Assembly: GCA_016840085.1 (NCBI GenBank)
Contig: JAEOTA010000085.1
Span: forward strand, 17,441 to 81,440
Direction: 5' to 3'
Length of the DNA stretch: 64,000 nucleotides
Source of the DNA: Promethearchaeota archaeon
GTDB lineage: Archaea; Asgardarchaeota; Lokiarchaeia; Sigyniarchaeales; SOKP01
In this document: piece after piece, positions 1 to 64,000 of the stretch
Numbering within the stretch: the stretch's first letter is position 1
Layout of the letters: every line of letters starts with the position of its first letter
Notes under the pieces: generated by a model
The model's input: only the letters and a program-made list of their open reading frames with translations
What the model was told of the DNA's origin: nothing
The model's database searches: none
Translations under genes and position numbers: made by a program

Positions 1-546
1 CTGCTTTTATTCTGCTATCATATCCCTCTAAATAACCAGGATCGGTAATAAAATCTAATTTTTCGGGTAGCTTACGCTTTATGTGTTCATCTATAAGCCA
101 TATTAATCTTTTTGCCATACCTGCAATTTCGGTTGCTCCTCCACCTCCCGGTAAACGATAAATAGGTTTTTCATACGGGCCGACTACAGTTGTATTACAG
201 TTTCCATATTTATCAACCATGGAAGTACTTAATAATGCCACGGTTATTTCTCCTCTTTGGAGTATAGATAATGCATCGATAGAGTCCCCAACAAATAAAG
301 AATTTGGTACTAAAACAGGATCACTAATCGAGTAAGGCATTTTAATTGGTCTGGGAAGTTCGTCTTGAAATAATCCAACTTCTAGCACAAAGAAAAGATC
401 AGGACAATGGAGTAATTTTGCCATGTGGACCGCGAGAAAAGGCCAGTGAAAAGCATTAAATACAATATCATCATTTTTAATCTGTCTGCACGCCGACACT
501 AACATCATTTCAAAACCAGTATATTCTTTACAATACTCTCTCTCAT
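1..546 (-). CDS. Family I CoA-transferase subunit B (GctB/AtoA-like), C-terminus cut by window edge
   Basis: Not in the ORF track. Reverse translation from ATG at 546-544 gives MREYCKEYTGFEMMLVSACRQIKNDDIVFNAF...KPIYRLPGGGGATEIAGMAKRL..., open to position 1. The ATG overlaps the TAA of the upstream subunit A gene (TAATG). Confidence 0.7.
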
Positions 547-1481
547 TAGAACCCATAATCAACAGCTCCTTGTATTATACTTTTAGCTTTTAGAAATTTT
601 ATTTTATCCTCTCCTAAAACCTTCAAATATTCCTGTCGATCTTCGACTCCAGTTATCCATTTTTCAAGCCAATTTTCCCAATCTTCTATCGTTTTAGTTT
701 CTTTAGCGTAATTAAATCTATATTCTAAGTCTGTATAGTAAAAACCCTGCACATTGCTAGGATGAGCACCCCAGGGTTCATGTACGACAGCATCAACCTT
801 ATGGGCTCCAACTATTGTACGTTCGGGTGATTCCATAATGACTTTTTTATCCACAATCTCTTCTGCTGCAACAATAATTCTTTTGCACGCATTGATTCCA
901 TATTTAGTATCTCCTATTAATCCCCACAGTTGGGCATTTCCTTCATTATCTGACCGTTGAACCTGAATCACACCAACATCAGGATTTATTGCTGGAACAA
1001 CACATATCTCTTCCCCGGTAAAAGGGCATTTCACTCTTGCAACCTTTAATCCAACTTCTTTTGGATGATCAAAAATGCCTGTGCCAATAATTGAACGAAT
1101 TGGTACAAACGGGATGCCCATATAACCGGCAAAAAAGGACATATTTATCATAAATAGTGATTGTTCATTATATATTATTTTTTGAGGTATTCCTTTTTCC
1201 ATAGCTCTTTTGAGATTCCATGCCGGTTGTGGACCAGTACCATTCCAACAATGTGAAGTAACGATGTGATTAGTAACTCCCGCACCTATTAATTGATCGA
1301 AGAGGATTCCTCCACCACACTTACACACTTTAAGATTTCTTATATCTTGTCTAATAATTTCATGAGCAGCAGAAAAGGTCATGCCATTCCCAAATCCACC
1401 AAAGAAAACAAAATTATCATTATGAACAAACTTACTTATCGCTTCTTTCATGTTCATTAATTTATCGGAAATATTATTCAC
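546..1481 (-). CDS. Family I CoA-transferase subunit A (GctA/AtoD-like)
   Basis: 311 aa. N-terminus SKFVHNDNFVFFGGFGNGMTFSAAHEII is typical of glutaconate/3-oxoacid CoA-transferase alpha subunits. Coupled to the subunit B ORF downstream. Confidence 0.7.
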   Translation of the reverse strand: MNNISDKLMNMKEAISKFVHNDNFVFFGGFGNGMTFSAAHEIIRQDIRNLKVCKCGGGILFDQLIGAGVTNHIVTSHCWNGTGPQPAWNLKRAMEKGIPQKIIYNEQSLFMINMSFFAGYMGIPFVPIRSIIGTGIFDHPKEVGLKVARVKCPFTGEEICVVPAINPDVGVIQVQRSDNEGNAQLWGLIGDTKYGINACKRIIVAAEEIVDKKVIMESPERTIVGAHKVDAVVHEPWGAHPSNVQGFYYTDLEYRFNYAKETKTIEDWENWLEKWITGVEDRQEYLKVLGEDKIKFLKAKSIIQGAVDYGF

Positions 1482-1938
1482 CTTTACATAAATGTTTAGA
1501 CCATATCATAATTCGATAATATGTAATTTACTTTTAGACCATTTAAAAATTTATACATTTAGCTTAAATGGTCTTTAGGTGAACTAAATTAATAATGTAA
1601 TAATTAAAGCACACTTTTTTAGAGAATTAATTATTCTTCTCTTATTTGAGGTGAATTTATGAGTATGGAAAAATGATCAATTACACTTATGGAATATTTC
1701 ATTAGATAATGAACGAAATGAAAAGCAAATGTTTAATGAAAATATATACAAAAAATTAATGTGTAAATGAGATTAATCGAATTTGTTATTTTTTAATAAA
1801 GTTAAAGTTATAATTCGAATTGCTAGTAGAACTTTTTTTGTAATTCAATATTATCTATGAAAACTACCAATTAATTAAAATAAATTTAAATGAAAAAGTT
1901 AAAGTTAAAAAAAAACCATAATATAAATAGAAGAAACC

Positions 1939-2853
1939 ATGAATTATGTAGTTGGAAATTTGGAAGACCCCGTATTTAGACCTCCTTCTGAGTGGAATGC
2001 TTTATTGATTGCTGTAACCAATGGATGTACTCATAAATGCACATTCTGCTCTATGTATAGATCAAAAACATTCTCTATTCGTAAAGATATCGAAGAAATT
2101 AAAAAAGATATTAAAAGAGCGGGTGCTATTTATGGAAATCGAGTACATAAAATATTTTTCGAAGATGGAAATGCTTTTGTTGTTAAACCTGAGATTCTTA
2201 CTGAGTTAACCAAATATTGTTATAAAATTCATCCAAATCTCAAAAAAGTTAGTTCATATGCTCATGCCAAAGATATCATAAAAAAATCCGATGAGGATTT
2301 AAAAAGACTTGCAGAAAGCGGATTTACGATGGTTTACGTGGGCATTGAAAGTGGAGATGATGAGGTTCTAAAAGCTTGTAAAAAAGGAGCTACACAAGAT
2401 GAGTTTACTCTTGCGGCACAAAAATGCTATAAAGCAGGAATCTCTTGGTCGGGTATTTTTTTATTAGGACTCGCCGGAAATGATCCTGAAAAAAGCAGAA
2501 AACATGCAATTGAATCTGCTAAATTGATTAATAGAATGACTCCACCAACTCCGATTGATTGGTATATATCACCTTTAACATTAGGTATTACTCCCGGAAC
2601 TGAGTTGTGGACACAAAAATCAACAGGAGAATTCCAACCGTGTTCTAGTACTCAAATTTTAGAAGAATTATATACAATGATAGAATACACATCTGATGAT
2701 TTGCAGAAGTGTATATTTAACACAAACCACGCATCAAATTATTTAAGTTTGAAAGGAGAACTAGCGAGAGATAAGGAAAAATTTCTTAAAATTATAGAAA
2801 CAGGGATTAAAAACCCAAACATGCGTCGACCTGATTATCTTCGTAGCTTATAA
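1939..2853 (+). CDS. Radical SAM domain protein
   Basis: CxxxCxxC motif in VTNGCTHKCTFCSMY, followed by a TIM-barrel-like region (VYVGIESGDDEVL). Confidence 0.8.
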   Translation: MNYVVGNLEDPVFRPPSEWNALLIAVTNGCTHKCTFCSMYRSKTFSIRKDIEEIKKDIKRAGAIYGNRVHKIFFEDGNAFVVKPEILTELTKYCYKIHPNLKKVSSYAHAKDIIKKSDEDLKRLAESGFTMVYVGIESGDDEVLKACKKGATQDEFTLAAQKCYKAGISWSGIFLLGLAGNDPEKSRKHAIESAKLINRMTPPTPIDWYISPLTLGITPGTELWTQKSTGEFQPCSSTQILEELYTMIEYTSDDLQKCIFNTNHASNYLSLKGELARDKEKFLKIIETGIKNPNMRRPDYLRSL

Positions 2854-2909
2854 AAATTCATATTACTTATTCCTGAACCAGATATGGATTATTATTAATG
2901 AGGTAAATT

Positions 2910-3140
2910 ATGAACAATCCGAAATGTATAATGAAAGGTTGTAATAACAATAGCCGCCATAAAGATAAATTCCTTTGTCAAAAACATTGGAAAAATCTAA
3001 GGAGAACTTCATGTAAGCAGATAAAAAATGTTATTACTTTTTTGAATGAACTCGAACTTGAACCAAATTCTCAGAAAGGAATTTTAAGAGAGAATTTGAA
3101 AAGTGAATTAAATTCAGTTTTAAAGAGAAGAAGACGGTAA
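2910..3140 (+). CDS. Small basic Cys/His-rich protein (putative zinc finger)
   Basis: 76 aa. CIMKGC...FLCQKHW motif and a basic C-terminus (KRRRR). GAGGT Shine-Dalgarno-like motif about 7 nt upstream of the ATG. Confidence 0.45.
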   Translation: MNNPKCIMKGCNNNSRHKDKFLCQKHWKNLRRTSCKQIKNVITFLNELELEPNSQKGILRENLKSELNSVLKRRRR

Positions 3141-3364
3141 TTATTGAAGATTTAAAAATAAATTTTATAGGTTATAAAAAAAATCCTTAGAAGTGGGGAT
3201 ATACCATACTATTTGTTAAAAGAATATTCTGATGAAATAATAAAAAATAAAGAATTAATGATCGAGCAATAGCTAAAGCCTTGGTCCGACGCTCTGAACT
3301 ATTTTTCAAAAATTTAAAAAATAGAGAGGAATTAATAACAGTAATTTCAAAATTTTGTTAAAAT

Positions 3365-4387
3365 GTGATGTATATGACTGTAAATTTTTTAGATTTAATG
3401 CATATTGAGATTACGGTTCCTGATGCTGAAGAAGCTTATCGAATTCTTCATAATGTTTTTGGTGCGGAAAAAGTCCAAGAGGAATTCGCAGGTTTTTTGG
3501 ATGGAGAATATAATAAAGTGATTCATGTTGGTCTTGGTGATGTAGTGCTGCAATTTATCGAACCCCTAGCAGAAGGAAGCTCTTGGGACATCCAACTGAA
3601 AACTAAAGGTCCTGGAGTTCATAATTTGACTTTTGGTGTAGAAAGTGCTGAAGAAACAGCGAATAAATTGGAAAAATTAGGAGGTATTAAGCCTCTATTT
3701 ACATTTGATCTAGAATGGGATAAAATGATTCCTTCTCAATTCCTAAAACCTGGAGTTAAGAAAGTATTTATGATGGATTCCATGGAAAAAATTGGATTTC
3801 ACTTAGAGTTCGGTGATAATCCTGTGAAAGAGGACATTAATGTATTTCCTCAAACTAAATACGTTACTGGGCATGACGAATTAATTGGGAACGTTTCACC
3901 AATGTTACACATTGAACTAGTAACCCCTGATTTAGAGAAAACATATGAGTTCTTACATAAAGTTTTTGGTTCAGAAAAAGTGGAAATCGAGTTTGCAAAT
4001 TTTTTAGATACTCCATTTATGCGTATCATGCATGTGAATTTAAGTAATGTTGTATTGCAGTATTGTCAGCCTATGGTTAAAGTAAAAACAGAAATGGGAA
4101 GTTGGTATAACCTTTTAGAAAAAAACGGGGCATACGTACACAACATAACTTTTGTTGTAGATGATCTTGATGATATTGTAGAAAAATTCAAAAAAGAGGG
4201 AATAAATCCTCTTTTCACGTTTGATCTACAATGGGAAAAGTTAAATGAGAATATTAAATCTAAGACAAAACCAGTACATATGATGAATACTCTTGAAAAG
4301 TTGGGTTTTCATATGGAACTTGGTGAAATAACAACAGACGAAGAACTTGAGGCTTTTTCAGAATTATTATACATAGATTTAAAGTAA
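3365..4387 (+). CDS. Tandem-domain VOC (glyoxalase/dioxygenase/epimerase-like) superfamily protein
   Basis: Two internal repeats: MHIEITVPDAEEAYRILHNVFGAEKVQEEFAGFLD and LHIELVTPDLEKTYEFLHKVFGSEKVEIEFANFLD. Each is followed by HNLTF/HNITF and FHLEFG/FHMELG. Confidence 0.65.
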   Translation: MMYMTVNFLDLMHIEITVPDAEEAYRILHNVFGAEKVQEEFAGFLDGEYNKVIHVGLGDVVLQFIEPLAEGSSWDIQLKTKGPGVHNLTFGVESAEETANKLEKLGGIKPLFTFDLEWDKMIPSQFLKPGVKKVFMMDSMEKIGFHLEFGDNPVKEDINVFPQTKYVTGHDELIGNVSPMLHIELVTPDLEKTYEFLHKVFGSEKVEIEFANFLDTPFMRIMHVNLSNVVLQYCQPMVKVKTEMGSWYNLLEKNGAYVHNITFVVDDLDDIVEKFKKEGINPLFTFDLQWEKLNENIKSKTKPVHMMNTLEKLGFHMELGEITTDEELEAFSELLYIDLK

Positions 4388-4443
4388 AAATAGTATATAA
4401 TAGAGTAGAGCCGTAAACAAGGAGCTCTATTAAAATATAAAAA

Positions 4444-5616
4444 TTAATAACCAATTTTTTCTAACTTTCGAGCTGCTGCTTGAAGTGTTTCTTCTTTTTT
4501 ACAAAAACAAAATCTAGTTTGAAATTGCCCGTCTTGAGGATTTGCATAAAAAGAGGAGCCGGGTACAGTAACTATCCCAATATCTTTTACTAAATGAATA
4601 GCTAAATCCATAGATGTTTTAAGATCTTGTCTCTTCATGTATTCTTTACAATTTGTCATCATATAATATGCTCCCTTTGGTTTAATTGGTCTGAGATTTG
4701 TATTTTTCAAGGCATTAAAAAGAATATCTCTTGCCTTTTGATAGAAATCCTTTAATGATTGATAATATTCATCTTCTAAAGATAAAGCAAAAGCACCAGC
4801 TTCTTGAAGTGGAGCAGGTGCACCAACTGTCAAGAAATCGTGTACTTTTTTGATTTCATTTGTAATACGTTCACAAGCAATCGCCCATCCAACTCGCCAC
4901 CCCGTTAAGGAATAGGTTTTAGAGATTGAATTGATAGTTATTGAGTTATCTTGCATCCCAGATAAAGACGCAATTGAGATATGTTTCTTATTATCATATA
5001 ATATATGTTCATAAATTTCGTCTGTAATGGCGATTGCATTATAATCTAGACACAAATCTGCGATAAGTTTTAATTCTTCTTGATTATATACCTTACCAGT
5101 GGGATTATTTGGAGTATTTATAATTATTGCTTTTGTTTTTTTATTGAATAACATTTTTAAGCCTTCGGGTTCCAATGACCAACTGGGAGCTTGCAATTGA
5201 ATATAACGAGGTTTCGCGCCAGAAAGGAGACAATCTGGTCCATAATTTTCATAAAAAGGCTCGAAAATGATAATTTCATCTCCTGGATTTATAATTGCTT
5301 TCATAGCGGAAATCATCGCTTCTGTTGAACCACATGTTACAGTAATATTTTTATTAGGATCTACAAATTTAATTTTATTGTATTTTGAAATTTTATCTAC
5401 AATAGCCTTTCTTAATGATAAAGCCCCCCATGTAATTGAGTATTGGTTGATATCATCTTTAATTGCATTTATTGCCGCATTTTTTATTGATTCTGGTGCT
5501 GGAAAATCTGGAAATCCTTGTGCTAGATTAATACTTCTAGGGTGTTGATGTGCTATGCGTGTCATTTCACGTATAACTGATTCAGTAAAAGATTCTGTAA
5601 TTTTGGAAAGATCCAT
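4444..5616 (-). CDS. PLP-dependent aminotransferase, class I/II
   Basis: 390 aa. Lysine motif SISKTYSLTGWRVGW, NPTGKVY, C-terminal RFCFCK. Confidence 0.85.
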   Translation of the reverse strand: MDLSKITESFTESVIREMTRIAHQHPRSINLAQGFPDFPAPESIKNAAINAIKDDINQYSITWGALSLRKAIVDKISKYNKIKFVDPNKNITVTCGSTEAMISAMKAIINPGDEIIIFEPFYENYGPDCLLSGAKPRYIQLQAPSWSLEPEGLKMLFNKKTKAIIINTPNNPTGKVYNQEELKLIADLCLDYNAIAITDEIYEHILYDNKKHISIASLSGMQDNSITINSISKTYSLTGWRVGWAIACERITNEIKKVHDFLTVGAPAPLQEAGAFALSLEDEYYQSLKDFYQKARDILFNALKNTNLRPIKPKGAYYMMTNCKEYMKRQDLKTSMDLAIHLVKDIGIVTVPGSSFYANPQDGQFQTRFCFCKKEETLQAAARKLEKIGY

Positions 5617-5809
5617 AAATGATAAAAAATGAAAAAGTATAAGAATTTGATTAAAAGGATTTATCAGTAATAAGAAAAAAGAAAGTTAACTTATTCTTAT
5701 TAATTTAAATCTCTTAGTATAATTTAATACAATATATTAAATATCAAGTCAATTTTGTAATTTAGAATCAAAAATTATTCTAAAAACCATTTGAGTAAGC
5801 AAAAGTATT

Positions 5810-6262
5810 ATGCGAAGTGATTTAAAAAGAAAATTGGGAGGTATTTGCCTCATATGTGGGGGATTATTAATTATAATACCTCTAATAGTTATTATCAGCA
5901 ATATAATAGTAAATCCGACTATCCCTTGGGCAGATTTAGCAATTACTATCAATCTTTGGTTTATATTTTTTTGTGTCTTAATATTTATTCTTCCCGCAAT
6001 TTATTTAATATACACAAGTAGACCATCACCCACAGTAATATATAATGGGCCTGCTCTAGCTTGGTTCGTTACTATTATTATTTTGACATTAATTTGCATT
6101 GTAATTATTACCTTAGCAGGAGGAACAGTAGCTAGGTCTTCTCAGGGTATAGATTTTACAACTTTTTTCTATGGAAATTTTGGATACTGCCTTGGATTAG
6201 GATTTATCTTTTGTTTTTTAGTTATTTGTTTTGGCTTAATTACTGCTAAGTTAAACCATTAA
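5810..6262 (+). CDS. Hypothetical polytopic membrane protein
   Basis: 150 aa, about 4 hydrophobic helices. No family recognised. Confidence 0.5.
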   Translation: MRSDLKRKLGGICLICGGLLIIIPLIVIISNIIVNPTIPWADLAITINLWFIFFCVLIFILPAIYLIYTSRPSPTVIYNGPALAWFVTIIILTLICIVIITLAGGTVARSSQGIDFTTFFYGNFGYCLGLGFIFCFLVICFGLITAKLNH

Positions 6263-6283
6263 TTATAATTTTAGAGATTAAAC

Positions 6284-6700
6284 ATGATAGTATTAGCAAG
6301 AAATAAAGAAGAAGTAGGAATATCTGCTATCGATTTCTTTAGTTGTACTCATATAGTTCTTGGATACTTAATACTTTTGACTAATTATACTATTTTAAAT
6401 TTAAGTTTTGAAATTTCATTTGATTATTTTCTTTTATTGCTAAATATAATAGCATCATTAAGTTGGGAACTTTTAGAAAATTTTGTTCTTTACAAATTTA
6501 AAATAAAATATCGACATAGAAGGGACAGTAAAATAAATGTTTTTATGGATATGGTTTTTTTCTTTTTTGGGGGTTTGATTGGAATGTATATTATTCACCA
6601 AAATCTTACTTTCTTTATAATTTGCACATTTATAATTATTGGTGGTTTTCTTTTAATTACGGATATTTATGCCTTTGTATTATTAAAAACCAAAAAGTAA
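6284..6700 (+). CDS. Hypothetical membrane protein
   Basis: 138 aa, hydrophobic. Follows the previous membrane ORF after a 21-nt gap. Confidence 0.5.
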   Translation: MIVLARNKEEVGISAIDFFSCTHIVLGYLILLTNYTILNLSFEISFDYFLLLLNIIASLSWELLENFVLYKFKIKYRHRRDSKINVFMDMVFFFFGGLIGMYIIHQNLTFFIICTFIIIGGFLLITDIYAFVLLKTKK

Positions 6701-6759
6701 AAAAATCATTGGAAGAATAGAAATCTTTTTTATTTGATTTTTAATTCACGTTAGTTATA

Positions 6760-6900
6760 ATGATTGATTCTGAAATTAAACACTTGAAAAGAAGAAAAAT
6801 AAAAAGAATTTTATTATGGATTCTAGTCGGAGCAATCGTTGTAACATTTATAGTAGCAATAGTATTAACGATTTTGAGTTTTGAAGTAGATACCCAGTGA
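6760..6900 (+). CDS. Small single-pass membrane protein (46 aa), not in ORF track
   Basis: ATG 6760 to TGA 6898-6900: MIDSEIKHLKRRKIKRILLWILVGAIVVTFIVAIVLTILSFEVDTQ. A basic N-region followed by one TM helix is more protein-like than the antisense 6741..6983 ORF. Confidence 0.4.
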   Translation: MIDSEIKHLKRRKIKRILLWILVGAIVVTFIVAIVLTILSFEVDTQ

Positions 6901-7119
6901 CCTTCAGCATGTATGATAACTGGTTCTTTATTACAAAAAGAAATATGCCCGTTCGAGAATTTAAATTTTATAAAAAATATCATAAAAGGTACATAATTCG
7001 ATTATAACCGAATTGAATGACTTTTGCAAAGAAAAGATAGTTGTAAAAGGACTACCCCTGCAAGGGTTTCGGTTTTTTATTTTAATTTATTTCAAAGAAG
7101 GAAAGTAATAGTTTTATTA

Positions 7120-7584
7120 TTAGAATCCCCAAGAGATTTTTTGTATTGGATTCATTTGCATAATACGTCGTGTATTTGGATCTGTTGGGCTTAAATCTTC
7201 TTGTGCCCACGTTTTATATTGAGGATATTTTTCAATAAGTTGTTTCCACCCTTTCATGAATCGTACTGAATGATCTTGGTAATTCAAAATAGAAATTGTC
7301 ACATTGATAAGAATTCCTCGTAGCCTTAACCATTTTCCATTATTTTCAACATATTCATCAAATAACAATGAAACTCTACTTCCTTTATTAATATTTAGCA
7401 AGCGTTTGCTAGTGTTACGAAGTGTCGTAAAAAAAGTATTACCATCAAAACTATAGCAGATTGGTATTATATGTGGAAAGCTATTAGTAGGATCTAGTGT
7501 TCAAATCCGTGCTACACGGGATCTGTTTAAAAATTCATTCTCTGATTTAGAGAGTAAAAAATCATTTAACACTGAATTAATCAA
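7120..7584 (-). pseudogene. PPOX-class (F420/FMN-dependent, pyridoxamine 5'-phosphate oxidase-like) protein interrupted by an in-frame TGA at 7501-7503
   Basis: Reverse translation from TTG 7584 (or GTG 7572): ...ENEFLNRSRVARI*TLDPTNSFPHIIPICYSFDGNTFFTTLRNTSKRLLNINKGSRVSLLFDEY...LIEKYPQYKTW.... This matches the family pattern RVARLATVDxxGxPHvvPvCF...SLLvDhY...KYPQY. The stop sits at the usual Ala/Gly position. Confidence 0.7.
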
Positions 7585-7618
7585 CTCTTTATATGAAATT
7601 TTAAATTGTAAATAAAAA

Positions 7619-7876
7619 TTGATTAAAGAGTTATACTCTTTCTTTTTTATTATTTGCTATTTAGTTAATTATTTTCAAATTCTTATGAAAAATTTTAAAA
7701 AATCTGTAGACTTAGAGATAAATATGGTTAATGCTGACTTAATAGTTAATGAAAAAAAGATCCCTTTAAAAGACTTTATGCAGGAATTGCTTACAAATAT
7801 AATTCTAGGTTATGTAAATTCTACTAGAGGAGTACCTGAAAACATTGAAACTATAAATATCGAAATTACTCTATAA
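7619..7876 (+). CDS. Hypothetical small protein (likely starts at ATG 7685)
   Basis: ORF track entry begins at TTG. MKNFKKSVDLEINMVNADLIVNEKKIPLKDFMQELL... from ATG 7685 looks more plausible. No family recognised. Confidence 0.35.
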   Translation: MIKELYSFFFIICYLVNYFQILMKNFKKSVDLEINMVNADLIVNEKKIPLKDFMQELLTNIILGYVNSTRGVPENIETINIEITL

Positions 7877-7955
7877 ATTTCTTACTTTTTATTTTTATTT
7901 TATTTTAAAACATTAAAGTGAAAAAAAAGGAATATATTTAAAAATATTTATTTAA

Positions 7956-9281
7956 TTATCTGAGTTCTTGAATTGCTTTTTCTTTTGCTGTTCGCTCTTC
8001 TTCTGTTAGTTCTGCTTCTCCTTTTTTTACGAAAAACATGAATATCAAGGCAATAATGAAGAAAAATGAGCTTACTAAAAATAATGTATAATTACCGAGT
8101 AAATCTATTAATGAGCCCACCAAAAATGGTCCTAATATTGCTGCCATAAAACTAAAGAAATAATATACACCTGTATACGTTCCTATTTTTTTGCTTGTAG
8201 GAGCCATTTCCCATACTATTACTATTGAATTGATATTAATAAATCCCCATCCAACACCAGCGACAAATAAAATTATTGTAATCACAGTGACTGTTTGGAT
8301 TAAAAAACCAATAATTAGAGCACCAATAAAAAGGATTAATCCAATTTTTATTGTCAATCTTCTACCTATTTTTGAACCTAATATACCTGCTGGAACTGCT
8401 GATAGAAGAAAAGCAACTGCTACATACAATAACATAAAACCAGCATCCCCTCGTTCTAGACCTAAAACATCCATCCCATAAACTGTGTAAAGAGCTTCTA
8501 ATGCTTGATATCCTACGAACCATGCAAAAATTGCTAGTAAAATAAATAATGTAGACTTATCTTCTTCTGCCAGAATATCCTTAAAACTTTCTACTAAATT
8601 GGGTCTTTCTTTTTTATCTTTTATTTTAAGTCCTTCTTGTTCTTCCCTTTCTAAAATTAGTTTGTAACTATAAGAATCCTTCTCTCTTATTGTTAATAGT
8701 AAGATAATTAAAGACACAACCATAATTATCGCAACTGCTAAAAATGCTAAAAATAAACTAATTGGAACGAGAAATTTATTAAAAATATAAGCAATCAAGG
8801 CTCCAACTCCACCCATAAAGTTAATAGTTGCATTTCCTTTGCTTCTATTAACGGGTTCTACAAAATCTGGCATAAGAGCAACAGCTTGCGATCTATAAGA
8901 AGCCATGCTTACATTAAAGAAGAACATCCACAAAAGTAAAAGCCATAGAGGATCCTGGGATGAATTTATAGTTGAAATCATAACAAAAAATATCGCCGCA
9001 AGAGGTATCCCAATAATTAAATAGGGCATTCGCCGACCGAGCCTAGTTCGCGTATTATCTGAGACTGTACCCATAATGGGTTGGATACAAACTCCAATGA
9101 TATTATCCATTGCCATCCATGCTCCTACAAGAGCATAAGAGCCTAAATACTCAAATAGTGTAATATTAACTTGAGTATTGAACATTGACCAAGCTATACC
9201 AGTCGTAAAGAACGCTAACCCAATTAAAGTTGTTTGTGATAAATTAAATTTTTGTTTAGATTCTGACATAATTTTAACCAA
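7956..9281 (-). CDS. MFS transporter, glycoside-pentoside-hexuronide (GPH)/SLC45-like
   Basis: 441 aa, about 12 TM helices. Loop motif SDNTRTRLGRRMPYLIIG. Confidence 0.75.
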   Translation of the reverse strand: MVKIMSESKQKFNLSQTTLIGLAFFTTGIAWSMFNTQVNITLFEYLGSYALVGAWMAMDNIIGVCIQPIMGTVSDNTRTRLGRRMPYLIIGIPLAAIFFVMISTINSSQDPLWLLLLWMFFFNVSMASYRSQAVALMPDFVEPVNRSKGNATINFMGGVGALIAYIFNKFLVPISLFLAFLAVAIIMVVSLIILLLTIREKDSYSYKLILEREEQEGLKIKDKKERPNLVESFKDILAEEDKSTLFILLAIFAWFVGYQALEALYTVYGMDVLGLERGDAGFMLLYVAVAFLLSAVPAGILGSKIGRRLTIKIGLILFIGALIIGFLIQTVTVITIILFVAGVGWGFININSIVIVWEMAPTSKKIGTYTGVYYFFSFMAAILGPFLVGSLIDLLGNYTLFLVSSFFFIIALIFMFFVKKGEAELTEEERTAKEKAIQELR

Positions 9282-9467
9282 TTTTTTATAAATAATTGAT
9301 TATTTATTAAATCTTTAAATATTTAAAAGATCTTTCCAAAATAATTTTTATTTGCATCAAAAAAAGATTGAAACTAAGGAATGGTTAAAAATTTTTTTAC
9401 TTATATATTTGTAAGAAATTAATAGAATTCAATATTTACCTATCTAAAATTATGTTTTTTCAATATC

Positions 9468-10352
9468 ATGAAATTAGAACCTGAATGCATAGGATGTTTG
9501 TTTGATCAAATTTTAAATGCATTGAAATTACTTAAACCAGATATCTCTCGCGAAAACGTTATATTTGCCCAAAAAAAGTTCATAAATTCTTTAATGGATA
9601 TAGACATAGAAAATAAAGCTGCTCCAATTTTAGGAAAAGTTGTTTATTCTATAGTAGCAGATGTATTAGGGGAACAAGATCCATATCATTCTTTAAAACA
9701 AAAATACAATCGTCTTGCATTGCAATATTATGATGATGTCATGAAAATTATTGAGAGTTCAGAAGATCCATTGTTTGAAGCGATATTCGTGGCAGCTCTT
9801 GGAAATACTATTGATTTTGCTAGCCAACACGAAATAAATCTTATATCTGATATTAAAAACTTTAAAAAAGAAGATTTATTCATCAATGATTATACTAAAT
9901 TCAAGCAATCCCTTGATAAAACTAATCATCTTTTGATAATTGGAGATAATTCTGGAGAAATCGTATTTGATAAATTATTAATTACAACTATTAAGAAATT
10001 TTATCCAAAATTGCAAATAATATATTCAGTTAGAGGGGCACCAGTCGTAAATGATGCAACAATAGAAGATGCAAGATATATTGGTTTAACAGATTTAGTT
10101 CAAGTTGTAGAATCAGGTCCTATTCCGGGAGTAGATATAACAACATCTCCAAAAGAATTCAAAAAGCATTTTTATCAAAAAGGAGGTATTATTTTATCAA
10201 AAGGACAGGGAAATTTTGAATGTCTTTATGGAATGGAAATTCCAGATAAAGATTTATATTATTTATTAAAAGTAAAATGTAAATTAATGGAACGAATTTT
10301 TAATGCCAAGATTGGTGATTTAATTTTTAAAAAGAAAGTTAAGAATTTTTGA
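9468..10352 (+). CDS. DUF89/ARMT1-like damage-control phosphatase family protein
   Basis: N-terminal CIGCLFDQ, IGDNSGEIVFDKLL, SKGQGNFECL. Confidence 0.7.
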   Translation: MKLEPECIGCLFDQILNALKLLKPDISRENVIFAQKKFINSLMDIDIENKAAPILGKVVYSIVADVLGEQDPYHSLKQKYNRLALQYYDDVMKIIESSEDPLFEAIFVAALGNTIDFASQHEINLISDIKNFKKEDLFINDYTKFKQSLDKTNHLLIIGDNSGEIVFDKLLITTIKKFYPKLQIIYSVRGAPVVNDATIEDARYIGLTDLVQVVESGPIPGVDITTSPKEFKKHFYQKGGIILSKGQGNFECLYGMEIPDKDLYYLLKVKCKLMERIFNAKIGDLIFKKKVKNF

Positions 10353-11207
10353 TTATGATTTTTCTAATATTTCTCTTATTTTTTTAACTGTTTCTTTGAA
10401 TGCCTTAGCAGATTTACTTTCAGGGTACTTTAAAATAAAAGGTAAGCCTTGATCCCCTTGCTGACTCACTTCCGTTTCAAAGGGAATTTTGCCTAACAAT
10501 TGAACCTTGAAATCAGTTGCTGCTTTCTCTGCTCCACCAGGGGGATATAAATCGATATACTCTCCACAATGCGGACAATTAAAGCCTGACATATTTTCAA
10601 TTATACCAAGAACTTTCCTTTCCATTACCATTGCCATTTTTATTGTCTTTCGGGCATCCATTAAGGCTACTTCTTGTGGAGTAGTTATAACAACGACATT
10701 CTCATCAGGTATAAGTTGTAAAATATCTAAGGTCTCATCAGAAGTTCCTGGAGGTAAATCACATATCAAATAATCAAGTTCACCCCAAATTGCATCGCCA
10801 AGAAACTGTCTTACTGCACTCATCTTCATAGGTCCTCTCCAAATCACGGGATCATCTGAAGAAAGGGTTAAAAAAGCCATACTCATTACTTTTAGTCTCA
10901 AAGGACCATCAATAGGATAAAACCTTTTAGCTTCAGCATCAACTTTTGGTTTTAATTCAGGATCAACTCCTAGCATTTTAATAACATTGGGTCCGGTAAT
11001 ATCAACATCAAGAATTCCTACCCTTAGTCCTATACTTGCTAAACTCATAGCTAAGTTAACTGCTACAGTTGTTTTTCCAACTCCTCCTTTTCCTGAAATT
11101 ATTACTATTTTATGTTTTATCTGCTCCATATTTTTTTTTATGTTCTTTTCTCTCTCATCTACCATCATTTCTTTTAAGTTGATATCTGGTACGTTTTCTT
11201 CTGACAT
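10353..11207 (-). CDS. Mrp/NBP35/ApbC-type Fe-S cluster carrier ATPase
   Basis: Deviant Walker A ISGKGGVGKTTVAVNLA, CPHCGEYIDLY motif. Its stop abuts the stop of the convergent DUF89 gene. Confidence 0.9.
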   Translation of the reverse strand: MSEENVPDINLKEMMVDEREKNIKKNMEQIKHKIVIISGKGGVGKTTVAVNLAMSLASIGLRVGILDVDITGPNVIKMLGVDPELKPKVDAEAKRFYPIDGPLRLKVMSMAFLTLSSDDPVIWRGPMKMSAVRQFLGDAIWGELDYLICDLPPGTSDETLDILQLIPDENVVVITTPQEVALMDARKTIKMAMVMERKVLGIIENMSGFNCPHCGEYIDLYPPGGAEKAATDFKVQLLGKIPFETEVSQQGDQGLPFILKYPESKSAKAFKETVKKIREILEKS

Positions 11208-11466
11208 CTTTCTAACTCACATTTTTTGAATTTTATAGGTTTTTTCAATACTTCTTATTTAAGATATCATACTTATGATTTGTAATAATTCTTATGATAA
11301 TATTTTATGAAAATTTCCCTAATTTCAGTTATATTATAATTCTTATCATTAGAAATTTATTTTAAATAAACTAAAGAAATTAATAAATTCTATAATTATT
11401 ATTCAATACTGAAAAGAGAAGAAAAATTAATTTTCAAGGTGTAAGTGAATTCCCGTTAGTAACTTC

Positions 11467-11934
11467 ATGGAGCTTTACAAGTTTTTACCTAAAACAAATT
11501 GCAAGGAATGTGGAAAACCCACATGTATGGCATTTGCATTAGATTTACTACAAGGTAAAGTAAAGATTGATGATTGTCCTCCACTTTTAGAACCAAAATA
11601 TAAGAAATATTATGATACCTTAAAAGAAATGCTAGGTGCTGAGGAGGGTAAAGAAAAAGAATTAAGAATAGATGTAGATACTGATTTATGCGATGGATGC
11701 GGAATCTGTGTTACAGTTTGTCCTGTGAATGCAAGATATTGTCCTCCCACTCTAAGTGGAAAGGCACCAGATTATCCTCCTGAAAAACATCAATTATTTC
11801 AGATCAAAGAAGGTAAATGCGAATTATTAAGTATAGAACATTGTAGGAGAATAGAAGCAGAAGGAAGAGAAAGAGAGTGTCGTGTATGTGAAACGTATTG
11901 TCCTCGGGATGCTGTAAAAATTGATTATGTATAA
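11467..11934 (+). CDS. Fe-S electron-transfer protein: RnfB-type N-terminal 4-Cys domain plus 2x[4Fe-4S] ferredoxin (FwdG-like role)
   Basis: TNCKECGKPTCMAFA...DDCPP, then CDGCGICVTVCP and CRVCETYCP. First gene of the fwd cluster. Confidence 0.65.
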   Translation: MELYKFLPKTNCKECGKPTCMAFALDLLQGKVKIDDCPPLLEPKYKKYYDTLKEMLGAEEGKEKELRIDVDTDLCDGCGICVTVCPVNARYCPPTLSGKAPDYPPEKHQLFQIKEGKCELLSIEHCRRIEAEGRERECRVCETYCPRDAVKIDYV

Positions 11935-11976
11935 AAATAATTTAGAAATTTAATTTTTAAGTTAGAGGTAAAATTT

Positions 11977-13275
11977 ATGAAAAGAATACCTTGTTCAGGC
12001 TGCTCTTTATTATGCGACGATATAATTATTAAAAGCGATGGAATTTTTATTGATGAGGTTGTAGGGGCATGTTTAAAAGGGAAAGAAAGGTTTGACCAAG
12101 TCACCGCAAAAAATCGTATTTTATCGCCTATGATTCGTAAAAATGGGAAATTAGTAAAGAGTTCTTGGGATGATGCAATCAGTAAAACAGTTGAAATTAT
12201 TAGTCAGTCATCCAATCCTTTATTGTATGGTTTTTCAACAAGTAGTTGTGAGGCACAATTTAAAGGAATTAAGTTGGCAAAGCTAATAAATGGCTTTATA
12301 GATTCAAATTCTACTATATGTCAAGGAAAAGTATTAAATACTTCAAAACAAACAGGGATTACATTAACAACAATTACCGAAGTCATAAATAAAGCGGATT
12401 TATTAATATTATGGGGAGCAAATGCAGCAGCATCTATTCCTCGCTTATTAAATAAGGTTCTTTTTTCAAGGGGAAAATTTAGGATGACGGGGCGTGAAAT
12501 AAAAACGTTAATAGTATTGGATCCAATGAAAACGGCTTCTTTTGGAGTTATGGGTGTCAGGGATATTGCTTTAAATATCGAACCAGAAAAAGATATTGAA
12601 CTAATTCAGGCTTTAAAGGAAGAATGTTGCACTGAAAAAAGTATTCCTGAAAGTGGGATAGCAGGTATAGATGCTAATGATTTAAAAAGATTATTACTTC
12701 ATTTAACTGGAACTGAATATGGAGTTATTTTTATAGGGCAAGGTTTATTAAAACCTCAATCAGGTTCTAATGTTATACAGGAATTATTAGAACTGGTTCA
12801 AATGATAAATGAAAAACAACAAAAAGGTCGTATTTCAGTCATATTGGTTGGAGGGCACTATAATATGATAGGATTTGAACACGTTGCATTATCAAGTTAT
12901 GGGAAAAATAGTAGTTTGCAATTTGTTAATAATCAACTAGCAGAAACCACCGATACTATTGTATTAAAAGTTGATAATGAAGATTTTGACAGTTCTTTAA
13001 TTGTAGGAACTGATCCTATTTCACACTTGCCAATTCAATTAAGTAAAAAATTAGCCGCAAAACCTTTAATATTGATTGATAATAAAAAATCGGCTACTTC
13101 TCAAATAGCTGATGTAATATTACCTTCAGCAATTACGGGTATAGAATGTGCGGGATTAGCTTATAGATTAGATCATGTTCCAATTGAATTACAAAAAATA
13201 ATAAATCCACCAAGCAGTGTCAAGACTGACGAAGAGATATTGGACCTGCTATTAGAAAAACTAAAAAACTCATAA
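11977..13275 (+). CDS. fwdB: Formylmethanofuran dehydrogenase subunit B (molybdopterin oxidoreductase family)
   Basis: 432 aa. N-terminal IPCSGCSLLCDDI is typical of FwdB/FmdB. Cys (STSSCEAQ) rather than an in-frame TGA. Followed by fwdD and fwdA. Confidence 0.8.
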   Translation: MKRIPCSGCSLLCDDIIIKSDGIFIDEVVGACLKGKERFDQVTAKNRILSPMIRKNGKLVKSSWDDAISKTVEIISQSSNPLLYGFSTSSCEAQFKGIKLAKLINGFIDSNSTICQGKVLNTSKQTGITLTTITEVINKADLLILWGANAAASIPRLLNKVLFSRGKFRMTGREIKTLIVLDPMKTASFGVMGVRDIALNIEPEKDIELIQALKEECCTEKSIPESGIAGIDANDLKRLLLHLTGTEYGVIFIGQGLLKPQSGSNVIQELLELVQMINEKQQKGRISVILVGGHYNMIGFEHVALSSYGKNSSLQFVNNQLAETTDTIVLKVDNEDFDSSLIVGTDPISHLPIQLSKKLAAKPLILIDNKKSATSQIADVILPSAITGIECAGLAYRLDHVPIELQKIINPPSSVKTDEEILDLLLEKLKNS

Positions 13276-13296
13276 GAGGCGGATATTTAGAAGAAA

Positions 13297-13665
13297 ATGT
13301 TGGTAAACACAGTAAGAATGGTTGATTATGATCAATTAAAGGAATTTACGATAGGAGATAATAACTCACTTAAAGAAAATTTGGCAATAGGCTTCTTTAA
13401 TCCAGAAGATATGAAAAAACTAAAATTAACAGAGAAATCAAGAGCAAAATTGAGTAGCAAATTTGGTAATGTTATAGTAAATGTTAAACAAGAAAAAGAT
13501 GTCCCTAAAGGGTTAATTCTAATACCTGTATCAATTTGGGCTAATCAAATAACTGGTGTAGAAAATGAAGAACTAATTTATAAGAATATTGAAGTAAACG
13601 TGGTATCAACCCAAGAACCTGTATTAAGTTTTGAAGATATTATTATTTCAATTAAAGGAAATTAA
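13297..13665 (+). CDS. fwdD: Formylmethanofuran dehydrogenase subunit D (molybdopterin dinucleotide-binding beta-barrel)
   Basis: 122 aa, with the right size and position between fwdB and fwdA. LILIPVSIWANQITG region. Confidence 0.65.
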   Translation: MLVNTVRMVDYDQLKEFTIGDNNSLKENLAIGFFNPEDMKKLKLTEKSRAKLSSKFGNVIVNVKQEKDVPKGLILIPVSIWANQITGVENEELIYKNIEVNVVSTQEPVLSFEDIIISIKGN

Positions 13666-13682
13666 ATATACTAAGATTAGAA

Positions 13683-15353
13683 ATGGTTAAATTAATTATT
13701 AAGAATGGATTGATTTTTGATCCCCTCAATAATATTGAAGGTGAGAAGAAGGATATCTTAATTGAGGACGAATTTATTGTAGAAAAATTTTCTAAAGAAA
13801 GTGATATAAAGGAAATTGATGCTAAGGGAAAAACTGTTATTCCTGCTGCCTTGGATATTCATACTCATTTTGCATCTCAACAAGTAAATTGGGCACGATT
13901 ACTTGGTACAGAAAATTCAACTTTCAAAAAAATATGGCAAGGTTTAACACTTGAAAAAATAGCTCAAGATTATATTAATAATGGCTATACTTTCATTCTT
14001 GAAGCGAACGTCTTCCCATCCTTATCAAAACAAACAATATTTGATTTTAATCATTTACCGGTTCTTGATAAGGGAATGTTATTAAATGTCAGTAATTTAT
14101 GGGCTTTAGAGTTAGAGTTTCAGAGAAGTAAAATAGATAACTTAAGTGTATTTTTATCCGATTTATTGCAAAAAACCAAAGCTTTTGGCATTAAAGTCTA
14201 TAATCCTTTTGAAGCTGAAGAATGGAATTTTAAAGAGATAAGAGAAGATGTTAAAAAATTAGGAAGACTCTATAATTTCTCAGCTTTAGATGTTTATGAG
14301 AACTTAACAAAAGCTAATGAGCGGTTAGGATTACCGCATTCAGTTCATGCCCATATTGAAGGCTATGAGACTAAATATGCAAAAGATAATTATGCAATCA
14401 TATTAGAAAGGATAAATTCTTTAGATATAGTCCCTAAATTAAAAAATAACTCTCAAACTTCGAGATCCCAAATTTTTCATCTTGCTCACGCTTCTGCTTA
14501 TAATATCGATGGAGATAATACTAAATTAATTGATATTATCAATCAATCTAATAAAATAGACATTGATATTGGATTTCTTACATTTAACAAAATCAATCCA
14601 TTAATCACTTCTGATAGAAAGTTAATTGAAAATGAAATAAAAATTGAAAATCAAAATAATATATTAATTAGATCCGCTGTAGAATTTGAAGGAGATTTAT
14701 TTGTAAAATTTAGAAATTTTGATAAGAATAATAAAGATCATTGCATATTGTGGGCAAATGGAATCAACCTCGCTCTAAATATTAAAAATAAGTGGAAAAT
14801 TCAACTTTCTCTTAACTATCCAAATTATGGTAATATAAACGATCTTGCTGAAGTTGCTACATGGCTATTAAGTAATGATGCAAGAATTAAATTTATGGAG
14901 AATATGACAAAAAATTTTATACCAGATGAATTTTTAACAGAGCCAGATAACAATTTATCATTTTATGAGTATATTATTTTAAGTCGAGCAAGTCCAGCTA
15001 AATCTCTTGGATTGGGACAAATTAAAGGAAATTTGGGAATTGGTGCTGATGGAGACGTTAATATTTTAGATATTGATCTACATAACATCGATACAGTTAA
15101 AGATTATGATGTAATCAAGAAATCGTTAAGTAATATTGAATATGTTATAAAATCTGGTGAAATTATAAAATATGGGGATAATTTAGATTTGTCACATCAA
15201 GGTAAGATTTTTTGGACAAGGGGCACTATAGAAAAAGAGGATAGATCAATTATTTTGAAACAAAAAAAGGATTTTTATCAAAAATATTATTCAATTTTCT
15301 ATGATTCTCTAATAACTTCAATTAATAATAAATTTTTAAGGTTAGTTGATTAG
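13683..15353 (+). CDS. fwdA: Formylmethanofuran dehydrogenase subunit A (amidohydrolase fold)
   Basis: 556 aa. IIKNGLIFDPLNNIEGEKKDILIED, IPAALDIHTHF, LPHSVHAHIEG, and C-terminal FYQKYYSIFYDS resembling FwdA KQYYSVNF. Confidence 0.85.
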   Translation: MVKLIIKNGLIFDPLNNIEGEKKDILIEDEFIVEKFSKESDIKEIDAKGKTVIPAALDIHTHFASQQVNWARLLGTENSTFKKIWQGLTLEKIAQDYINNGYTFILEANVFPSLSKQTIFDFNHLPVLDKGMLLNVSNLWALELEFQRSKIDNLSVFLSDLLQKTKAFGIKVYNPFEAEEWNFKEIREDVKKLGRLYNFSALDVYENLTKANERLGLPHSVHAHIEGYETKYAKDNYAIILERINSLDIVPKLKNNSQTSRSQIFHLAHASAYNIDGDNTKLIDIINQSNKIDIDIGFLTFNKINPLITSDRKLIENEIKIENQNNILIRSAVEFEGDLFVKFRNFDKNNKDHCILWANGINLALNIKNKWKIQLSLNYPNYGNINDLAEVATWLLSNDARIKFMENMTKNFIPDEFLTEPDNNLSFYEYIILSRASPAKSLGLGQIKGNLGIGADGDVNILDIDLHNIDTVKDYDVIKKSLSNIEYVIKSGEIIKYGDNLDLSHQGKIFWTRGTIEKEDRSIILKQKKDFYQKYYSIFYDSLITSINNKFLRLVD

Positions 15354-15462
15354 AATATAAAATTTGAAGTTATTATTCAAACCAATGATTTTTAATAGCA
15401 TGAAATTAAAAAAATTCAATGAAAAAAAAATCTGTTAAGAGAATTTTTAATCTTTCTTATTT

Positions 15463-16974
15463 CTAACCTATAGCGTGGTAGTGAAGCATAGAATGATGAT
15501 AATACCTTGGTGCTATAATATACGCTAAAGGTCTTCTCCTTATGTAAGTTTCTAAATCTTGTTCGAAAAAAGAGTATATGCTAAGATGTATCAAAGGATT
15601 TATTAAATATTTCCATTTATCCAGTTGCTCTTGTGAGATATTATTTTCAATCAATAATACATTGGGATTTAAACACATTAGAATAGCATATTCCATTAAT
15701 TCTGGAATAAATTTTGCACTTTGGGCTTTTAATATGTTTGATTGTGCTCGCAATAATACTCTCCACGTCTCTTCAGGGTCCCATGGAAATAATGAGGAGA
15801 TTGCTGAAAAGAATTTCGTACCTTCAGGTATATCTTCAATAATTTCATAAAAATAATTATAAGAGTCTAATTTAGTGGAAAATGCTAAAATTAACAATAC
15901 GAATATCATTTCTTCATCAATATTTTGCTTTAAATGTTGATAAAGAATTGTCTTCTTTCCGATCATTGGTAAATCTCTTTGAAAGTCTATGAAAATTCTA
16001 AGATTTTCATAATATTGCATAATTATATTTCTATTTACCTCATTTTTTGAACCCCATATTGTAAAAAATTTACCCAATAACGAGATCGCTGTTCTGATTT
16101 TATGAGTTGATATATTAGCATTATTAAGGATTTCATGAAATATTCTTTTATATTCATTTTCGGGATATTTATATTTAAATTCATTCTCAGTAATCTTTGC
16201 TTCATGATTATTCTTTGGAATCATATTTTCTGGATGGTTCATGAGATAAAATGATAAATTCATCATTCTTTTTTGTGCGTTATTGTAATTACGTTCACGT
16301 AGCGTAATAATATTCATAATTTTAGATAGATTTAGCATATTTGTATTAAGAAAGTATAAAGCCCATACCGGTGAGAACTTATTTGTTCTCATAATATTTC
16401 CAATACTGTCGATAAGCATGGTGAATGTGTCATCTAAATTCTTTAACACAATAATTAGCTCTTTTAATTCTCGAGAATAGAATCTCCTCCGAGCTTTTAT
16501 TTCATCAATAATTGTTTCACCTATGGGGGTAAGAAAAACTCTAATACCATTAACCTTAACGGCTCTTTCATAAGATTCAATTTCTCTATTAAGTTTTAAC
16601 AAATCGTTCTTCAATATTTTCAGATTAATTTCGTTATTTTCAATGAATTGACATAAATCAGATATGTCCTTTTTTAATGTTGCACCTCTTCCAATTTTTA
16701 AATAAGCAAAAAAGCGGGATATCGTTGATACATGATTATAATCACCCTCTAATGATACTAAATTTTGATAAGCTTGTCTTATATCATTAGATAACTTCAC
16801 ATACTTTCTTTTTAGACTTGTTATGTCTTTTTCTCTTGACGTCTTGGGGATTTTAGATTTGAATTCTGAAATAAGATGATTTTCTTTTAATTCAGAGATC
16901 TCTTCATATGATGTCAATATATCTTTTTTATCTTTTATAGAACTTAATATCTCTAACGCTCTCTCACATCTCAA
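15463..16974 (-). CDS. Hypothetical 503-aa protein, mostly helical with a coiled-coil N-terminus
   Basis: TTG start overlaps the TGA of the upstream gene (TTGA). No motif recognised. Confidence 0.6.
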   Translation of the reverse strand: MRCERALEILSSIKDKKDILTSYEEISELKENHLISEFKSKIPKTSREKDITSLKRKYVKLSNDIRQAYQNLVSLEGDYNHVSTISRFFAYLKIGRGATLKKDISDLCQFIENNEINLKILKNDLLKLNREIESYERAVKVNGIRVFLTPIGETIIDEIKARRRFYSRELKELIIVLKNLDDTFTMLIDSIGNIMRTNKFSPVWALYFLNTNMLNLSKIMNIITLRERNYNNAQKRMMNLSFYLMNHPENMIPKNNHEAKITENEFKYKYPENEYKRIFHEILNNANISTHKIRTAISLLGKFFTIWGSKNEVNRNIIMQYYENLRIFIDFQRDLPMIGKKTILYQHLKQNIDEEMIFVLLILAFSTKLDSYNYFYEIIEDIPEGTKFFSAISSLFPWDPEETWRVLLRAQSNILKAQSAKFIPELMEYAILMCLNPNVLLIENNISQEQLDKWKYLINPLIHLSIYSFFEQDLETYIRRRPLAYIIAPRYYHHSMLHYHAIG

Positions 16975-17954
16975 ACTTGATTCACCTTTTCTAAAATTGG
17001 TATTTCAACCGAGGGTAAATCCTTACCCTCTACTATAATTGTTAAATTTTCATTTATATTTTCTACATAAGTAAAAAAATCTTTATTTAAAGCTTCATAA
17101 ATAAGTAATGCTAGTTCTTCTCTTTGTTTTTGCCAAGAAATTTGACGTTCTTCCAATAAATGGCGATAAGAGTCGAGTTGAACTAAAGCATAGAGAAACT
17201 CATACACTAATTTCTGCCACTCTTTTTTCTGAGTCTCTTTATATTCATCCATAGGCACTTTTTTCCAAATAAATCCTTCAATATCTGCAAAATGTATTGT
17301 TCCATTCGGTGCTACTACACAATCCTTATCTAACCATACATCTTGATAAAATATACCTTTAATTTCGTTTCCTTCAATTATTGCTGATCGTGTATAAAGA
17401 GTTAAAAGCGCTATTCCACTTTTAATAAAATTCAATTCAAAATTCTCTGCCCTTTCTATGTTATCAATCTCAAATAACTGGAAAACTGAACTTGGATTAG
17501 CAATGACATGAGATGATTCAAAATACAAACGTACATTTGAAGGGAGTAGGCGTAGAACTTGATAAAAATGATCTTTATATGTTCTAAACCAAAAGAATTT
17601 CTTGGCCACTTCTTCGATTTCTTTTGGTAACTTAATAACTGCTACTGAGGGGCATATGTAAGCTCCATTAATAGAATCCAATTTAGCGATTCTAGAAAAT
17701 TTCAGTTCATCAAATCCATTTATAAAACCTTGAGCGCCATATGGACTTTCACCCATCCAAGATTCCCCCATTATGAATCCTAAACCAGTGGATAATGTTT
17801 CAATTTTACTTAGATGTTTTATATCTCGACATGCGTTTTTTATTTTACTCGGGTTCAATTTTCCTCCAAAAAACATATCCTCATAAGCACCACACCCTTT
17901 TACTGATAAATATACAATTTTTCCTCCAATTTCAATAAAGTTTTCTGGAATCAT
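16971..17954 (-). CDS. Hypothetical protein with a weak protein-kinase-like/PI3-4-kinase-like signature. The frame stays open 72 codons upstream, to 18185.
   Basis: IVYLSVKGCGAYED and WLDKDCVVAPNGTIHFADIEGF resemble a lysine strand plus a catalytic-loop/DFG-like segment. The upstream extension ...LPEEWYSAYLGPATAEFHGLNHKSQPAVRDENRNA has no ATG/GTG/TTG. Confidence 0.55.
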   Translation of the reverse strand: MIPENFIEIGGKIVYLSVKGCGAYEDMFFGGKLNPSKIKNACRDIKHLSKIETLSTGLGFIMGESWMGESPYGAQGFINGFDELKFSRIAKLDSINGAYICPSVAVIKLPKEIEEVAKKFFWFRTYKDHFYQVLRLLPSNVRLYFESSHVIANPSSVFQLFEIDNIERAENFELNFIKSGIALLTLYTRSAIIEGNEIKGIFYQDVWLDKDCVVAPNGTIHFADIEGFIWKKVPMDEYKETQKKEWQKLVYEFLYALVQLDSYRHLLEERQISWQKQREELALLIYEALNKDFFTYVENINENLTIIVEGKDLPSVEIPILEKVNQV

Positions 17955-18169
17955 TGCGTTTCTATTTTCATCTCTAACCGCTGGCTGTGATTTATGATTT
18001 AACCCATGAAACTCAGCAGTGGCTGGCCCTAAATAGGCAGAATACCATTCTTCCGGTAATTTAAATTGCTTATTAATTTCAATAGCCTCAGGTTCAATCT
18101 TGAATAAATTAAAATTAACAGAATTTAGTAATTTTTGATGATAAAGTGTATTGTAAGTTAAATTTTCAT

Positions 18170-19813
18170 TCAGTAGCGTCTCACCTTAACTTTAGGCATC
18201 TTTTTACCTAAAAGGTATATTGTACCTACTATTTGAGCATTATAATCATCATATATGTTTTTAGCGGGACTATTCCATTCAGCAATTTCCGTAATTGCTC
18301 GTGTACATCCTATTTCCTTGAGCGCTGAAAGTCGAGCTAATACAAGCATTCTTCCGATTCCATGATTTCTAAAAGCAGGATGGACGTAAAGACCATATAA
18401 CCATCCAGTTTCTTCTCCGGGAGTAGCAAAACCTACACCTAATATTATTTCATTAGCTATAGATTCTGGTTTAGGATAATTACTTTGAAATAAATCTGAC
18501 ATTATTGATTGAATCCAAGTTTCTGTTCTTAATGCAGTAGCTCCAACCGCTATATCATCCTCATAAGATTTAGTAACCCATTTTGCATATTTCTTGCTTT
18601 TTTTACCCCTATCTTCATTTGCGATCATTTTCATGATAGCATCTAAATGTTTCTCCTCAACAGGTTTTATATGAGCAGTATCAAAACTTAAATCTCTTTG
18701 CTGGAGATTATTAATTTCAAAGATATTATATTTCTCAATTGTGCGAAAACCCTTTAATCCTCTTCCACTTTCAGTAAATGCATATTTAACTTTAGTATAA
18801 TTTACCATATCCCATATGTGATTACCATAAAAGGTACCAACTTTCCCTTTTTGTTCAATAAATCCTATTCCTTCTACTACTCCATTACTATGAGCGCTGA
18901 TGATTTTTTTTTCATGAGATCTCGCTCTAACTAAATAGGAGGGTATCATTTCTGAATAAGCAGATTGTATTTCAAATTTAACAAAGTTAGGTAGATTTCT
19001 TTCAACGATAATTTCTATATCTCCTTTCGGAATTATCCTTGATTTCCAACGGAGGTTTTCATATATTACATAAAATAGAATCATAAAAAATAATATAGGA
19101 CCCCAGTAAGCTAAAAAGTACATTCCAAAATTAAAAGGTCTTAGATAACTAGAAGATGTAATGAAGACATAGGAATTTATTCTAAATTTTGACCAATGCC
19201 CTGTTTCTCCATCATATCCATCATCTACTTCTGTATAAATCTCTCCAATCAAATAACCATCTTTCGTAAAGAAATTATCTACTTCATATTTAGCATCAAA
19301 TTCTCCATACACATCATCTCGAGAATAGTAGCCCTCACTATGAAGTTTTTTTCCACTAAAAGGCATTAGATTTCCAACCCAAATAAGGTGTTCTCCACTG
19401 ATTACATCATATGAAGTATCGAGAATATCATATTGAGACGCTTTAATCCCTCCAGGAATATGAAACCAAACATTCATATCAGTAGTATTAAGGACATCTT
19501 GGTCAGTGCCCCATACATAAGCTCCATTAACTAGTGAATATGAAAACTCATAATTATCTACGCTTTTTTGGGAAGAACCATAGTAGTTTTCAGAAAATCT
19601 CCATGAAATCCGAGCGGTCACATTTGCATAATTTCCATTAAAATCAACAAGATAATGCCCTTTTGCTCTAAAAGTTTCTGTATATCCATCATACCAACCT
19701 CCTGTTCCTACCAAATCCCAATTATAGACATATTCGAATTCTAGGTCATGAGATGTAAATTTAATACCTAAATATGGCATCCCGAATAATTGAACAATAA
19801 CAGAAGTTATCAC
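18170..19813 (-). CDS. Membrane protein with a Tyr/Gly/Asp-rich N-terminal extracytoplasmic domain and a C-terminal GNAT acetyltransferase domain
   Basis: TM segment MYFLAYWGPILFFMILFYVIY. GNAT motif A YVHPAFRNHGIGRMLVLARL. Probable signal anchor encoded upstream of the listed GTG start. Confidence 0.7.
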   Translation of the reverse strand: MITSVIVQLFGMPYLGIKFTSHDLEFEYVYNWDLVGTGGWYDGYTETFRAKGHYLVDFNGNYANVTARISWRFSENYYGSSQKSVDNYEFSYSLVNGAYVWGTDQDVLNTTDMNVWFHIPGGIKASQYDILDTSYDVISGEHLIWVGNLMPFSGKKLHSEGYYSRDDVYGEFDAKYEVDNFFTKDGYLIGEIYTEVDDGYDGETGHWSKFRINSYVFITSSSYLRPFNFGMYFLAYWGPILFFMILFYVIYENLRWKSRIIPKGDIEIIVERNLPNFVKFEIQSAYSEMIPSYLVRARSHEKKIISAHSNGVVEGIGFIEQKGKVGTFYGNHIWDMVNYTKVKYAFTESGRGLKGFRTIEKYNIFEINNLQQRDLSFDTAHIKPVEEKHLDAIMKMIANEDRGKKSKKYAKWVTKSYEDDIAVGATALRTETWIQSIMSDLFQSNYPKPESIANEIILGVGFATPGEETGWLYGLYVHPAFRNHGIGRMLVLARLSALKEIGCTRAITEIAEWNSPAKNIYDDYNAQIVGTIYLLGKKMPKVKVRRY

Positions 19814-20201
19814 AAATATTACAATTAAAATTGTTCTCTTTCTTATAATTTTAAAACAACTCCTAAGGATATTAGATTACTTTTTGTAATATATTTAATG
19901 CATATCTTAATTTAAAATATGTTAATATTGAATTTCTTTTGAATTTAAATATAAAAATAAGCCTTTAAATATTCATATTAGATCAGGGGATTTTTATACA
20001 TTTACTATATTTATTTGTAATATTTTTAAGTAAAAAATCCTCTAATTTATGAATATTTCATACTAAATAAAAGAAAACTAACTAAATGTTTATTTTGAAG
20101 TTATAAATAAAGTTGATTGATTAAAAATTAGTTTAGGTAAATATTTTTTATTTTATATGATAAAATTTAATCGATAAAAAAGGAATTAAATTAGAAAAGG
20201 A

Positions 20202-21752
20202 TTAAGAATTGAATATTTTACCAGTTTTAGCTTCTTCTTCTTCACGGAGTGGTTGTTTCATAATCTTACCTGTAGGAGTCTTAAGTAGATCATCTCTGAA
20301 TTCCACATATTTTGGAATTTTGAAATTAGCAAGATTCTTTTTGCAATGTTCAATTATTTCTTCGGCAGTTGTAGTTTTTCCTTCTTTCAATACTACAAAA
20401 GCTTTAGGAAGTTCTCCATAGATATTATCTCGCACTCCAATAACAGTTGCTAATGAAACATCAGGATGAGCATATAGCACCTCCTCTATTTCTCTAGGAT
20501 ATATATTTTCTCCACCTCGAATGATCATATCTTTTTTACGATCTGTAATATAGAAAAAGCCATCTTCATCCATATATCCAATATCACCTGTATATAACCA
20601 ACCCTCTTTGAGAGTTTCAGCATTTGCTTCCGGATTTTTAAAATATTCTTTCATAATATTATCCCCTATAATCACGATTTCTCCTTTAGTGTTAGGGGGA
20701 ACATCATTACCCTTATCATCTACAATTTTCATTTCATTCCCTGGTAGGGGTAGACCAATACTGCCTACTTTTCGCTTATCTTCAGTCTCAGACGGCATGG
20801 GATTAACTGAAGAAGCACAAGTACCCTCCGTAAGACCATAACCTTCTATAATTTTACATTTAAATGTTTTTTCAAATTCTCTAAATACTTCTACAGGTAA
20901 AGGAGCAGCTCCACAAATAATAAATTCTAATGAAGAAAGATCCAGATTTTCATGGGGCATTCTGAGCAAGACAGAAAGCACTGTTGGCACGGAACTAAAA
21001 GTAGATGCTTTATATTTTGCTACAGTTTCCCAATGTGTTTGAGCTGAGAATCCAGGAGTTAAAATACAACTAGCGCCAATAGTGAAAGGTGCCATGACAG
21101 TTACTATCTGAGCATTAACATGGAATAGTGGTAAAATTAACATGAATCGAAAATCTTCCCTAGCTTTTAAAAACTCTTGAATCATTTCTCCATTTCTCCT
21201 GATATTAAAATGGGTTTGTAAAACACCTTTTGGAAATCCTGTGGTTCCTGATGTATAGAGAATTGCCGCAGGATCCTCTTTTTCATCAATAGAAACTATA
21301 GGAGGAGCATCTGAAGATGTTTTGTCCATCAATTCCCAAAAATTTAAAGTACCTTCGACAGGTTCTCCAATTACTAGTATATGTTCCAAATTGGGGAGAT
21401 CGTCTTTGATTTCATTAACCAATTCCATAAATTTTGGGATCGTAACTATAGCTTTAGCTTCTGAATGCCCTACTACAAATTTAACTTCTCGAGTCTTAAA
21501 TAATGCATTTACTGGACCAGTAATCGCGCCGATTTTTGGAATACCTAAGTATACATATACATATTCAGGCATATTTGGAAGGTAAACACTTACTTTTTCT
21601 CCTTTTCTTATTCCTAAATTATATAATAAATTAGCCACTTTATTCGTAAGCTCATTCAATTGAGAATAAGAAACGGTAATATCCTCCCAATATAAAAAAA
21701 CCTTATCCTTATACTTTTCTGCCTGAGTTTCTACTAATTCTCTTAGATTCAT
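20202..21752 (-). CDS. AMP-dependent acyl-CoA synthetase/ligase
   Basis: ILYTSGTTGFPKGV, GYGLTE, GWLYTGDIGYMDEDGFFYITDRKKD, C-terminal PKTPTGKI. Confidence 0.85.
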   Translation of the reverse strand: MNLRELVETQAEKYKDKVFLYWEDITVSYSQLNELTNKVANLLYNLGIRKGEKVSVYLPNMPEYVYVYLGIPKIGAITGPVNALFKTREVKFVVGHSEAKAIVTIPKFMELVNEIKDDLPNLEHILVIGEPVEGTLNFWELMDKTSSDAPPIVSIDEKEDPAAILYTSGTTGFPKGVLQTHFNIRRNGEMIQEFLKAREDFRFMLILPLFHVNAQIVTVMAPFTIGASCILTPGFSAQTHWETVAKYKASTFSSVPTVLSVLLRMPHENLDLSSLEFIICGAAPLPVEVFREFEKTFKCKIIEGYGLTEGTCASSVNPMPSETEDKRKVGSIGLPLPGNEMKIVDDKGNDVPPNTKGEIVIIGDNIMKEYFKNPEANAETLKEGWLYTGDIGYMDEDGFFYITDRKKDMIIRGGENIYPREIEEVLYAHPDVSLATVIGVRDNIYGELPKAFVVLKEGKTTTAEEIIEHCKKNLANFKIPKYVEFRDDLLKTPTGKIMKQPLREEEEAKTGKIFNS

Positions 21753-21951
21753 ATAAATTTCCTCATATTTTTAAAATTATCAATTATGATTTTAAACAAG
21801 CAAAAATATGTTCTCTCTTATATAAAGTTTATAATCCTAATATTAAAGTTAATTTTATCCACCTTAATAGTAGAGAGATTTAAAAATAAAACTATTATAA
21901 TATTTACATAATTATTTTATATTTTGAATGATAAAAATAAATGATTAAGAT

Positions 21952-22203
21952 TTGATATTTATGGAATTTAAAGAATTTTTTAGCGATTTTGCGGTTTTCC
22001 TAAAGACAGGTCTTAAAAAATTAATACTTGTTAGTATCCTCGTTTTCTATTTTTCATTTTTGGGTTTTTATAATGCTTTTAGGATGAATTTAGATTATTC
22101 AGTAGAATTTAGTTGGATATATGGTATAATCTCTAGCCTAATATTCACTATAATTTTCGTTTTACTTGTAGAGATATTCCTCTTTTATCTCAAGAAACGA
22201 TAG
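21952..22203 (+). CDS. Small two-TM membrane protein (probable start ATG 21961), paralog of 29001..29258
   Basis: MEFKEFFSDF...ILVFYFSFLGFYNAFRMNLDYSVEFSW aligns along its whole length with the 29001 ORF. The first 18 nt from the ATG are identical. Confidence 0.55.
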   Translation: MIFMEFKEFFSDFAVFLKTGLKKLILVSILVFYFSFLGFYNAFRMNLDYSVEFSWIYGIISSLIFTIIFVLLVEIFLFYLKKR

Positions 22204-22271
22204 TAAATTTTTATTATCAGTAAACAAAAATGTATTATAATAATAAGTATCTTTATTAGAGGGTGGATTAA

Positions 22272-23495
22272 TTAAGGATTTGACAAATTTTTGAATAGAT
22301 CTAAATACTTTTCTACGTGAGTTATCAAAAGAAATTCATTTTTAACTTTCTCGCGGCCTTTTTCGCCCATTTTTTTAGCAATTTTTGGATTCTTTAAAAG
22401 ATAAATTACTTTTTCAGCAGTCTCATCAATTGTATCAACTAAAAAACCATTAATTCCATTTTCAATTTGTAATTTAATACCTCCAACATTTCCACCGATA
22501 ACGGGAGTTTTTTTCCATAGTGCTTCGGTGACAGTGAGACCAAAACCTTCTCTAATTGATTTTTGGAGAATAATTTCAGAAACTTGTTGGAACGCATTTA
22601 CTTCTAAATCTGCAACTCCATCTAAATTTGATAAGATATGAATGCTTGGATCATCTCCAGCATAATTTTTTACTTTTTCTAACCATTTAACACCTTCCGG
22701 ATCATCATGAGCAAGACTTCCTATTAAAACTAAACGGATAGGAATTTCTTCATTAACTTTTCTATAAACATCAATTACACCCAATGGATCCTTCCAGGGA
22801 TCAAATCGGGAAACTTGTGTAATAAGGGGTAAATCTAATGGAACAAATTTTTCGACAATCTCTTTGGCAATATTTTCATCTAGTTGTTTATTCTTCTCTG
22901 AAAATGGATCAATTGAAGGTGTTATTTGAAATATAGGTGTTGTAATATCTTCTTTGGCAAATTCTCTCTTAGTAAAAATGAGGGCATTATATAAAGGAAG
23001 ATATTCCGAAATCAAATCCCATGCGTGAGGATTTGGATTAGAAGTATCAATATGACACCGCCAAATCCATTTACCTTTCTTCTCTTCAGCAAATTTGATA
23101 ATAGGACATGGTTGAGGATCATGAATTATTATGAAATCACCATCAGGTCGAATTTGTTCATATGACGATTTTGCTTGCAAAATATATGAGGAAATTTCGT
23201 CATCAGAGAATTTGATATCCATATTCCCCTGTAATGCATTATGCATTTTCTTGGATATTTTAAAAAATTTTTCAGGAGCTGTAAAAACTTTCCAATCCAC
23301 GTTAATTTTTAATTCTTGCATTAACGGAATCATATTATGTAAGATTTCAGCAACCCCTCCACCAAATTTAGTAGCGTTTATATGTAAAATATTATAATTC
23401 TCAAACTCTTTTGCTTTTTTTTGGACTCTTTTTATTACTTTATTCCCTAATAATTTAGAATATTGTTTTAATAGATTATCAGATTCAGTATCCAT
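22272..23495 (-). CDS. treT: Trehalose glycosyltransferring synthase (GT4)
   Basis: HINATKFGGGVAEILH, WRCHIDTS, ITQVSRFDPWKD, AHDDPEG and REGFGLTVTEALWK closely follow the Thermococcales TreT sequence as I recall it. Adjacent to a sugar ABC transporter. Confidence 0.8.
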   Translation of the reverse strand: MDTESDNLLKQYSKLLGNKVIKRVQKKAKEFENYNILHINATKFGGGVAEILHNMIPLMQELKINVDWKVFTAPEKFFKISKKMHNALQGNMDIKFSDDEISSYILQAKSSYEQIRPDGDFIIIHDPQPCPIIKFAEEKKGKWIWRCHIDTSNPNPHAWDLISEYLPLYNALIFTKREFAKEDITTPIFQITPSIDPFSEKNKQLDENIAKEIVEKFVPLDLPLITQVSRFDPWKDPLGVIDVYRKVNEEIPIRLVLIGSLAHDDPEGVKWLEKVKNYAGDDPSIHILSNLDGVADLEVNAFQQVSEIILQKSIREGFGLTVTEALWKKTPVIGGNVGGIKLQIENGINGFLVDTIDETAEKVIYLLKNPKIAKKMGEKGREKVKNEFLLITHVEKYLDLFKNLSNP

Positions 23496-23662
23496 TTCTT
23501 TAATTCCACTATCTTTTTTTACAATTACTATAATTACTATAAATCTAGTTGGTTCGAATTCATAACTTATTATTTTTTATTCATTTTACGCATATAAAAT
23601 TGATTTGTTTATTTATCAAAACAGTAACATTTATAAACATTACTATCGTATTTTCTTTTTGA

Positions 23663-23699
23663 TTTTTTCCCTCTTCATTCTCATTAAAAAGGGAAAAAA
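23663..23699 (+). promoter_or_regulatory. 10-bp perfect inverted repeat (TTTTTTCCCT N17 AGGGAAAAAA) upstream of the binding-protein gene
   Basis: Lies 45 nt upstream of ATG 23744 and downstream of a TTTATAAA TATA-like box (about 23630). Confidence 0.3.
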
Positions 23700-23743
23700 T
23701 GAAAATTTAACAAAAATCAAAAAATTTGGGTCGAAATTAAAAA

Positions 23744-25198
23744 ATGAGAAAAAAAATTAATTATAAAGCATCAACCATTTTGATTAGTCTTTTATTGTTA
23801 ATTTCCGCTTCAGTAATTGTTATTCCCGTTAACGCCGGTCCAAAAATCTCACAAGTAACCTTAAATATTGTAGTTACTAGTGAACAAATAGAGTCAATCG
23901 AAGGTGTAATAGACGATTTTCTTGCCACAGATGAAGCAGAAGGAATAGATGATGTGAATGTTATTTCTTCAGGAGATACAGCTGATGATCAGCTAACATA
24001 TATACAAACGCGTATGGCAACAAAAGATACAACTTTGGACGTTGTAGGAATGGATGTTATTTGGACAGCTCTTTTTGCTGAGAATGGATGGATTATAAAT
24101 TTAGATACACATTTAGAAACCAAAGAAATGGATGATTATGTTGGTGGTATGGTCGATTCAGGTGAATATCAAGGTAGCCAGTGGGCATTTCCTTATTTCT
24201 TTAACTTAGGAGTTCTTTTCTATCGTAAAGATCTATTAACAAAATATGGATATAATGAAACAGATTTTGATACTTGGGCTGAATTAAATGCAACAACAAA
24301 TGATATTTTAGAAAAAGAAGATAATTCTAAACTAGTTGGATACGTAGCACAATTTGATAATTATGAAGGAGGAACAGTTAATTTTCAAGAATGGATAGGA
24401 AGTATGGGTGTTACAGCAATATTTGATGCAGAAGGTACTCCAGATGTTACTGATGTAAAAATTGTAGCCGCCTTGACATTTTTAAAAGGATTAATAGCTC
24501 CTGATGATGATACTGATTTAAGAGATACTGATTATATTATTCCCCGTGATGCATTGGAAATGAATGAAGGTACATCAGAGGCAAAATGGACAGTTGGGGA
24601 AGCAATATTCTGTCGACAATGGCCATACGTTTATGGTATAACTATATTAAATGATAAATTGAATGCTAGCACTGGTGGAGTATACACTCAATTTGGAGTA
24701 GCACCTATACCAACTTTTACTGGTGCAGCAGGTGAGAAATCTTCTTGTGTAGGTGGTGCAATTTTAGGAATTTCAGCATATAGTGAACACACAGATGAAG
24801 CTATTGCCCTTGCTAGATACTTATGTCAAAATCATTCCCAGTATTATGCGTTAGAGAAATATGGCCATTTTCCTGCATTGAAAGCAACATATACAAAACT
24901 ACCTCCAAAATATGAATATGTCGATGACTTTTATAAAGCAGCAGGTGTAACTCTAGCTAGACCAAAACATAAAGAATATCCAAAAATTAGTGATGCTATA
25001 TCAGATCGATTTACAGAAATAATTAGTTGTCAAAGTACTCCTACAGATGGAATGGATGATTTACAGAAAGATATTGAAGATATTATTACTCCAGCAGAAG
25101 AGATTATCCCAGGTTTTGAATTACCGATTGTGCTTTTAACCATAGCTTCAATGATGTCAATGATATTCATTTTAATAAGAAAAAAAATTCTTCATTAA
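23744..25198 (+). CDS. Sugar ABC transporter substrate-binding protein (family 1) with N-terminal signal and C-terminal membrane anchor
   Basis: N-terminal ILISLLLLISASVIVIPVNA, C-terminal LPIVLLTIASMMSMIFILIRKK. Followed by permease and ATPase genes. Confidence 0.8.
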   Translation: MRKKINYKASTILISLLLLISASVIVIPVNAGPKISQVTLNIVVTSEQIESIEGVIDDFLATDEAEGIDDVNVISSGDTADDQLTYIQTRMATKDTTLDVVGMDVIWTALFAENGWIINLDTHLETKEMDDYVGGMVDSGEYQGSQWAFPYFFNLGVLFYRKDLLTKYGYNETDFDTWAELNATTNDILEKEDNSKLVGYVAQFDNYEGGTVNFQEWIGSMGVTAIFDAEGTPDVTDVKIVAALTFLKGLIAPDDDTDLRDTDYIIPRDALEMNEGTSEAKWTVGEAIFCRQWPYVYGITILNDKLNASTGGVYTQFGVAPIPTFTGAAGEKSSCVGGAILGISAYSEHTDEAIALARYLCQNHSQYYALEKYGHFPALKATYTKLPPKYEYVDDFYKAAGVTLARPKHKEYPKISDAISDRFTEIISCQSTPTDGMDDLQKDIEDIITPAEEIIPGFELPIVLLTIASMMSMIFILIRKKILH

Positions 25199-25220
25199 AA
25201 TTCTAAAATTTAAAAATTAC

Positions 25221-25231
25221 TTTTTTTTTTT
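25221..25231 (+). terminator. Intra-operon oligo-T tract (T11) between the binding-protein and permease genes
   Basis: T11 lies 23 nt after the SBP stop and 39 nt before the permease start. Possible partial terminator. Confidence 0.35.
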
Positions 25232-25269
25232 ATTTATGTTGCAATAATATTTTTCAAAAGTGAATAAAA

Positions 25270-27303
25270 ATGATAAATAGTTTAACTCAAAAAGCTGAAG
25301 TTATCGAATTCCCTGATAAAAAATTTGATAAACCCCCTTCTGATACAAAATTTGTTATTTCACTACTAACTCCCGCAATAACCCTTTTTTTAATTGCTAT
25401 TTTTATTCCAATAGTAATTGGTATTTTTATTAGCTTTACTAATAGCAGTGCACAAACTGGCTATTTAGGGAATAGATTAGTTCTTACTAATTTTTTTGAT
25501 TTGTTATTCTATGGAAGAAGAAATTCTACTATCTTTTGGCAATATACATATCAGACGATTTTTTTTTCAGTTGTCGCCTTAATCCTCGAATTTGTATTAG
25601 GATTGGTTTTTGCCTTAATATTAAATAAAGAATTTAGAGGTCGTGGATTAGCGAGAGCAACATTACTTATTCCGTGGGCAATTCCAACAGTTGCCTCAGC
25701 AACTATATTTAGATATGAAATATTTTCACCTGCTAGCCAATTTGGACTTATAAATAGTTTATTTTCTCTTGTAAATTTTCAAACAATAAATTTTTATGGA
25801 GTAGATGCAGACACACTTTTTAATTTACCTGTTTTTGTTCCATATGATCCTTTTATAACCGAAATCCCAATAAAAATGACTATGGTAACTGTTATAATAA
25901 TTGATGTATGGAAAACAACACCTTTTATTACATTATTAATTTTAGCTGCTTTGCAAATTGTACCTGAAGATTTATATAAAGCAGGAGATATTGCTGGCGC
26001 AAATGGTTGGCAGAAATTTAGATATATTGCGTGGCCAATGATAAAACCTGGTGTTGGAGTTGCCTTGATATTTCGCATGATGCAAGCACTTAGAGTTTAT
26101 GACGCAGTTGTAGTTTTTAATGATAACAGTGTTAATTCTATGACCTCACAATCAGTAAGTTTATGGATTAGTGGAGACTTTGGTATCGCTTCAACTGTTG
26201 CATTCTTATTATTTGTGCTAATCATCATTTTTGCAATATTAATTTTATTTTTAACAAGGAGTAAAGAAACTGTTAAATTAGGAAAAGGTGAAGATGTTGA
26301 AATAGTCTATAAAGAGAAAGAAGAAAAATACGGTGTTGATCAGTTTCTTGCTGCTACGGGGGGTCAGTTTAAAAGTAGAGTTGAAAGCCCTTCTAAAAGA
26401 AGAATCAATTGGTATAAAAGGAAGCGGATTATCAAGAAAATTGTCTTTTATCTTATGGCTGTTTTTATGTGTCTTTTTTGCGCATTGCCTTTTATTTGGA
26501 TTGTTTTGAGGTCTTTTAGATATCCATATTTAGATGAGCAACAAACATATTTTGAAATAATACCTAGAGTTTTCTCCATTGAACCATATAAGATAATTTT
26601 TGAAAATTCGCGATTTACTGGGGTTTCGTTTGATAAAGCTCTTCTTAATAGTGTCATTCTTGCTGGTTTGACGGTTTTAGTTGTAATCATTTTAGGATCT
26701 TTCATTGCTTATGCCATAGCGAAATTTAAATTTCGAGGAAAACGGGTTTTAAATTCCTTCATTTTTTCTATGAATAGCTTACCACCATTAGTTATTATTA
26801 TTCCATTCTTCATTCAAATATCATTATTTATGGATTTACTCCCAATTTTACAATTAAAAGATAATATTTATACATTAATTTTACCATATGCTGCAGTTAA
26901 TTTACCGTTAGCTGTTTTTGTTTTAACAGCATTTTTTAATGAAATCCCTGAAGAACTATGGAGTGCAGCAAAAGTTGATGGCGCATCGAATTTTCAAATA
27001 TTTAGAAAAATAATCTTCCCTTTAACAATTCCAGGTGTTTTTACATGTGCTATTTTAGTATTTATTGCAGCCTGGAATGAATTACTGTTTGCTCAGATTT
27101 TTTTAACGTCTGATCGTAACCATACTGTTCCACGAGCGATATTGAGATTTGTATTTAATGAATTAAGTTTACAAGCTCCATGGGACACAGGTATCGCATT
27201 ATTGGCAGCAACATCATTAGCCACAGTTCCATTAGTTGTTGTTGTGTTAATTTTCCAGAAAAAAATTATAGGTGGTTTAACTAGAGGTGCTGTTAAAGGA
27301 TAA
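25270..27303 (+). CDS. Fused MalF-like/MalG-like ABC permease (both transmembrane domains in one 677-aa polypeptide)
   Basis: Two EAA-type loops: YKAGDIAGANGWQKFRYIAWPMIKPG and LWSAAKVDGASNFQIFRKIIFPLTIPG. They are separated by a charged linker (GKGEDVEIVYKEKEEKYG...). Confidence 0.85.
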   Translation: MINSLTQKAEVIEFPDKKFDKPPSDTKFVISLLTPAITLFLIAIFIPIVIGIFISFTNSSAQTGYLGNRLVLTNFFDLLFYGRRNSTIFWQYTYQTIFFSVVALILEFVLGLVFALILNKEFRGRGLARATLLIPWAIPTVASATIFRYEIFSPASQFGLINSLFSLVNFQTINFYGVDADTLFNLPVFVPYDPFITEIPIKMTMVTVIIIDVWKTTPFITLLILAALQIVPEDLYKAGDIAGANGWQKFRYIAWPMIKPGVGVALIFRMMQALRVYDAVVVFNDNSVNSMTSQSVSLWISGDFGIASTVAFLLFVLIIIFAILILFLTRSKETVKLGKGEDVEIVYKEKEEKYGVDQFLAATGGQFKSRVESPSKRRINWYKRKRIIKKIVFYLMAVFMCLFCALPFIWIVLRSFRYPYLDEQQTYFEIIPRVFSIEPYKIIFENSRFTGVSFDKALLNSVILAGLTVLVVIILGSFIAYAIAKFKFRGKRVLNSFIFSMNSLPPLVIIIPFFIQISLFMDLLPILQLKDNIYTLILPYAAVNLPLAVFVLTAFFNEIPEELWSAAKVDGASNFQIFRKIIFPLTIPGVFTCAILVFIAAWNELLFAQIFLTSDRNHTVPRAILRFVFNELSLQAPWDTGIALLAATSLATVPLVVVVLIFQKKIIGGLTRGAVKG

Positions 27304-27334
27304 TTTAAATTCAAGAAAAAGAAGGTAAAAAAAA

Positions 27335-28426
27335 ATGGTACATATAAAGTTAAAAAATGTTAACAAAATTTTTCAACCAGATGTACAAGTTTTAAATGAT
27401 ATTAATCTTGAAATTAAGGATAAGGAATTTATGGTTCTCGTAGGTCCTTCAGGATGTGGTAAATCCACTTGTTTAAACATCATCGCAGGTTTAGAATATG
27501 TTACAGATGGAAAAGTCTTTTTTGATGATGCAGATGTTACTTATCTTCCACCCAAAGAAAGAAAAGTAGCAATGGTATTTCAAAGTTATGCTTTATATCC
27601 TCACATGAATGTTAGAGAAAATATGGGATTTGCTTTAAAATTATCAAAAATAGATAAGAAGGAAATTAATAGAAGAGTTGAGGAGGCAGCAAAACTTTTG
27701 GGGATTTCAGAGTTATTAGATAGAAAACCCGGTGAATTAAGTGGGGGACAACGCCAAAGGGTAGCATTAGGAAGGTCAATTGTTAGAAATCCCACAGTAT
27801 TTCTTTTTGATGAACCATTAAGTAATTTAGATGCGAAATTACGTATTCAAATGCGAGGTGAAATTATTAAATTACAAAGAAAACTTCAAATTACTCAAGT
27901 TTATGTGACACATGATCAAGTGGAAGCAATGTCTATGGCAGATCGTATATCTATCTTATTTGAGGGTAAATTTCAACAAATTGGAACGCCTAGCGAAGTA
28001 TATAATAAACCAGCTAATAAATTTGTTGCGGGGTTTATTGGATCACCTTCTATGAATTTTTGGGATGCTAGTTTTAATGCAACCAAAATAATTTTTGGTG
28101 TACAAGAATATCAATTACCTTCAGAGCTCGCACAGAAACTTGATGATGAGAGAGTAGAAGAAATGATTTTAGGAATACGCCCAGAACATATTAAAATAAC
28201 TCCTACTGCTCATGACAATTCTTATGAAGTTGAACTAACAGTAGTGGAGTTCTTAGGAGCAGAAACAATTGTTACTTTTGAGTTTCCAGATGGTATTAGT
28301 GGCATGATATCTGCACCTGGTTTTTATGAATCAAAAATGGGGGATAAATCATATATTTCATTTCCTTCTGAAAAAATTCATATATTTAATAAGGAAACGG
28401 AAATAAATCTCATCCATAAATATTAA
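27335..28426 (+). CDS. Sugar ABC transporter ATPase (MalK/UgpC-like)
   Basis: Walker A GPSGCGKST, signature LSGGQRQRVALGR, Walker B FLFDEPLSNLD, plus a C-terminal regulatory domain. Confidence 0.9.
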   Translation: MVHIKLKNVNKIFQPDVQVLNDINLEIKDKEFMVLVGPSGCGKSTCLNIIAGLEYVTDGKVFFDDADVTYLPPKERKVAMVFQSYALYPHMNVRENMGFALKLSKIDKKEINRRVEEAAKLLGISELLDRKPGELSGGQRQRVALGRSIVRNPTVFLFDEPLSNLDAKLRIQMRGEIIKLQRKLQITQVYVTHDQVEAMSMADRISILFEGKFQQIGTPSEVYNKPANKFVAGFIGSPSMNFWDASFNATKIIFGVQEYQLPSELAQKLDDERVEEMILGIRPEHIKITPTAHDNSYEVELTVVEFLGAETIVTFEFPDGISGMISAPGFYESKMGDKSYISFPSEKIHIFNKETEINLIHKY

Positions 28427-28452
28427 CAACCACATAAATTCTATATTAAAAC

Positions 28453-28932
28453 TTGGTGAATTATATCCCTTTCATTGCTAATTTATATCAAAATGCTAAA
28501 GAAAAGAACATCCTTGCTGGAGTAGTTATTATCGACTTAATTTCCTTTATTTCATATATTATTTTTTCAGCAGGTTTTTTCTATTTAGGAGATCTCCAAA
28601 TGGTTATTGGATGTATTGTAGGAACTTATTTTTCTCTTAAAAACATTAAATCTAATCAATCTTTTATAAAACATGGTATAATGGTTAGCTTAGGTGGAAC
28701 TATTTTATCAGCAATTTCAATGAGTTTTTTTGACTGGATTATATTTTGGCAAATAACAGGATTTTCTCTATTTTCATTTCTAGTGATTTTTGGCCTATTT
28801 TCAATTGAAGCATTGATCATAGGATTAATCATTGGAGGGATTCTTGGAGGTTATTACCATCATACAAACAAGAAAGGAATTGAAACATCCCCTAAAGAAG
28901 ATGAATTTTATGAAAGTTTAATAGAAAAGTAA
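28453..28932 (+). CDS. Hypothetical membrane protein
   Basis: 159 aa, 4 hydrophobic segments. Last gene of the sugar cluster. Confidence 0.5.
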   Translation: MVNYIPFIANLYQNAKEKNILAGVVIIDLISFISYIIFSAGFFYLGDLQMVIGCIVGTYFSLKNIKSNQSFIKHGIMVSLGGTILSAISMSFFDWIIFWQITGFSLFSFLVIFGLFSIEALIIGLIIGGILGGYYHHTNKKGIETSPKEDEFYESLIEK

Positions 28933-29000
28933 ATTTTTAGAATATAAAATTTAGTTAAATATATGCCAATTCAAAAATTAAGTAAATAAGTATTGATAAA

Positions 29001-29258
29001 ATGGAATTTAAAGAATTTCTAACCAAATTTATTAGCTATAATAAAAGAATTATAAGAAAGTTAATAGTAATCACTTTTATTGTCTTTTATTTTGCTTTTT
29101 TAATTTTGTACAATCTTTTAAGAATAAATTTACAATATTCCATAGAATCAAGTTGGTCATTAGGATTAATTTATGCGCTAATATCCGCTCTTATTCTAGT
29201 CTTGATTGTAGATTTATTGCGTTTCATCTACATAATTAAATCGGGAAAAGAATTATAA
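29001..29258 (+). CDS. Small two-TM membrane protein, paralog of 21961..22203
   Basis: MEFKEFLTKF...FIVFYFAFLILYNLLRINLQYSIESSW. Same orientation as its paralog. Confidence 0.55.
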   Translation: MEFKEFLTKFISYNKRIIRKLIVITFIVFYFAFLILYNLLRINLQYSIESSWSLGLIYALISALILVLIVDLLRFIYIIKSGKEL

Positions 29259-29360
29259 GAGAACTCTTAGTTTTTTAAGATTTAAGAAAAATAATAATTA
29301 CTAGTTTTCAAAATGAGTATATAAAGCTATATTAGTTTCTTAAACCTACTCTGAAAAATT

Positions 29361-30530
29361 TTATAGTTTTAATGGATATTTACGATATTTCTCTATAGCT
29401 GCTCTGAATGCTAAAATGTTTTCCCATGGCACATTTAAGATATTATGACTTGGTCCTGCAAAATAACCTCCACCATAAGCAGCTGCCTTGATACATCTTT
29501 TTACTTCTTGCTCAACTTCTTTAGCAGTTGCAAAACTTAATATTCTAGTAGCATCCATTCCACCCATAAAACTCAATCGATCTCCTAAAGTTTCCTTTAA
29601 GTGTGCCAAATCAACACCCGCAGCAGGTTCCAGTGCTTGAATGCAATCTAATCCTGCATCAACCATGTCTGGGAGTAATTTATCAATATATCCACATGAA
29701 TGCTGAACAATAAATATTCCGTGTTTTTTGCATTCTTGATACATCTTCTTGTAGTAGGGTAGCATAAACTTACGAAAATTCTCAAGGGAAAACATCGAAC
29801 GCCCTTTATACCCTAGATCATCGTAATAAAATACAACATCTATTCCTGCTTCAGCATAACGTTTAATAAATTCTAAATTTGTTTTAGTATATTCCTCCAT
29901 AACTTCATGGATAAATTGTGGGTTTTTTCGCATATGATAAGTAACCCTACTTACGGTCATTCCTTCGAATAGAGCTTCATTCATGGCAATCATTAATCTA
30001 GCCATTGGATATAAGTATGGAGAGAGACTGTCTACAAACTCTTCCCAGATTTTGGGGGAATAATTAACCTCATCATTAATACATTCAGAAGGTTTTCCAT
30101 ATTCATCCCAATAAGAGTGTAAAATTTCAGGTGTTCTGAAATAGCCATCTAGATACCATGCATAAGTTAAGCCCGTCTTAATTTGTTCCACTCGCTTAAA
30201 TATTCTCCCAGCTGTTGGGACTATGTAACTTCCAGGATATTCAGGTGGACCTTCAGCAATAACTGTTTTCATTCTATGCCTCCATGGATCAATTACATGG
30301 CAATCAACATTCCAGAATCGCAGTTCTGTGATATCTCCCGCCCATCGATATTCTTCTTTTGAATAGTTATTTTTAATATAAGTGTGATTTTCTTTATATT
30401 CATCTGATTCCAGATATTGTTGATAAGCAGTACCAGTTCTTTCGAAACCGAGAGTATGGATAGGTACCATATCTGGCTCCTCATCACATTCTAAGGCTCG
30501 AATAACTCGTTCTCGTTTTGATAAAACCAT
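29361..30530 (-). CDS. Uroporphyrinogen decarboxylase (URO-D) family methyltransferase, MtaA/CmuA-like
   Basis: 389 aa. QHSCGYIDKLLPDMVDAGLDCIQALEP and GGYFAGPSHNI regions are typical of URO-D/MtaA-type enzymes. Divergent from a corrinoid protein gene. Confidence 0.7.
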   Translation of the reverse strand: MVLSKRERVIRALECDEEPDMVPIHTLGFERTGTAYQQYLESDEYKENHTYIKNNYSKEEYRWAGDITELRFWNVDCHVIDPWRHRMKTVIAEGPPEYPGSYIVPTAGRIFKRVEQIKTGLTYAWYLDGYFRTPEILHSYWDEYGKPSECINDEVNYSPKIWEEFVDSLSPYLYPMARLMIAMNEALFEGMTVSRVTYHMRKNPQFIHEVMEEYTKTNLEFIKRYAEAGIDVVFYYDDLGYKGRSMFSLENFRKFMLPYYKKMYQECKKHGIFIVQHSCGYIDKLLPDMVDAGLDCIQALEPAAGVDLAHLKETLGDRLSFMGGMDATRILSFATAKEVEQEVKRCIKAAAYGGGYFAGPSHNILNVPWENILAFRAAIEKYRKYPLKL

Positions 30531-30653
30531 AATAAGAAATTAATTTTGGTTATTTAAAAAAATTTTTAATACAAATATAGTTGTAATAATTATTATAAAC
30601 TAAAATGGAATTGGGGAATATTAAACTACTTATTCAAAAATTGGCCTTATATT

Positions 30654-31289
30654 ATGGATTTTGAAGAATTAACTGAACTTGTTGTTGAATTGGAATTAGA
30701 TGATATAGCTGACGCTGTAAAGATTGCACTAAAGGAAGATGGAAAAGATCCATTTGAAATTTTAACAGCTTTAACAAAAGGTATGGACGAAGTAAGTCGA
30801 CGTTATGAGGAATTTGAATATTTTTTAGGTGAATTAGTATTAGCAGGAGATACTATGAAAGCCGGTCTTGAGGTTTTAAAACCAGCTTTAGCAGTTTCAG
30901 ATGGTACTAAAGAAAAAACAAAAGTTATAATTGCAACTGTTAAAGGAGATCAACATGATCTTGGGAAAAACCTACTAGGAACATTACTGCTAAGTGCTAA
31001 TTTTGAAGTATACGATCTAGGCAGAAATGTGGATGCAGAAACAATAGTAGAAAAGGTTAAAGAAACTGGAGCATCAGTTGTAGCTTTAAGTTCTTTATTA
31101 TCTATGACGGTAGATCAAATTGGGGTTGTTCACAAAGCACTGGAAGAAGCAGGATTACGAGATAAAGTAAAATTGATCGTGGGAGGTGCCCCTTTAAATA
31201 TGGAGCTTGCAAAGCAATTTGGTGCCGATGATTATGCTGATGATGCTATATATGGGGTTGATCACATAAAGAAATTAGCTGAGAATTAA
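30654..31289 (+). CDS. Corrinoid (B12-binding) protein of a methyltransferase system
   Basis: DxHxxG motif in VKGDQHDLGKN, SSLLSMT and GGAPL motifs. N-terminal helical cap domain. Confidence 0.85.
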   Translation: MDFEELTELVVELELDDIADAVKIALKEDGKDPFEILTALTKGMDEVSRRYEEFEYFLGELVLAGDTMKAGLEVLKPALAVSDGTKEKTKVIIATVKGDQHDLGKNLLGTLLLSANFEVYDLGRNVDAETIVEKVKETGASVVALSSLLSMTVDQIGVVHKALEEAGLRDKVKLIVGGAPLNMELAKQFGADDYADDAIYGVDHIKKLAEN

Positions 31290-31313
31290 TGTAATATTAG
31301 TATTCTCATGATT

Positions 31314-31592
31314 TTATTGATAAATAATTGAAAAATAACATATATAATACCCAATCACACTAATAGTGTTAATCAAAATTATCCAATCTCTTTTATTTTT
31401 TCTATTATAATCTTTTCTAATTTGTTCTCTTTTTAATTCAGCTTCGAGGGCTTGTTGTTGGTAACTTTTTACAATGTCAGGATCAGTCAATACGTAATGA
31501 ATAGATGGATCATATTGAGCCCTACCGCTTCTGGCAGCATCTCCAACGTAAGTTAGTCTGCTTAAATTTTCTAATAAGGGGGAATCTTTAGT
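31314..31592 (-). CDS. Unannotated 92-codon open frame with a C-terminal TM helix, in frame with and directly after the TGA of 31593..31949
   Basis: TKDSPLLENLSRLTYVGDAARSGRAQYDPSIHYVLTDPDIVKSYQQQALEAELKREQIRKDYNRKNKRDWIILINTISVIGYYICYFSIIYQ*. Only one internal TTG, no ATG or GTG. Confidence 0.4.
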   Translation of the reverse strand, partial: TKDSPLLENLSRLTYVGDAARSGRAQYDPSIHYVLTDPDIVKSYQQQALEAELKREQIRKDYNRKNKRDWIILINTISVIGYYICYFSIIYQ

Positions 31593-31949
31593 TCAAATAA
31601 CTATGTAGAAAATTTCAGAAATAGAAATGCCAAATATAATATAATCCAAAAATCCATAACTGAAATTCATAAGTGGAATCATAAAAAGTCCAGGTATGGC
31701 GTAGAAAGAACCACAAATTAAAGCTCCGAACACGAAATATGAATTAAAAGGATTCTTTACTTTAAAAGTAAAAATAATTCCAATTGTTATTATTGCTATA
31801 AAAATAAAAGCAAGAATTACTAAGATTAAATTATTCGGAATTAACAAGATCATAAAGCTCATTATAAAACAATTGAACAAACCAAAAAAAATATCATAAT
31901 ATTGAATTGTCTCTCTCTTGTCTGAAGTGCTATTTATTTCTTTATCCAT
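31593..31949 (-). CDS. Hypothetical membrane protein
   Basis: 118 aa, 3-4 TM helices. Its TGA stop is in frame with the downstream open frame. Confidence 0.5.
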   Translation of the reverse strand: MDKEINSTSDKRETIQYYDIFFGLFNCFIMSFMILLIPNNLILVILAFIFIAIITIGIIFTFKVKNPFNSYFVFGALICGSFYAIPGLFMIPLMNFSYGFLDYIIFGISISEIFYIVI

Positions 31950-32187
31950 AAAATATCTTGATTCATTATTGTTTTGTATTCTAGGAAGTAATATTATAAA
32001 TTAAAGGATTTTAATTTGAATTGAAATGTTAACTAAATGATTCGTGTCCTCTTTAAACGCAATTAGCCTATAGTTAATTAGAAAGTAGCTTTAGATGGAA
32101 TTAAACAGATTATAAAACTGAAAATCAGAATATGCAATATTTCTAAAATACTAATAATTAAGTTATACCTTAATTGAACTCTAAGAT

Positions 32188-33693
32188 TTACTCGATTTCA
32201 GGGATTAAAAAAATGAACTTAGCACCTTTAGTGTAATCCCCTTTCACCCTATCTTCAACCCAAATTTTGCCACCATAACTTTCTAATATTTTCTTTACAA
32301 GTGTTAATCCAAATCCCATTCCTTTTGAACCTTTTTCTTTGATAAACCTTTCTTGGAAAATTACTTTTTTCTTTTCTTCAGAAATCCCAATGCCATTATC
32401 TATGAATTCAAATTTAATGAACCTAATATTTTTTTGTAATTCTTTAGAAACTCTTACGAGAATCTCCACTTTGGATTTATCATTATAATTTAAAGCATTA
32501 ATTAATAAATTTTCAAAAATATCGATTAAGAGATCATTAGCTTGGATGAAGATTTTATCTTGAAATGAATCTAATGAAATATCAATATCTCTTATTCTTT
32601 TGTTAGCCCTAATACAATTAATCGCGTCTTTTAATACTTTAATTGCATCAATAACTTTAATTGATTTTTCTGAAACATCTAAAGAAGATAATTTTTGGAC
32701 ATTTGCAACTAACTTTTTACCTCTGGCAAATTGTTTTTTAATTAAGTCATAAAGTTCTTCAATATCACTTTCTCTCTCTGGTTCATTTAGATATTTCTCA
32801 CTAAGTTCAATTGAAATACCAATATTAGTAAGTATGTTATTAATATCATGATAGAATAAATCTTTATAAAGTTCAGCTCGATTATATGCTTCTCGAAATT
32901 GCTTCTCTGATTGTTTTAATTTCTTTTCAGCTTCTTTTTTCTCAGTAATATCTCGAGTAAAACCATAAAAACCAACTTTTCTTCCACTAGAGTCGTATCT
33001 TAAATAAAAAGATCCTTCAAAAGTACGCTTTTCGCCATCACTTCTTATAACTTGACTTTCAAAAGTCCCTTTTGGAAGTTCATTCTTATATAAATTATTA
33101 AAGATATTAAATACTTCTTCTATTGTTTTTTTATCCACTTGAGTAGTGTAACTTTTTCCTAATAGTTTTTTTTTCGGAATCCCTACGTATCTACTAATAT
33201 AATCATTTACATAAGTATAATTTCCTCGTAGATCTACTTCAAAGTATCCATCCTCAATATTCTCGATTATTTCTCTATACTTTTTATCAGATTCCAATAA
33301 TTTTTGTTGAGTTTCTTTTATTTGTGTTATATTTCTTAACAATAACACGATTTTACCATGATTATTATCATCAACCAACTGGCCTTTTGCGGAAAATTGA
33401 ATATAATTTCCTTTTTTGTGCTGTACTTTTAGTTCAGCAGATATAGCGTCATTTGTTTTTATTGCGTTATTAAGTATCTCCTTTATTCTTAACCTATCAT
33501 CAGGATGTATAAGATGAATAAATCTTTGTCCTATAAATTCTTTAGATGAATAACCAAGTAGGCCATTAACTTGAGGATTAATATATGTAATAGCTAAATC
33601 TAAATTTATTTCAACTAGTATATCTAAAATGCTGTTTATAAGATTAAGATATCTCGTTTCAGATTCTTTTAATTCATTTTTAAACTTACTCAT
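32188..33693 (-). CDS. Cytoplasmic sensor histidine kinase with two PAS domains
   Basis: PAS-like repeats, H-box FYHDINNILTNI, G-box GMGFGLTLVKKILESYGGKIWVE. No response regulator nearby. Confidence 0.85.
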   Translation of the reverse strand: MSKFKNELKESETRYLNLINSILDILVEINLDLAITYINPQVNGLLGYSSKEFIGQRFIHLIHPDDRLRIKEILNNAIKTNDAISAELKVQHKKGNYIQFSAKGQLVDDNNHGKIVLLLRNITQIKETQQKLLESDKKYREIIENIEDGYFEVDLRGNYTYVNDYISRYVGIPKKKLLGKSYTTQVDKKTIEEVFNIFNNLYKNELPKGTFESQVIRSDGEKRTFEGSFYLRYDSSGRKVGFYGFTRDITEKKEAEKKLKQSEKQFREAYNRAELYKDLFYHDINNILTNIGISIELSEKYLNEPERESDIEELYDLIKKQFARGKKLVANVQKLSSLDVSEKSIKVIDAIKVLKDAINCIRANKRIRDIDISLDSFQDKIFIQANDLLIDIFENLLINALNYNDKSKVEILVRVSKELQKNIRFIKFEFIDNGIGISEEKKKVIFQERFIKEKGSKGMGFGLTLVKKILESYGGKIWVEDRVKGDYTKGAKFIFLIPEIE

Positions 33694-34019
33694 AACTTAA
33701 GCTCCTTTTTAAATACATTTTATCTAAAAACATTACAATTGGCAGGCTAGGTCTTTTCATAAAATTGGATTAAATCTATTATTATAAGTTTTTAAATTTG
33801 ATTAAAATTCAATAGATATTACTATGAAGATAAGTAAGAAATTTAATTTTTTCTTATAGATTTAATTTACGTTACAATAGTTAGAATAAAGAGGGAAAAA
33901 GAAAAAGAATTGAATTATTTAGGATAATTTATTTTGACTCCTCTTTTTAATAATCTCCCCAAAATAAAAAAATTTAAGTAAGGTTTATGAATTCAAGGAT
34001 TTGCACAATTTCTTGTATA

Positions 34020-35444
34020 CTAAAAGTTTAATCCCTTAAAGTAATTTACTGTTGTATAAATATCTTTACCACCTTTTCTAAGATAATCCATAGCTTCTTC
34101 GATACCTTCAATTGTTAAGTCAAACATAGGAATTATGCTAGAGATGATCTTTCTAGTCCATGGTGACCATTCAGGTCTTATAAGTTCAGGATTTAACCAT
34201 ACGATTCCATTTTTAAAATGATCCCCGAGCTCCTTGATATAATAGATTCCTGGTAATTCATTTCTATGATAATAATATATCGAACCATATTTTTCAGTTA
34301 ATTCCCAAGACGCCATTGCAGCGTCGCCCACTATGACAACTCTATATTTATTATCATATTTTCTTAGAAAATCGTTGAATTCAATAGCTTCATCAGGATT
34401 GCGTTTTGCATTGAAATAAATTGTTTCATAGATGCAATTATGGAAATAATAATGTTTAAAATCTTTCCAATGAGACATATTATTTGCTGCTGAGAAAAGT
34501 AAATTAACGAGATGGGCATAAGGAGTCATACTACCTCCAACGTCCATTAAAAGGAGGAGTTTTACATCATTTTTTCTACGTTTATCAAATACTATTTCAA
34601 TATCTCCACAGTTTTTAGCAGTTTTATCAATAGTTTCATCTAAATTTAACTCGTCTCTTTTTCCAATTTCTTCAAGCTTCTTGAGTTTTTTCAGAGCAAC
34701 TTTGATTTGTCGTGTATCTAAAACGATATCTTTGCGATAATCTTTAAAAATTCTTTTTTCTGCTATTTGAACTGCTGTCCGCATACCTGAAGAACCACCA
34801 ATTCTCATTCCCATAGGATTTTCTCCAGAATGCCCAAAAGGAGATGTGCCCTGCGTGCCAATCCAATGATCTCCAAAATTATGTTCTTCATCTTGTCTTT
34901 GCATTAAATCTTCGAATTGTTTTTGCATTTCTTCGAGATTAAAAAATTGGTTTAACATTTCTTGGGATATCCCATCAATTTCAGCAATACCAAGGTTTTT
35001 CTGCAACCATTTCAATATTTCCTCCTTAATATCCTCTGGTGCGTTTATTAAAAGCTTACCTTCAAGTTTATCTCTGTATTTCTCTAACAGTTCTTGAAGT
35101 AATTCTTGTATATCTACAACGTTGAGGTATTGTTGATATTCTCTTAATAATAATTGCAATCCTTCAATTAATTCTGGGAAAGTAATATCTTTCTCTAACC
35201 AATCCCAAATCTCGTGTTTAAGATCATCAGGGAATCTTATCATAGCATTTTTAAAGAAATTAGCAAAAGAAATGTCATAGATGTCAAAATGATGTTCATT
35301 TTTGCATAAAATAGATCTTGAAGTATAATAAAACTCGACCATGTTATGGATAAGCCCTTTATTTAACGCCTCTAATAGGGTAATATACTCTGTTATTGAT
35401 ACAGGAAGTCTTTCTTTAAGGTAATAAAAAAATTCGATAAACAT
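34020..35444 (-). CDS. vWA-domain protein (CoxE-like partner of a MoxR ATPase)
   Basis: 474 aa. MIDAS-like LLLLMDVGGSMTPY. A MoxR gene lies upstream on the same strand, separated by an insertion. Confidence 0.7.
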   Translation of the reverse strand: MFIEFFYYLKERLPVSITEYITLLEALNKGLIHNMVEFYYTSRSILCKNEHHFDIYDISFANFFKNAMIRFPDDLKHEIWDWLEKDITFPELIEGLQLLLREYQQYLNVVDIQELLQELLEKYRDKLEGKLLINAPEDIKEEILKWLQKNLGIAEIDGISQEMLNQFFNLEEMQKQFEDLMQRQDEEHNFGDHWIGTQGTSPFGHSGENPMGMRIGGSSGMRTAVQIAEKRIFKDYRKDIVLDTRQIKVALKKLKKLEEIGKRDELNLDETIDKTAKNCGDIEIVFDKRRKNDVKLLLLMDVGGSMTPYAHLVNLLFSAANNMSHWKDFKHYYFHNCIYETIYFNAKRNPDEAIEFNDFLRKYDNKYRVVIVGDAAMASWELTEKYGSIYYYHRNELPGIYYIKELGDHFKNGIVWLNPELIRPEWSPWTRKIISSIIPMFDLTIEGIEEAMDYLRKGGKDIYTTVNYFKGLNF

Positions 35445-35672
35445 TTAATTAAATCTTAATATCTTCAATGGTCGTTATTTAAATAGAGTTAACCATATAA
35501 TATTAGTTTTTGGTCAATATCAATACTTCTTTAATCTTCTTATAAAATAATTTGGTCTTATAGTAATAAACTAAGTATAAGAAAAAATTATTTATAAACT
35601 TGAAAACCCAAAAACTCATTGATATTATCTGGATATTTATTATTTTGAATTATTATTAATGGACGCATCGCT

Positions 35673-36770
35673 ATGAGAAAGATTTCATATCAAAATTGTA
35701 AAGAATTGGCAAAGCTAAGAGGGCTTGAATTAGTAATTTCTGAAAAAGAGTTTAATAAACTAATAAATAGAAAAAAATCAGCTCTAAGCAAAATTAAAAT
35801 TAAATGGAAATGTGACAAGGGACATCAATGGACTGCAACATATAACAATATAAAACAACATGAATCTGGTTGTCCTTATTGTTATGGTAATGTTGCAATA
35901 TCCTATCAGGTCTGTAAGGATTTAGGAAAACTAAAGGGATTTGAGTTAATAACCTCTGTAAATGAATTTAATATATTAATGAAAAATAGAACCAATGTTC
36001 CTAGTAAAGTTAAATTAAGATGGAGTTGTTTTTTAGGACATAAATGGAATGCAGCATATAACAATATAAAGCATACAGATACGGGATGTCCTTATTGTTA
36101 TGGTAATCTACCATTATCATATCAAAATTGCATAGAATTAGCAAAACTGAGAGGATTTGAAATATTAATATCTGAAAAGGAGTTTATAGGTTTAATGAAA
36201 CAGAGAACTACAGTTCCAAGTAAAGTAAAATTAAGATGGAAATGCGAAAAGTGTCATGAATGGTGTGCGATATATAATGATATACAACAAGGTAAGGGAT
36301 GCCCAGAATGTGCTGAAGGTAAATATGAGGAAAGCTGTCGTTGGTATTTTGAAAAAATTTTCAAAGAAAAATTTAATAAAATCAAACTATCCAAATTAAT
36401 ACCTTATTATAATGGTCAGATGCATTTAGATGGATTTGCTTTAGTAATGATTGCTGAAAATCAAATTAAGTTAGCTTTTGAATTTAATGGTATACAACAT
36501 GATGAATTCCCTAATTTCTTTCATAAAACATATCAAGACTTTTTAGAACAACAACGATATGATAATGAAAAGAAAGAATTATGTGAAAATAATGGAATAA
36601 TTCTTATTGTTTTTCCCCAGAAAATTGATTTAAAAATGAATCATCCTGAAATAATTCAAAAATTCATTATAGACGAATTAGAAAGAAAAACTGGTTTTAG
36701 ATTATCAAACATTCAACAATATAATCATCTGGTTGAATGGGCTAGTTGGAGAAGTTTAGATAATTTTTAG
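35673..36770 (+). CDS. Triple zinc-ribbon repeat protein with a C-terminal PD-(D/E)XK-like (Vsr/DUF559-like) nuclease domain
   Basis: Three ~72-aa repeats (...LAKLRGFEL...KLRWKCxxGHxWxAxYNNIKxxxxGCPYCYGN). C-terminus HLDGFALV...KLAFEFNGIQH...YDNEKKELCENNGIILIV. Confidence 0.6.
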   Translation: MRKISYQNCKELAKLRGLELVISEKEFNKLINRKKSALSKIKIKWKCDKGHQWTATYNNIKQHESGCPYCYGNVAISYQVCKDLGKLKGFELITSVNEFNILMKNRTNVPSKVKLRWSCFLGHKWNAAYNNIKHTDTGCPYCYGNLPLSYQNCIELAKLRGFEILISEKEFIGLMKQRTTVPSKVKLRWKCEKCHEWCAIYNDIQQGKGCPECAEGKYEESCRWYFEKIFKEKFNKIKLSKLIPYYNGQMHLDGFALVMIAENQIKLAFEFNGIQHDEFPNFFHKTYQDFLEQQRYDNEKKELCENNGIILIVFPQKIDLKMNHPEIIQKFIIDELERKTGFRLSNIQQYNHLVEWASWRSLDNF

Positions 36771-36781
36771 TAAATTTATTC

Positions 36782-36847
36782 TATCACATATTCTGTAATA
36801 CTAACCAGTAATCTTTCTTTTAAGTAATAATAAAATTCGATAAACAT
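36782..36847 (-). pseudogene. Remnant copy of the vWA gene 5' end, 15 nt downstream of the MoxR stop
   Basis: Reverse translation gives MFIEFYYYLKERLLVSITEYVIE*. The intact gene has MFIEFFYYLKERLPVSITEYITLL (35379..35444). Confidence 0.7.
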
Positions 36848-36862
36848 TCTTAAAAATCAAAA

Positions 36863-37714
36863 TTAGGTAGGGAATTTTATTTTATCAACAACTATTTCAA
36901 AATCTTTCTCTTTCTTTATCAAAACGCCAAGAAATGGAATTCCTTTCTTTAATTCATCTATTGTAATCCCGCTTTTTAGCAAAACTCCAATCCAATCAAG
37001 AAGTTCCGAAGTTGATGGCATTTTTCTTAATTTAGTAATCGCTCTTAAGGCATAAAAATGTTTTAAACATTGTTCTAATAAGTTCTGCTTTAGATTCGGA
37101 TAGTGTAATCTGCAAATTTCTGCCATGAAGCTTTTAGAGGGAAATTCAATCCAGTGGAATACACATCTTCTTAAAAATGCATCTGGGAGTTCTTTTTCAT
37201 TGTTAGATGTAATAATTACAATTGGTCTGTTTTTAGCTTTCACAAATTCTTTTGTTTCTTTTATATAAAATTCCATAACATCCAATTCCTGTAAAAGATC
37301 ATTAGGAAATTCAATATCAGCCTTATCAATTTCATCAATTAATAAAACTACCTGTTCATCAGAAACAAAAGATTCGCCTAATGGGCCCAGCATTATATAA
37401 TCGTGAATATTATCTACATCTCGATCATCACAGCCAAATCTACTATCATTTAATCTTTGAACTGTGTCATACATATAGCACCCATCAATACCCTCACTCG
37501 TGCTTTTAATATTCCAGATAATTAATTTTTTACCTAAACTTTCAGCTATTGCATGCGCGAGCATTGTTTTCCCTGTTCCTGGCTCTCCTTTAACTAATAA
37601 GGGTCTTGCTAATGCTATTGATACGTTAACTATGTTCCTTAGTTGAGGATCAGCAAGATATTTAACCCTATCAGTTTTTACGTCTCCTTGGAATTTATTA
37701 AATGTAGCATCCAT
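36863..37714 (-). CDS. MoxR/CoxD-like AAA+ ATPase (AAA_5)
   Basis: Walker A LVKGEPGTGKTMLAHAIA, Walker B VVLLIDEIDKAD. Confidence 0.85.
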   Translation of the reverse strand: MDATFNKFQGDVKTDRVKYLADPQLRNIVNVSIALARPLLVKGEPGTGKTMLAHAIAESLGKKLIIWNIKSTSEGIDGCYMYDTVQRLNDSRFGCDDRDVDNIHDYIMLGPLGESFVSDEQVVLLIDEIDKADIEFPNDLLQELDVMEFYIKETKEFVKAKNRPIVIITSNNEKELPDAFLRRCVFHWIEFPSKSFMAEICRLHYPNLKQNLLEQCLKHFYALRAITKLRKMPSTSELLDWIGVLLKSGITIDELKKGIPFLGVLIKKEKDFEIVVDKIKFPT

Positions 37715-37890
37715 AGTTACTCAAAATTAATGTAAAATTATATAATTTTTGAATATATTTCAATAGTTTTTTGTTTACAATTTATAAAAAATTCAAAAAA
37801 ATTTTAAATAGTTAAGAATAGTACAAGAAATTACTCAATTTTAATATAGAGAATAGTAAGAGTCAATTTAAAATAACAAAATGATTAATC

Positions 37891-38295
37891 ATGTCAAAAG
37901 AAGAAGAGGTTCTAGAAGAATTAAAAAAAATTCGTGAGTTGCTTTCTCCACCTCCGCCACCACCAAAACCTAAAAATTTATTTGAGGAATTCAAGCAATT
38001 TTTAGAGAAATATAAAGTTGTAGGGATTGCTGTTGCTTTTATTATGGCAATTTATCTTGGCGCATTAATTCAGTCTCTTGTCAACAATCTAGTAATGCCA
38101 ATAATAGAGCTTTTCTTACCTGGTGTTGATTGGGAGTCAGTAAAAGCAGGTCCTTTTAGAGTTGGAGCATTTATAGGAGATCTGATAACATTCGTTATTG
38201 TTGCTTTCGTAATTTTTATGTTAGTTAAACTAACTACTCAATTTGGAGAATACAGTAAAAAAATACAAGAAAAAGTAGGTCAAGTAATAGATTAA
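37891..38295 (+). CDS. mscL: Large-conductance mechanosensitive channel
   Basis: FKQFLEKYKVVGIAVAFIMAIYLGALIQSLVNNLVMPII plus a second TM helix. N-terminal extension with a PPPPPPKPK tract. Confidence 0.8.
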   Translation: MSKEEEVLEELKKIRELLSPPPPPPKPKNLFEEFKQFLEKYKVVGIAVAFIMAIYLGALIQSLVNNLVMPIIELFLPGVDWESVKAGPFRVGAFIGDLITFVIVAFVIFMLVKLTTQFGEYSKKIQEKVGQVID

Positions 38296-38296
38296 A

Positions 38297-38313
38297 TTTT
38301 TTTTTTATTTTTT
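38297..38313 (+). terminator. Oligo-T terminator (T10 A T6) after mscL
   Basis: Begins 2 nt after the mscL stop codon. Confidence 0.5.
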
Positions 38314-38341
38314 ATAAATTAGCTTAAAAAGTGATAATTTT

Positions 38342-39517
38342 TTAGTCTCTTTGACTTAACACTGTAACAGAACAAACACTAAACGCACCACCAAGATTGT
38401 GGGCTAATCCCGTTTTAGCGTCCGGAACTTGTCTTCCTTCTGCTCGTCCTTGAAGCTGTCTAGTAATCTCTTGGAGCATTCTACAACCAGTTGATCCTAT
38501 AGGATGTCCAAATGATTTTAAACCACCTGATGGATTTACTGCTGTTTCCCCATCCCAATTAAACGTACCATTCTTTAATTCTTCGGCAGCCATTCCACGA
38601 TCACAGAATTGTAAATCCTGACAATTTAATAATTCTGTAATGGTAAAACAATCATGAACCTCAGCAGCATCAATTTCTTTTCGTGGATCAGTTATATCTG
38701 CTTCTTTATACGCCATCTCAGCTGCTTTAACAGTGGCAGGGGCATGAGTAAAATCAAAATTAGGCCAATACCATGGAATGCTTGTATACACGGCAATTGA
38801 GTTTGCTTTTACAACTACATAATCGTCTGCATGAGCATAACTTTCTGCAAGTTCTGGGCTTGTTAAAATAAGTGCTGCTGCACCATCACTCATTGCACAA
38901 CAATCATAGCGACCAAGGGGATCTGCAATCATTGGAGCATTCAATGCTTGTTCAATTGAAATTTTCATTCTGAAATGAGCTTTTGGATGATAATATCCAT
39001 TATCATGATTCTTAACAGCAACTCGCGCTAAATCTTCTTTTGTCCATCCATATTCCTGAAAACTACGGGTAGCAAGTAAACAAAACATTGCAGGAGCTGA
39101 TGGGCGGGGATATACAGGATGACCAAAATATTTTGCGCTAGGAAGTCCTCTACCACCTTCATCCATTAGTTTTTCTACACCACAGGCCATAACAACATCA
39201 TACGCACCGGAAGCAACACCAAAACAAGCATTGCGGAAGGCATCCATACCTGAAGCACAATAATTCTCACATCTAGTAATTGGTTTTCCACCTAATCTTA
39301 ATGTATCTTCTAAAGTGGCGCCAGAAACACCTGTGAAGAAATAATAAACACCTAACCATGCTGCATCAATTTCATCTTTACTTACCCCTGCATCTTTGAA
39401 AGCACCATGGCATGCCTCACTTAAAAGGTCATACTGATTTTTATCCCAGAGTTCCCCATATTTCGTCGCGTCACATCCTATTATCGCAACCTGATCTTTT
39501 ATTCCATGTTTAACCAT
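38342..39517 (-). CDS. Archaeal-type acetyl-CoA acetyltransferase (thiolase), paralog 2
   Basis: YCASGMDAFRNA (active-site Cys), GHPIGSTGCRM, NLGGA. Start taken at ATG 39517 (the track starts at TTG 39526). About 80% aa identity to the neighbouring paralog. Confidence 0.85.
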   Translation of the reverse strand: MVKHGIKDQVAIIGCDATKYGELWDKNQYDLLSEACHGAFKDAGVSKDEIDAAWLGVYYFFTGVSGATLEDTLRLGGKPITRCENYCASGMDAFRNACFGVASGAYDVVMACGVEKLMDEGGRGLPSAKYFGHPVYPRPSAPAMFCLLATRSFQEYGWTKEDLARVAVKNHDNGYYHPKAHFRMKISIEQALNAPMIADPLGRYDCCAMSDGAAALILTSPELAESYAHADDYVVVKANSIAVYTSIPWYWPNFDFTHAPATVKAAEMAYKEADITDPRKEIDAAEVHDCFTITELLNCQDLQFCDRGMAAEELKNGTFNWDGETAVNPSGGLKSFGHPIGSTGCRMLQEITRQLQGRAEGRQVPDAKTGLAHNLGGAFSVCSVTVLSQRD

Positions 39518-39672
39518 AATACACAATCCAATAGTAATTTCTACTAAAATAATTAAGTTTTCTATTAAAAATTAATTGATTATATTAGTAAGAGTTTTTT
39601 AAATTTCCTAATATTTACACACAGTCTTAAAAAAAAGAAAAAGAAAAAAATAAGGATTTTTGTTATAAAATC

Positions 39673-40860
39673 TTAATCTCTTTGACCTAAAATAGTTACA
39701 GAGCACACACTATATGCTCCACCGAGATTGTGGCATAAACCTAATTTAGCGTCTGGAACTTGTCTTCCTTCTGCACGTCCTTGAAGTTGTTTAGTAATTT
39801 CTGTTAACATTCGACAACCTGTAGATCCTATTGGATGACCAAATGATTTCAGACCACCTGATGGATTTGTTGCTGTTTCACTATCCCAATTGAAGGTTCC
39901 ATTCTTTAATTCCTCGGCAGCCATTCCACGATCACAGAATTTCAAATCCTGACAATTAATTAATTCTGTAATTGTAAAACAGTCATGAATCTCAGCACAA
40001 TCAATTTCTTTTCGTGGATCAGTTATATCTGCTTCTTTATACGCCATCTCAGCTGCTTTAACAGTAGCAGGAAAGCTTGTAAAGTCAGCTCCAGGCCCAT
40101 TAGAAGGCACATACCATGGGGTATTAGTTCTGCATGAAAGAGCATTTGCTTTTACTAATATATAATCATCAGCATGAGCATAACTCTCTGCAAGTTCTGG
40201 TGTAGTCAATATTAGAGCTGCAGCGCCATCTGACATGGCACAGCAATCAAATCGTCCAAGAGGATCAGCAATCATAGGTGCATTCATTGCTTGTTCAATT
40301 GATATTTTTCTTCTAAAGTGAGCTTTTGGATGATAAGAACCGTTATCATGATTTTTCACTGCAACTCGAGCCAGATCTTCTTTTGTCCACCCAAATTCAT
40401 GAAAACTGCGGGTAGCAGCCATAGAGAACATTGCAGGAGCGGATGGGAGAGGTAATACAGGATGTCCGAAAATTTTGAATCCTGGAAGTCCACTTGACCC
40501 TTCATCCATTAGTTTTTCTACACCACAGGCCATAACAACATCATACACACCCGAAGCAATAGCAAAACAAGCATTTCGAAAGGCATCCATTCCTGAAGCA
40601 CAATAATTTTCTGTTCTCGTAATTGGTATTCCATCTAATCTTAACATATCCTCAATTGTAGCACCAGACATTCCTGTGAAATAATAATATATCCCCGCCC
40701 ATGCTGCTTCAATCTCATCTTTTTTAATGCCAGCATCTTTGTAAGCATCTCGAGCTGCTTCAAAAAGTAAATCATACTGACTTTTATCCCAGAGTTCTCC
40801 ATATTTTGTCATATCACAACCAATTATAGCAACTCTATCTCTTATCCCTTTAGTTACCAT
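39673..40860 (-). CDS. Archaeal-type acetyl-CoA acetyltransferase (thiolase), paralog 1
   Basis: Same motifs as paralog 2. GGAGGT Shine-Dalgarno 7-8 nt upstream. 16 nt downstream of the HMGCS-DUF35 gene. Confidence 0.85.
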   Translation of the reverse strand: MVTKGIRDRVAIIGCDMTKYGELWDKSQYDLLFEAARDAYKDAGIKKDEIEAAWAGIYYYFTGMSGATIEDMLRLDGIPITRTENYCASGMDAFRNACFAIASGVYDVVMACGVEKLMDEGSSGLPGFKIFGHPVLPLPSAPAMFSMAATRSFHEFGWTKEDLARVAVKNHDNGSYHPKAHFRRKISIEQAMNAPMIADPLGRFDCCAMSDGAAALILTTPELAESYAHADDYILVKANALSCRTNTPWYVPSNGPGADFTSFPATVKAAEMAYKEADITDPRKEIDCAEIHDCFTITELINCQDLKFCDRGMAAEELKNGTFNWDSETATNPSGGLKSFGHPIGSTGCRMLTEITKQLQGRAEGRQVPDAKLGLCHNLGGAYSVCSVTILGQRD

Positions 40861-40876
40861 TTTTTATCTACCTCCT

Positions 40877-42316
40877 TTACGGTCTCCCTCTTTCAGGGCG
40901 ACATTTCCAATAATAATTTAAAAATTCAGCTCCTTCATGTTCTTTTCTAAACGTCAATTCAACTCTCATACCTATATGAACTTTTTCCTCAGGTTTGTCT
41001 ATTTCTGTCATATTTAATAGAACTCTTCCACCACCATCTAAATCAATCACACATCGAGGTACAGGTGTGGCAAAATAATTACCACCCACGAGATGATCTA
41101 AGGTAAATGTAAAGATGGTTCCTTTTAACTCGAGTTTTACCGGTTCTAACTGATCATCTGCTCTACACACATAACAAGAACGTAAAAAGTCTGGATATTG
41201 AATTGTTCCGCAATTTTTACATTTAACTCCATACCACTTATATACTGATGCTGCATCACGCCATAGCGTTACAGCAGAGCTTTTTCTTTTATATCTATCT
41301 TTTTCAAGAACCTCCTTAAAATCAATAAATTTACTGTAATCTTTTAAGGTTGCCATAGATTTTTGATGTCCGACGACACCCATTCGAGTTTTTCCAAGAT
41401 CTCTTAGAGCATTTCTGTCTCGAACTTGCATTAAAATTGCGTCTGCTCCATCTCCAAATCCTGCCATAATTATCTTTGCATCAGGTTTAGGTCTTCTTAA
41501 AGCGGAAATTAAAAGTATAAATGGCATTGGAGTTCCTAAATCACCAACTTGAAAAAATACACTGTTTTGAGCAACCCCTTGTGAAAATTTCATCATCTTA
41601 GCTACTCTACCGTGCATTCTAGGATTATTATAATAATAAGCAGCAGCACCAATATCCTCAGGTTTTAAATTATTTCTTTTTAAAATTTCTGACATTGTTT
41701 TAGTTATATTCTCAAGATAAAACCTAGCATCCATCTTTGCTTCAAATGTCCTTATAAATTTATCTTTATCAGCTCTTTTCCATGGTCCAGTAACATTAGC
41801 AGCAACTGAATAATAATCATCAATTGATAAAGCTAGATTATCATCTTCTGATATAAGTAAAGCAGCTGCCCCATCAGCAAATCCATATTCCCACATCGTT
41901 GATGGTTCTGGCACACGTGTATCTGCAGCAATTACAAGAATGTTTCTAATATCTTTATTTGCTTTAATAGTATCAACAGCTCGAGCAACTGCACTTGTTC
42001 CTGCTTTCAAAGAATCTGTAAAATCAGCAGTAATTATATCCTCTCTCATATCTAATATAGTGGCGAGTAAGGATGCTGAATCCTTTTCTGTATAGACTTG
42101 AGTTGTTGATGCAAAATATAATCCATCAATTGTTTTTGGATCAATTCCCATTAGGCAATCTAAACCGGCTTCAACTGACATAGTAATACTATCTTCATCT
42201 GCCATCGCAACAGCTTTAGTACCAGGAACGACAGGGAAATCCCATGCTTTCCCGATTAACTCTCTTGGTAATAGATATTTTGGCAAATAAGCTCCATATG
42301 ATTTAATTCCAATCAA
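40877..42316 (-). CDS. HMG-CoA synthase fused to a C-terminal DUF35 (zinc ribbon plus OB fold) domain
   Basis: Start re-set to TTG 42316 (GGAG 10 nt upstream), giving (M)IGIKSYGAYLPKY, typical of HMGCS. The C-terminus has CKNCGTIQYP...CYVCRADD followed by an OB-like segment. Confidence 0.8.
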   Translation of the reverse strand: MIGIKSYGAYLPKYLLPRELIGKAWDFPVVPGTKAVAMADEDSITMSVEAGLDCLMGIDPKTIDGLYFASTTQVYTEKDSASLLATILDMREDIITADFTDSLKAGTSAVARAVDTIKANKDIRNILVIAADTRVPEPSTMWEYGFADGAAALLISEDDNLALSIDDYYSVAANVTGPWKRADKDKFIRTFEAKMDARFYLENITKTMSEILKRNNLKPEDIGAAAYYYNNPRMHGRVAKMMKFSQGVAQNSVFFQVGDLGTPMPFILLISALRRPKPDAKIIMAGFGDGADAILMQVRDRNALRDLGKTRMGVVGHQKSMATLKDYSKFIDFKEVLEKDRYKRKSSAVTLWRDAASVYKWYGVKCKNCGTIQYPDFLRSCYVCRADDQLEPVKLELKGTIFTFTLDHLVGGNYFATPVPRCVIDLDGGGRVLLNMTEIDKPEEKVHIGMRVELTFRKEHEGAEFLNYYWKCRPERGRP

Positions 42317-42479
42317 TTTTAATTTTCTCCTTTTTTTGATTTTAGTATTTTGTTTTAAATTTATTATATATATGAATTTGAATGTAATAAGATAAAAATA
42401 TTTCTGCAAATTAGAATGAAAAAGTAACACAAAAAAAATATTTTTTGCAGAGTTGTATCCTTTATTGCTTTTATTTTTT

Positions 42480-42501
42480 TAAGGATTTAATTTAATCCTT
42501 A
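42480..42501. promoter_or_regulatory. Inverted repeat TAAGGAT N8 ATCCTTA in the divergent HMGCS/lyase intergenic region
   Basis: 7-bp perfect arms. Position fits an operator or a leader hairpin. Confidence 0.25.
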
Positions 42502-42566
42502 CAAGTAAATACTTAAATCTATCAATTCTACGAATTTATAAGAGACTCCTTTATAATGGGAATAAT

Positions 42567-42653
42567 ATGGGAGGATATCTACGAAATCTTTTTCAAATCA
42601 TTATTCTTAATTCACCTATAATTAGAATTTATATAAACAGATGGTTTAAATGA
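42567..42653 (+). CDS. Candidate 28-codon upstream ORF overlapping the lyase start (ATGA)
   Basis: MGGYLRNLFQIIILNSPIIRIYINRWFK*. TGA 42651-42653 overlaps ATG 42650-42652. No Shine-Dalgarno seen, so this is speculative. Confidence 0.25.
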   Translation: MGGYLRNLFQIIILNSPIIRIYINRWFK

Positions 42654-44047
42654 ATGGACCCCCCGAACCTTTTAAAATTAAGATGATTGAACATGTTGGA
42701 ATGCCAGATCAAATAAGAAGAAGTGAAGCAATTAGAGAAGCTGGTTATAATACATTTCTATTAAGATCCGAGGATGTTTACATTGATCTCCTAACCGATT
42801 CTGGTACATCCGCCATGTCAGATTATCAATGGAGTGGTCTTCTTTTAGGTGATGAAGCCTATGCTGGAGCCCGAAATTTTTATAATCTCGAAAAAGCAAT
42901 ACAGGATGTACTTGGTTATAAATATATCGTTCCAACTCACCAGGGTCGTGGTGCTGAGCATCTTATGTATAGTTACCTCGTAAAATCAGGTCAGCTTGTT
43001 CCAAGAAATATGTATTTTACTACTTCAAAACTCCATGTTGAGCTTCCTGGTGGAAAAATGGTTGATGTCATCATTGATGAGGCACATGATCCAGAAAATT
43101 TACATCTATTTAAGGGTAATATAGATTTCAAAAAATTACAAGCATTTATTGATGAATATGGAGTAGAAAAAATCGCTTTTGTGAATGTTGAAATGGACGT
43201 GAATATGGCAGGAGGGCAACCTGTATCTATGCAAAATCTTCGTGATTTACGAGAATTTTGCAACGATTATAATTTGAAAATAATATATGATGCTACAAGA
43301 TCGAGTGAAAATGCATATTTTATTCGAGAACGTGAAAGAGGTTATGAAAATACACCAATTATAGATATTTTGAGAGAAATGATGAGTTATTCTGATGGAT
43401 GTATTTATAGTTCAAAAAAGGACTGTCTAGTAAATATTGGTGGTTTTCTTGCCACAAGTGATAAGGATATTTTTGAACATTGCCGTAATATGGTTGTTGT
43501 TTATGAGGGATTGCATACTTATGGAGGTATGGCGGGTCGAGATATGGAAGCTGTAGCAAGAGGATTAAAAGAAAGCACATCATATGAATATTTAAAGTAT
43601 AGGATAAATCAAGTTCGCTATCTGGGCGATTTATTGATGAAAGCAGGAGTTCCTATCGTAAAACCTACAGGTGGGCACGGTGTATTTATAAATGCATTAA
43701 AATTTTTACCCCATCTTGAAAGAAAACAATGGCCCGCCCAAACCCTTGCTGCAGCCATTTATGAAGACTCGGGCGTCAGAAGTATGGAACGAGGTGCAGT
43801 ATCAAAAGGACGAGATAAAGAAACAGGGGAAAACATCTTTCCAGCATTAGAGCTCGTGAGACTCACAATTCCTCGAAGAGTTTACACAAACACACATATG
43901 GAGTATACAGCGGAGTCAGTAATTCGCCTATATGAAAAGCGAGACTCTATCAGAGGTTTAAAGATGGTATATGAACCAGAATATCTCCGTTTTTTTCAAT
44001 CTCGTTTTGAAGTCCTAGAGTCATCAAAGTCATACTTAGAGACATAA
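42650..44047 (+). CDS. Beta-eliminating lyase family: tryptophanase / tyrosine phenol-lyase
   Basis: 465 aa. PLP-lysine motif YSSKKDCLVNIGGFL, DLLTDSGT, C-terminal LRFFQSRFE. The last ~12 residues (VLESSKSYLET) lie beyond the duplicated segment. Confidence 0.85.
   Translation: MNGPPEPFKIKMIEHVGMPDQIRRSEAIREAGYNTFLLRSEDVYIDLLTDSGTSAMSDYQWSGLLLGDEAYAGARNFYNLEKAIQDVLGYKYIVPTHQGRGAEHLMYSYLVKSGQLVPRNMYFTTSKLHVELPGGKMVDVIIDEAHDPENLHLFKGNIDFKKLQAFIDEYGVEKIAFVNVEMDVNMAGGQPVSMQNLRDLREFCNDYNLKIIYDATRSSENAYFIRERERGYENTPIIDILREMMSYSDGCIYSSKKDCLVNIGGFLATSDKDIFEHCRNMVVVYEGLHTYGGMAGRDMEAVARGLKESTSYEYLKYRINQVRYLGDLLMKAGVPIVKPTGGHGVFINALKFLPHLERKQWPAQTLAAAIYEDSGVRSMERGAVSKGRDKETGENIFPALELVRLTIPRRVYTNTHMEYTAESVIRLYEKRDSIRGLKMVYEPEYLRFFQSRFEVLESSKSYLET
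43845..44011 (+). repeat. Direct repeat copy 1 (3' end of lyase gene)
   Basis: 167 bp aligning without gaps to 45617..45783, by eye about 85% identity, offset 1772 bp. Confidence 0.85.
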
Positions 44048-44383
44048 CAATTGCGACTATCAAACACAAATTTAGTAATTTTCTATATTTTTTCATACAT
44101 TTACTCACTTTTGATTTCTTTAATTTTCGATTATTTTCAAAATGTTTATGATTAAAAAAAAAAAAATCACCTCTAATATTTAACATTTTTCTTAAGAGGG
44201 AAAATTAGATGCAGGAAATTAAGAAAATAAGCAAGAAAATGACTAAGATTTTATAATTTTAAGCTCTTTTAATTTATTGTTTATTGGAAATTTGTCGGGG
44301 TCCTGACTATTAATTTTCCGTGCAATTATCAGTGTAGTGAGAAGTCAAAAAGATACAGGGATATACAACGTGGCTTTGGAATT

Positions 44384-45289
44384 GTGTTAGAGGGTATTGG
44401 AGAGAGACATAGTAATTATAACCAAATCTTATATAATGAATTATATTATGGGGATGTGGGGATTTATTTAGATAATTCAAATTATAATACCATTAAATAT
44501 AATACTTTTTTTAAAAATCGAGTATTTATACAAGAAGAAAATAATTGTATAGGAAATATTATTGAAGACAATTATTACGTAAAAAGAGCTTATTTTAATT
44601 GGTCTATTATAATTATAGCAGTAATAGTCTTAATAATCATATCTGTGTGTATTTTTTTATATTATAAATTAAAGAAGAAGAAAGCCTCTATGAAATCAGA
44701 AACTGAAGATGAAATAGCGGAGTCAGTCACTATCCAAAGTGAAACATTGATTTCTGAAGAAGAGCAGACTCCAAAGATATTTCCACATGAAATTGAACAA
44801 AAAGAGTCTCAAACTTCTATGGTTGAATCCATCTCTGTTGAAGATGATGTACCACCCCTTATAGAGCAACTTCCTGAAATCAGTCCTGTAGATAAATTTA
44901 ACATTTTTTTAAGCTATTCTACTTTAGATTCGCAGTATTTCCAAATAGAAAAGATTGTGGAGCTTCTGGAGCAATATCCCGAAATTGGTAAGATATATTA
45001 TTGGGAAGCGGACAGTAAAGAAAATATCGTTGAATTTATGAATGAGACCTTAAAAAAAATTAATGTATTTATTCTCCTCTGCAGTGAGAATTCACTCAAA
45101 TCTAAAGCTGTGAATGACGAATGGCAAGCAGCGTTTCAGATGCGAAAAGAAGGATTATTAAAAATTATCCCTGTATATGAACAACAAGACCATATACCAA
45201 ATATCTTATGGCATTTACTTAATGTAAAGTATACCAAAGACGACTTTAAAGGCTTTCTTGAGAACTTGCATCGTGAAATTTTGAGATAA
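44384..45289 (+). CDS. Membrane-anchored TIR-domain protein with a short N-terminal beta-helix (PbH1-like) remnant
   Basis: N-terminus GIYLDNSNYNTIKYNTFFKN, TM helix WSIIIIAVIVLIIISVCIFLYY, acidic linker. TIR: FNIFLSYSTLDS...VFILLCSENSLKSKAVNDEWQAAF...IIPVY, with the conserved Glu. Confidence 0.7.
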   Translation: MLEGIGERHSNYNQILYNELYYGDVGIYLDNSNYNTIKYNTFFKNRVFIQEENNCIGNIIEDNYYVKRAYFNWSIIIIAVIVLIIISVCIFLYYKLKKKKASMKSETEDEIAESVTIQSETLISEEEQTPKIFPHEIEQKESQTSMVESISVEDDVPPLIEQLPEISPVDKFNIFLSYSTLDSQYFQIEKIVELLEQYPEIGKIYYWEADSKENIVEFMNETLKKINVFILLCSENSLKSKAVNDEWQAAFQMRKEGLLKIIPVYEQQDHIPNILWHLLNVKYTKDDFKGFLENLHREILR

Positions 45290-45330
45290 TAGAGAGAAAT
45301 ATAAATAACAGATTCAACATACTCTTTCTA

Positions 45331-45340
45331 TTTTTTTTTT
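45331..45340 (+). terminator. Oligo-T tract (T10) downstream of the TIR gene
   Basis: T10 lies 42 nt after the TIR stop. Archaeal RNA polymerase terminates at oligo-T. Confidence 0.4.
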
Positions 45341-45471
45341 AAATATGTACCTATTACTTTAGAGTAATAGAAAGAGCAGTAGTGAGAGCGAAGACAAATA
45401 GACGAAAATGTGTCTTACCTTATGATATTTGAAATATATGAAAAAAAGAAAATAAAGACATAAGAATAATT

Positions 45472-45792
45472 ATGGGAGTAATTGATAATTATCTTAAATC
45501 AAAAGAAAAGAAGAAATACTATTGCTTAAGCTGTTTCCTGTATACCAAGAAAAGATATGTTCTCCATGTTCTTGAAGATGAGACAGGAAAGGTATATAAA
45601 TGTCCAAATTGTCCACCATTAGAGCTCGTTAGACTCACAATTCCTCGAAGGGTCTATACTAACACACATTTGGAATATACGGCGGAATCAGTGATTCGCC
45701 TATATGAAAAACGGGACACTATTAGAGGGTTAAAAATGGTATATGAGCCCCAATATCTACGGTTTTTTCAGGCGCGATTTGAAAAATTATAA
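45472..45792 (+). CDS. Chimeric ORF: novel zinc-ribbon N-terminus fused in frame to the duplicated lyase C-terminus
   Basis: MGVIDNYLKSKEKKKYYCLSCFLYTKKRYVLHVLEDETGKVYKCPNCPP plus LELVRLTIPRRVYTNTHLEYTAESVIRLYEKRDTIRGLKMVYEPQYLRFFQARFEKL*. Confidence 0.5.
   Translation: MGVIDNYLKSKEKKKYYCLSCFLYTKKRYVLHVLEDETGKVYKCPNCPPLELVRLTIPRRVYTNTHLEYTAESVIRLYEKRDTIRGLKMVYEPQYLRFFQARFEKL
45617..45783 (+). repeat. Direct repeat copy 2 (lyase 3' end)
   Basis: See copy 1. It ends in FQARFEKL*, which resembles a canonical lyase C-terminus. Confidence 0.85.
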
Positions 45793-45961
45793 AAAAGATA
45801 ATTTTTAGAATAAATATCAGCCAAAAATAAAAAAGTTAGGGAAAGAGAATGGATGTTCCTGTTTTTTTCTTAGCAATCCATTGCCGCATTTCCTCATAAC
45901 ATTCCACGCAGTACTATGCGCCATCGCGTAGGTTGTACGTCATGTCTTGGTCTGATCTTGC

Positions 45962-46663
45962 TTATTCTCTAACCTTTTCTATGGATAAAATAACTCTTTT
46001 TAATTCCCAATTAGGATCTCTCTTACCAGGAAATTCCAAAATCTCCTTACATTGTAAACCCAAATTTTCTAAAAGTCCATTCCATTCTTGTACTGTTAAA
46101 ACTTTTGAACTTTTTTCACCTTTATATTTCCTTCTGATTATTTTTTGAAAAATAAATCCGATAATTTTTCCTATTTTTGTGCGCCATTTATCTGGGGCAC
46201 ATATATCTGCTATTACTAATCTTCCATTATTTTTTATGACTCTTTTAAACTCATTTAATGCTTTTTCAACCTTCATATGACGGATAGCAAAAGAGCTTAT
46301 TATCAAATCAAATGAACTATCACTAAAAGGAATATTTTCTCCATTTCCCTTTTCTGTAATAATAAAGTTTTCAAAACCTTGCTCTTTTATATTTTTTTTA
46401 GCAATCGCAATCATTTCATCCACGGGTTCAAGAGCAATTATCTTAAAGTTATTAGATATCTTTTTTGCAAGAGCTAAAGAAGTGAGTCCTGTTCCTGCTC
46501 CTACATCTAATATTCTAATATCGGGTTTTAATTCACATAATTTTATAAAAGATTTCATAAAATCTTCATAATTAATACCTGATCTCTCAAACATCCTTAA
46601 CTTATCATCCTCATAAGAAAGAGCCCATTTTTTATATTGTTCTTCAATTTTTTTTTCTTTCAT
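45962..46663 (-). CDS. Class I SAM-dependent methyltransferase
   Basis: Motif I ILDVGAGTGLTSLAL and post-I/II regions (FDLIISSFAIRHM, NGRLVIAD). Confidence 0.8.
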   Translation of the reverse strand: MKEKKIEEQYKKWALSYEDDKLRMFERSGINYEDFMKSFIKLCELKPDIRILDVGAGTGLTSLALAKKISNNFKIIALEPVDEMIAIAKKNIKEQGFENFIITEKGNGENIPFSDSSFDLIISSFAIRHMKVEKALNEFKRVIKNNGRLVIADICAPDKWRTKIGKIIGFIFQKIIRRKYKGEKSSKVLTVQEWNGLLENLGLQCKEILEFPGKRDPNWELKRVILSIEKVRE

Positions 46664-46673
46664 TTTTTCATCT

Positions 46674-46889
46674 CTAATTTGGTTTTTCTACAATGAAATG
46701 TCCAAGCGCGTTTTTATACTTATAATTTAATTTAACAAAACCTGATTTTCTCAACAGATTTATACATTTTTTCTTAGATAAAAATTTCCATGATAAGAGA
46801 GGGCATGGAATAATCGTTCCAACAGTTCGCAATGGTTCTATTGATAGAAATTTACCTCTTGGACGAAGCACTCTAAAAACTTCTGACAA
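46674..46889 (-). pseudogene. C-terminal remnant of a second SAM methyltransferase (no SAM-binding N-terminus)
   Basis: SEVFRVLRPRGKFLSIEP is the typical Methyltransf_11 post-motif. An in-frame stop lies 2 codons upstream of the TTG. Confidence 0.5.
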
Positions 46890-47019
46890 GTATTTTTATA
46901 CCTCCTAACTTTAAGAAAAATAAAATAATTAGTATTCCCAAAATAACATCTATACTAATAATAAGATGAAAGTATCCAAATCCATAATATCCATAAAATG
47001 GTTTTTCTGATTTATTCAT
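46873..47019 (-). CDS. Small hydrophobic protein (48 aa), not in ORF track
   Basis: MNKSEKPFYGYYGFGYFHLIISIDVILGILIILFFLKLGGIKILVRSF*. GAGGT lies 2 nt upstream of the ATG. Immediately downstream of PadR. Confidence 0.35.
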   Translation of the reverse strand: MNKSEKPFYGYYGFGYFHLIISIDVILGILIILFFLKLGGIKILVRSF

Positions 47020-47030
47020 AACCTCATGCC

Positions 47031-47594
47031 TTATAAAAAATCTTCAATGACTTTTCGATTTTCCACTTCTTCCTTAAGCTCTTGAAGCCATTTCAATTCT
47101 GCTTCCCAATGAGCATAGTGATGTTTAATAATATAAATTGCAAAAAAGGGGATTTTTCTCTTTAATGTATCTATAAGACCTTTATGTTCCTTATTTTTTT
47201 TTTGAATATACTGAATTCGTTTATCAATGGCTTCAATAATTTCACTCTTAGATAAAATGGGCATGAATAATAACCCTACATCAAGAGGATATCGTATTGG
47301 CTGGATTTCGAAAAAATTTTTTCGAATCATTACAATTAATTCTGTTTTTCCCTTCTCTGTTATATGATATAATGTTCTTTCTGGACGTTCACTATCTTTT
47401 TCCTTTCTACTACTTAATAAACCTTCTTTTTCCATTTTTTCTAAATTGTAGTAGAGAGATCCATAAGAGATTTCCGTAAATTCGCCAATAGCCCATTGAT
47501 TTATCACTTTTTTAATCTCATATCCATGAATGGGTTTAGGAAATTCAAATAAAATCCCTAATAAAATCAATTTTGTAAGATTTTGAATTGCCAT
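47031..47594 (-). CDS. PadR-family transcriptional regulator
   Basis: Winged helix PIHGYEIKKVI...SYGSLYYNLEKMEKEGLL plus a C-terminal helical domain. Confidence 0.85.
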   Translation of the reverse strand: MAIQNLTKLILLGILFEFPKPIHGYEIKKVINQWAIGEFTEISYGSLYYNLEKMEKEGLLSSRKEKDSERPERTLYHITEKGKTELIVMIRKNFFEIQPIRYPLDVGLLFMPILSKSEIIEAIDKRIQYIQKKNKEHKGLIDTLKRKIPFFAIYIIKHHYAHWEAELKWLQELKEEVENRKVIEDFL

Positions 47595-47607
47595 TATTTT
47601 ATTTTAG

Positions 47608-47621
47608 ATAGAATATTCTAT
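47608..47621. promoter_or_regulatory. Perfect 14-bp palindrome ATAGAATATTCTAT, candidate PadR operator
   Basis: Lies 14 nt upstream of the PadR start codon. Confidence 0.35.
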
Positions 47622-47795
47622 ATAGACTATATCTTTTATTTAATTTAAAAATTTCTTTAAATTGCTTTTGACCTTTTAATAGAGTTAAATATGAATTCCT
47701 CTAAAGAGTTGCAAGATTTGAACCGTTACCATTATGAATTAAAAAAAGTGGATTTCGATCTTACTTTTCATACAGGATTATTAAATGATTAAAAG

Positions 47796-48272
47796 TTAAA
47801 ACCTTTTTTCAAGCACGATAATGATTGGTTGAAATCCTGCTTTAGCAAAAACATCAAGTAATTTTTTATCTGTTTTATACGCAAGATTTATTCGAAGGGA
47901 GTCGCACCCCCATGACTCTAAAATTTGAGTAGCTTTATCCGCTAAGAGTTTTCCCACACCCTTACCAATAAATTCTTTTTTAGTGGCCCAATTATCAAGA
48001 TATCCGATATATCGCCCAAGAGTATTCTTCACAGCTTCAATCATTCCCATACTTACCACTTGACCGGTAGATTTTAATTCTGCGATTAAGGTTATTCTTT
48101 TTAAATTGGGTTTAAATTGCCGAAGCCCACTAGACTCTCTCCATTGTTTTTCATCAAAACCAATATCAAATAATTCATTAAGTTCTTTTAAAATTGCTAA
48201 AGTCGCCTGATAATCTGAAGTACGATAATTTCTAATTACAATATCTTCTTGTTTAATTTCTTCCTCTAACAT
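47796..48272 (-). CDS. GNAT-family N-acetyltransferase
   Basis: Motif A KKEFIGKGVGKLLADKATQILESWG. Confidence 0.8.
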   Translation of the reverse strand: MLEEEIKQEDIVIRNYRTSDYQATLAILKELNELFDIGFDEKQWRESSGLRQFKPNLKRITLIAELKSTGQVVSMGMIEAVKNTLGRYIGYLDNWATKKEFIGKGVGKLLADKATQILESWGCDSLRINLAYKTDKKLLDVFAKAGFQPIIIVLEKRF

Positions 48273-48285
48273 TTTTATACAACAA

Positions 48286-49344
48286 TTAACTTGTAATTTT
48301 TTTTATTAATTTTAAATCAATTCTTTGTGTAAGAATTTTTTCTCTATCTCCCCCATCATCTAATTGACGAATAGAGAATAAATATTCGTCAATATGAGGA
48401 ACAATTGGGGAGATAAATAAAAGTTCCTCGTGGGGAAACCATATATCAACTTGTTGGGTCATTACTTCTTTCTCAAAAAATTCTTTAACATGAGTAATTG
48501 TAATAGAGATATTGTTCAATTCCTCATCTGTATTATTTTGGACAGTTATTTCTATTTCTTGACTATTTTCAATAAAATAAATATTGTTAATTGATAGTGG
48601 AGTCGTGGTAGAAAGATCTACAGCAACCTGTTGTTTAGGATCAAATAAATCTACATTATAAAAAGTATTTTCCCCTTTAAGACTACTTAGAGGAGAAAAC
48701 TCAAATCCTCTTATAGAGAAATAAGAAATAGCTTTTTGTGCTTTAAGAGAAGGAGCGTCTGATTTTTTTTCTATAACTTTTGAGAAATAATCTTTAATAG
48801 TATTATCAATTAATTCTCTCAAAAATAATTTTATTTTATTTCCTTCAGATATTAACTCTTGTATTTTAGGTGTTTTAATAACATTTTCAGATGCAATTTC
48901 ACTTACAATAACTTCAGATAATTGATCTTCAAATTTAGCTCGTATATTATTAGTTAGAATACGTATCAAATCATCCCCAAAAATATCTATCTCAATAGGT
49001 AAAGATACTATAAGTACTATAGTTTCAGGAGTTTCTTCTTTAAGTCCTGCTCTCCTCTTTTTCCTTTCTGATTTTGCTAAGAATTTTTTACCAAAAAAGG
49101 TGTAACCCTTATATTCTAAATCAATATGGTCTAAATCATCAGTTTCTAAAAACCACACAGGATGATAATGGATCGGACGCATATATTTTTTATTACTTCT
49201 GAGTCTATCATCAGGATACATTAACAGTGGAATTTGCCCCTTTTTTTCATCAAAATACAACACATATACAACGCATAAATCTTCATTAGGGTTTTTTTCC
49301 ACTGATGCGTTGTTAAATACGTCTGCCACTTGAAACCATTCCAA
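48286..49344 (-). CDS. Hypothetical protein, possible N-terminal longin/uDENN-like module and C-terminal beta-rich domain
   Basis: CVVYVLYFDEKKGQIPLLMYPDD, IDLEYKGYTFFGKKF and ETIVLIVSLPIEIDIFGDDLIRILTNNI resemble the FLCN/SMCR8/DENN longin pattern. Weak, judged by eye. Confidence 0.5.
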   Translation of the reverse strand: MEWFQVADVFNNASVEKNPNEDLCVVYVLYFDEKKGQIPLLMYPDDRLRSNKKYMRPIHYHPVWFLETDDLDHIDLEYKGYTFFGKKFLAKSERKKRRAGLKEETPETIVLIVSLPIEIDIFGDDLIRILTNNIRAKFEDQLSEVIVSEIASENVIKTPKIQELISEGNKIKLFLRELIDNTIKDYFSKVIEKKSDAPSLKAQKAISYFSIRGFEFSPLSSLKGENTFYNVDLFDPKQQVAVDLSTTTPLSINNIYFIENSQEIEITVQNNTDEELNNISITITHVKEFFEKEVMTQQVDIWFPHEELLFISPIVPHIDEYLFSIRQLDDGGDREKILTQRIDLKLIKKITS

Positions 49345-49449
49345 GAAGTAATTTTAAAAATACAAATGATTCTTTTTTCAAAAGAATTAAATAATCCTTA
49401 TTCTAAAAATTTAACTATAAAAAAATTAAAATAAATAGTAAAATTCTGT

Positions 49450-50547
49450 TTGTTGATGTGTAAAATGGAAATTACAGATATTAAAACATATTTATTATCG
49501 CTCGATTTTAAATTTCGCATTGGAGCAATGCCTCCCTTAGAAGCTACAGGGTTATATATTAATATCAAAACTGATGAAAATATAGAAGGATGGGGCCTTT
49601 CACACTGGAATTTAAGCAATAAGGCACAAAAAGTATTTATTGATGAGGTGTTTAGGCGGTTATTAGTAAAAAAAGATCCATTTATGGTTGAAGAAATTTA
49701 TCATACTCTCTATCATTCATCAAATCGAATAATGTTTGGGATACCGCAAGCTACGTCTGCTGTATTGGTAGCATGTTGGGATATTATTGGAAAAGCTTGT
49801 AATCAACCTATCTATAAATTACTTGGAGGAATGAAAAAGAAAATAAGAGTGTACGCATCTATGCCAAGAGGATACAAACCCAAAGCTGCGGTTGGTGCTG
49901 TACAATCTGCTATAGATCTTGGAGGATATAAAGGTGTTAAGCTAAGAATTGGAGGGCGGGGTGGGAAACCAGAAGCTATTATAAGAGAAGTAAGAGATGT
50001 ATTTCCAGATTTAAATATTATGGTTGATGCAAATTCTACATATGAATCTGTCAATGAAGCTCTAAAGATAGCTAAGTTTTGTGCAAAACATGAACTCACT
50101 TGGCTTGAAGAACCTATGCCTTCTGATAACCTAAATGGTTTAGCTAAATTAAAAACTCTTTCTCCAATTGAAATTGCTGGTGGTGAAAACGATATGGGAA
50201 TATTTAGATTCGAGGATATTCTTAGTAAAGAATGCTACGACATAATACAACCAGATGTGAATAGGAGTGGTGGATTTTTACAATTAAAAAAGATTGATGC
50301 TATGGCAGAAGTTAAAGGAGTAAAATGCATACCCCATGTTTTTGGCTTAGGACATCAAGTTGCTGCAAATATGCATTTTGTGATGTCTACTAGATGTGAT
50401 TGGCTAGAATTTCCTTTTTGGCCGGAACAATATCAAATTTTAGAAGAACCTATTAAAATTGAAAAGGGTTTTGTGAAGGCAATAGATAAACCTGGTTTAG
50501 GAGTAGAAATTAATAAAGAAATGTTTGAAGAACACATAGTAAAATAA
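49450..50547 (+). CDS. Enolase-superfamily enzyme (mandelate racemase/muconate lactonizing/acid-sugar dehydratase-like)
   Basis: Metal ligands in MVDANSTY, WLEEP and IAGGEN. Likely start at ATG 49465. Confidence 0.85.
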   Translation: MLMCKMEITDIKTYLLSLDFKFRIGAMPPLEATGLYINIKTDENIEGWGLSHWNLSNKAQKVFIDEVFRRLLVKKDPFMVEEIYHTLYHSSNRIMFGIPQATSAVLVACWDIIGKACNQPIYKLLGGMKKKIRVYASMPRGYKPKAAVGAVQSAIDLGGYKGVKLRIGGRGGKPEAIIREVRDVFPDLNIMVDANSTYESVNEALKIAKFCAKHELTWLEEPMPSDNLNGLAKLKTLSPIEIAGGENDMGIFRFEDILSKECYDIIQPDVNRSGGFLQLKKIDAMAEVKGVKCIPHVFGLGHQVAANMHFVMSTRCDWLEFPFWPEQYQILEEPIKIEKGFVKAIDKPGLGVEINKEMFEEHIVK

Positions 50548-50551
50548 AAGA

Positions 50552-51916
50552 CTATTCTTTCCTATCTAATTCTTCTCTTCTTTTTAATAACAAATTTCTA
50601 CATTGTGCAGATTCTTTTGAATAATAGAAATAAGGTAATAACCAAAAGAAACCTCCAAATAAGTAAATGATCAGCACTAAAGAAATAGCAAAGGGCAATA
50701 AAGATATATTTTTTTCTATCAAAAAAGACAATAATAAATTACCAAAAATCCCTCCAATATTTACCATTAAACCATTCATAGCATTAGCAGTACTTCTTGC
50801 CTCAGGTGGGCATACATCAGCGTATATCGCGAATTGGTTACCCATTGGGAATGCAGCAAAAAAGAATCCTAGATACCCCAACATTAAGAAAAAAATCCAA
50901 GAAAAGATCACTTCCAAGAGAGTTGCAGCAAAAAAAGGAATTAAATAGAATGCTATCAACAATAAGACTCCAATAATTAGACCTAAAAATGAGATAATTA
51001 CTCGTCCATTTATTTTTTCTTTATGTACATAAGAATCTCCTAATTTTCCCCCTATAATTGATCCTAAAAGTGCACCACTACCTGATAGGATATAAAGAGT
51101 GGTAGCAATTAATTCGGCATCAGTTCCGTTAATTTTTGAACTTAAATAAAAAATAGCCCAGATTGCAAGTGTAGCATTAGCTATACCCGCAAAAAGTACT
51201 GAAATTAAAATACCTAATACTGATTTTGTCTTAAATAATTGTTTAAGGTTATTAAAAGTTAATTTATAATTATAATTGATTTCTCCTTTAAAATTCTCGA
51301 ATTCTGGCTCAGTTCGACCTATTTCCGGTTCTATGCCAATATATATATATGATAATAAGGCTAAAAATCCTAAAACAAATCCTAAACCATAAGAATATCT
51401 CCATCCTGATGGTCCTGCGTAATTTCCCAAAATACCTCCAAATATAATTCCCATTCCAGATCCTAATATCATACCAAACTGCATTCCACCAAATCTTTTA
51501 CCTCTTTCTTTTGGGGGGTAAAAATCTCCTATCATTGCAAATCCAAGTGGCATAAATGCTCCTATACCAATTGCACTCATAGCGATAAAGAGTAAATAAT
51601 AGGAGAAGTTTAAGGATAATGAGGCTAATCCAAATGAAATAATCCAAACAAGATTAATATATGCAAATACTTTTTTTCTCGAAAATTTTTCAGCTATTTT
51701 ATCACCATAATATCCAAAAATTAATATGCTAAAAATTCCAATAACTAAATAAATTGCTGTTAATACTCCAATTCCGAATTTTGTGGTGTTAGGAAGATTT
51801 AGTAGTAAATTATCTATATTTACAGGTAAAATTCCAGTACAAAAATATATCATAAAATAAAGAAGAAATAAGGAAAAGTATGTTTTTTTTCTTTTTATTT
51901 GGTATATTTCATCCAT
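50552..51916 (-). CDS. MFS transporter
   Basis: 454 aa, about 12 TM helices. GDKIAEKFSRKK loop between TM2 and TM3. Confidence 0.8.
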   Translation of the reverse strand: MDEIYQIKRKKTYFSLFLLYFMIYFCTGILPVNIDNLLLNLPNTTKFGIGVLTAIYLVIGIFSILIFGYYGDKIAEKFSRKKVFAYINLVWIISFGLASLSLNFSYYLLFIAMSAIGIGAFMPLGFAMIGDFYPPKERGKRFGGMQFGMILGSGMGIIFGGILGNYAGPSGWRYSYGLGFVLGFLALLSYIYIGIEPEIGRTEPEFENFKGEINYNYKLTFNNLKQLFKTKSVLGILISVLFAGIANATLAIWAIFYLSSKINGTDAELIATTLYILSGSGALLGSIIGGKLGDSYVHKEKINGRVIISFLGLIIGVLLLIAFYLIPFFAATLLEVIFSWIFFLMLGYLGFFFAAFPMGNQFAIYADVCPPEARSTANAMNGLMVNIGGIFGNLLLSFLIEKNISLLPFAISLVLIIYLFGGFFWLLPYFYYSKESAQCRNLLLKRREELDRKE

Positions 51917-52066
51917 TTTTTGAGTCAGTCTTTTCTACTTATTTTAAGTGATTTGGTTAGGATCTTTCGAATAATATTATTTGAATTTCATTTTATTTAT
52001 AATAATGTTTATTTTCATTACAAAAAGATGAGTCTAATATTAGAAAAAGAACGAAATTGATATTTA

Positions 52067-52501
52067 TTATAAGTCTATTTTTGTGAACTTTCCTATATCT
52101 TTATTAAGTGTTTTCAAAATTTTCTCTTCTAATTCTTCTGGTATATTTCTGAATGAAAAGTTTTCTAATTCTGGTAAAAGATTTTGAATCGTTAACCTAG
52201 TAATATGATCTAAATGATCACATAAGGCAAATAATTGAAAATGAATTGAATTTTCTACTAATACAGCACCTCTGCTTACAGTGAAATAGTTTACTTGCTG
52301 TTGAAACGTATTTTTCTTGATATTATTCCAAAGATCACGAAATCCTAGTAAATAATGAGTATCTTTAGCAGTACTTCTCTTTTCATTTTGTAGACATAAT
52401 TCCCAAGCAGAATCTTGGGTCCCTATGCAGATTGTATAAACAACACTTTTTTTTTTTAGTTTGGTTTCCTCTGATTTTCTAAATGTTAATCTTTGGAACA
52501 T
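52067..52501 (-). CDS. Hypothetical protein
   Basis: 144 aa, no motif recognised. Last gene of the ADH/sulfatase/HD operon. Confidence 0.45.
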   Translation of the reverse strand: MFQRLTFRKSEETKLKKKSVVYTICIGTQDSAWELCLQNEKRSTAKDTHYLLGFRDLWNNIKKNTFQQQVNYFTVSRGAVLVENSIHFQLFALCDHLDHITRLTIQNLLPELENFSFRNIPEELEEKILKTLNKDIGKFTKIDL

Positions 52502-52611
52502 TCTTCGTAAGATGGCACCAGCAGAGTCATCTATAATGTCGTGTTGAGAAGATGTAAAGCCAGTAATTAATATTTTAACTTTTTTTTATTTTTGATAAGG
52601 GATAATATTTT

Positions 52612-53892
52612 TTAATTAAAAATTGAATCGAAATCTAAGTATAGATTGAATTCCTTCTTATTAATGTCAAAATCCTGAAAAGAATTTTTTATTATATAAT
52701 TTATAGAATTATAGTTTAATTCTTTTTTAAATTTTCTATCCCACTTCCACCAATTTGGTAAACCTATGAAATTTACATTCCATAAAGATTCTTTATCTTT
52801 AATAGATCTTTTAGCTATTTCTTTTGAAAGCAAAATCCAGAATATTATAAGGTTATTTGAGATTTTCTCATCTTCCCTCATAGGTCCTCTATAAAATTTA
52901 CCTAATGCTAACAACATTAAGATACCCAAACCATACTTTATTTGAATTTTCCACGTATTCATTAAATAATTGTTCTTTAAAACATTCCAATCTAAATCCT
53001 CTGTCATTCCCTCTATTGGCTCATGTGTACTTTCTATTATTTTTTCGATGAAAAAATCCTTAGTTAAATAAAGTTGGGTGTCAATGAATTGAAAAATCCT
53101 AAGAGCCCCTGCGATTCTCCATTCTATCCATTCGTGGGAATATTCTATTGCTTTTTTTAAAATCAAATTCTTATCTGGCCAAAAACCTAAAAGTGACTTT
53201 AGTTTATAATTAACCTCATCATAAAATTTTAAATAGTGATCATAAATTACAGCATAGGAATAACCTAAAATATCAATATATGTAAAAATCTCTAACAAGT
53301 CTATGAAAATATTACGAGATTTCTCATTAGAAAGTAATTTGAAAAATTCGTTATCATTTATTAAAGAATATATTCCATAAAAAGTAGATTCACCTGTGTA
53401 AATAGTAGCAAAAAGTAAATGGTATTGAATAATTTTACTTATAAGGAGTTTATCTAAATCTGAAATATCATAAGGTGCAAGTAATTCTCTATCATTAATT
53501 AATAAATAACTTTGATAAGGATGATTTTCCTTATCATAAAACCTTCCGATGTCATGATACATTAAGATAAGAGGTAAAATCAATTCATTTTCTATAGCTT
53601 GATCATTTACTTTTTTACTAATAGTCTGTAGAGAACTCATTGATAATGTATTATGAACAAATTTATTATTCTTTAGAAGAAAATAAATTTTAAATGATCT
53701 AAATATATGCCTTAAAGTCCTTAAAAACTCAAATTTATCCTCATGCCATCCTTCTTCAAAAATTTCGTGCAAGTTGGGGAAAAGTAACAGAAGTTCATGA
53801 TAATACCTGCTATTGGTTATTTCATTTGAATTATCAATCCATTCAAGATCAATTGTAGAAATAAGATTTTCAAGACATTCAGTTATTTTCAT
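52612..53892 (-). CDS. HD-domain (metal-dependent phosphohydrolase-like) protein
   Basis: LILMYHDIGRFYD HD signature. Its start overlaps the sulfatase 3' end by 14 nt. Confidence 0.6.
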   Translation of the reverse strand: MKITECLENLISTIDLEWIDNSNEITNSRYYHELLLLFPNLHEIFEEGWHEDKFEFLRTLRHIFRSFKIYFLLKNNKFVHNTLSMSSLQTISKKVNDQAIENELILPLILMYHDIGRFYDKENHPYQSYLLINDRELLAPYDISDLDKLLISKIIQYHLLFATIYTGESTFYGIYSLINDNEFFKLLSNEKSRNIFIDLLEIFTYIDILGYSYAVIYDHYLKFYDEVNYKLKSLLGFWPDKNLILKKAIEYSHEWIEWRIAGALRIFQFIDTQLYLTKDFFIEKIIESTHEPIEGMTEDLDWNVLKNNYLMNTWKIQIKYGLGILMLLALGKFYRGPMREDEKISNNLIIFWILLSKEIAKRSIKDKESLWNVNFIGLPNWWKWDRKFKKELNYNSINYIIKNSFQDFDINKKEFNLYLDFDSIFN

Positions 53893-55189
53893 TTTTTTTA
53901 TACCTTACTCCATTTTGAGGTTCAATTGTGCCTTTTAAAAGGGGATCATTAGTTTTCAACATCCAATTAAGTAATTTTTGCCTTAATTCCAGTACAATCT
54001 TTTGATAATTTGAGTTATTAACTAAGTTTTCTTGTTCGTTTGGATCATTTTCAAGATCATAGAGTTCTTCTTCACTTCTTGGCTTTTTGATCTTATCTAT
54101 TAAAAATTTTCCTGAAAGCCCTCTTTGAATATCAAGCGGCATTTGATATAACGTATCTGAACTTGTAAAATTTCTAATGTACTTATATTTTTCAGTTCTT
54201 ATACTTCGCATTGGGTCATAAATTTCATGAAAAGTTTTTTCTGTATAAATTTCTTTTCTGAAATTTCCAAATTTATTTTCTAGTACTGGTAAAAAAGAAA
54301 TCCCCTCAATATTTCTCGGTTTTTTAGCTCCAACAAGATCCAATAATGTTGGTAAGAGATCAATATTACTTATCATATAATCAATTGATTTTCCCCCACT
54401 AACAAAATCTAACTCTGGACAATTCATAATGAGAGCAATTTTAATTCCTGGATCATATAATGTGCATTTAGCTTTTGGAAATGGGCTCCCATGATCGGTC
54501 GTATATATAAATAAAGTATTTTTTCGCAACCCTACTTTTTGTAAGCAATTAATTATAGTCCCAATTGCTAAATCAACATTATTGATAACTCCATAAAAAA
54601 GTCCAATATCTTCTCTCACCATTTCATCGTCAGGTAAAAATTGCGGAACACTAACAAATTTTGGATCAACAGGATCACTCCATATGACAAATGGACGGTG
54701 ATTTTCAATTGTCCCTATATTTACAAAAAAAGGGTTATCTTCATTTTCTCGTTCTTCGAAGAATTTAAGATATTCATCTTCCATTCTTTTGGTAGAATAC
54801 TTATAATCCTTAACTCTTTTACTAACATAATCATACCCCAATGTTGAAGCATCTTTACTCTCATGTTGTAATCCAAGAAGATACGTATTATAACCATTTT
54901 CTCGTAAATACATTGGCAATGTTTTATTGTTTTCAGGTAAAGTCCATCCGAGATTGACAAGTCCCATTAAACCATTTTGATGGGGATATAAGGATGTCAT
55001 TAAGCTTCCTCTGCTTGGACTACATTGAGGAGCAGTACAAAAATAATTTGTAAACCGTACTCCATTTTCAGCAAGTCTGTCTATATTGGGAGTATAAAGT
55101 GATTTTGTGGTCTGAGGAGTCTCATAACATCCTAAAAATTGGCCTTGATCATGTGTTATGAATAAAATTATGTTTGGTTTTTCTTTCAA
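53879..55189 (-). CDS. Cys-type sulfatase (arylsulfatase family), no signal peptide
   Basis: PNIILFITHDQG and the formylglycine motif CTAPQCSPSRGSLMTS. Confidence 0.85.
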   Translation of the reverse strand: MKEKPNIILFITHDQGQFLGCYETPQTTKSLYTPNIDRLAENGVRFTNYFCTAPQCSPSRGSLMTSLYPHQNGLMGLVNLGWTLPENNKTLPMYLRENGYNTYLLGLQHESKDASTLGYDYVSKRVKDYKYSTKRMEDEYLKFFEERENEDNPFFVNIGTIENHRPFVIWSDPVDPKFVSVPQFLPDDEMVREDIGLFYGVINNVDLAIGTIINCLQKVGLRKNTLFIYTTDHGSPFPKAKCTLYDPGIKIALIMNCPELDFVSGGKSIDYMISNIDLLPTLLDLVGAKKPRNIEGISFLPVLENKFGNFRKEIYTEKTFHEIYDPMRSIRTEKYKYIRNFTSSDTLYQMPLDIQRGLSGKFLIDKIKKPRSEEELYDLENDPNEQENLVNNSNYQKIVLELRQKLLNWMLKTNDPLLKGTIEPQNGVRYKKNENN

Positions 55190-55223
55190 GATATTTCAAA
55201 TAATAAAAAATTGTTTAAAAATT

Positions 55224-56201
55224 CTATTTTAATTCAATCAGAATCTTGATAAAATCTCTTTCACCAGGCTTTAAAAATGATTCAAAAGTTTCTTGAACAT
55301 CCTTTAAAGGTATAACTTTGGAGATAAATTTTGCTGCATCAATTTTGTTTTGACCAAATAGTTCAATTGTAGAAAGGATGTCATTACGATCATGTCCTAG
55401 GCACCCTTTTAAGCAAATTTCTTTATTAATGATTTGAAATGTAGGAATAGACATACCTTTTTGAATTCCTTCCAATAATAATGTTCCACCTCTTTGAATT
55501 AAATCAATTGCCATCCTTAAAGTGTCTTCACTTCCTACACAATCAAAAACAATAGAAGGTTGCCCATGTGTCTTTACAAATTTCTTTATTTTAGCTTTAC
55601 TTGGGGGAAAAGCATCAATCGCACCAAATTCCTTTGCTTTTTTCCTTAAAAATTCATGAGGTTCTATCACAATTACATATTCAGGACTTTTTTCACTTAA
55701 CAAAGTGACTAGAAAAGCTAATCCAATATTTCCTCCTCCAATGACCATGATCCTCTGGTTATTTTCTATCTTTGACATTCTTATAGCTCTTATTATATTA
55801 GCAAATGATTCAATCATAACAGCTTCTTTTATAGAAATCGATTTGGGGGGATAAAATATATTACTCCTTCGCACTTTCACATACTCTGCAAATCCACCAT
55901 TTTCAAATATTCCTAATCCTTTTAATTCTCCCATAACATATTGCGAAACATTCATAGCAATTACTTTATCACCAACATTAACATCTTTAATATTCTCACC
56001 TATTTCTACTATCTCTCCAGAAATCTCATGCCCCATTACTAAGGGAACTTGATACATCTTATATTTAAAATTGGTAACATCGCTTCCACATATTCCACAG
56101 AAATGTACTCTAACCAGAACATCGTCCGGACCAGGAACTGGTTTAGGATAATCTTCCTTATACACTATTTTTTGAATATCTTCAAAAACCGCTGCTTTCA
56201 C
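55224..56201 (-). CDS. Zinc-dependent medium-chain alcohol/polyol dehydrogenase
   Basis: CGICGSD, GHEISGEIVEIG, Rossmann VIGGGNIGL. Confidence 0.85.
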   Translation of the reverse strand: MKAAVFEDIQKIVYKEDYPKPVPGPDDVLVRVHFCGICGSDVTNFKYKMYQVPLVMGHEISGEIVEIGENIKDVNVGDKVIAMNVSQYVMGELKGLGIFENGGFAEYVKVRRSNIFYPPKSISIKEAVMIESFANIIRAIRMSKIENNQRIMVIGGGNIGLAFLVTLLSEKSPEYVIVIEPHEFLRKKAKEFGAIDAFPPSKAKIKKFVKTHGQPSIVFDCVGSEDTLRMAIDLIQRGGTLLLEGIQKGMSIPTFQIINKEICLKGCLGHDRNDILSTIELFGQNKIDAAKFISKVIPLKDVQETFESFLKPGERDFIKILIELK

Positions 56202-56351
56202 AATATTTTGAACTTTTAAATTTGATTTCTATTAAACCAAAAAAATCAATTAATAATTTCTCATAAAAATATATAATACTTATTTTATAGTGATTTATAT
56301 AAAATTAGATTTATGATGAATATTAGAAAAAGAAAATTTATTTAGAGCATT

Positions 56352-56594
56352 ATGAAGCCTCCTATATATTGCATATGTGATGAAAAATTAAAAGATATGA
56401 ATGACGGTGGTTTGATAGATTTTAAGAAACGGCTTTCTGATATTGAATGGGAAAAACATATGGAAAAAATTAAAGGTGTTGGACATCCTCCATATGCGGA
56501 ATGGTTCTGTAAAAAACATTATGATAAAGCAAGTGAATTAAAACACTTACCTATTGACAAAGCTTTAAAAATTTTAATGTCTGAAGGAACTTAA
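56352..56594 (+). CDS. Small Cys/His-containing hypothetical protein
   Basis: 80 aa. YCIC...WFCKKHY motif similar to the 2910..3140 ORF. The last 7 codons lie inside the mvhD-remnant repeat. Confidence 0.4.
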   Translation: MKPPIYCICDEKLKDMNDGGLIDFKKRLSDIEWEKHMEKIKGVGHPPYAEWFCKKHYDKASELKHLPIDKALKILMSEGT

Positions 56595-56669
56595 TTCTTT
56601 AATTTGGTTAGTAAACTCTGTAATTATCTCAGCAAATCTCTTCCCTTCAGATCCGCTAATTCATTCTAA
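56574..56669 (-). pseudogene. Remnant copy of the mvhD 3' end with an in-frame TGA
   Basis: Reverse translation gives [30 protein letters not shown]. Intact mvhD has [31 protein letters not shown]. 95-bp direct repeat with 57588..57682, offset 1013 bp. Confidence 0.75.
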
Positions 56670-56730
56670 TTATATTTACTTAATTAATATAAATTTAGTA
56701 ATATCCAGTATCTCCATCACTATTATAATT

Positions 56731-57256
56731 TTAAATCCTTAGCTTTTTCCAATAAAATGGTATAGTACTTTTTTTCCATCCATAAACCCATCTCAATCAT
56801 TTTATCAAGTAATTCATGGAATTCTTTATAATTTTTCAAGATTCTTTTTTCAAGAGCTTCTAAGAGAATTTCAGTGCTCCATTTCGTATTGATACTTTTT
56901 GATTCAGCAATTAACCTGGCTCTCTTATCGTTTACAAGTAATAAGTCAGCATTTAGCTCTAAACATAGAGCTATGGCATATGCCTCTCCGCGCCCTAATT
57001 ATTTTGTAAGATTTAAAGCAATTTCATGAGATTTATCTGATTCCGGGTCTTTAACGATAAGCCATCCTTCTTCTTTAGCATTTAATTCATATTTTATATC
57101 TTGTGGGATTTCCTCATCTAGTTTAGAAAATGGATGTATTAATTCTTCCCAAACAGCATTATGAATGAATACTGTCGAATATAATTCTTTTAATAGAAAT
57201 AATTTCTCAATTTTAGCAAAAAATATTAAAGGAGAGGTATCAGAAATAACTATCAT
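56731..57256 (-). pseudogene. DUF3368-type PIN-domain toxin interrupted by an in-frame TAA (56999-57001)
   Basis: MIVISDTSPLIFFAKIEKLFLLKELY...HEIALNLTK*LGRGEAYAIALCLELNADLLLVNDKRARLIAESKSINTKWSTEILLEA..., all in one frame. Confidence 0.7.
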
Positions 57257-57267
57257 ATAAATCAGTT

Positions 57268-57504
57268 TTATATATGAACAGGTATTCTGGCTTTTGTACG
57301 AATCAATTCTAACTCTCGATATGAAATTCGTGCTATTTCAGAAGCTTTACCAAATGATATATCTCCTCGCATATATAATTCTAAAGCATCTTGAATAGCC
57401 TCTGGAAGTGATCTTATATATTCCCAATCTATAGGTTTAATTAAATCCTTTTGATTGAACCAATATTGACTTAAATCACTGTTCTGTACCATATTATATC
57501 TCAT
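57268..57504 (-). CDS. UPF0175-family antitoxin
   Basis: ALELYMRGDISFGKASEIARISYRELELIRTKARIP. Sits 11 nt upstream of the PIN gene. Confidence 0.7.
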   Translation of the reverse strand: MRYNMVQNSDLSQYWFNQKDLIKPIDWEYIRSLPEAIQDALELYMRGDISFGKASEIARISYRELELIRTKARIPVHI

Positions 57505-57562
57505 TGATTCTTATTCAATAATTTAAAGGAAATATTCATATAAAATTTTATTGGCTTAAATA

Positions 57563-58033
57563 TTAACTGTTATCTTCTATACTCTTATAATGTCTGAAGG
57601 GACCTAATTCTTTAATTTGGTTAGTAAATTCTGTGATTACTTCAGCAAATCTCTTTCCTTCAGATGCACTGACCCATTCTAAACGCACCCTTTTTGGATC
57701 TACTCCTAATTGTTTAATCAGAATATTATGTAATCTCTCGAATCGTTCCTGTGTATATTCATTTCCAGTAATATAATGACAATCTCCAATATGACATCCA
57801 CTTACTAGAACTCCATCAGCGCCATTTTTTAAAGCTTTTAGGACAAATGATGGATCTACTCTTCCAGAGCACATTACCCTAATGATTCGAATATTCGGAG
57901 GGTATTGAAACCGTGAGACTCCTGCTAAATCTGCTCCTGCATAACTGCACCAGTTACAACAAAAAACTAAAATATGAGGTTCGAATTCTTCTTTTTTTAC
58001 TTTTTTTCTTGATCGTGACATTTTCTTATTCAC
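57563..58033 (-). CDS. mvhD: Methyl-viologen-reducing hydrogenase delta subunit
   Basis: [37 protein letters not shown]. Overlaps the hdrA stop by 8 nt. Confidence 0.85.
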
Positions 58034-61000
58034 CTTTAGAATTAATAGTTGCTTTTTCTAATAAATAGGAATCTATCATTGTATTGATCTGGTCAAAATC
58101 ATAATGTTTTACTATTATTGCACCTACAGGGCAAGTTGCAGCACAAGTTCCACAACCTTTGCACACAGCTGCATTTATATTTGATTTCTTCACTATGATG
58201 CTTAGATCTTCAAATTCTTTAGTTATTTCCGTAAGCTGTATTGCTTTATAAGGACAAACCTCCTCACATTTACCACATCCTATACATTTTTCTTCTAAAA
58301 CCTCAGCTACCAATCCAGATGTGGTAATTTTATCAGCACTTAAAAATCTACTTGCTCTGCCCGCTGCACCGTTAGCTTGTGAAATTGAATCTTGAATATT
58401 TTTCGGCCACTGAGCACAACCACATAAGAAAATCCCATCTGTAGCAAAATCTAAGGGTCTTAATTTAACATGAGCTTCTAAGAAGAAACCGTTTTTATCC
58501 AATGGAACTTTCAGCATCATTGCTAATTCTTTAAGATTGTCAGCTGGAATCATGGGTGTTGAAAGTATTACCAAATCTGTTTCAAATTCAATATTATCTT
58601 TCAAATTAGTATCAAATACTTTTATTTCAAACTTTTCTGAGCTTCTTTTTTTCTTTTTTACTACTGGCAGATTATCTAGGTCATATCTTAGAAAAATTGC
58701 ATCTTGTCTACGTTCACGATAAAATTCCTCAAAATATTTCTTAGCCATTTGCAAATCCCTATAAATCACAACTATTTCTAACTCAGGCTTCTTTTCTTTT
58801 AAGATTCTAATGTTTTTAATTGAATTCGCGCAACATATATTAGAACAGTAAGTAATTCCTTCGTTTTGTCTAGCATTTACGCATAAAATCATTGTTATTC
58901 GATTTATATTTTCTAACCATGATTTATCCTTGCTTTTTAATTTCTGTTCTAACTCCAATTGGGTTATTACATTATTATTTTTATCGTTATAGCCAAAAAG
59001 ACCATTAGGTTTATACTCTTGACCACCAGTAGCAACTATGATAGTTCCAATTTTTAACTCATGGATTTCGTTATTTGAATCATTTAATATCACGTCATAA
59101 TTTCCAACATACCCTTTAATACTCTTAATTTCAGCATTAAAGAAGGTTTGGATGTTATTGTTTTTTTCTATCTTTTCTTTTGTTTCATTTAATAAATCTA
59201 ACGCATTTTTATGAACTGGATACAATACATTTAAAAATCTTAGGTTTCCCCCTAATTCACTTTCTTTTTCAACAATAATAGTTTTAAATCCTTGATTAGC
59301 AGTATTTAATGCAGCAGTCATTCCCGAAATACCTCCACCAATAATTAATGCTGTGTGTGTAATATCTATTTTATCTTCCTTTTGTGGTTTTAATAATCTT
59401 GATTTAGCAACATGCATTCGAATTAAATCCATGGCTTTTTCTGTAGCTGCTTCTTTTTCTTTCATATGAACCCATGAACATTGATCTCGAATATTTACAA
59501 GTTCAAAGAGATATTTGTTTAAACCCGCTTCCTGACATGTTTCTTGAAATAAGGATTCATGGGTTCTAGGAGTACAAGACGCAACAATAAACCTATTTAA
59601 ATCATATTCATCAATTAATTCTTTAATCCTTATTTGGGAATCAGGTGAACAAGAGTATAGATTATCTTCACACAACACTACATTTGGGAGGGTTTTTACG
59701 TATTCTACAACTTTAGGGACATCTACATAATTTCCTATATTAATTCCACAATGACAAACCATTACACCTATTCTTGGTTCATCTGTAATTTTAACCTCTT
59801 TTTCTGGTATATCAAATATTTTCTCTTGTATTTTTGTGAATTTAACAGCATTTAGTAACTCGGCAATTTGCGCAGCCACCCCGCTGGCATCTGCAACTGT
59901 CTCAGGGATGTCCATTGGGCCTTGGCAGAATCCACATAAGTAAATTCCTTCTCTTGTTGACTTTAATTTATTAAAATATGATTTTTCTTGGAAGAAATTG
60001 TATTTATCCAATTCAATACCTAACACTTCTCCTAACTCATTAACTCCTTTTGACGGAACTAGAGGTGAAGCTAAAACTACTAAATTTGCACGGAAATCCT
60101 TAAATTCACCTGTCTTTAAATCTTCATAATGTATGAGTAAATCATTTGTTGCAGGATTTTCTTCGATGGTACTGATCTTAGATTGGAAATATTGTACTCC
60201 ATATTCTTCTTGTGCTCTTTGTGTGAATTCGTAAAAATTTTTACCATATGCGCGAATATCATGTCGAAATATATAACATTTAGAATTTTCAGAATGCTCT
60301 TGAGTAATAATTGCTTGTTTTGCAGTGTATGTGCAACAAACACTAGAACAATAAGGTACATTTTCATGAAGATCTCTAGAACCCGCACATTGAACGAAAG
60401 CGATTACCTCAGGTTCTTCTTCATCGCTTAACCGCATAACATGCCCGCTAAATGGTCCAGATGCGCATAATATTCTTTCATATTCAAGAGCACTTACTAC
60501 ATTTTCGTATCGATAACCCCATCTTGAAGATAATTTTTCAGCAGGCATCTGAAAACCTGTAGCAACTACCACAGCTCCAACTTTAATCTCAAATTCTTGT
60601 GACTTCTGCTCAAAATCTATTGCATCAGCAGAGCAAGCTTTTTTACATACTTGACATACGCCCTTCGTTAAATATAAACACATTTCTGGATCAATTAAAT
60701 AAATAGGGGGTACTGCTTGAGGAAAAGGAATATATATGGATTTTCTTGTACCAATATTCATTTCAAAAGGATTTGGAGCCATTATTTTTGGGCACTTGTT
60801 TGAACATTCTCCACATCCCTTACACTTTGTTTCATCAACATATCGAGGTTTCTTTAGAATTTTGGCAGTAAAATTACCAGGTTCTCCATCAATTTTAAGA
60901 ACTTCATGATATGTCATTAATTCAATATTAGGATTACGAAAGACTTCAACCATTTTAGGGGCGAGGATGCATAATGAACAATCTAATGTTGGAAAAGTTT

Positions 61001-61136
61001 TATCCAATTGAGCCATTCTTCCCCCAATTGAAGGTGACTTTTCTACTAAATAAACTTTAAATCCTAATTCCGTTAGATCAAGTGAAATTTGAATTCCAGC
61101 TATACCTCCTCCAATTACTAAAACTGAACCTTCCAT
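58026..61136 (-). CDS. hdrA: Tandem-fused heterodisulfide reductase subunit A (two HdrA-like modules, 1036 aa)
   Basis: Module 1: [37 protein letters not shown], inserted ferredoxin. Module 2: [64 protein letters not shown]. Confidence 0.85.
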
Positions 61137-62434
61137 TATTTTACCTCCTCCACTTTTTCACTTGATTCCACAATATTAATCAAATCCACTAAAAATTCAG
61201 AAAAATCTACTATTTCAATTGAAGAGATATCTTCATAATCTTCTTGTAAACATGATAAGTGCATTTTACACTTTGGACATGAGGTCACCATTATTTCTCC
61301 AGCTTCTTTTGCTTCCAATAGTTTCTTGTAGCGTAACGCTTTTGAGCGATCATTACAATTCATCCAAGAACTCACACCACAGCATAAAGAATCTGTTTTA
61401 TTATGTACCATTTCTTTAAATTCATAACCCAATTCTTTTAAATAAGAGAAAATTTCACGTACATTTTCTATAATATCACTTTCTTTTGGTAAAAATCTGC
61501 TTAGACGACAAGGATCATGATAAGTGAATTGAATAGATTCCTTTTTATCACTTGGATTTTTAAATTCTATCTTATTTGCTTTCCAATTTTCGTAAATATA
61601 TTCTATTAAATGTTTAACTTCAAATTTTTTGTTAAAATCTTCAAATAGCTTTTGATACTCCACTTTAAATGTTCGATAGCATTCAGCACATGCAGTTATT
61701 ATCGTTGAAATCCCTGCTTTTTCAAACTTATCCAAATTCTTTTTTGCTAAATTGATGAAAGCATTAAGCTTCCCTTGACCCCAATAGAGATCATGACCAC
61801 AGCAAATTTCGTCTTTAAGGACTACAATTGGTTCTTTTTCTATCTGGCAAATGATTTTTAAGGTGCTTTCTGCTATCGAATCTGAATTTTTAAATTCAAA
61901 ATTAAAAAAGGGTAAACATCCAACATAATACATAATAGTTCCGTGTTCTGAAATCTTACATCCTTTGGGTACCCAATCAAGAGATCTATTTGGCTCTATA
62001 TCGGATTCACTCATTATTTCTGAAACTATAGTATATATACCTTTATGAGCAACATATTCATCCGGATTTTGATTATAAGATGTCCGCATTTTATATTTTG
62101 CCATTCTTACAATATCTGCGAAATTTATTCCCTCAGGACAATTTTGAAGACAGGTATTACAAGTTAAACAATCCCATAAAACACCACTCTTGATTATTTT
62201 GTCTTCAAAACCTTCTAATATCATTTGAATAATTCTACTAGGTTCAAAAGTTTGAACCTTACTGAGTTGACATACCCCACTACAGCGAACACATTGATAA
62301 CATCGATATAATAATTTTCTTATATCTGGTTCATAAATTTTTTCAAGATAAGAATTAATATCATCGCTGAGTTCTTCTGAATCATCCGCTTTTTTAGTCT
62401 CAGTAATAATCTTCACTTTTTTTTGGTAATTCAA
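61136..62434 (-). CDS. Fused HdrC-like (2x[4Fe-4S]) / HdrB-like (two CCG domains) protein
   Basis: CYQCVRCSGVCQLS, CLTCNTCLQNCP, then EICCGHDLYWG and SLCCGVSSWMNC. The stop overlaps the hdrA start by 1 nt. Confidence 0.8.
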   Translation of the reverse strand: MNYQKKVKIITETKKADDSEELSDDINSYLEKIYEPDIRKLLYRCYQCVRCSGVCQLSKVQTFEPSRIIQMILEGFEDKIIKSGVLWDCLTCNTCLQNCPEGINFADIVRMAKYKMRTSYNQNPDEYVAHKGIYTIVSEIMSESDIEPNRSLDWVPKGCKISEHGTIMYYVGCLPFFNFEFKNSDSIAESTLKIICQIEKEPIVVLKDEICCGHDLYWGQGKLNAFINLAKKNLDKFEKAGISTIITACAECYRTFKVEYQKLFEDFNKKFEVKHLIEYIYENWKANKIEFKNPSDKKESIQFTYHDPCRLSRFLPKESDIIENVREIFSYLKELGYEFKEMVHNKTDSLCCGVSSWMNCNDRSKALRYKKLLEAKEAGEIMVTSCPKCKMHLSCLQEDYEDISSIEIVDFSEFLVDLINIVESSEKVEEVK

Positions 62435-62567
62435 ATTTTAATAATTTGAACCAATGATGATAAGAAAAAAAAAGGAAATAATTTATTTTTTCTGATTAGA
62501 TTTCATAACTCTATTATCAAATGAGAAAATATAGATATGATAAAGTTATATTCTATTAAGTTTCAGG

Positions 62568-64000
62568 TTACATTGCTAATGTCCTAATCATAGCATTGAT
62601 TTGTTCAAAATCGTAATGTTTAATAGAAATTGCCCCAACTGGACAATTCACTGCACAAGTTCCACATCCTTTGCATAAACCTGAATTTACAGAAATTTTT
62701 TTTATTGGTAGACTTACCTCTTCAAATTCTTTTAGGACGTTTGTAATTTCTATTGCGTTATAGGAACATGCTTCCTCGCATGTTCCACATCCGATACACA
62801 CATCTGGATCTACTTCCGCTATTAATCCAGATGTAGTAATTTCCTCTGCGATTAAAAACCTACATGCTCTTCCTGCTGCACCATTTGCTTGTGATATTGA
62901 ACCTTGTATATTTTTTGGCCAATGAGCACATCCACACAAGAAGATACCATCAGTAGCAAAATCTAATGGTCTTAATTTAACGTGAGCCTCGAGAAAAAAA
63001 CCATTTTTGTCTAGAGGAACCTTGAGCATCTTTGCTAGCTCATCTGAATTGTCAGCTGGAATCATAGGTGTCGATAATACTATTAAATCTGTTTCAAATT
63101 TGATATTATCTTGTAGATTGGTATCAAAAACTTTAATTTCGAACTTACTTGTTCCACTATTGCTCTCTTTAATTGTAGGGGGAGCATCTAAATCATACCT
63201 CAAAAAAATAGCATCTTTTCTTCGTTCACGATAATAACTTTCGAATTCTTTCTTTGCCATCTGAAGATCTCTATAGAGAACTATTAATTTGAGGTCGTGC
63301 TTTAATTCTTTTAGGATGTTAATATTCTTTATAGCACTTTCACAACATATATTTGAACAATATGTTATCCCTTTCTTTTGTCTAGCGTTCACACATAATA
63401 GGGTAGTAATATGATTAAGTTTATCTAACCATGATTTATCTTCATCCTTTAATTTCTGTTCTAGTTGTAATTGTGTAATTACGTTGTGGTTCGTATATCT
63501 ATATTCAAAAAATTCATTAGGTTTTAATTCTTGTCCTCCAGTGGCAACAATAATAGTACCAATTTTTAACTCATGAATCTTATTATCTGAATCAATAAGT
63601 GAAACATTATAATTACCAAGATATCCATTAATATCGTTTAAATTAGAGTTTAAAAAGAGTTGAATGTTCTTATTTTGTTCAACCTTTACTCTGGTTTCGT
63701 TTAATAAGACTGAAGCATCCTCTTGAGTAGGATATAGCATATTTAAGAATCTTAAATTTCCACCTAAATATTTCTCTTTTTCTATAAGATAAACAATAAA
63801 TCCTTGATTAGCGATATTTAATGCAGCAGTCATTCCGGATATTCCTCCACCAATCACCAATGCAGTTTGAGTAATTTTTAATTTCTTTTCTTCTTGTGAT
63901 TTTAATAATCTAGATTTAGCAACTCCCATTCTTATTAAATCAATTGCTTTTTCCGTAGCTAGCTCCTTTTCTTTCATATGTACCCATGAACATTGATCAC
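62568..64000 (-). CDS. hdrA: Second HdrA-like gene, N-terminal part outside the window
   Basis: The frame is open to the window edge (...[24 protein letters not shown]...). About 75% aa identity to module 2 of the 1036-aa HdrA. Confidence 0.85.
   Translation of the reverse strand, partial: DQCSWVHMKEKELATEKAIDLIRMGVAKSRLLKSQEEKKLKITQTALVIGGGISGMTAALNIANQGFIVYLIEKEKYLGGNLRFLNMLYPTQEDASVLLNETRVKVEQNKNIQLFLNSNLNDINGYLGNYNVSLIDSDNKIHELKIGTIIVATGGQELKPNEFFEYRYTNHNVITQLQLEQKLKDEDKSWLDKLNHITTLLCVNARQKKGITYCSNICCESAIKNINILKELKHDLKLIVLYRDLQMAKKEFESYYRERRKDAIFLRYDLDAPPTIKESNSGTSKFEIKVFDTNLQDNIKFETDLIVLSTPMIPADNSDELAKMLKVPLDKNGFFLEAHVKLRPLDFATDGIFLCGCAHWPKNIQGSISQANGAAGRACRFLIAEEITTSGLIAEVDPDVCIGCGTCEEACSYNAIEITNVLKEFEEVSLPIKKISVNSGLCKGCGTCAVNCPVGAISIKHYDFEQINAMIRTLAM

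Follow-up and report, generated by a model that had tools for sequence, protein, structure and literature searches.

A fused "type II" HdrA encoded with HdrCB and an MvhD-like adaptor in an Asgard archaeon

Why should one open reading frame (ORF) of an Asgard archaeon hold two HdrA modules, neither of them complete, and how might such a chain move electrons together with the products of its neighboring genes? The question is raised by one end of a 64,000-nucleotide stretch of DNA (the window), in which the following features were delimited:

57563..58033, minus strand: mvhD-like gene for a [2Fe-2S] adaptor, 156 aa from GTG 58033 (Pfam FlpD PF02662, E=3.8e-58)
58026..61136, minus strand: tandem ("type II") hdrA, 1036 aa, with neither an internal stop nor a TGA (ORF list, domain search, alignment)
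58101..58331, minus strand: module 2 C-terminal ferredoxin, residues 936-1012, 2x[4Fe-4S], all 8 Cys found (phmmer, alignment)
58332..59366, minus strand: module 2 FAD domain, residues 591-935 (domain search, alignment, conservation in 43 relatives)
59367..59780, minus strand: module 2 N-terminal cluster domain, residues 453-590, corresponding to HdrA 1-140 (phmmer, alignment)
59781..59855, minus strand: inter-module linker, residues 428-452 (conservation, alignment of 43 relatives)
59856..61136, minus strand: module 1, residues 1-427, a thioredoxin-reductase-like FAD domain that corresponds to HdrA 142-571 (5ODC alignment)
60612..60851, minus strand: inserted ferredoxin of module 1, residues 96-175, 2x[4Fe-4S] (alignment)
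61136..62434, minus strand: fused hdrC/hdrB (HdrD-like or BamD-like), 432 aa from TTG
62435..62567, minus strand: intergenic spacer, 133 nt, AT-rich with an oligo-T run (sequence read directly)
62568..64000, minus strand: 3' part of a second tandem hdrA (module 2 from ...DQCSWVH onward), open at the window edge

The ORF list bears out the central claim of the original prediction, that a single 1036-aa ORF (58026-61136, minus strand) carries two HdrA modules. A phmmer search of the PDB matched three permuted stretches of the protein to the HdrA of M. thermolithotrophicus (5ODC): residues 5-375 to HdrA 146-511, residues 452-605 to HdrA 2-155 (184 bits) and residues 850-1022 to HdrA 483-647. Residue equivalences were taken from a MAFFT alignment and are given in 5ODC numbering. 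Module 1 has a GxGxxG motif, the pair C53/C56 (HdrA C194/C197), E220 (E356), K273 (K409), the [4Fe-4S] ligands C250/C263/C267/C268 (C386/399/403/404) and, in its inserted ferredoxin, all 8 Cys equivalent to C246-C303 (C105...C168). Residues 453-1036 correspond to HdrA 1-235 plus 311-647: the N-domain cysteines 461, 463, 496, 521 and 553 match Cys 11, 13, 46, 71 and 103, and the FAD domain is without the C194/C197 pair and residues 236-310 and retains GxGxxG, C752/C764/C768/C769, E730 (E356) and K774 (K409). The composition proposed for each module (an FAD domain with inserted ferredoxin and no N- or C-terminal domain in module 1; an N-domain, an FAD domain lacking both Cys pair and insert, and the C-terminal ferredoxins in module 2) is thus reproduced by the 5ODC alignment, domain by domain, and the boundaries and the complementary loss of parts both hold.

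Structure prediction of the fused protein alone gave a confident global AF2 model (pLDDT 78.3, pTM 0.81) whose top structural match is HdrA (5odh_A, E=5e-52); the pTM of this model implies that the two modules would pack as one body. The model and the complementary losses seen in both the phmmer matches and the 5ODC alignment support the description of the chain as a covalent asymmetric pseudo-dimer. Two ancient HdrA paralogues that complement each other are joined in the 1036-aa protein into a heterodimer of one chain, a "type II" HdrA with the design of BamE.

The flanking genes fit such a protein. HdrC and HdrB are, as predicted, fused in a single ORF between the two HdrA genes: Pfam finds CCG (twice) and Fer4_8 on the 432-aa product, HdrC chains match residues 33-116 and HdrB chains residues 266-402, and a motif scan identifies two CxxCxxCxxxC motifs (C45-C55 and C89-C99) and two complete CCG motifs (C173/C211/C212/C249/C252 and C309/C351/C352/C386/C389), all ten cysteines of which are kept (conservation was assessed in 55 relatives). 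Its start is uncertain by a few codons, and orthologues are mostly 426 aa. The mvhD-like product has Cys at 25, 26, 29, 55, 80 and 85 (an alternative start, ATG 58021, would give 152 aa), and orthologues of 144-149 aa come after tandem HdrA in nearly all related loci. The hdrCB stop and the tandem hdrA start overlap (TAATG), the mvhD start overlaps the tandem hdrA stop by 8 nt, and the three genes are translationally coupled. The 133-nt spacer, judged by its sequence, may be a transcription boundary between this triad and the upstream tandem hdrA. That upstream gene had been described as a second HdrA paralog about 75% identical to module 2; the paralogy and the identity stand, but it is not a module-2-only gene. 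Beyond position 64000 it continues as a full tandem HdrA of 1026 aa (C82:80011-83088 in the genome search, with query residues 1-1026 covered and no stops; ORF L013 6009-9089, running to the equivalent of window position 65648), 75% identical overall to the 1036-aa protein and aligned with the same cofactor residues.

We consider it highly probable that this is a genuine fused type II/BamE-like HdrA that forms a bifurcation-type module with HdrCB and MvhD. What we infer beyond gene structure, domain and cofactor-ligand content, conservation and synteny (wiring, bifurcation, donor and substrate) leans on known systems, with the wiring transferred from HdrA/BamE homologues of 36-49% identity. 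The closest guide is BamE, seen by cryo-EM in class II benzoyl-CoA reductase from Geobacter metallireducens and described as "a fused HdrA dimer," in which the FAD of the N-terminal TrxR1 domain bifurcates, with a Cys59-Cys62 pair, electrons come in by the C-terminal Fd clusters, the low-potential branch leaves by the inserted Fd and the high-potential branch leaves by the HdrBC fusion BamD (bioRxiv preprint 10.64898/2026.04.10.717634). Homology marks HdrCB-tandem HdrA-MvhD as a bifurcating module like BamDEF. Module 1 would supply the flavin site with all three branches, the bifurcating flavin being placed there by homology to BamE TrxR1, and module 2 would supply the MvhD-docking C-terminal ferredoxin and the N-terminal cluster domain, whose single putative [4Fe-4S] would be completed by a residue in trans, C56 of module 1, as Cys197 acts in trans in HdrA (PMC9012536). 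Electrons would enter through the [2Fe-2S] of MvhD and pass, via the two C-terminal [4Fe-4S] clusters of module 2 (the likely entry point from MvhD), to the FAD of module 1 (K273, E220, C53/C56). The high-potential electron would then leave by the module-1 [4Fe-4S] cluster (C250/263/267/268) for the two cubane clusters of HdrCB and end at its two non-cubane clusters in the reduction of a disulfide; the low-potential electron would run through the N-domain cluster and the two clusters of the inserted ferredoxin, the predicted low-potential output, to ferredoxin or polyferredoxin. The flavin of module 2 probably lies outside the branching point, as its BamE counterpart does.

This last point is where the likeliest alternative lies. 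Both flavins might be catalytic, supporting two coupled bifurcation or confurcation events (so that the chain would not be a one-site pseudo-dimer), or, as a variant, the module-2 flavin might be a built-in entry for a hydride carrier (F420H2 or NAD(P)H). Module 2 retains the Lys/Glu "bifurcation signature" (K774/E730), which together with the adjacent [4Fe-4S] ligands is invariant in 43 relatives; two possible bifurcation reactions have been proposed for type II HdrA (PMC12054007); and the HdrA of Moorella/Sporomusa oxidises NADH without a dedicated NADH subunit, that of Moorella having a GltD insert. Nevertheless, we regard the two versions, even taken jointly, as unlikely: in BamE, the only solved fused HdrA, the second FAD lies off the branching point and was judged structural; module 2, with neither Cys pair nor insert nor a partner's N-domain, offers no low-potential exit of its own; its FAD domain is less conserved than that of module 1 (0.75 vs 0.82-0.89); and dedicated FrhB genes exist for F420.

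Slightly less likely still is a chain that does not bifurcate at all, a simple Qmo-like or sHdr-like conduit from the donor to the HdrCB disulfide site or the reverse, with the inserted ferredoxin perhaps a mere wire to a bound partner. Bifurcation is not known for the HdrA homologues of sulfate reducers and sulfur oxidisers (QmoAB, sHdrA 6tjr); in vitro, neither ferredoxin nor NAD was co-reduced by the Sporomusa Hdr-type MTHFR; and a soluble acceptor has not been identified for any Asgard Hdr. Yet module 1 has the full set of a bifurcating HdrA (K409, E356, the C194/C197 pair and three cluster branches), the residues listed above being invariant in the 43 aligned relatives; its core is 45-49% identical to methanogen HdrA vs 22% structural-alignment identity to sHdrA; and the architecture equals that of BamE, for which the preprint proposed bifurcation on structural and biochemical grounds.

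The survey of the fusion across Asgard archaea shows it to be widespread, and it bears on whether there is a single gene at all. Uninterrupted fused relatives number 95 distinct proteins (1004-1043 aa, with identities of up to 95%), spread over 76 loci of independent assemblies; among 85 high-quality genomes of the phylum, 62 encode a fused HdrA, and 109 of 201 genomes have a full-length match. M1 and the cofactor residues are invariant, every cluster ligand and the Lys/Glu pair of either module being so in 43 relatives, and the order hdrCB-tandem hdrA-mvhD recurs in most of the 76 loci, commonly with FrhB-FrhB directly before it. The suspected junction at 59750-59850 falls in the linker, which is less conserved than any other internal stretch (majority frequency 0.66, 4% invariant columns) and whose frame is open in 43/43 aligned relatives. 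Although split module-1/module-2 pairs exist in this genome (C46, C83), of which the C46 pair is in frame with a single TAA that one base change could remove, and the estimated contamination of the genome is 7.6%, we give virtually no credence to an assembly or sequencing artefact joining two genes by a lost stop or frameshift, which the 95 fused relatives, the open linker and the likewise fused paralog 133 nt and one gene upstream exclude as far as comparative data allow.

The split pairs show the same complementarity as the fusion, and their presence in the same genome supports heterodimer and fusion as equivalent arrangements. The two modules are an ancient co-evolving pair rather than recent duplicates: identity between their FAD cores is only 28-31%, and the cores fall into two separate clades (100/100) whose internal topologies mirror each other.

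The locus is the 3' end of an 18.6-kb cluster with all genes on the minus strand, in the order Sec-HdrA (a selenocysteine HdrA), FrhB, FrhB, HdrCB, tandem HdrA, MvhD, tandem HdrA (1026), HdrCB, tandem HdrA (1036) and MvhD, the last being the mvhD-like gene described above. The first tandem HdrA, between HdrCB and MvhD, is disrupted in this genome. There are two tandem HdrA genes per hdrCB/mvhD in the cluster. The predicted absence of mvhA and mvhG from the window extends further: there are no hydrogenase genes in the 18.6-kb cluster and no [NiFe] large subunit on this contig, the sole PF00374 match of the genome being on contig C41. No metFV adjoins the tandem hdrA locus; a paralogous cluster on contig C46 has metV-metF. 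Since the cluster has two FrhB genes and is without hydrogenase genes, F420H2 is the most likely mid-potential donor or acceptor, and the genome holds cofD and cofH, so F420 can be made. As donor, however, we put it forward only tentatively: the FrhB genes are some 9 kb upstream here, behind another triad, and one Mvh-type hydrogenase is encoded elsewhere in the genome, adjoining a separate hdrCB.

How does this set compare with known systems? With canonical MvhADG-HdrABC (5ODC, 7BKB, 8RVU) it shares 36-49% sequence identity, MvhD and HdrB/C-type partners, and all the cofactor-binding elements of (HdrA)2 for one complete bifurcation path; it differs in being a single-chain heterodimer rather than a homodimer, each pseudo-dimer having only one input, one Fd output and one Cys197/N-domain cluster, and in its fused HdrC/HdrB, its Cys in place of Sec and a gene cluster that encodes no hydrogenase. 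The 432-aa HdrCB resembles HdrD (of HdrDE) and HdrD-like CCG proteins in having HdrC-like 2x[4Fe-4S] followed by two CCG domains in one chain, but it has no HdrE or membrane partner gene and is encoded with a soluble HdrA and MvhD.

The likeness to Moorella HdrA and BamE is drawn from published descriptions. The MetFV-HdrABC-MvhD methylene-THF reductase of Moorella thermoacetica and Sporomusa ovata (PMC9430772, PMC5861303) shares two FAD per HdrA (both bound by the Moorella protein), an additional N-terminal TrxR and MvhD and HdrCB encoded alongside, whereas metFV is absent beside the Asgard locus, the Moorella N-terminal TrxR is interrupted by a GltD domain, and HdrB and HdrC are separate there. 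BamDEF matches in gene order and in its parts: BamD is an HdrBC fusion, BamE a fused HdrA dimer whose N-terminal TrxR domain bears Lys and a Cys-x-x-Cys pair, and BamF an adaptor like MvhD. Also shared are the C-terminal ferredoxin as input, the inserted one as low-potential output, and an HdrA-like chain that has seven [4Fe-4S] clusters and two FAD. In contrast, the second flavin Lys/Glu signature is lost in BamE (Gln768) and kept here (Lys, K774); the distal cluster of BamD is degenerate, whereas HdrCB has all ten CCG cysteines; BamF carries a wHTH domain and selenocysteine and exceeds by >100 aa the Asgard MvhD, which has ~150 aa and is of the Cys type; and the Asgard cluster has no BamBC (tungsten) or BamGHI (HydBC-like) genes.

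Closest are the type II HdrAs (classes A3/A4), A6+A12 fusions with K409/E356 in both halves that cluster with HdrBC, MvhD and FdhB (PMC12054007); fused or tandem HdrA with complementary loss of Cys197 and N-domain is known as HdrA3/A4 of ANME and Methanosarcinales (PMC9012536, which, compared by description, words the module order in reverse, N-domain half first). Such complementary loss is also published for the HdrA of Moorella and Sporomusa (PMC9430772) and for BamE. Shared are the one chain with two thioredoxin-reductase-like FAD domains, an N-terminal half like class A6 (without N-domain and C-terminal ferredoxin) and a C-terminal half like A12, K409/E356 in both halves, the complementary losses and the neighbors HdrBC, MvhD and an FrhB/FdhB-family protein. 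The differences are an Asgard host for which methane metabolism is not implied, the lack of a molybdopterin (FdhA-like) gene in the cluster, the fusion of HdrC and HdrB, and as many as three or four tandem HdrA genes within one cluster. Thus, fused double HdrA has already been published from methane-oxidising archaea, acetogens and Geobacter, and the protein described here is not a new kind of enzyme but a well-preserved Asgard example.

Four minus-strand ORFs occupy the 3' end of the window; they are listed here together with the linker inside the largest of them.

Minus-strand features near the window's 3' end
57563-58033, minus strand: mvhD (FlpD/MvhD), 156 aa; Pfam E=4e-58
58026-61136, minus strand: tandem hdrA, 1036 aa; from ORF listing, Pfam, and phmmer against PDB sequences
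59781-59855, minus strand: 25-residue linker (residues 428-452) between the two modules of the 1036-aa protein, its least conserved internal stretch
61136-62434, minus strand: fused hdrC/hdrB, 432 aa; Pfam CCG E=9e-21
62568 to beyond the window edge (open within the window), minus strand: tandem hdrA paralog, 1026 aa, 75% identical to the 1036-aa protein, without stops

Pfam placed two separate FAD/Rossmann regions (Pyr_redox_2, FAD-family) in the 1036-aa protein, at residues ~4-48 and 597-742, along with ferredoxin motifs. Its phmmer match to HdrA of M. thermolithotrophicus (5odc_A, E=1e-198) is permuted and falls into three stretches, with residues 5-375 corresponding to HdrA 146-511, 452-605 to HdrA 2-155, and 850-1022 to HdrA 483-647, which bears out the layout of two complementary modules proposed in the original prediction. 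We then have a domain-by-domain alignment of all modules to the 5ODC sequence, which was rebuilt from the phmmer alignment and whose numbering was verified at C194, C197, E356, K409, and C386/399/403/404. Module 1 (residues 1-427) equals HdrA 142-571 and carries C53/C56 (= C194/C197), all eight cysteines of the inserted ferredoxin (8/8), the ligands of the thioredoxin reductase (TrxR)-domain [4Fe-4S] cluster, E220 (= E356), and K273 (= K409). Module 2 (453-1036) equals HdrA 1-235 plus 311-647; it has the N-domain (equivalents of cysteines 11, 13, 46, 71, and 103), the TrxR-domain cluster ligands C752/764/768/769, E730, K774, and the C-terminal ferredoxin (8/8 cysteines), and it lacks both C194/C197 and the ferredoxin insert. 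GxGxxG, the E356/K409 pair, and the cluster ligands C386/C399/C403/C404, which identify HdrA, are thus found in both modules. An alignment of 43 relatives (49-95% identity) shows no variation at the cofactor residues of either module, and the FAD domain of module 1 is more conserved than that of module 2. Because of these ligand residues, a load of 2 FAD and 7 [4Fe-4S] clusters is predicted. AlphaFold2, run on the same alignment for the fused protein alone, gave a mean pLDDT of 78 and a pTM of 0.81, the latter value suggesting that the two modules would pack as one body. The best Foldseek matches of the model in our copy of the PDB are HdrA chains, and neither phmmer nor Foldseek found a fused HdrA there.

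A missed stop or frameshift between two adjacent genes had been named as the reading that would undo the fusion. Our scan of species-representative genomes found 76 loci, from MAGs labelled Promethearchaeota and from other Asgard lineages, in which ORF annotation gave 97 fused ORFs (95 of them distinct) of 1004-1043 aa, and further full-length tandem copies occur elsewhere in the same genome, including the gene at the window edge. So many distinct fused proteins, together with the intact 1026-aa paralog, favor a genuine fusion, and on this comparison the 1036-aa ORF is not an artefact. The survey across Asgard archaea gave full-length matches (E<=1e-180) in 109 of 201 genomes sampled across the phylum, in 37 of 59 genera, and in 62 of the 85 high-quality genomes, so that single-chain HdrA heterodimers are present in about three quarters of good-quality Asgard genomes. 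Many of these genomes have more than one such gene, and the clusters concerned often include FrhB but lack hydrogenase genes.

The three genes of the window that end this gene row are closely packed: hdrCB and the 1036-aa gene share a stop/start overlap (TAATG), and the latter in turn overlaps mvhD by 8 nt. Between the 1026-aa gene and hdrCB lies an AT-rich spacer of 133 nt that includes an oligo-T run. HdrC and HdrB are indeed fused in one ORF between the two hdrA genes, with an HdrC-type 4Fe-4S dicluster region followed by two CCG domains; the ferredoxin motifs lie at residues 45-55 and 89-99 and the CCG motifs, as in HdrB/HdrD, at 173-252 and 309-389. The second HdrA had been described as a paralog about 75% identical to module 2; that degree of identity stands, to the 1036-aa protein, and the gene itself, once read beyond the window, proved to be a full tandem rather than a module-2-like gene. 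An Rfam scan of window positions 55000-64000 found no relevant RNA elements; its single match, to Plastid-clpP 5'UTR in the spacer downstream of the cluster (56877-56943, minus strand), stayed below the gathering score of 55 with 31.6 bits (E=0.04) and is most likely due to chance in AT-rich DNA.

The triad is the 3' end of a ten-gene, all-minus-strand cluster of ~18.6 kb (locus L013, 1004-19641; contig C82, 75004-93641, the window being C82, 17441-81440), which runs from window position 57563 to beyond 64000.

Genes of the 18.6-kb cluster, in 5' to 3' order along the coding strand
Gene 1, minus strand, L013 17654-19600 (C82, 91653-93599): canonical HdrA, 648 aa, with three in-frame TGA
Gene 2, minus strand: FrhB, 498 aa
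Gene 3, minus strand: FrhB, 392 aa
Gene 4, minus strand: HdrCB, 425 aa
Gene 5, minus strand, L013 10116-13157: third tandem HdrA, broken by an internal TAA
Gene 6, minus strand: MvhD, 143 aa
Gene 7, minus strand: tandem HdrA, 1026 aa
Gene 8, minus strand: HdrCB, 432 aa
Gene 9, minus strand: tandem HdrA, 1036 aa
Gene 10, minus strand: MvhD, 156 aa

The flanks are unrelated (alcohol dehydrogenase and sulfatase on one side, epimerase and esterase on the other), and no hydrogenase, Fdh, MetFV, or molybdopterin genes were found in the cluster. Dozens of Asgard MAGs have conserved variants of the cluster: the order T(1026)-HdrCB-T(1035)-MvhD, where T is a tandem HdrA, recurs in ~23 loci of related genomes, and a simpler, more widespread order is HdrA(Sec)-FrhB-FrhB-HdrCB-T(~1028)-MvhD-T, with FrhB directly before the triad. 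Two other Asgard MAGs (loci L091 and L092) have four tandem genes in a row, FrhB-FrhB-HdrCB-T1016-MvhD(265-273 aa)-T1013-MvhD-T1026-HdrCB-T1035-MvhD, and the T1036/T1026/T1016 subfamily has therefore expanded by local duplication.

Two in-frame TAA codons had been reported for the third tandem gene; one is its terminal stop and the other a real internal TAA at codon 360 (L013 12078-12080; C82, 86077-86079). This codon falls in the central part of the module-1 FAD domain, away from the module junction, which rules out natural fission and marks a disruption; orthologues are intact (1011-1016 aa) in L033, L088, L091, L092, L100, and L101, and the broken copy would be a pseudogene of recent origin or else an error of assembly. 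In the 648-aa HdrA the TGA codons take the place of Cys13, Cys71, and Cys197 of 5ODC; contig C44 has a paralog with two, at Cys13 and Cys197. HdrA with multiple selenocysteines is known from Lokiarchaeota, where it is said to be always followed by VhuD, with a shared SECIS (PMC4989117), whereas here the next gene, after a gap of ~590 nt, is FrhB.

A hydrogenase partner in cis is ruled out for the triad, and MetFV- or BCR-type partners are lacking from the cluster and its flanks. The window has no mvhA or mvhG, as originally noted; the one [NiFe] large subunit of the genome is encoded on contig C41, in the arrangement mvhG-mvhA-hdrC-hdrB. This hydrogenase (L093 7241-11569, plus strand; C41, 11240-15568) consists of an Oxidored_q6 small subunit of 440 aa and a large subunit of 434 aa and adjoins separate hdrC and hdrB, with hypD close by; since no hdrA or mvhD adjoins it, it may borrow HdrA/MvhD from other clusters. 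Both cofD and cofH are present in the genome above curated cut-offs, and F420 is therefore available. A likely electron donor of the triad is F420H2, brought in through FrhB; the Mvh hydrogenase encoded at a distance is a second candidate.

Two further Hdr clusters of the genome combine split and fused forms. The one on contig C46 (L015 3297-13569, plus strand; C46, 73296-83568) encodes HdrC, HdrB, module 1 (431 aa) and module 2 (555 aa) as separate proteins, a long MvhD (256 aa), then a tandem HdrA-MvhD fusion (1153 aa), MetV (DUF5981), and MetF (MTHFR). The one on contig C83 (L016 166-14158, minus strand; C83, 181165-195157) encodes HdrC, HdrB, FrhB, module 1 (434 aa), module 2 (569 aa), a long MvhD (253 aa), a tandem HdrA (1004 aa), MvhD, an FrhB-like protein, a Fer4_22 protein, an NfnA/AsrB-like FAD/NAD protein, and FrhB. 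In both clusters a split pair comes first, then a long MvhD, then a fused tandem and MvhD.

In a maximum-likelihood tree of the FAD cores, all module-1 cores form one clade and all module-2 cores another (both 100/100), with mirrored internal branching. Modules 1 and 2 of one protein are only 28-31% identical, each being 36-49% identical to canonical HdrA. The mirrored clades and this low identity indicate an ancient, co-evolving heteromeric pair and not a recent internal duplication. The separate module genes of C46 and C83 show the same complementarity when aligned to 5ODC, and in the FAD-core tree, built without reference A3/A6/A12 sequences, these A6-like and A12-like pairs group with the fused halves and are placed between fused clades, which argues that fusion or fission has happened more than once. 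The C46 pair (L015 4699-7665, plus strand; C46, 74698-77664) lies in one frame, only a TAA and one codon preceding the second ATG; in the orthologous pairs of two further genomes (G171, and G008, which belongs to the same genus; L094 and L095) the junction likewise holds an in-frame TAA, but the spacers differ in length. Such a TAA could be the footprint of recent fission or fusion, and programmed read-through may yield both split and fused forms at C46-type pairs.

It is conceivable, if rather unlikely, that the whole cluster encodes one F420H2-driven, hydrogenase-free Hdr “super-assembly” specific to Lokiarchaeia-type Asgard archaea, comprising Sec-HdrA, two FrhB, two HdrCB, two MvhD, and three single-chain HdrA heterodimers, in which the 1026- and 1036-aa tandems would form an obligate “dimer of pseudo-dimers” around HdrCB and the second flavins, with their conserved Lys/Glu pairs, would be functional, so that several bifurcation sites would be coupled. 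Were this so, the recurring ratio of two tandem HdrA per HdrCB/MvhD (T-CB-T-D, CB-T-D-T) would reflect subunit stoichiometry and not isoenzymes.

No known prokaryotes are more closely related to eukaryotes than Asgard archaea, and models of eukaryogenesis (hydrogen or electron syntrophy) give a central place to their energy metabolism. In the literature on that metabolism “HdrABC” is treated only generically, without naming the heterodisulfide (e.g., PMC11291895), and our literature searches found no description of fused HdrAs or of the FrhB-linked cluster in these archaea. The present analysis offers a concrete, testable wiring diagram for Asgard Hdr in which F420H2 rather than H2 would be a likely redox partner. 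The fused architecture and the idea of a heterodimeric partner are already published and represent no new enzyme principle; the 1036-aa HdrA thus belongs to a known design and is of modest importance.

Canonical HdrA (~650 aa), present in the same cluster as the Sec-containing version, is a homodimer of chains with an N-domain, a TrxR domain with Cys197, an inserted ferredoxin, and a C-terminal ferredoxin, whereas here these four parts are spread, permuted, over two fused modules. Electrons leave the HdrA flavin in two ways, via the TrxR-domain cluster to HdrC/B and via the N-domain cluster, which the partner chain's Cys197 completes, to the inserted ferredoxin (PMC9012536, PMC13518236). The comparisons that follow, with BamE, Moorella and Sporomusa HdrA, and the A3/A6/A12 classes, rely on the papers' descriptions. 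Type II HdrA (A3/A4), an A6 + A12 fusion with K409/E356 in both halves, likewise has two TrxR domains in one polypeptide, and by domain content the 1036-aa protein shares its A6-like N-terminal half (no N-domain, no C-terminal ferredoxin) and A12-like C-terminal half (PMC12054007). Its clusters contain HdrBC, MvhD, FdhB/FrhB, and a non-catalytic molybdopterin protein (PMC12054007), whereas here there are HdrCB, MvhD, and two FrhB, with no molybdopterin protein between the unrelated flanking genes. Published precedents of the architecture and of the “own heterodimeric partner” idea also include HdrA3/A4 and tandem pairs in ANME (PMC9012536) and HdrA of Moorella and Sporomusa, which has the same module order (PMC9430772). 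The Moorella MetFV-HdrABC-MvhD complex is tabulated at “2 FAD, 9 [4Fe-4S]”, which equals the 2 FAD and 7 [4Fe-4S] here plus two HdrC clusters; metV and metF are absent from the window locus and present in the C46 cluster, an archaeal counterpart of the acetogen system in which a split HdrA pair occurs alongside a fused one.

In the Geobacter metallireducens class II benzoyl-CoA reductase, BamE is “a fused HdrA dimer” seen by cryo-EM, in which the N-terminal TrxR1 FAD bifurcates, with Lys280 and Cys59-Cys62, and the other FAD (Gln768) lies away from the branch point; BamD, an HdrBC fusion, receives the high-potential electron, and BamF is an MvhD-like adaptor (preprint 10.64898/2026.04.10.717634). 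Neither BamBC (tungsten AOR-type reductase) nor BamGHI (HydBC-like) is encoded in the 18.6-kb cluster or its flanks, and MvhD of the triad, compared with BamF, is short and Cys-type. Unlike BamE at its second FAD, the 1036-aa protein keeps K774 (invariant) and E730. BamD has a degenerate distal non-cubane cluster, whereas the 432-aa HdrCB has all ten CCG cysteines (nine of ten kept in 55/55 relatives, C252 in 44/55), which makes a real disulfide site plausible. Since the triad has the parts of BamDEF in the same order, hdrCB-hdrA(tandem)-mvhD, and module 1 holds K273 and C53/C56, the bifurcating flavin would, by analogy with BamE and HdrA, be that of module 1, and sequence signatures suggest flavin-based electron bifurcation by the triad, in which one mid-potential donor would reduce a low-potential and a high-potential acceptor in a coupled manner. 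BamDEF is the closest structurally solved analogue of the Asgard tandem HdrA.
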